29,085 bases of DNA. Origin: Zygophlyctis sp. KS116. Its lineage: Eukaryota; Fungi; Chytridiomycota. How positions within the stretch are numbered: the first letter of the stretch is position 1; every line of letters begins with the position of its first letter. The notes beneath the pieces were generated by a model, which made no database searches, was not told where the DNA came from, and saw only the letters and a program-made list of their open reading frames with translations. Shown here piece after piece: positions 1 to 29,085 of the stretch. The position numbers and the translations under genes are program-made. Location: positions 1 to 29,085 of the forward strand of contig BAAFSQ010000119.1 in NCBI GenBank assembly GCA_054661495.1, given 5' to 3'.

Positions 1-127
1 CTCGGAAATGAATAGTATATCTCATAAAATTTGAATAGTCGAATAGGCACTGCAATATATTATCACTTTGAGTCTGAGAATCCCAATTTAAATACTGCAA
101 ACATTTCAGCTGTCCTATAATTATTTG

Positions 128-451
128 TTAACCTCCATGAAGAGTTGAGATGAATGCAATCCGATCATTTTCCAAGACTTTATATTCTCCCATCCCCAAT
201 ATTTCCCAATCAGCATCATTAACTAGTACAAGAATACCAGGCCGTCTAGTGTTAGAAATTAAAAATACATTGTATCATTCTTTACAAACAATTCCTTTTT
301 TGAGCATTGAGCGGATAGTTGTAAAATGAGATCACCGAGTAAGCAAGATTCAGATTCAAATTGTATTGTTTTCCGATCATTAAATATAGCCTCGACTCCT
401 CCACTGGAATTATTTATATTTAAATTACCCAAATTCTATAGTCACAATCAT
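128..451 (-). CDS. URM1: Ubiquitin-related modifier Urm1 (3 exons; absent from the ORF track)
   Basis: Minus strand, after removing two GT-AG introns (26 and 23 nt), reads [15 protein letters not shown]...[26 protein letters not shown]...[10 protein letters not shown]. RPGILVLxNDADWE and C-terminal STLHGG are Urm1 hallmarks. Confidence 0.95.
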
Positions 452-465
452 TAAATTTAAATCCG

Positions 466-1390
466 ATGATTCTAAATTTACTGTTTTTGCTTACAATTCA
501 TGCATTGACCATTGTGAATAAAACCGAATTATTTGCAATGCAAGTAATAGTTTTAATAGATAATTTGTCTAGAGACTGATACCATTTATTAATGCGCCTT
601 ACTGTACTGATGGCCTATTGTCGTGGAATTGTGTACCATGTCTGAAATTTAAAGGCGTTACAAATATAACATTTTTAGGAGAGGAAGATGATGTTTTTGG
701 TTATTCGGCAGTCCATTTCAAGTCCAAAATGTTGGTCTTTGGGTTTCGTGGGACTCGAAATCTAAATAATTGGCTTAATAATCTCAAGATTGCAAAGCCG
801 AATGCTCCTTTTCCTAATGCTCCAGAGAATGCAAAGATACATTATGGATTCTTATCAGATTATGAAAAAGTAAAAGATCAGTTTTTAGAAATCTTTAAAA
901 AATATGTTTCAAATTATCCAGAATTTCAAGTCAAAATTATCGGACATTCTTTAGGAGGTGCATTGGCATTATTGGCAAGTGTAGATCTTGCTACTCAAAA
1001 TATTTTAGTATTTAAATTTCAAATTAATGATAGCCTCTGCATAAAACCCTCTTATTTACAATCGGAATGCCAAGAGTGGGTAATCAAGATTGGGCAAAAT
1101 GGATAGACTCTGTAATTCCTCCAAATCAATTTTTACGGATTGTGAATCAAAATGATTTGACACCGCATTTACCACCTAAATTTTCTGGATTTCAACATTC
1201 TGGGTTGGAAATTTGGATCAGAAATTCTACACATACATTTTATTGTCCTAGCTCAATACAAGAAAATAGTGAATGTAGTAATACAATTTCCTTTGGTTGG
1301 AATATTGCAAAACATGGGAAAGCTTGGGGCTTTGTAATCGGACATAAATCATGCTACTCTTCAAAGATTTTGACTGTTCAAAAATATTAA
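466..1390 (+). CDS. Secreted class-3 (fungal triacylglycerol) lipase, 3 exons
   Basis: Hydrophobic N-terminus MILNLLFLLTIHA, then intron 544-572. Motifs FRGT, KIHYGF, nucleophile elbow GHSLGGALA, GMPRVGN (after a 26-nt intron near 1008), RIVNQNDLTPHLPP and FQHSGLEIWI. Confidence 0.92.
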
Positions 1391-3158
1391 ATATCGATAT
1401 TATTAAGAGCTAATAACTCGTCATCTTTTTCAATTGAAGGCTCTGCCGGGTTTTGATGAGGTGTTTCATTATAAGCATCAAGAGTATCATCTTTTTCTTC
1501 TGTTTTCTTTGAATATTTTATAATCTTGATTTGATTCTTGTCTTCCATTAAAGTATCCCTGTTTGATTTTGGTTTATGGGAGTCTTTCTTATTTTCATTT
1601 GAATTCAGGTCTTTTCTGTTAAAAATAAACACTCGAACAACATGATAAGATAAAAAAGGCCATGATATCTTTCCTGGTAATGATACTGGCCGTCTGAAAA
1701 GTATTCTTTTTTTCCATTTGATAGAGATTCCTTTATTTGGAAAGTAAGGTATATCTGTGGATCTACCCGAATCATCTACAGAGTGATACTGAACTACATA
1801 TTTTTTGGATAAATATTGTCTATACGTCTTTAAACAAAATAGTACACCAGGATCTAGTAAAAATATAAATGCATCAAAAAATCCCTGAATTTTTAAGAAA
1901 AATCGGTACCTTGAGCGCAAGAATAACAACATTAAAGTATACAAATGTCAAATTATCTACGAAGCCGAGATTGGAAGATAATAAAGCATACGGGAAATCG
2001 CAAATTATAGGCACAAATAGATAAAGACTTGTTCTAATGGCAGATTTCTGAAGCATTTGCTTTTCTTTCGAAAATTCGAATTGAGGCATATTTTCAGCAT
2101 CATCTCTTCTAATAGAATCTTCTTTAGAAATTTTAACTTCATATTTGGCTCGAAGTCTAACTTGATTGAACAAGTTACTGTAAAAGATGACGATGCATGT
2201 CATGCAAATAATAACCGAAACGTAAATCCATGAAGTGAAAAGTCCCCTATAGATAAGTAAATCAATTATACCAGATTTTTGACATTATATCGTCAGAATT
2301 TTTCACCCTTAAAGCGGCATTATTAAGTTTATTATGATCAAATTTGAAAGTACAATTACCATCTACGTATCCGAATAATCCTATTTTTTCAGTTTAATAA
2401 TATACCAAGACTTAGTTGAATTACTAGCAAAAGAATGGAAACGAATATTGGAAAAATGAAGTATATAGTAAATGTTCGAATGGTATTTTTGGCTTCAAAT
2501 ACAGTGATACGAACCAGATTCACACCTATTGAAATTGTATAAAATAACTGAGGTTAGACGATATTTTAGTTACAGAGCATAAGAGTGGCCAAACTTGAAA
2601 TGCAGCAATAGCTGTACATTTCCAATCATCCTATAATTATTTATTGTTAAGCATACCTGAGTGACCCTTATTAATTGAGAAATGCAATAAAGCAAATCCA
2701 TAAAAATCATTGAAATTGCAAGTCTTATTGAGCATTTCTTTGCCCTATCAATTAGAATTATTTTATATCTACAGAATCGGCTGATAAACAAACATCAAAA
2801 TATAAATCATCATTATGATTAACATAAAAGCAATAGAGATACTTGCCGTAGTAGTTCCAAGCATGAATGGGTAATCAGAGTTTTCGTACTTTAATGCAGA
2901 ATATACCTTTGATTCTCTATTAATTTTTATTAATTCGTGTGTTAAATTATATCCGTAATTGTTTGGAACATCCCTTACAATATTAATTGAATCATTTCCT
3001 TTGATTAAATTTGAGCAATTGTTCGTATCTGGTTGTATTCCATTAGGATAGCAATAGTGATGAGTGCAAGCGTATGTTTGATTTATTTCACGATCAAAAT
3101 GAAAACTACAACAGTCTGCATGATCACTGCAAATAGTGGTACTGGTGTGATTACCCAT
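1387..3158 (-). CDS. 7TM receptor A, cAMP-receptor/Git3-like GPCR with Cys-rich N-terminal module (7 exons)
   Basis: Spliced through six 25-28 nt GT-AG introns: MGNHTS..six-Cys module..TM1 (SISIAFMLIIMMIYILMFVY), RLAISMIFMDLLY, DWKCT (ECL1 Cys), FYTISIGVNL, FGYVDGNCTF (ECL2 Cys), TM5 WIYVSVIICM, RTSLYLFVPIICDFP, TM7 LKGFFDAFIFLLDP. This pattern is typical of cAR1/Git3-like receptors. Confidence 0.82.
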
Positions 3159-3285
3159 CTTAGAGACTCTAACTGTCCGAACGCGAAACGCACGCGAAAC
3201 GCACGCGAAACGCACGCGAAACGCACGCGAAACGCACGCGAAACGCACGCGACTTCGCGAACTCGACGCGCTTTCAAAACTGATA
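3159..3285. promoter_or_regulatory. 127-bp bidirectional promoter shared by the two receptor genes, containing clustered CGCGAAA (SCB/E2F-like) elements
   Basis: It is the only sequence between the divergent ATGs at 3158 (-) and 3286 (+). It contains 6 CGCGAAA, a TTCGCGAA palindrome (3254-3261) and a further ACGCG (3266-3270). Confidence 0.6.
3181..3252. repeat. Perfect 11-bp tandem repeat (ACGCGAAACGC)x6 plus partial ACGCGA
   Basis: Units start at 3181, 3192, 3203, 3214, 3225, 3236, with a partial unit at 3247. No mismatches between units. Confidence 0.98.
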
Positions 3286-5282
3286 ATGGGTCAAATCTGT
3301 AGCAGTTATCCAGACTGCTGTGGTGGGAATAATTACTACCTGGATCAGTATGTAAATCAGACTTATGCTTGTACTCATCATTATTGTTATCCCAATGCGA
3401 CTCAACCATTAAATCATAATTGTTCTACGAATTTAACTGGAATAATATTCGATGCTCCTATTAACAATGATATGGAAAAAATCAGATTGTGGCACGAACA
3501 AGAAATGAGACGTATTGCAGAAGAAAAACGCCTTTATGTTGAGATTCCACTGATGCTTAGTCAGATCACTGGAATTCTTTCAATATTTTGCAGTACAATT
3601 GTTTGCTGTATCTTCATTGGAATTCTTATATATCAACCAATGATGTAAGTATTTTCAAAATTTATACGATCCAGTGCTCGAAGATGTTCTCTTAGATTAA
3701 GTGTTGCTGTTTCGATCATGGATATGATATTCTCATACAATCAAGCAATACCAGCAAATTACGTATATTATGATTAATTTATAACTAGTATAATGATTGG
3801 AGATGCACAGCCCAAGCAGCCTCTCAAATTTGGGCGGAATTATTATCTGTAAGTCACTTATCAACAATAAACCAATCAGTTATTCTTTACAAGTTCTATT
3901 GCGCTCAATTTACTTTTGGTTTTTGTTTTTGAATTAAACAATACCAAGAATATTGAACCATATTACTATGCAGTTCCTTTGATACTGGCTTCTGTACTGG
4001 TAGCTGTTCCATTAGCCAAAGGTGAATTAATATTCTAATAATATTTAGATCAGCTAGGATTTGATAGAGAAAATTGCTTTTTTAGAGAACCTACCATAGA
4101 TTATAATAATAAAGAAAAATATGATCAATCAGTTAATCAAAACACTTGGTAAGGATCAATTTTTGATGTAAACAGGTTATTTTATACAGGATGGATGTGT
4201 GCAAGTATCTTGTGGTGTGCTTTAGTTACATTCTTATTTTGGTCGACCATCACCCGAAAAAACATGAAGAAACAAAAGGCAACAAGTAAACTTGGCACTT
4301 CGTCTCAAGGGGAACAGTCTACAACTGGAACGCAATCAACATTTAAAAATACTGCTACTGCAAATAGTGTTACTGAAAATAGTGTTACTGCTGATAAAAA
4401 TGCTAAAAATGGGACCACCACTGGAACTGCTTCTAGTAGTGGAAACAAAAAGTCTGGACATTCCTCTGGATCCGGTTCTGGAACTAACAAAATCGAGAAA
4501 AAGAGTCAGGAAATGATCCAAAAGGCAGTCATGAGAATTGCATTTTATCCAGTTGTACCACTTGTGACTGCACTCCCACTGGCTCTTGCACTTACAGTCC
4601 CTAGTATTTCAAGGGTGTGGCAATTTGGTTGGTTCTCGTCAATCATGTCGAATCTTCAAGTATTTATATTCTATTGATTAGTTAGGGATTTGGGAATGCA
4701 TGTATTTTCTACTATGATCCTGCCGTATCTCTTGCTCGGGAGACATTTCGAAAGTTTTTAACAGAGAAATATGTTCTCAAGCATCATCCTATTCAGGATG
4801 ATGGACAGCGTTCAAAGGTCTTTGTAGGAACTGGGAAGCCTACTTTCATGTATGTATTTGCAAGATTCTTTAGTGCACGAAAAAAAGATTTTATTGTCGA
4901 AGGCTCAAAGAAGAGAGCAATAACAAAAGGATCCACTGCTTCAAATAGCACTGCTCAAAAGCCTAAAAAAGCTTCTGCTGCACTGGACGATATGGACGAT
5001 CTTGATTCCCCTTCTAAAAATTCATACTATCAAAGTGTTTCTACCTCTGGGTATAAACCCGAGATGTATAGTGGTGCTACTGAATCTATGATGACAGCAT
5101 CAATCGCCCAAACCGACAATTTCGATCCTGCCCAGTCGAATGTTTATCAAATCGAGACTGGGCTAAAAACAGAAGAAAATGCCCAAGAAGAAGAAAATGC
5201 CCGAGAAGAAGAAAATCTCATGGATGAAGATGAAGATGATATTGAAGAGGCAGAGATTTTGAAAGAAATGCAGCAATTCTAA
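3286..5282 (+). CDS. 7TM receptor B, cAMP-receptor/Git3-like GPCR with Cys-rich N-terminal module (7 exons); paralog of receptor A
   Basis: Six GT-AG introns (26-31 nt) at the same positions as in receptor A. Motifs RLSVAVSIMDMIF, DWRCT, FFTSSIALNL, LGFDRENCFF, TM5 WMCASILWC, RIAFYPVVPLVTALP, TM7 LQGFGNACIFYYDP. It has a long S/T/G-rich third intracellular loop and an acidic C-tail. Confidence 0.85.
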
Positions 5283-5399
5283 ATAAATATTTAATATTTG
5301 AATAATAATTTAATCGGACCATTTACCTTTAATCGAATTTAGAAAAACGAAATTTTGCAAATGAAAATTTTCGTCGTTTGATCGCTCAAGCAATTCTAC

Positions 5400-6401
5400 A
5401 TGATCGTATTGATCTTGCTGATATTCAATGCATTTATCAATGTAAATGCAAGGTTAGATGCTAATTTTATTTCACTTCTCCGTTCAAAAGTGACGGAAAC
5501 ATCTAATCTCTTATTCTCCCAATACCCAAACGAGAACTTTATTGTTTTAGATGATGCATTAAATGATTTTGAGTCTAAATCTTTAAAAATACTTGAAAAG
5601 TATGAAAATTCAGGTTTATCTAGAAACCAGCTTGATAGACTGTCAACAAAACTTGAAAATGAATGGAAGTCTAGTGTTCAGTGCACTCTAGATCAGTCAT
5701 GTAATAGACGCTTAGGATACAGTGTAGGGGATGGTCACCCTGCAGGTTCTCAGTTTAAGGCCAAGGAGGAGGTCAACTCTGATCAAAGACTTAAAGAGCT
5801 GAAAGAGTTGAAAGAATTACATCAGAAATATTCATCTATAATCACAAAAAAATCACAAAATTCTGATTCTGTTGTAGAATTATTTAAAATTCTTAGACAA
5901 AAATTAAGTCAACCAATATCAAGACTTTATCATTTTCAGCTGATTATATTCTATGCAATTTTTGGCCCACTCTTCAATTTTGTATCTCAAAACACAATCA
6001 AGATTAGAAATTCAATGATTGAAGCCGCATCTAATGATGCCAGTAAATTTATAACACTAACTCTACATAAAGTTATAAATCAAATTCATACTATAGATGT
6101 AGAGAAAGCCTCTCAAATCCTCACGAGTAAATCTATTCAAGATCCATTAACAACGATCTCTAGTAATTACTTTTCTGAAACTCTCTTGAAATCTGCAAAG
6201 TCTCATGAATTTGAAGAATTGATCAATACTCTAGAAATTGAAAAAGTTTCTCAAAGGATCACTTCTGGAGCTATACAAGAAACTACAAAGAATTTTCCCA
6301 GTAAAAAATCTTTTTTAATTGGATCTATTATATTTGTGGCTGTTCCAATCATAATTTCTCTTGTGTCTAGACTGTGTAATATATCTAAAAAGAATGAATA
6401 A
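5400..6401 (+). CDS. Hypothetical secreted or membrane-anchored protein, intronless
   Basis: 333-aa ORF with signal-peptide-like MIVLILLIFNAFINVNA, an internal hydrophobic stretch (FQLIIFYAIFGPLF) and a C-terminal TM (FLIGSIIFVAVPIIISLV). No family recognised. Confidence 0.75.
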   Translation: MIVLILLIFNAFINVNARLDANFISLLRSKVTETSNLLFSQYPNENFIVLDDALNDFESKSLKILEKYENSGLSRNQLDRLSTKLENEWKSSVQCTLDQSCNRRLGYSVGDGHPAGSQFKAKEEVNSDQRLKELKELKELHQKYSSIITKKSQNSDSVVELFKILRQKLSQPISRLYHFQLIIFYAIFGPLFNFVSQNTIKIRNSMIEAASNDASKFITLTLHKVINQIHTIDVEKASQILTSKSIQDPLTTISSNYFSETLLKSAKSHEFEELINTLEIEKVSQRITSGAIQETTKNFPSKKSFLIGSIIFVAVPIIISLVSRLCNISKKNE

Positions 6402-6670
6402 TTGTGATTTTAAAAAAAAAATAGATTATACGTATGTACTATTTAGTAAATCCCCGAGTCAGGATCATAATGGGCGCAACCGACGTTGTTAAAAAGAGTG
6501 TTGAGGGCCAAATGTGGCGTGCATAGCGTTCATGGCTGGGATGAATGGGGAGGAATGAATATTTGTCAGGCCTCGGATAGAGTTTGTCAGGGCCTCGGGG
6601 AGAGAGTGCGGCTCATGGAAAACGGGGGAAAACGAGGAGGAAAATGTTGAAAATTCTACTTTCAAAAAAA

Positions 6671-8399
6671 ATGTTAAAACTCTTGGTTTTAATTTCATTC
6701 TTCATTTTCTTACAAGCTAGTCCGATTCCATTGGATTCGGACAATCTTGATGCATCGGACACATCCATCAAATATATCTTCTCTGATGCATTCAGATCAA
6801 TGGTCTCAGTTTTTAGAACAAATGAAGATAATTCATTTTACTCAGCATTACAAGATTTTATAGATTTAGAGCCGCATGAACTAAAGACTCTGCTAAAATC
6901 TCAAGGAAAAATTGATTTTCTAATGGGAAAAAATAGGTTTTCAATCAATCAATTTACATCAAAAATGCAAAATTCAGTTCTATTCACTGGAACTGACAGG
7001 TTCTCAAAACCGATTTTCATAAAAATCTTTTCACAAAATTCTCAAGAACATTATTATCAAGAACTCAAAGTTTTACATTCTAGTAAATCAGACATTTTGA
7101 TTGATGCTTCACACTCTCAAAGAGCCCGTGGAATATTCGAGTCTCTAAAGTTTTTAAGAAAGGAAAAGGAAGCTGAACCGTATATTTTGATCCTAAAATA
7201 TACACAAGGAACGCCATTCTCTGATGTGATTCATGATTTTAATGTTGGGAGATACTTGGAAGATCATCCTTTTGATAAAAGTTACATTGAGAGTATATGG
7301 CCAGATTTTAAAAAAGTTTCAGTGGAGGATTTTAGAGCTCTTTATTCTATCTATTTGAAGGATAAATTTAGAGTAAAATTAGGAGATGAGTATTATATTC
7401 ATCCAGAGTTAGATCCTGAAAAAGTGATTTTAACTCCAAATAATGATATGGTGGTGATTGATTATGGTGATCTAAAAATCATACCCAGAGGATATAGAGA
7501 AAGAAAGTTGTTAGAGGCAAATGCACAAGAGAAATTGATTGATCTATTTGAAAAGTTTTCAAAGACTACAAGATCTGAAATTAATATTGAAATTTTAAAT
7601 CTCAAGATTCCGGATGAAATTCTATTCAATCCGAATTTTGATAGTACTGTGTCACAAATTGATACTGGATCACATTTGGATGAAGAAACGATAAATTCCT
7701 ATGATCCTTCAGTGAAATCAATCAAGGAAGGAAAACACAGTACACCAGATGGGGATTTCTCTGCGGCTGATCATTGTAATTTATTTCTTTCTAAAATTAC
7801 TAGTTGAATCAGTACATGAGAAGAAAAAATCTAGATGGAGGATTGATAGGTCTTTAAGTGAATCCAAAGAGTATAGTACGGATTTGGCGACTCTAAATGA
7901 AGAAACAAGTTCTCAAAACCCAAATGATTCTCATTCAGCAGATGATTCTAGGACTATTCTCGCAGGGTCAAAGAAGCCGAATATGATTAGTGAAAATGAT
8001 TTTGCGGCTTATTTTGAACCACTGATATCTAATTCGAATTATAAGCTACCTAAAGTATTAGATGATGATTCTTTTTTGATACTTGAAGGTGATGATGATT
8101 TTGAAGTAGAGGATTTGCCGTTTTTTGGTGGAATTTTTAAAGACAAATCTTTTGGTTCAGAGCTTACAGAATCGTTTCATTCAACTTCAAGTACCCTAGA
8201 CGAACCCTGGAAAGGAAGCTTCACTGAAGAGGAGTTTACTCCACCAAAAAGACATTCTTTCTCAACAGCTGATCAACCCAGATCCGAGTCTGCAATTTCA
8301 CAAAACATGAAACGAGTGAAGTCTTTCATAAACAATCGCCCCGTTTCTCCCATTCCTCAAAATGCATTAAAATTAGATTTGATTAGAACAATCGCCTAA
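6671..8399 (+). CDS. Signal-peptide-bearing protein with a degenerate protein-kinase-like domain and disordered C-tail (2 exons)
   Basis: MLKLLVLISFFIFLQASP signal peptide (alternative in-frame ATG at 6644). Kinase-like landmarks in order: IFIKIF, YYQELKVL, YILILKYTQG, YIHPELDPEKVIL, VVIDYG. A 28-nt intron at 7776-7803 joins the two ORFs in frame. Confidence 0.7.
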
Positions 8400-8412
8400 T
8401 AACAACATGTAT

Positions 8413-11096
8413 TTATAATTTTTCTCCCATCCAAAATGAAGCGTACATATTGACTCTATCGATATAAAGGGTTTCGCCTTCACGAATTTGACACGCACTA
8501 ACGGCAAATCCAAGCTCTTCAAAAAGAGAAATATACCATGGATGTTTACCAGCAGATCTCCAAAATACTTTCCCTCCTTTAGCCATTTTATTAGCAACTG
8601 CTGAGATCTCAGCTGTAGCATCTTCAAGGGAGAACCAATCCAAGTGATCCATTAAAATGACTTTAGTCAATTCTCCATCCTTCACTTCATTGTTGAGGAC
8701 ATTAACAATCATATCTGTATGAATTCTTATCGCATCGAGTCTCTCAGGTTCTTCTTTGAGTTTTTTAAATCCTTCCTCGGACAAATAGGATGGAGCAGAA
8801 GAAGGGTGATACTTTTGCATAAGTGGCATATAGTAAAAGTAGTTTTGGGTTTTCAAATGCGAGTTTTTAATCACAGGATCAAACGTATTCACAATGTAAT
8901 CATATACCGAGCCTTGCATATAAAATCAGCAAATCATACCTTCTTGTATTATCATCTGCATCTGAGCAGGAGGAACCCCAAGAGCACCCCATAAAAACCG
9001 ATCATTATTCAAAATTCGGATCAACCAAGTAGAAAGGAAATGAGGACGGATTTCGGACTCCCAGACTTTATATTGTTCCTCGATGGTATCAGCATTGCAC
9101 ATTCTTTCCACAGCCGATTTTAAGCCCTTTAATTTTACTACCCAAGAAAACACACGGATAGCCAAACCAGAGCACCCAGTTTTAAAGAGGGTTTTGAAAT
9201 TTGCTGATTGTTTCCAAAAATGATAGGCAAACGGAGAAAGGTGTGGAGAGAAGTGAGTGTCAAGTACAGTGGAGAAGTTTGGAATATAACCTTCACCAAA
9301 TAGAGACCAAAAATCTTCATAAGAAAGAGACTGAATCCCCGCCAATTTCAATTCCAAAAGATTGTTTTGACAAGGATTTAAATCAACAGCATGTATTCTA
9401 AAATATTAGATGAAGTATAAGTACCTAGCAGGACCAACTTGGATGGCATATTCCAGCACATTGCATCCACCACTAGAAATTACCATCATATGATCCTCTT
9501 TCTTAAGATCAAGAAATTGCAGATCAACCAGAGGGTCTTCCCAAGTAAATGCATATATGTAAGTGTTGAATCTAGGGATCAAATTAACATCAAATGGCTG
9601 ACGCCAACGTAAACCTTGGCCATGAATATGCTCGGATGAGACAACATGGGAGGGCTTTTCCATATTTGATTTTTGCGTCGAGCAAGTCCCAGAATCTTCT
9701 TCTGCAGACATTGCAGATTCACTATCATCTACCTCTACATTTTCTTTCAAGTCTAAATCAAACATTGGCATATTTCCATTTTTCTGGGCCCCTACCCATA
9801 TATAATAGGGGATCTTGATTAAAGGTCTAATAAAATTGTTTTTACAGTTTAAAGACTTCACCGTTTTGAAGCAGTGTTCCAGATAATCACGACGAGAAGG
9901 GTGCAAATAGATATTATCCAAATCAAACCACATTGACCAGAACCAACGCATTAACCAACCCAATTGGCGAGTAGGATCTGCACTTCTCTTGTGAGACACA
10001 TAAAAGTCAGCAATCCCTTTCCTTCAATATGAAAAATATACCTATAATTCCAGCAGGTGATAAAATTTCAGTCAATCTGTCAATTAAGGGATAGAAACTC
10101 TCCATCATTGAAAGTGAGTAAGATAGGGTAACAAGGGCTATTTCTAGAGTTTCAGGAAAGTCATCTTTTGGAATTTCAAATTTGGAAGCATCCATACAAA
10201 GAACAGTCACATTAGTCCAACCAAGACGCTTAAAACGCTCTTCAGCGACTTTACAAAGGGAAGGCGTGATATCTACCACGTATACTCTATCAAAATTTCT
10301 TATAGGATAAAATGAATTCATTCGTTCCACATTCTCTCCAGTCCCTAATAATCATTCAATTGTAACATTACCTCCACCAATATCTATCCAAGCAAATCTC
10401 TTATCTTCAGCAAAAAGCAATGAAGGTGACATTGGAGGAGATGGCAGAAATTGAGGATCCTATTTAATAAGATTTTCAAGTTTAATATTTACATTTACTG
10501 ATTCACCAATTTTTCCTACTTTAAAATTGTCTTTAAATCGACAGGGATAAACTTGTTTTAGCTGAGCCGCACAAAGTTTCAACATTGTATTTCTCCCTCG
10601 AAGTAATCTAAGAATTTATTCTAATTAATAATACCTTTTTCTAGTAACATCATAGACACTAGCCTGCCCTTCATAGAATTGTTCCAATCGTGACTGATGA
10701 TCAGACGAATCAACCCCAGTAAACTTTTTACTAGATAGAAAAGGTTTTAAAAAGCAATTGTACGCAAAGACTAGAAAAGGACGACCAGTTGAAATCGCAA
10801 CAGAAACAAGCGCGATTAGGAGTCCCAATGTTACAACTTGGAAACCAGTCGGAAGATAAGCGATCGCAGAGTAAGAATTTTTCAGAGATTCTTTGATCGC
10901 ACCAAAATAAGATTTTGTTGGAATCAAATCAGTTGCCAACAAAATCCCAGAGATCGCCACCAATGCGTAAATGTGCATTGATGATGATTTCGGCAGTTTA
11001 CTCCCAGTAGCGACTGAGACTCCTTGCTGATGTGCACCTACAATATTTGTTCTAGGAGTTATTTTGGCCCTGTATATTAGATGATGATTTTTACAT
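8413..11096 (-). CDS. BTA1: Betaine lipid (DGTS) synthase, BtaB-methyltransferase/BtaA fusion, 8 exons
   Basis: LEQFYEGQASVYDVTRKRLLRGR, SAM motif WIDIGGGTGEN, LSYSLSMM, IADFYVS, YIYAFTWEDP, ISSGGCNVLEY, IHAVDLNPCQN, ILMDHLDWF, DRVNMYASFW. Seven 25-33 nt introns; the first splits the ATG. Confidence 0.93.
11070..11094 (-). other. 25-nt intron interrupting the BTA1 start codon (AT|G)
   Basis: Minus strand aaaaaaAT|gtaaaaatcatcatctaatatacag|G GCC AAA. Has GT donor, CTAAT branch point and CAG acceptor; splicing restores an ATG in frame with BTA1. Confidence 0.75.
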
Positions 11097-11193
11097 TTTT
11101 TTAGCTTTAAACGCTTGAGCTCCTGGACCTCAAAGCTCAACACATGTTGAAATGTTTAGGAATGGTACTGGATCTAGTTTATATTTAATTGCT

Positions 11194-12648
11194 TTAATTC
11201 ATAACTCCTTGAGCAAATCCTGTTAGCATGTTTAGTCCACGTTTCCAAAGATAAAAATTTCCCATTAAAACAAGAGTAGTAGAAAACCTCGCAAAACGGA
11301 CAAATTGTCTGATTGCTTCAATAACATGTGCTACAATTGTAGTAATCAATTTGTTCATTTTTGATCCCCATCTGGCATACTTTGCAATTTCTTCAGATTT
11401 ACGATGATGAGAAGCTCGAATATCAGCAGAAAAATTATGATAATTACGATCCCAAATCTCTCTAGCTACTAAAGCAGATTCTGCAGGTTGCAATTTCTCT
11501 GTAAAAGCTTCCAAAGTAGATAAAGAGGTATTTGCGATTCCTTCTACTTCTCTCATGACAGTCCGTAAGTGTTTACGTCCATTAATTTGAACTGGATGAT
11601 TTCCAGACTTTCTAATTTTATCCACAAATTCAGTCCAAATGGTATTTGAAGCCTTAAATTAAATTCTAAATATTCTTTTACCTCTGCAGCCATATTAGAG
11701 ACAAGAGCCTCAGTTGCAGTTACCATATTAAACCTATTACCACCTCCACGAATCTGAGTCAATAGTTCATTTACCAACTGACATACAACCATTCCATCTA
11801 CATGAATTCCACCAACTTTAAAAGGATCTATATCTGTCATGATTGATTCTGAAAGTTCACCACATGCCTCTTGATGTTCAGACATATTTCCTGAATTTAT
11901 AAATGGTATTTTAACCAATTCCAAGTTAAAATTATCCTTTACCAATTGTCGAACTTTATTAGTCATTTCATCTCCCGTATCTTCTTGTAATAAATCTGAA
12001 AGTAACTTTGATGCAGGTAATCCAGCATTTATTGACATATTTTCACATAAAACAATAGATCTGGTAATATCAACTTGATCACTAGACGTAGCATGACCCA
12101 TATTTATAACCTGCATGACAGTTTCTAAACCACCAGTTGTAAAACATCCTCTTTCAAAAACTAAAATCTTTGAAGCTAATCTTGCAGCTAATCCCATAAC
12201 AAATGGAATTGCAGTTTGATTATGATTTGAGCCTCCCTATACTTTTAAAGAGAGTGTAACCTACTTCACAATCTAAAAATATAAGATGACCTTTTACAGG
12301 ATGTTTAAAAAGAATCATATCAATTCCATGCGTACACGGAACATTTCCAGGAGCCGAAGAGAAATTATTATCTCTGTTTCCGGTAATATGTTCTCTAATG
12401 TTTGACGCAGTGAATGATTTCCCAGATCTACCAAATCCAGCAAATGCGATAATGTATAATGGAGCCGGAAGTTGAGACAACAAGATCTCTGCTTCATCAG
12501 TAATTCCTGTGGCAATGTATTTTACAGACCCATTCCCCTCCATTGTATCAAACTTGATCAATGGCACCGGTTGTTCTAGAGTACTCCAATGCGGTAAATT
12601 TGGCCGATGTCGAATGGAGTTTAGCAGATTGGATATTGTACTTGACAT
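11194..12648 (-). CDS. Guanylate-binding-protein/atlastin-like large GTPase (3 exons)
   Basis: PVPLI, P-loop IIAFAGFGRSGKS, switch I PCTHGI, G3 FLDCEG (across a 28-nt intron), then a helical region and a hydrophobic/amphipathic C-terminus. The exact 3' end is uncertain. Confidence 0.8.
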
Positions 12649-12870
12649 TTTTTAGCACTTGGCGTGGGACAGGGGCACGGGTAATTACGGTTGTCTCTTT
12701 TGTACCATCTACCATCTACATAATCTACATAATTCACACAATTCACATGATTGACTCTTTCCATTGAAAGTATTAATCTATTGAAATTCATTCTCTAATT
12801 AGTTTAGAAACGTTTAATGTCTTTGAGTCTTAAGAATTTAAACCTACAGAAACACCTAGTCGTAGTAAAA

Positions 12871-13251
12871 ATGTCTGTGGGTGTCCCAATAAAGGTACTG
12901 TTAAAACTCTAATTGTAGTTGATCCATGAAGCTCAAGGCCATATTATTACAATAGAACTTAAAAATGGAAGTTTATATAGAGGCAAATTAATTGATGCGG
13001 AAGATTCAATGAATGTGCAATTAAAAGATATCACTTGTACAGCAAGGGATGGTAGAGTTTCTCATTTAGATCAAGTTTATGTTCGAGGATCTCAAGTCCG
13101 ATTTATAATTGTTCCAGATATGTTGAAGAATGCACCATTGTTTAAGAGGATGACTGATCGTACAAGAGGAACAGCAAAGGGGGCTGCCATGGCTGCGGCT
13201 GCTGAAGCTGCTGCAAGAGGCGGACGGTCTGGTCGTGGTGGGAGATTTTAG
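12871..13251 (+). CDS. SMD3: Small nuclear ribonucleoprotein SmD3
   Basis: MSVGVPIK|[24 protein letters not shown]...[18 protein letters not shown] plus an RGG tail; intron 12895-12918. Confidence 0.96.
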
Positions 13252-13276
13252 TTTCCCATGTCAAATTCAATTAAAA

Positions 13277-16200
13277 ATGAAATGTTTGATGCTATCATTC
13301 TACTCTCTTGTTTTGTCTGCTCCATTGTCATTGTCCAATCAGAAATACAATTTAAATCAGGTGAATACCTCTAATCCATTGTATTATGAGTCTAAATGGA
13401 ATAAGACTGATTACTTTTCTTCGCCAGAGTCTTGGAGATTTCCATTTTATACATTGTTTTTAGATCGTTGGGCTGATGGTGATCCAAGAAATAACGATTT
13501 ACTCAACACCGCGTATGAGTATGATCCTTATCAAACGTCTTTTAGATTTGGAGGAGATGTCATGGGAATGATTGATAAATTAGATTATTTACAAAATTTA
13601 GGAATTAAAGGTTTGTATATTGCTGGTACTCCATTCTTAAATCAACCTTGGGATTATCATGGTTATAATCCACTTGATTTTACTATTCTTGATCCTCATT
13701 TAGGGACTTTGGAAGAATGGAGACTTATGATCAAACAAGCGCATGATAGAGGAATGTATGTTATTATAGATTTGACTGTTGTTACATTGGGTGATTTATT
13801 GGCATTTGAAGGGTACTTTTATAGTCTTAATTATAGATTTGTAAATAAATCTACTCCTTTTGATTTGAACGGGTATCCAGTAGAATATAAAACAGAAACT
13901 CAATATTTGGATTTTTCAGTAATTACTATAAAAAACTTAATTATAGTTGAATAATACGCTAGATCCTAATTGTCAGCTTCCAGAGTTATGGGATGATCAG
14001 GGAGGACCATTGAATGTATCGCTTCCAAGAGGCTGCTATGATTCAGATTTTAATCAATATGGGGATATTGAGGCTTTTGGGAGTTATCCAAATTGGAAAA
14101 GGCAATTTTCAAAGTTTTCTGGTGTTCAGGATAGACTGCGTGAATGGAAAGTATCACAAAAGTTGATTGCTTTATCGTGTTTAGTTATATCTTCACTTGA
14201 TATAGATGGATTTCGTATCGATAAAGCTACTCAAATTACTTTAAACTTTTTGTCAAAGGAATGGGCTCCAGGAATGAGGAAATGTGCAAGAACATATGGG
14301 AAAAACAACTTTTTCATTCCAGGGGAAATTACTGCACGTATTGATTTTGGTGGATTATATATTGGAAAAGGATTGAAACAAAAGTTTGAAAGTATTGAGC
14401 AAGTTATGAATGCACCACCTTCTTCATTTTCAAGGACATCTTATGGTGTAGATTCTACAGCTTTTCATTATAGCATATATAGATCTTTGGTATCTTTTCT
14501 CGGAATATATGGAAATATTGATTCAGATTTACCAATTGATTTGATAGATGCATGGAATAAGATGTTATTATCAATAGATTACGTGAATGCAGAATCTCAA
14601 AAGTTGGATCCAAGGTAAAATTATTATATTTAATCAGTAGAGAAATGTATGGAATTGGTAATCAGGACACATTTCGTTGGCCTTCATTAAAGATGGGCAT
14701 TGAAAGAGAGAGATTAGGATTCTTTTTGACTACAATTCTTTTACCGGGAATACCTCTCTTGTATGGTATTTAAAAGTAATAAAATAGATATTATGGGGAT
14801 GATCAGGCATTTTACTTGCATGACTCAATTGCAGAAAATTATGTTTATGGTCGTCAACCAATGTCTGCTTCATTGGCCTGGGTTCTACATGGCTGCTTTA
14901 AGGGGAATGCATCATATCAGTATTATCAAATTCCTTTTGATAAAATACGGAATGGATGCAATGATGTATCTCAAACTTATGATCATTTTGATGTTACATC
15001 ATCCCAGTATACACTTTTAAAACAGATGCATGAATTGCGCTCAATTTACGAAGTTTTAAATGATGGACTAAATCTCCAAACTTTATCAAAAAAAACTAAA
15101 TTTGTAAACGTTTCAACCGTAGATTATGTAACCAATTATAGTATTTTTTGTTATCATATTAATCATAGCAATTAAAGGTGTCTGGTCTGCTTCACGAACG
15201 TATTTGGCTGGCCAAACAAAGCCTGTTAATTTGGTTACAGATACTGTTTGGTTAATTTTTTCGAATCAAGACTACGAGTGGAAGAGTGAATGTAATACGG
15301 ATGAGGAAATGGGGACTCCCTACTTGGTGGGGGATTCAATCAGGAACTTATTTCCACCATATGACATTTACACTGTTAGTAAAGGCATAAAATCGGCCTG
15401 CATCGAGGGAATTATCCTACCGCCTTTTGGTTTCAAAGCTTTCGTCAAGTCATCAGAATGGGTCGCGACGTCTCCAACATTACTTTCTTTTAAGCCAGGT
15501 CACGATTCAAGAATATTACGCCCAGAATCCACTAAATATGGCGAGATGAAAGTACCATTTTCTTTTTCGTTCTCAGATGTTATGGATTGTGTAAGCGTTC
15601 TTTCTTCGATGAGTTTTGAAGTGGGGAACTTAATTCCTGACTCTATTAAATGTAAAACGGAACAATTACAACTCGCATCAATGATACAACCAGTGAAATG
15701 GACAATCGAAGGCATTTTAGATAAAGTTCCAGATGGTGTATTTTCTGTATCTATTGGAAAAAATGCAAAAACTATTGATGCGCGAAGTATCAAGGTAATT
15801 AATTACTTTTGTATGAAACAATAGATTGCCTCAACATTTTTGTTTAGAGTTGGAACCTCCAATAATCCTATTGTTTTCCCGCAAAATAATAATTTTAGTT
15901 ATTCGCTACTGGAAAAATCGAATAGTGGATATACAATAAACCATGTTGCAATCGGCTCTGATTTGTTCAGATATTCCGTTGATTACGGCCAGTCTTGGAC
16001 TCAGTGGGGAAACTTTGAGCGTATCACGTATTTAGAAACATCTGCATTTAAGAAATTAGGTATAGAACATGTAATCGTAGATTACTGGTGCAAAAAATGT
16101 GGGGCAGTGTCTGCTCGAGTTTATGGTGATCTTTCTGCTACACCATCGATCTTTCCGAAGCTTTATGTCCAAGGAGAATTTAACATGTATGGATTAGATA

Positions 16201-19200
16201 GAGCCATGGAAAATCAAATGATCAAAAGGAAGGATGGGTTTTCTTTTCCATTTGTGTGGAATTTCCCTACAGAATTTTCATTTGATATTTGGGGTGATGG
16301 GTCTATTATATTTGGTGATGTTGATGGTGATCATATTCTGGACCGACTTCCCCCGAATTCACAGCTTCATACTAGAATTAAGTTGGACAATCCTCCACAA
16401 AACTACGTTGGATGGACAATCTTTATAGGAGATGATCTAGAATTTAAACTGAAGCCTTCCGGTAGTTGGATAGTTAGTATGATCACATTTCTAGTTTTGT
16501 TAATTTGCCCTACGTTTGCAGCGCTTCTTGTGATATATGTTTTCCGTAAATTATCGTATGCAGTTATCGAAAATACAACTGGAAATGATTCTTCAAATGA
16601 AGAAAATGGGAAAGATGATTTTCAAACACGTTTAGTTAATTCATTATATCCAAAAAATAACATCAATCCTAAATCAATTATCTTCAAGCCTCACAACGTT
16701 CTAATAGCAACTCTTGAATACGAGATTCCAGATTTGAAAATCAAAGTAAGAATTGGAGGTCTGGGAGTTATGTCATCATTGATAGGGAATCATTTGGTCG
16801 ATACTAAACTTTTTTGGGTAGTTCCTATGATAGGGGGTAAATTTATTTGACGCCAGTAATCTTTCTAGGAATCGAATATCCGGTTCAAACCAATGAAATG
16901 CCTATTATTGTAACTATACTTGGAAATTTTTATAAAGTGGATGTGTTTACACACCATTTTGAAAATATCACTTATTTTTTGCTCGACTCTCCGATTTTTC
17001 GAGCCCGAACAGGAGGGGAGCCATATCCTCCTAGGATGGATGATTTTGAAGCTGCAGTATTTTACAGTTGCTGGAATCAGTCGATAGCGGAACTTCTAAG
17101 ACGCGAGTCTGTTGAATTATTTCATTGCAATGATTATCATTGTGCGCTAGCCCCGGTAAGTATGATTATTTCTCAAGATCAGTTATACCTTCTACCAGCT
17201 ACAGTACCGGTAGCCGTCTCTGTTCATAATGGTGACTTTCAGGGCTTATTTCCATTGCGTTCAGCTGAAGAGAGGAAACAAATTTGTTCAATGTTTAATC
17301 TTAGCCAAGAAATATGCATTAAGTATATCCAGTATGGAAATACATTCAATTTACTTCATGCAGTAACTACTTATGTTCGTATCCATCAACATGGTGTTGG
17401 TGTGCACGGAGTCAGTGACAAGTATGGGGATCGCTGCATGTAAGTTTAATTTTTTTAAGCAAAGTAATCGATATCCTGCTATGTGGTGTCTAAAGAAAAT
17501 GGAATCTCTTCCAAACCCGAACCCAAGGGACTGCGAAGATGAAGTGTCCCATTCTCTTCCTGCTGAAATTGAAAGTGATGATTACCGAGTTACTCAGAAG
17601 CAATTAGCCCAAGAATGGGCGGGCCTAGCACCTTTAACCGGAGTCACTCTTTTAGTTTTTGTTGGTAGATGGTCTCATCAAAAAGGAATTGATTTGATTG
17701 CCGACTTGGCACCAAGAATTCTAGATCGATATCAGAATGTTCAGATGATTTGTGTCGGTCCCATTATTGATATACACGGTCGTTTGGCAGCTTTGAAGCT
17801 TGCAAGAACCGCCGATCTATATCCAGGTCGCCTTTTTGCCAAGCCTGAATTTACTGCAGTACCAAAATATGTTTTTGAAGCTTGTGATTTTGTTTTAATA
17901 CCATCTCGGGATGAGCCATTTGGGCTGGTTGCAGTTGAATTTGGTAGATCGGGAGCTTTAGGAATCGGTTCTTATGTTGGTGGGCTTGGATCCATGCCCG
18001 GATGGTATTTGGTTCCGATTTTAAGATTAGGTGGTTCCCAATTGAAAGTTCAGAAACTTCACATCTGCATGATCAGTTTTGGAATGCGATAGAGTTAGCT
18101 TTGGATTCCTCTTGGCTTTCCCGTGTAGTGATGCGAAAGACAAGCCTTCGACAGCGCTTTCCTGTCTCTAAATGGCTAGAAGGATTAAAGTCTCTCTACT
18201 CTCATGTTATTCAAAATAGTGAGGACTTCTTATTAAAGATAACTGGTGAAAACAATCATGATGCTGGGCCCCGGCGTATATTTTCCGCGAATCGTGAACT
18301 CTTGATTCGGTCCGGGGTGCCAGAGCTTGCTTCAGAAAATGATATTAAAATTCTCCAGCAAAAAATCGAAAACTTCGAGGCAGGACAGGCGGCTGATTCA
18401 ACTCCAGATGAAGGACCAAATGATTTAGATGAAGAGGATACTTGTGATTTTAAATTATTATCTTTGGGAAAAATCTCACCTTTAATGATAGGATCTTTGC
18501 GATTTTCCACAAATTCTTCGAGTGGGAGTCTTCAAAACAGAAATTTATCTCAAGTAAATATATCATCACTTTTTGACAGTGTTGCATTGGAAACGATACG
18601 AAAAAATGGACTGTACACAGTTAAAACCTTTGAACAGTTTTGTGACCATGATGGAAAAGTGATGATGCAGTACAAACAAGATTTAGCTCGGCTGGACAGC
18701 CAAAATTCACACCAAGATCTTTGTATCGCTGAAACTATCAAGAGTGCTGAAAGATCATATTTCTGGGATCTTCGGTAATAATCATTTAGTTTAAAACAAA
18801 AGCCAAAAAGTTGCTGGTGAACGAAGAGCAGGCGAAGAAGGCGGCGGAAAGGTATATGAAATGATGCAAAAAGGACCATTTACTTGGCCTCTATATTCTA
18901 TGATATTAGCGTTTGGTCAAATGTTGGGATTTTCGGCATTTCAAGTAGCCATGATAACAAATAATGAATTTAATGCTGATTGGGTAACATATGTAACTGC
19001 TACAATATATATTGCAGGATCTTTAGTGTGGTGGAATCTTTACAGGTATGCATTGATTACTTATTGATTTCAGTTTTTATCCATCGCGTTTGGTTTTGAC
19101 AGTGCCCTTTGGATTTTATTCTATTACTTTTGCTTTTCTGTTTATAACAAATCTTATACTAGCAGATTCTTATTATTTTTGGTTTACTAACCATATTGGA

Positions 19201-20220
19201 TTATGGCTGTAAGTTTTGTAATTCTAAAGCTAGATATACTTTCTCATCATCTAGTGGATTTTTATACTTTTCGTTAAATTTTGGTGAAGAAATATCATCC
19301 TCTACGGAAATATGTATTCAAAGATCTAGTATTCTACAAGGTTTTCGACAATTGGTGATGGGTATTTGAACAAATTCTAATATTTAGCTTCCATTTGGTA
19401 CTGGAGTAGTCCAATTGGCTCCCGAGTATCATACTCAATATCAATGGTGTCATTTGTTTTAGCCGTGATTTGCTCTTTTTGCACATATTTCCTTCATTTA
19501 GGATTACCCGACTGCTATTCTAGCTCCAGTCCTTCAATCCCATATTTTTGGAGATCCTTGATTAATCGAAATCTTGTGAAATGGTTTTTACTTTCTGAAT
19601 CCCTCTCCTCTTTTTGGCTTGGAAATCTATATGGCCGAACATGGAAATTTTTATGGATGCAACCTCTGCCTCCTTGGGTAATTTTTGTATTTGTATTTTT
19701 CTTTTTTGTGATTGTTTGGCTAAGTATACTATACTTGTTCCAATACTGGAGTAAAACCCATTCCTGGTAATTATATTTTTTGTAAATTAAAGGATAATGT
19801 GTATATTTGCAATTGGTCTTGTATCACCTCGATGGGCCCAAGTATTTTGGTCTACTAGCTTTATGTAAATCTATTAAATTTAATCAAAGTGGACGATCCC
19901 TTTCTTGGGCTTTTTCCTATGGACCATTTTTATCTCTTGGATTATTCTGTTGGCTTGGAGTTTTAGATGCATTTGCGCAAGTTGGATTATCCATGATGCT
20001 CCTTCAAACCTTGACTAGAATCCATGTGTCAGCAGTATTATTCCTATCTCAAATCCTGTCAAGCGTATTTCTATGCCTAAGTCTCTTATCGGACATCAAC
20101 CCTTTTCCAAACATTTTGTATTCAGACTCTGTATACTTTTGGATTGTATTTCTGTTGTATGTGATTTGTGCATATGGATATCTATTCTTTTTCAGAACAG
20201 AGTGTCTCTCTCGGCCGTGA
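13277..20220 (+). CDS. AGS1: Alpha-1,3-glucan synthase (Ags/Mok family: GH13 extracellular domain, TM, GT5 synthase, multi-TM C-terminus), 17 exons
   Basis: SPESWRFPFYTLFLDRWADGDP, LDYLQNLGIKGLYIAG, DGFRIDKA, DPREMYGIGNQDTFRWP, VLIATLEYEI..RIGGLGVM, PYPPRMDD, FVGRWSHQKGIDLIAD, PSRDEPFGLVAVEFG, SGFLYFSLNFGEE, FFRTECLSRP*. All 16 GT-AG introns (24-32 nt) restore frame. Confidence 0.95.
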
Positions 20221-20291
20221 TTTTTAGACAATAAACATTTATATCAAGTCTAGGGGAATAGGAAAATAAGCTTTTAAAATAAGTTTTTAAA

Positions 20292-21254
20292 ATGGTCCTT
20301 GAGGCGACGGTGTTAGTGTAATTTGACACTTGTTTAATGATAGTCTTGACAATTCTGAATGGATGCGCAACGGAGACTATGTTCCAACAAGAATCCAAGC
20401 ACAGGCAGACGCTGCAACCTTTCTTTTCAACGCAAAAACCCAATCTAATCCTGAAAATTCCGTTGGGCTCATGACAATGGCTGGAAAAGCACCAGATGTT
20501 TTAGTGACTTTAACTTGTGATTTTGGTAAAATACTCTCTGCTCTTCATCACGTGACAATTTCTGGCTCTGTAAGTCTCTCAACTGGTGTTTCTATTGCTC
20601 AATTAGTTCTTAAACATCGTCAAAATAAGAATCAAAAACAGAGAATCATTGTATTTGTAGCTTCTCCAGTCTCGGAAGATGAAGACTGTCTGGTAAAATT
20701 AGGGAAAAAATTGAAAAAGAATAATGTTGCTGTTGATATTATTTCTTTTGGATCTGAAGGAGATTTAAATGAGCAGAAATTACAAGCTTTTATAAATACA
20801 GTCAATAGTAGTGATAATAGGTAATTTTTTTGTAATTTTTTCTAAAATAAAGTCATTTAGTGACTATTCCTCCTGGACCTCATGTATTATCTGATATTTT
20901 AATTTCATCGCCGATTATATCAGGAGGAGAGTCTAGTTCTGGAGGAGGTGGATTTGAATTTGGAGTAGATCCTTCATTAGATCCAGAATTAGCATTGGCT
21001 TTACGTATATCAATGGAGGAAGAAAAAGCACGTCAAGAGAAAAATTCTAGTACTGAAACATCTAAAGACGATCAAAAGGATGTAGATATGATGGATTTAA
21101 CAGAAGATGAAGAGATGGCTAGAGCTTTGGCAATGTCTATGGAGGTATTTTAGAAATTTTTATTATAAAATAGACTGATAAGGAACAAGACTTGTCAAGT
21201 ATAGTTTCTAATTTACCAGGAGTAGATCCAAATGATCCTCGGTTAAAAAAGTAA
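20292..21254 (+). CDS. RPN10: 26S proteasome ubiquitin receptor Rpn10 (vWA + UIM), 4 exons
   Basis: MVLEATVLV|[53 protein letters not shown], second [24 protein letters not shown]. Confidence 0.96.
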
Positions 21255-21322
21255 TTTGAATAAGATTTCAGAGTTTACTGAGCATTTAAAAAAAAGGTTT
21301 TTGTGAGGGGGAAGGAATCATT

Positions 21323-23552
21323 ATGGCAACGGATTTTAGTGATATTTACTTGGGAGGAAGGAATGGTCCTCTGTCAAAGGGAAAATTAAAGATTGCGGAA
21401 GCAGGACTGGGCTGGAAGAATGCAACCACTGGCGCAATTGTAACGATTTCAGCTACTGATATTCAAAAAATGAATTGGCAGAGAGTTTGTAAAGACTATC
21501 AACTTAAAGTATTTAAAACTGATGGCTCGGTTATAAAGTTTGATGGTTTTTCAAAGGAATTGTTTGATTCACTTGCAAGTGTAATCAAGTCTTGTTATTC
21601 TTTAAATTTGGAACAAAAGGAAGTTTCTTTGAGAGGATGGAATTGGGGAAATACTGCATTTCAAAATAATCAATTGATTTTTTCAATTGGGAATAAGACT
21701 TGTTTTGAAGTGCCACTAAATGAAGTTGCAAATACTTCATTGGCGTCAAAAACTGAAGTTATGATTGAATTTGCTCCTCCTGATTTAGGACCAGATTCAG
21801 AAGGGAAAAGGATCAAGGAAGATGTTTTAGTGGAAATGAGATTCTTTGTTCCTGGATTAGCGGATGGAGATATGGTATGTAAGGTTATTAAAGTTGTAGG
21901 TGGCAGATGATGAGGATGGTCCAGCAGTTTACAAGGATTTAGATCAACAAAATAAAGAAGACAAGGAACCCAGTTCTGATCAAGAAGAAACGTTTGTTGT
22001 TGGGGATGATGGTGAAGCATTAAGTGCTGCTGCAGTCTTTTGTGAAACTATTAAACAAAAAGCAGAATTGGGAGCTCTTAGTGGTGAAGCAATTGTTAAA
22101 TTTGATGATTTATTATGTTTGACACCTAGGTAAGATTTTTAAATTTGACAATTTTAGAAGCAGATTTGAAATTTCTCTTTATAGTGACTTTTTACGGCTT
22201 CGTGGAAAGTCTTATGATTACAAAATTTTATATACTTCGGTTACAAAACTGTTTTTGCTTCCAAAGCCAGATGAATTACACTGGATGTTTGTTATTGGGC
22301 TTAATCCTCCTATTCGTCAAGGTCAAACAAGATATCCTTATTTAGTCTTTCAATTTGATCGGGATGACGAAATAGATTGTGATTTGAACTTGGAAGAGTA
22401 ACGTTTTATTTTGTCTTTTAAAGATTTAGGGATATTCTTAAAGAGAAAAAATTACAGAAAAATTATGATGGGCCAGTGTATGAAGTAGTTGCTGAAATAT
22501 TGGGAGCTTTAGCGTCACGCCGTGTTGTTGATTCTAGTTCTTTCAAGAGGTAAATATTACTTAGACTAAATTTAGCTCTACAAATCAAATGTCTGTTAAA
22601 TGTGCGCAAAAGGCAAATGAACTTTTAATGTATCCATTGGAAAAGAGTTTTCTTGCACTGCCAAAGCCAACTATTTTGATTCAGCATTCAGAAATAGCTG
22701 CTGTTATATTTTCTAGAGTCGGAGGAAATACTTCAAATTTAAAAACTTTTGAAATTCGAATTACGACTACAACTGGTAATGATACAATTTTCAGCAACAT
22801 TCCAAGGTAACAATTTTAAACGTTTATTTTCAAAGGGAAGAACATGAACCAATTGAGGAATACTGTGTTGCAAAGAAACTAAGAATTCAGAATGAAATTG
22901 TTGAAGAAGAAATCGGTGCTGTATATGATATTGACTCTGAAGAAGAAAATGTTGGAGTTAAGCGGGCACCTGATGACCTTGATTCTGAATCTGGTATTAT
23001 TTTTAATTTAATTGAGTAATAGAAGACTTGGACTTCCAAGGTGGTAGTGATAGTGATGTTGCTGAAGAATTTGATGAAGAATATTCATCTTCTGAAGATG
23101 AAGAAGGAGGCGAAAAGGGTAAATCTTTTTTAAATATTTATAAATTAGCACCAACTCCAAAAAAAGAAAAACCAAAGTCTACAAAGACTGTAAAAGACGG
23201 ACCATCCAAGAAAAAAGCTAAAAAAGATCCAAATGCGCCTAAAAAACCTCTAACTTCCTTTATCATCTTCTCATCTGATAAACGAAGTGAAATTGTAAAT
23301 GCAAATCCTGGAATGGGTATTGGTGATGTTGCTAAACAGCTGGGAAGTTTATGGAAAGAAATCTCAGCTTCTGAAAAAACAAAATATGAAGAATTAGCAA
23401 AAAAGGATAAGGAAAGATATGAGCGTGATATGTCTTTATATAAAAAAGGAGAAGTAGAATCAAAACCGTCTAAAACAGAATCTGTCAAGTCTTCTAAACC
23501 AGACTCTACTAAATTCAAGAGCGAAGAAGTCATTGACTCGGATTCTAATTAA
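21323..23552 (+). CDS. POB3: FACT complex subunit Pob3/SSRP1 with C-terminal HMG box, 8 exons
   Basis: LRGWNWG, LVEMRFFVP, LCLTPRSRFE, PPIRQGQTRYPYLV, acidic linker, HMG box KKDPNAPKKPLTSFIIFS...WKEIS...YE. Confidence 0.95.
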
Positions 23553-23619
23553 TAATTGATTTTCTTGCTAAATCCAAAATTGTGAATTGAGTGATTTGAG
23601 GTCTTGGGCTGCGTCAAAA

Positions 23620-26118
23620 ATGCGAGCCAAACGTCGGGCAACTCGATCATCTGTAACTCCTTCGGACACTGCTGCATCAACCGCTGTGGACGATCCTTAC
23701 AGTGCTGATTCCATCGACTCTGATTGGCATGAAGACTCTGAATCTTCTGTTGGATCACAATTGTCAGAATTTCATGATTCTAATGATGATCCCACCAATG
23801 AACTGACATTATTGAAGGATCCGATCGCTGTTTCAACGCCTCAGGAAACAAAGATTAAGAAAAAGAGTCCGCCGAAGAAGAAAAGATCTAAAGCTGAGCC
23901 TGTACAAGTCTGGGAAGCTCCATCGGATCTGGATGAGCTAGATAAATGCTCAGATCTTGAGACTTTGAATTCTGGAAAAAGAAAAAAGAAATTCAATGCA
24001 GAATCACGGCTACGAATTTTACATCCTGAAATAGGAACTGCTTGGAGAGATTTGAAGCAAAAGTCTTCAGATTGTACTCATGATCCAAATCAGCCCAGTG
24101 ATGTTACTCTTAAACTTTTGCCTTTTCAGTTGGAAGGTGTTTCATGGTTGAGACATCAAGAGGAAGGTATATTTCACGGTGGTATTTTAGCTGATGAAAT
24201 GGTAATTTTTTACATTAAATAGAAGGGAATGGGAAAGACTATTCAAATGATTTCTTTACTTGTTTCAAAGAAAATGGAAGGTTCTACACTCATATTATGT
24301 CCAACAGTTGCACTATTTCAATGGGAAAATGAAATAAAGAATAGGACTACAAAAGATTTGTTAAAAGTATTGATATTTCATGGTAATTCAAGATTTTAAT
24401 ACTAGGTTCTAATCGTATCACCAATATTTCTGAATTAACTGAATATGATGTTATTATCTCTACTTATTCAATTGTCGAACAAGGATTTAGAAAACAAACT
24501 TATGGAGTTAAACGAAAAGGTCAATTGGTAAAGGAAAAATCTATTTTACATTCTTATGAATGGTCGCGTGTTATTTTAGATGAAGCACATGCTATCAAGG
24601 ATCGTAGTTGTTCAACTGCAAGAGCAGTGTTTGCTCTTAAGCGAAATAAACAGTGGGCTTTATCAGGAACACCATTGCAAAATCGTGTTGGAGAGGTAAT
24701 TAAATTATTTTGATATTTAGCTCTACTCTTTGGTTAGATTCATGAATGCAGATCCTTTTTCCTTTTACTTTTGCAAGCAGTGTGATTGTAAAATGCAAAC
24801 TTGGGCTTTTTCAGATAGACGTACTTGTGATCATTGTGGACATTCCCCACATCAACATTTTTGTTGGTGGAACAAGGAGATATTAAGGCCTATTCAGGAA
24901 TATGGAGCTATTGGAAAAGGCTTGGTTGCTTTTCAGAAGCTAGGTCTTTTACTGGATAAAATGATGTTGCGAAGAACTAAATTAGAGAAGAGTGATGAAA
25001 TGAATCTACCGCCTAGAATCATCACGGTTCGCCGAGATTTTTTCAATGAACCTGAAGAAGATTTTTATGAAAGTTTATATACAGATTCAGCAAGAACATT
25101 TAGCACATATATAGCTGCTAATACAGTTTTGAATAATTATGCTTCAATCTTTAGTCTTTTAAGTAGAATGCGTCTCGCTGTTAATCATCCTGATTTAGTT
25201 GCTGTTAAAATGGCTCTGCAAAATAATACTGCAAAAGAAAACTTGGTTTGCGGGATATGTAATGAAGAAGCTGAATGCCCAATTTTAAGCAAATGTAAAC
25301 ATGTTTTTTGTAGGGAAGACGCACGTCTGTTTTGTGAATCTGCTCCAGAGGATGGGACGATAACATGCCCTGTATGTTTCAAGCCTTTTTCGATTGATCT
25401 TTCACAAATAGAAGTAGAAAGATCAAAAGCTACGGGGGTTCAAACTAATATTGTAAACCATATAGATCTCACGAAATGGAGAAGCAGCACGAAAATAGAA
25501 GGCAAGTTTAAAACGGCTTATTTTTTAGCTTTAGTAGAAGAATTGAATAAGCTAAAGAACGAAAATTGCACCGAAAAATCTATTATTTTCTCTCAGTTTG
25601 TTTCATTCTTGGATTTAATTCAATGGTAAGTTTATTTCATTACTTACGAACATAAGGCGGCTTTCTCGTGGAGGTTTCAATGTTGTTAAACTAGACGGCC
25701 GAATGTCTCCTCAGCAACGAGATACTGTATGATATTTTCCCTAATATTCAGACTATAACTAAATTCATGACGGATCCCTCTGTTACGGTATTTCTCATCT
25801 CTTTGAAAGCTGGAGGGGTGGCCTTGAATTTAACGGAGGCATCTAGATGTTTTATCATGGATCCTTGGTGGAATCCGGCCTGCGAAGGTATTTTAGTTTT
25901 CTGGTGATTTTTTAGATCAGGCGTTTGATAGAATACATCGCCTAGGACAATATAGACCAATCAAAATAACTAGAATGATTATAGAAAATTCTATTGAATC
26001 AAGAATTCTACAACTTCAAGAAAAAAAGAAAGCCTTATTTCAGTCAACTATAGGAAAAGATGTAAGTGCCCTTTCTCAATTATCTGAGGAAGACTTAAGG
26101 TTTTTGTTTGTATTGTAA
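23620..26118 (+). CDS. RAD16: Rad16-type SNF2 helicase with RING finger, 8 exons
   Basis: [106 protein letters not shown]. Confidence 0.94.
25502..25528 (+). other. 27-nt GC-AG intron in RAD16
   Basis: GAA G|gcaagtttaaaacggcttattttttag|CT TTA. Removal restores the conserved STKIEALVEEL; the donor GCAAGT matches the GC-AG consensus. Confidence 0.85.
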
Positions 26119-26133
26119 TTTTACCTTGATTCG

Positions 26134-28084
26134 CTATTTTTCACCAGTTTCCTGTTGAGCATTCCACATGTCACTATAAACTCCTTTAGATTCGAGTAGT
26201 TGTGAATGAGTGCCAGATTCCTTTATTCTTCCCTCTGAAAGTACGACGATTTCTTTGCAATCTTTGATGGTAGTTAAACGATGCGCGATAAACACTGAAG
26301 TTCGTGGGAGGAGCCCGATAGTAGGCTCTTGCAAAATGTCTTTGATAGATGAGATAATCGATGCTTCAGTAGTTTGATCAAGAGCAGAGGTTGGCTCATC
26401 AAATAATAAAATCGGCGGGTTCTTAAATTATTAGAGATTGAATTGTAAGTACCTTCAAAAAAACTCTAGCCAATTGCACTCTTTGCTTTTCACCCCCAGA
26501 TATCATCATCCCTCTTTCTCCAACATGCGTATCGTATCCTTTCGGGAATGATGTTGTAATTGTGGAATGCAAATTGGCTCGTTTTGCGGCATCATGAATT
26601 TCTTCAATACTAGCATTAGGCCTTCCATAGCTTATATTTTCGCCAATTGTCTGGTTGAAAAGTATCGTATCTTGCGGAACAACTCCTAGCATTTGGCGAA
26701 GTGATTGCAATTTGATATCTTTCAAATCATGACCATTGATTGTAATTCTTCCAGAGTCGGGATCAAAAAATCTAAATAAGAGACGAATTATTGTAGATTT
26801 CCCGCAACCACTTGGTCCTACAAAAGCAAAGCTATCACCTGTTCTAATAGTAAAAGAAACTCCATTCAAGATAGGGCGAGAATCAGTATATCCAAAAAAA
26901 ACATTTTCAAACTTAATTTCATAGCCTTTAGAAAGATCCAGGTCAATAGCATTAGGCTTATCTTCAATTTTTGATTTAACGGTTGAAAGTCTTTAAATTA
27001 GTACCAAACGAAAAAGTACTTAAACATTGTATCCATATCTATAAGAGCCTGTCTTATTTCTCGATATACTCCACCGAGAAAATTCAAAGGCATAGAGAGT
27101 TGAAAAACAAGCCCGTTAATGAACACCAAATCTCCAATCGATAATGTCCCACCCAGAATCTCTGCACTTGCCATCCACATCATTGTTGTTAGAGACACAG
27201 CGAAAATAGCGTTCTGGCCTGCATTTAGAAAGGCCAAAGATTTAGCAGTCTTGATTGCAGCACTTTCATATTTTGCCAATGCACTATCGAATTTTTTTAA
27301 TTCATGGTTTTCATTATTAAAATACTTTACAGCTTCAAAATTCAGTAAAGAGTCAGTAGCAACTGAGGCAGCCTGACTATCAGCAGCATTCATTTGTTTT
27401 CTAAACTGTATTCTCCAAGCAGTTGTTTTCAGGGTAAAGATTGTATAAGTAGCCATTGTTGCGAGTGTAACTAATGCATATTCAACGCCATATTTACTAA
27501 CTTTTAGTACCTCATCTTACCTTGTCAAAATCACCGAAACCAACCCAATCTCGAAAACGGTTGGAACTATATGAAAGACAATAGAGGAAAGAATTTGATT
27601 TATACCTCTGCTTCCTCTTTCTATAGATCTTACAAGTCCCCCAACAGGAGATTTCAAATGAAAGTTCAGATCTAGATTTTGTACGTGAAAGAATATATTC
27701 CTTGAAGCACTTCTGATTGCCCGCTGAGCTACATTACTAAACAGTGAGTTCCTCAACTCTTGAAATAGTATAGAGCCCAACTTTGCCCCTCCATATCCTA
27801 GTAATGCAGTTCCACAGACTGAAAGAACGTTTAGATCTTGTGGCACATTTAACAAATCAACAGCTTCCTTGAAGAAGAATGGCACATTGACTGACAAAAC
27901 TTTACCTGATACTAATAATACAACTGCAGTGGACACTCTCAGCTTGATTTCCTATGATCAGTAAAATTAAGATTACCGGATGCTTCTTTGGCCAAATATA
28001 GGGCAGCATCTTAAATAAGATTTTGGAATCCGATGAGGATCTTAAAGGGAATTTATTAAAAAATCCGAATCTAAATCCCAGCAT
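26134..28084 (-). CDS. ATM1: Mitochondrial ABC half-transporter Atm1/ABCB7, 5 exons
   Basis: Presequence-like MLGFRFGFFNKFPLRSS, YIWPK, NVPFFFK, FQELRN, DSLLNFEAVKYFNNE, FQLSMPLNFLG, Walker A GPSGCGKS, signature ISGGEKQR, DEPTSALD, IAHRL. Confidence 0.95.
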
Positions 28085-28998
28085 TAGAATAGACACTATT
28101 GGAAGTTGTTGATCCCAAAGGTGTGACGTAGGCTAACAAATCAATCGCCTTAAACTTACCGCTAGTTATTCCTCCATCAACATTGAAATCAGTTCCAGTG
28201 ACAAAACTACTTTCATCCGAAGCCAGATAAAGAGCTGCATATGCAATTTCAATCGCTTCACCTGAATCTATAAAACTTCAAATTATTACCAAATCTGCCC
28301 ATGGGAACGTGTACCAACCTCCGCTCACGCTTCTCTTCCGTATTAAGAAAATCCATGAGTAATGGAGTTTTTAAAGGTCCAGGACACAAAGCATTAACTC
28401 TTATAGATTCTCTAGCATGGATCACTGCCAATTCTCTAGTCATTGCAAGAACAGCCCCTTTTGATGCTGTATAAGCCAATTGAGGTGTTGCTGCACCTAA
28501 CAGAGCAACAAAAGAAGCAGTATTAATAATCGAACACGGTTCCTTTGTTTTTCTCATTTCAGGAATAGCGTATTTACATCCATGCCTAATTTTAAAAACA
28601 ATAATACAATTATACCAAACACCCTTTACATTTATATTCATTGTAAGATCCCAAACTTTTTCAGAAGTTGTAATTGCATTATCATCATCAGGATGCATAA
28701 TACCTGCATTATTAAACATGATATTCAATTTTCCAAACTTGTCAATTGCAGCAGCTACAAGAGCTTGCACAGACTCCTCTTTACTGACATCTGCTAGTAC
28801 AAATATAGCATTTTTAGTAATTTTTAACACTTGATCGAGCGCAGCTGCAACTTAATTATTTAAATTACCTTTCCCGGCTAGATCGTTTACATCTGCAAGA
28901 ATTACAGATGCGCCTTCTTTGGCAAACAATATACTTGTTTCTAAACCAATTCCCGATCCAGCCCCAGTGATAATCGCTACTTTATTTGCCAATCTCAT
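28071..28998 (-). CDS. Classical short-chain dehydrogenase/reductase, 5 exons
   Basis: MRLANKVAIITGAGSGIG, NNAG, catalytic YTASK, RVNALCPG, FLASDESSFVTGTDFNVDGGITS|AYVTPLG. The stop is a TAG at 28073-28071. Confidence 0.92.
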
Positions 28999-29085
28999 TC
29001 CTTATTCTTGTTAAACAACCTACGACTAAAATCCACGACTTGAAACCGGAGGAAAATTGTAAATTTGTGTGCTCAACAAGTAAAA

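Follow-up and report, generated by a model that had tools for sequence, protein, structure and literature searches.

Two genes that diverge from a common spacer in the window (the whole stretch of DNA that was analysed, 29,085 nucleotides) raise the question of what their products are and whether the head-to-head arrangement means that these products act together. In gene models derived from the window sequence itself, gene A, an A-type seven-span receptor, lies on the minus strand at 1387-3158 (exons 3158-2773, 2744-2657, 2630-2574, 2547-2406, 2380-2272, 2246-1910, and 1884-1387; 538 amino acids), and gene B, a B-type seven-span receptor, on the plus strand at 3286-5282 (exons 3286-3644, 3675-3762, 3789-3848, 3880-4021, 4049-4148, 4176-4659, and 4686-5282; 609 amino acids). 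Both reading frames close without internal stops, and all 12 introns are of the GT..AG type and 25-31 nt long (25-28 nt for the six of A and 26-31 nt for the six of B). The initial annotation had described paralogous divergent genes with matching introns, start codons 127 bp apart, and an old duplication as their origin, and this description held in every part: the gap between the start codons spans 3159-3285; the six introns of each gene have the phases 2,0,0,1,2,0 and occupy equivalent places in the A-B alignment; the two proteins are 29% identical over 468 columns (E 4e-69); and A-type and B-type genes form old clades with 99/99 support.

Both genes are intact in two strains, every coding indel found in the lake samples has a length divisible by 3, and A has a dN/dS of 0.5; by these signs, A and B look functional. 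For the ectodomain, dN/dS of 0.5-0.8 comes from few changes (27 in A and 16 in B), which relaxed constraint fits too. The SNP list from lake contigs is partial and contaminated by a paralogue on contig C96 and was given no weight.

Hydropathy analysis placed seven hydrophobic spans in each protein, as had been claimed at the outset, and not fewer. The predicted topology has the N-terminus outside and the C-terminus inside, a feature of GPCR membership, as is the cysteine pair, one at the top of TM3 and one in loop 4 (extracellular loop 2), which is invariant in every family member recovered. Lysine and arginine residues in loops 1, 3, and 5 versus loops 2, 4, and 6 number 15 versus 7 in A and 18 versus 6 in B, and every family member has 4-9 Asn-x-Ser/Thr sites in its N-terminal region. 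A TM2 Asp, a TM3 Asn, and a TM7 Asp-Pro are likewise invariant across the family. The intracellular divergence that had been noted between the two proteins was also borne out: loop 5 of B has 94 residues, 34% of them Ser/Thr, and is followed by a net acidic tail, whereas loop 5 of A has 45 residues and its tail is net basic. Overall, these features of the sequence support the view that A and B are genuine and intact paralogues that cross the membrane seven times and have a layout like that of receptors. In such a protein, a glycosylated and disulphide-bonded N-terminal module of about 95 residues would stand outside the cell, followed by seven membrane crossings, in which a disulphide of the kind usual in receptors would tie loop 4 to the top of TM3. 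Loop 5 and the long tail would be cytosolic and would most likely serve coupling to a heterotrimeric G protein and phosphorylation. A G-alpha gene is present at G000:C271, which shows only that the pathway exists.

To which receptor class do the two proteins belong? In exon-by-exon scans of Pfam-A, no single exon of A, B, or their relatives reached the Pfam cut-off; the only hit was to 7tm_1, for A exon 6 and in register with TM5-TM6 (E value 0.007, 16.3 bits against a cut-off of 30.5), and the relatives gave none. On exons, Dicty_CAR (PF05462) gave no match at E values up to 10, and Git3 (PF11710) gave none in the Pfam-A scans of all exons, so that neither model reached its gathering threshold at exon level. 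Three exons and three exon profiles used as queries against PDB sequences gave chance-level matches only. Scans of the genome in six frames found nothing with the Dicty_CAR and 7tm_2 models, but control genomes gave nothing either, which makes these scans uninformative. Among language-model (Atlas) neighbours, 7tm_1 was found for A exon 6 (0.91), and Dicty_CAR (0.89), Frizzled (0.83), and 7tm_2 (0.81) for the TM3-TM4 piece from L010; the named neighbours of both separate fragments are all GPCR-clan families. The initial annotation had assigned the pair to the cAR1/Git3-like class. Given the exon-level Pfam result, this assignment is putative, and the only pointers to it are the language-model neighbours and a resemblance of motifs; the cAR/Git3 class is thus kept as a lead for A and B. 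That family models stayed below threshold at exon level, and that protein collections hold no annotated full-length relative, would also suit seven-span membrane proteins of a non-GPCR kind, whether transporter-like, lipid-handling, or of a novel fold. We consider this improbable because the extracellular cysteine pair, the TM2 Asp, and the TM7 Asp-Pro are all invariant, because loop 5 and the tail are both long, and because two separate fragments have GPCR-clan families as their only named language-model neighbours.

The part best conserved between A and B is the ectodomain module, exon 1 being 42-44% identical versus 29% overall. Family alignments delimit this N-terminal Met-Gly cysteine module at 3003-3158 on the minus strand in A and at 3286-3465 on the plus strand, the first 60 codons, in B. 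The Met-Gly start is invariant. A conserved extracellular cysteine module had been claimed before, and the claim is right for four of the six N-terminal cysteines, which are invariant, but not for the other two, which co-occur nowhere but in A, B, and their nearest relatives. No Pfam domain matched the module, which is about 50 residues long and has four invariant cysteines, and an AlphaFold model of B exon 1 built with 14 sequences had a pLDDT of 56-70 over it, too low for a fold search.

The start of A exon 1, the spacer, and the start of B exon 1 together make up a cassette (2962-3465), which has a second copy on contig C96. The cassette is 87.5-96% identical at the DNA level to L004 4590-4943, and G000 holds only these two copies; the summed contig depth across the cassette is 5-7x that of the flanks, a value that is not a copy number. 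The promoter and first-exon module also head one GPS-type and one LRR-type gene. The GPS-like motif is confined to the C96 gene and lies in its unrelated body; neither A nor B has a GAIN/GPS region. The key unit could conceivably be the cassette itself, that is, a CGCG-box promoter with a Met-Gly-module first exon copied or converted ahead of unrelated gene bodies, so that a surface-protein regulon would have arisen by promoter-and-first-exon shuffling with A/B as the founding divergent pair; we regard this as rather unlikely. The bodies concerned are seven-span receptors, an LRR-cap protein, and a GPS-motif protein. If true, several surface proteins would share a single outer module and a single transcriptional switch, and reuse of a promoter and first exon in this way, should it be confirmed, would make an unusual path to new genes.

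The spacer between the start codons contains nine of the 18 CGCG cores of the whole 29-kb window; the 150 bp upstream of either gene contain 9, versus a background of 0.18 per 150 bp. Within it, at 3181-3252, lies a tandem array of 6.5 perfect copies of an 11-bp unit containing CGCGAA, which is unique in the genome and for which 0.05 matches are expected by chance. Of the repeat-built bidirectional promoter that the initial annotation had proposed, the 127-bp spacer with its 6.5-copy array stood, but the array is not a conserved part of it: it is strain-specific, with no more than about 1.5 units both in L008, a 95%-identical contig, and in the paralogous C96 copy. The conserved element is a cluster of CGCG boxes, which precedes every B-type gene in whatever arrangement and is missing upstream of the lone A-type gene. 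The divergent starts are well within the 1 kb that defines a bidirectional pair, the gap between start codons being 65 bp in L008. CGCGAA-type boxes would then be a hallmark of B-type promoters in all relatives, one box having recently grown into a 6.5-copy microsatellite in this strain, which may alter the level of expression; A probably shares the boxes by position only. The public runs that contain the stretch number 20, of which 0 are RNA.

Fragments in freshwater metagenomes are the only known source of the family, and the host of A and B is presumably a freshwater fungus. A word search for full-length proteins with two long natural open frames, containing the module or TM6-TM7, returned only fragments, and two JGI metagenome scans added nothing new. 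The head-to-head pairing, whose absence from close relatives the initial annotation had set against its own reading, is kept in L008, which includes an orthologue of A. B-type relatives occur in L009, L011, L014, and L020; those in L011, L005, and L020 are in direct tandem or beside unrelated genes, and the A-type gene of L010 stands alone. In L014, a module gene diverges from a B-type gene at a distance of 96 bp with CGCG boxes in between; the sequence of this partner is cut off at the contig edge after 92 codons. A class-3 lipase gene (579-1390, plus strand) is convergent with A in the window, as identified from open frames and its L014 orthologue; because that orthologue lies beside the L014 receptor cluster, with Urm1 beyond, the L014 locus is orthologous to that of the window. 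Judged from this gene order, the head-to-head pair probably recurs in a distant relative, at the locus orthologous to this one. L006 was considered as a counter-example to the synteny and rejected: it has neither flank in common with the window, and its gene, which is frameshifted and lacks half of TM7, is probably a dispersed, dead copy.

What, then, does the pairing mean? We think it probable that the two proteins, one of A-type and the other of B-type, belong to a family of GPCR-like surface receptors with seven spans that is restricted to one lineage. Their genes, products of an old duplication, would have remained head to head beside Urm1 and the lipase, and the receptors would most likely be separate sensors with different outputs rather than an obligate dimer. 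The initial annotation had entertained an obligate A-B heterodimer or two-receptor module, in which the genes would stay together since the proteins work only together. The pair in L008, its probable presence at the orthologous L014 locus, and the ectodomain module as the best-conserved part are what one would hope to see in that case. However, B-type genes also occur in tandem or by unrelated genes and an A-type gene alone, so that obligate pairing is not the rule of the family, and evolution has been much faster in the A-type than in the B-type clade; we hold obligate pairing to be very improbable.

Adjacency might also carry no functional meaning, a local inverted duplication having survived by chance in a highly compact genome whose genes all lie about 100 bp from their neighbours. 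The stop codons of the lipase and A overlap (1387-1390), the next gene starts 118 bp past B, the family duplicates locally in several orientations, and CGCG boxes are a general property of B-type promoters, all of which suit such an explanation. It is a possibility that we take seriously without expecting it to be correct, as the divergent layout at the Urm1-lipase locus seems older than the split between the window and L014 lineages, whose B-type proteins are about 40-55% identical. The receptors through which zoosporic fungi perceive signals are poorly known, and surveys lean on Pfam models, whose exon-level scans miss the A/B family. If it is indeed GPCR-like, this lineage-restricted family would be a concrete entry to host or mate sensing in lake fungi; it has an extracellular module of its own, an ectodomain that evolves fast, and a promoter signature by which it can be recognised. 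The links of these features to function are so far putative. Further, the strain-variable 11-bp array lends itself to a natural experiment on how promoter repeats affect expression.

Compared with known receptors, A and B resemble cAMP-receptor-like GPCRs (Dicty_CAR, fungal GPCR class 5) in their seven spans, outside N-terminus, cysteine pair between TM3 and loop 4, and long cytosolic tail, and in a TM7 Gly-Phe ... Asp/Asn-Pro pattern that we take to be common to both. To our knowledge, cAR1 has neither a cysteine-rich Met-Gly N-terminal module nor a 94-residue Ser/Thr loop such as that of B. Dicty_CAR is the nearest named language-model neighbour of the TM3-TM4 fragment, yet it matches no exon; the cAMP-receptor-like class is reported from early-diverging fungi (PMC12842992). 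Secretin/adhesion and Frizzled-type GPCRs (7tm_2, Frizzled) have, like A and B, a cysteine-bonded extracellular N-terminal domain ahead of a seven-span core, but the module here is of about 50 residues with four invariant cysteines, no Pfam match, and no GAIN/GPS.

For the promoter, the comparison is with cell-cycle boxes: the SBF consensus is CGCGAA, and the SBF/MBF and E2F factor families are both reported from chytrids (PMC4862756). Each 11-bp unit contains CGCGAA, one base off the E2F site GCGCGAAA. A cell-cycle reading of the CGCG boxes found no support, as none of about 15 other genome loci with at least 3 clustered CGCG cores lies beside recognisable replication genes among the open frames scanned. 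In yeast, the histone H2A-H2B genes and GAL1-GAL10 are divergent paralogue pairs that are co-expressed from a bidirectional promoter. The A/B pair, a candidate for such co-expression, differs from these in having its boxes also upstream of unpaired family members; like them, it consists of two genes that diverge from a short shared spacer with repeated sites, which in yeast are activator sites.

When both strands were read and the exons joined, the AT-rich region (G+C, 30–37%) showed the layout of a eukaryotic gene pair and yielded two complete genes: gene A at positions 1387–3158 of the minus strand (538 aa, 7 exons) and gene B at 3286–5282 of the plus strand (609 aa, 7 exons), with 127 bp between their ATG codons. 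The joined proteins were checked for frame, compared with each other, analyzed for hydropathy and used in tblastn searches of the fetched loci; Pfam and protein searches were run exon by exon. All 12 introns are bounded by GT..AG, their phases (2,0,0,1,2,0) are common to A and B at matching alignment positions, and the two proteins are 29% identical over 468 columns (E = 4e-69). Together, the frames, introns, phases, alignment and short gap bear out the head-to-head paralogous pair proposed in the initial annotation. Introns of 25–31 nt are unusual in fungi, and the set at 1885–4685 (n = 12) is extremely short and uniform, all members falling in this range; several end in an in-frame TAG, so that read-through is blocked. 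The stop codons of gene A and of a plus-strand lipase gene overlap at 1387–1390. This leaves the two convergent genes with no intervening sequence and makes overlap of their 3' untranslated regions inevitable.

An exon 1 profile searched against 1.84 billion proteins gave 12 matches, each an exon-sized metagenome open frame of 99–185 aa. No full-length annotated relative of A or B was found in the protein searches, and no further paralogue of the receptor core was found in the genome assembly. The stretch is present in freshwater, lake and estuary metagenomes from 13 studies, none of which is RNA. The fetched contigs carry complete or partial family genes with introns mostly as in A and B (exceptions: L005 lacks intron 1, L009 intron 2 and L010 intron 4), and thus the shared intron positions of the pair are a family trait. 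A tree built from exons 1–4 separated an A-type clade (A, L008 and L010), with long branches, from a B-type clade (B, L006, L009, L011, both L014 genes and L005), each with 99/99 support. This split indicates that the duplication is old, as the initial annotation had concluded from the introns.

A and B still lie head to head in L008, a contig of 95% identity that came from a different sample, and the expected pairing is thus seen in a close relative. Because Urm1 and the lipase are common to L014 and the left flank of the window, L014 represents the orthologous locus; it contains two B-type genes in direct tandem and, 96 bp upstream of the first, a divergent gene that has a Met-Gly start and the N-terminal cysteine module before the contig ends. 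L009 is, by downstream synteny, the positional orthologue of B, and its contig begins within a recent tandem copy. No divergent partner was found at L011 (direct tandem), L005 or the A-type L010. Pairing at L008 and probably at L014 but not at these loci indicates that the divergent pair is a long-lived feature of one locus and not a family rule. L006, in which neither window flank is present, holds a B-like copy (6019–7886) whose frame is shifted in TM5 by the deletion of 1 nt and whose TM7 is missing its first half; a GDPD gene flanks it on one side and a retroelement-like open frame (PEG10/RTL capsid match) on the other. This copy is probably a dispersed pseudogene.

An 11-bp unit is repeated 6.5 times without mismatch at 3181–3252, within the A-B spacer (3159–3285). 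This array is unique in the assembly, and Logan contigs break at it. The repeat-built promoter described initially is weakened, as the array is absent from L008, whose 65-bp spacer has ∼1.5 units, and from the second genomic copy of the cassette on contig C96 (see below); the conserved feature is the CGCG cores. Within 150 bp upstream, 2–9 cores were found for every B-type gene, the C96 copy and one LRR-type gene, against a background of 0.18 per 150 bp; the lone A-type gene has no upstream core. Some 15 other loci have at least three clustered cores; the neighbours that were scanned are Pet127, a GRAM protein, a carbonic anhydrase and unknowns, with no replication genes among them. A near-identical CGCG/CACA-rich 23-mer at C89:466–488, C145:651–673 and C204:17570–17592 may represent a small family of repeats with no link to the receptor promoters. 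The CGCGAA within the 11-bp unit is the SBF consensus and is one base off the E2F site (PMC4862756). Overall, the divergent arrangement is partly conserved and the promoter signature is conserved.

Invariance in the N-terminal module is confined to Met1, Gly2, four cysteines, an Asn-x-Thr and a handful of further residues. Of the conserved extracellular cysteine module noted initially, four cysteines are shared across the family; the additional pair of A and B is either wholly present or wholly absent in a given member, as fits a third disulphide. The dN/dS ratio between the window and L008, based on few changes, is 0.51 in A exons 1–5 and 0.80 in B exon 1; overall, the ectodomain is thus not strongly constrained. 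All module-first genes begin with Met-Gly (window 3286 and 3158; L005, L006, L008–L011, L014, L020 and L023), Ser/Thr is usual at position 6 regardless of the insert ahead of the first cysteine, and the proteins have no signal peptide. At the sequence level, this start resembles an N-myristoylation signal, which would conflict with the outside N-terminus predicted below.

Contig C96 (L004, 4590–7756) carries a second copy, 87.5–96% identical, of a 500-bp cassette that spans the beginning of A exon 1, the spacer and codons 1–60 of B. Across the spacer and the 60 B codons, the two copies match at 96%; further on, they are similar at the protein level only, to about residue 83. On C96, the cassette reads in frame into a 700-residue open frame rich in glycosylation sites; a GPS-like motif, PT repeats and a single membrane span lie downstream. 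This pattern resembles gene conversion of the 5' part of an older chimera. The module also stands at the head of LRR-cap proteins in relatives: in P0003, P0010 and L023 (413–712), an LRR N-terminal-cap-like cysteine motif follows it, replacing TM1. P0003 has the module twice in tandem; in L023, six CGCG cores, arranged as three doublets, lie directly upstream. Some lake strains seem to have a stop directly after the module, with loose ends at 3465.

Hydropathy analysis revealed seven hydrophobic spans each in A and B, in agreement with the seven-TM prediction. Lys+Arg residues in loops 1, 3 and 5 versus loops 2, 4 and 6 number 15 versus 7 in A and 18 versus 6 in B, and the N-terminal region of ∼95 residues has six cysteines and 4–5 Asn-x-Ser/Thr sites (4–9 in nearly all relatives); this bias and these residues predict an outside N-terminus and an inside tail. 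Invariant or nearly so in all recovered members are a Cys at the top of TM3, a loop 4 Cys, the TM2 Asp, the TM3 Asn and the TM7 Asp-Pro. The sole Pfam match, weak and under the cut-off (E = 0.007), is 7tm_1 on A exon 6 with TM5-TM6 in correct register; fragments of relatives gave no Pfam match. Language-model neighbours of the same exon are 7tm_1 fragments (0.91; a lead, not a test). G-alpha is encoded in the assembly. At the C-terminus of B-type proteins, also in distant relatives, an acidic run precedes a short, similar hydrophobic motif (window 5190–5282; L014 2400–2448 and 4660–4710), which may act as a signal for sorting or docking.

In conclusion, A and B are a real gene pair of an orphan family that is probably of GPCR type, and we regard them as GPCR-like with fair confidence; the A-B heterodimer and co-regulation proposed initially are kept as hypotheses. 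Membership of the cAR-like class is a plausible proposal: the named language-model neighbours of a TM3-TM4-loop piece from an A-type relative, which serve as leads only, are Dicty_CAR (0.89), Frizzled (0.83) and 7tm_2 (0.81).
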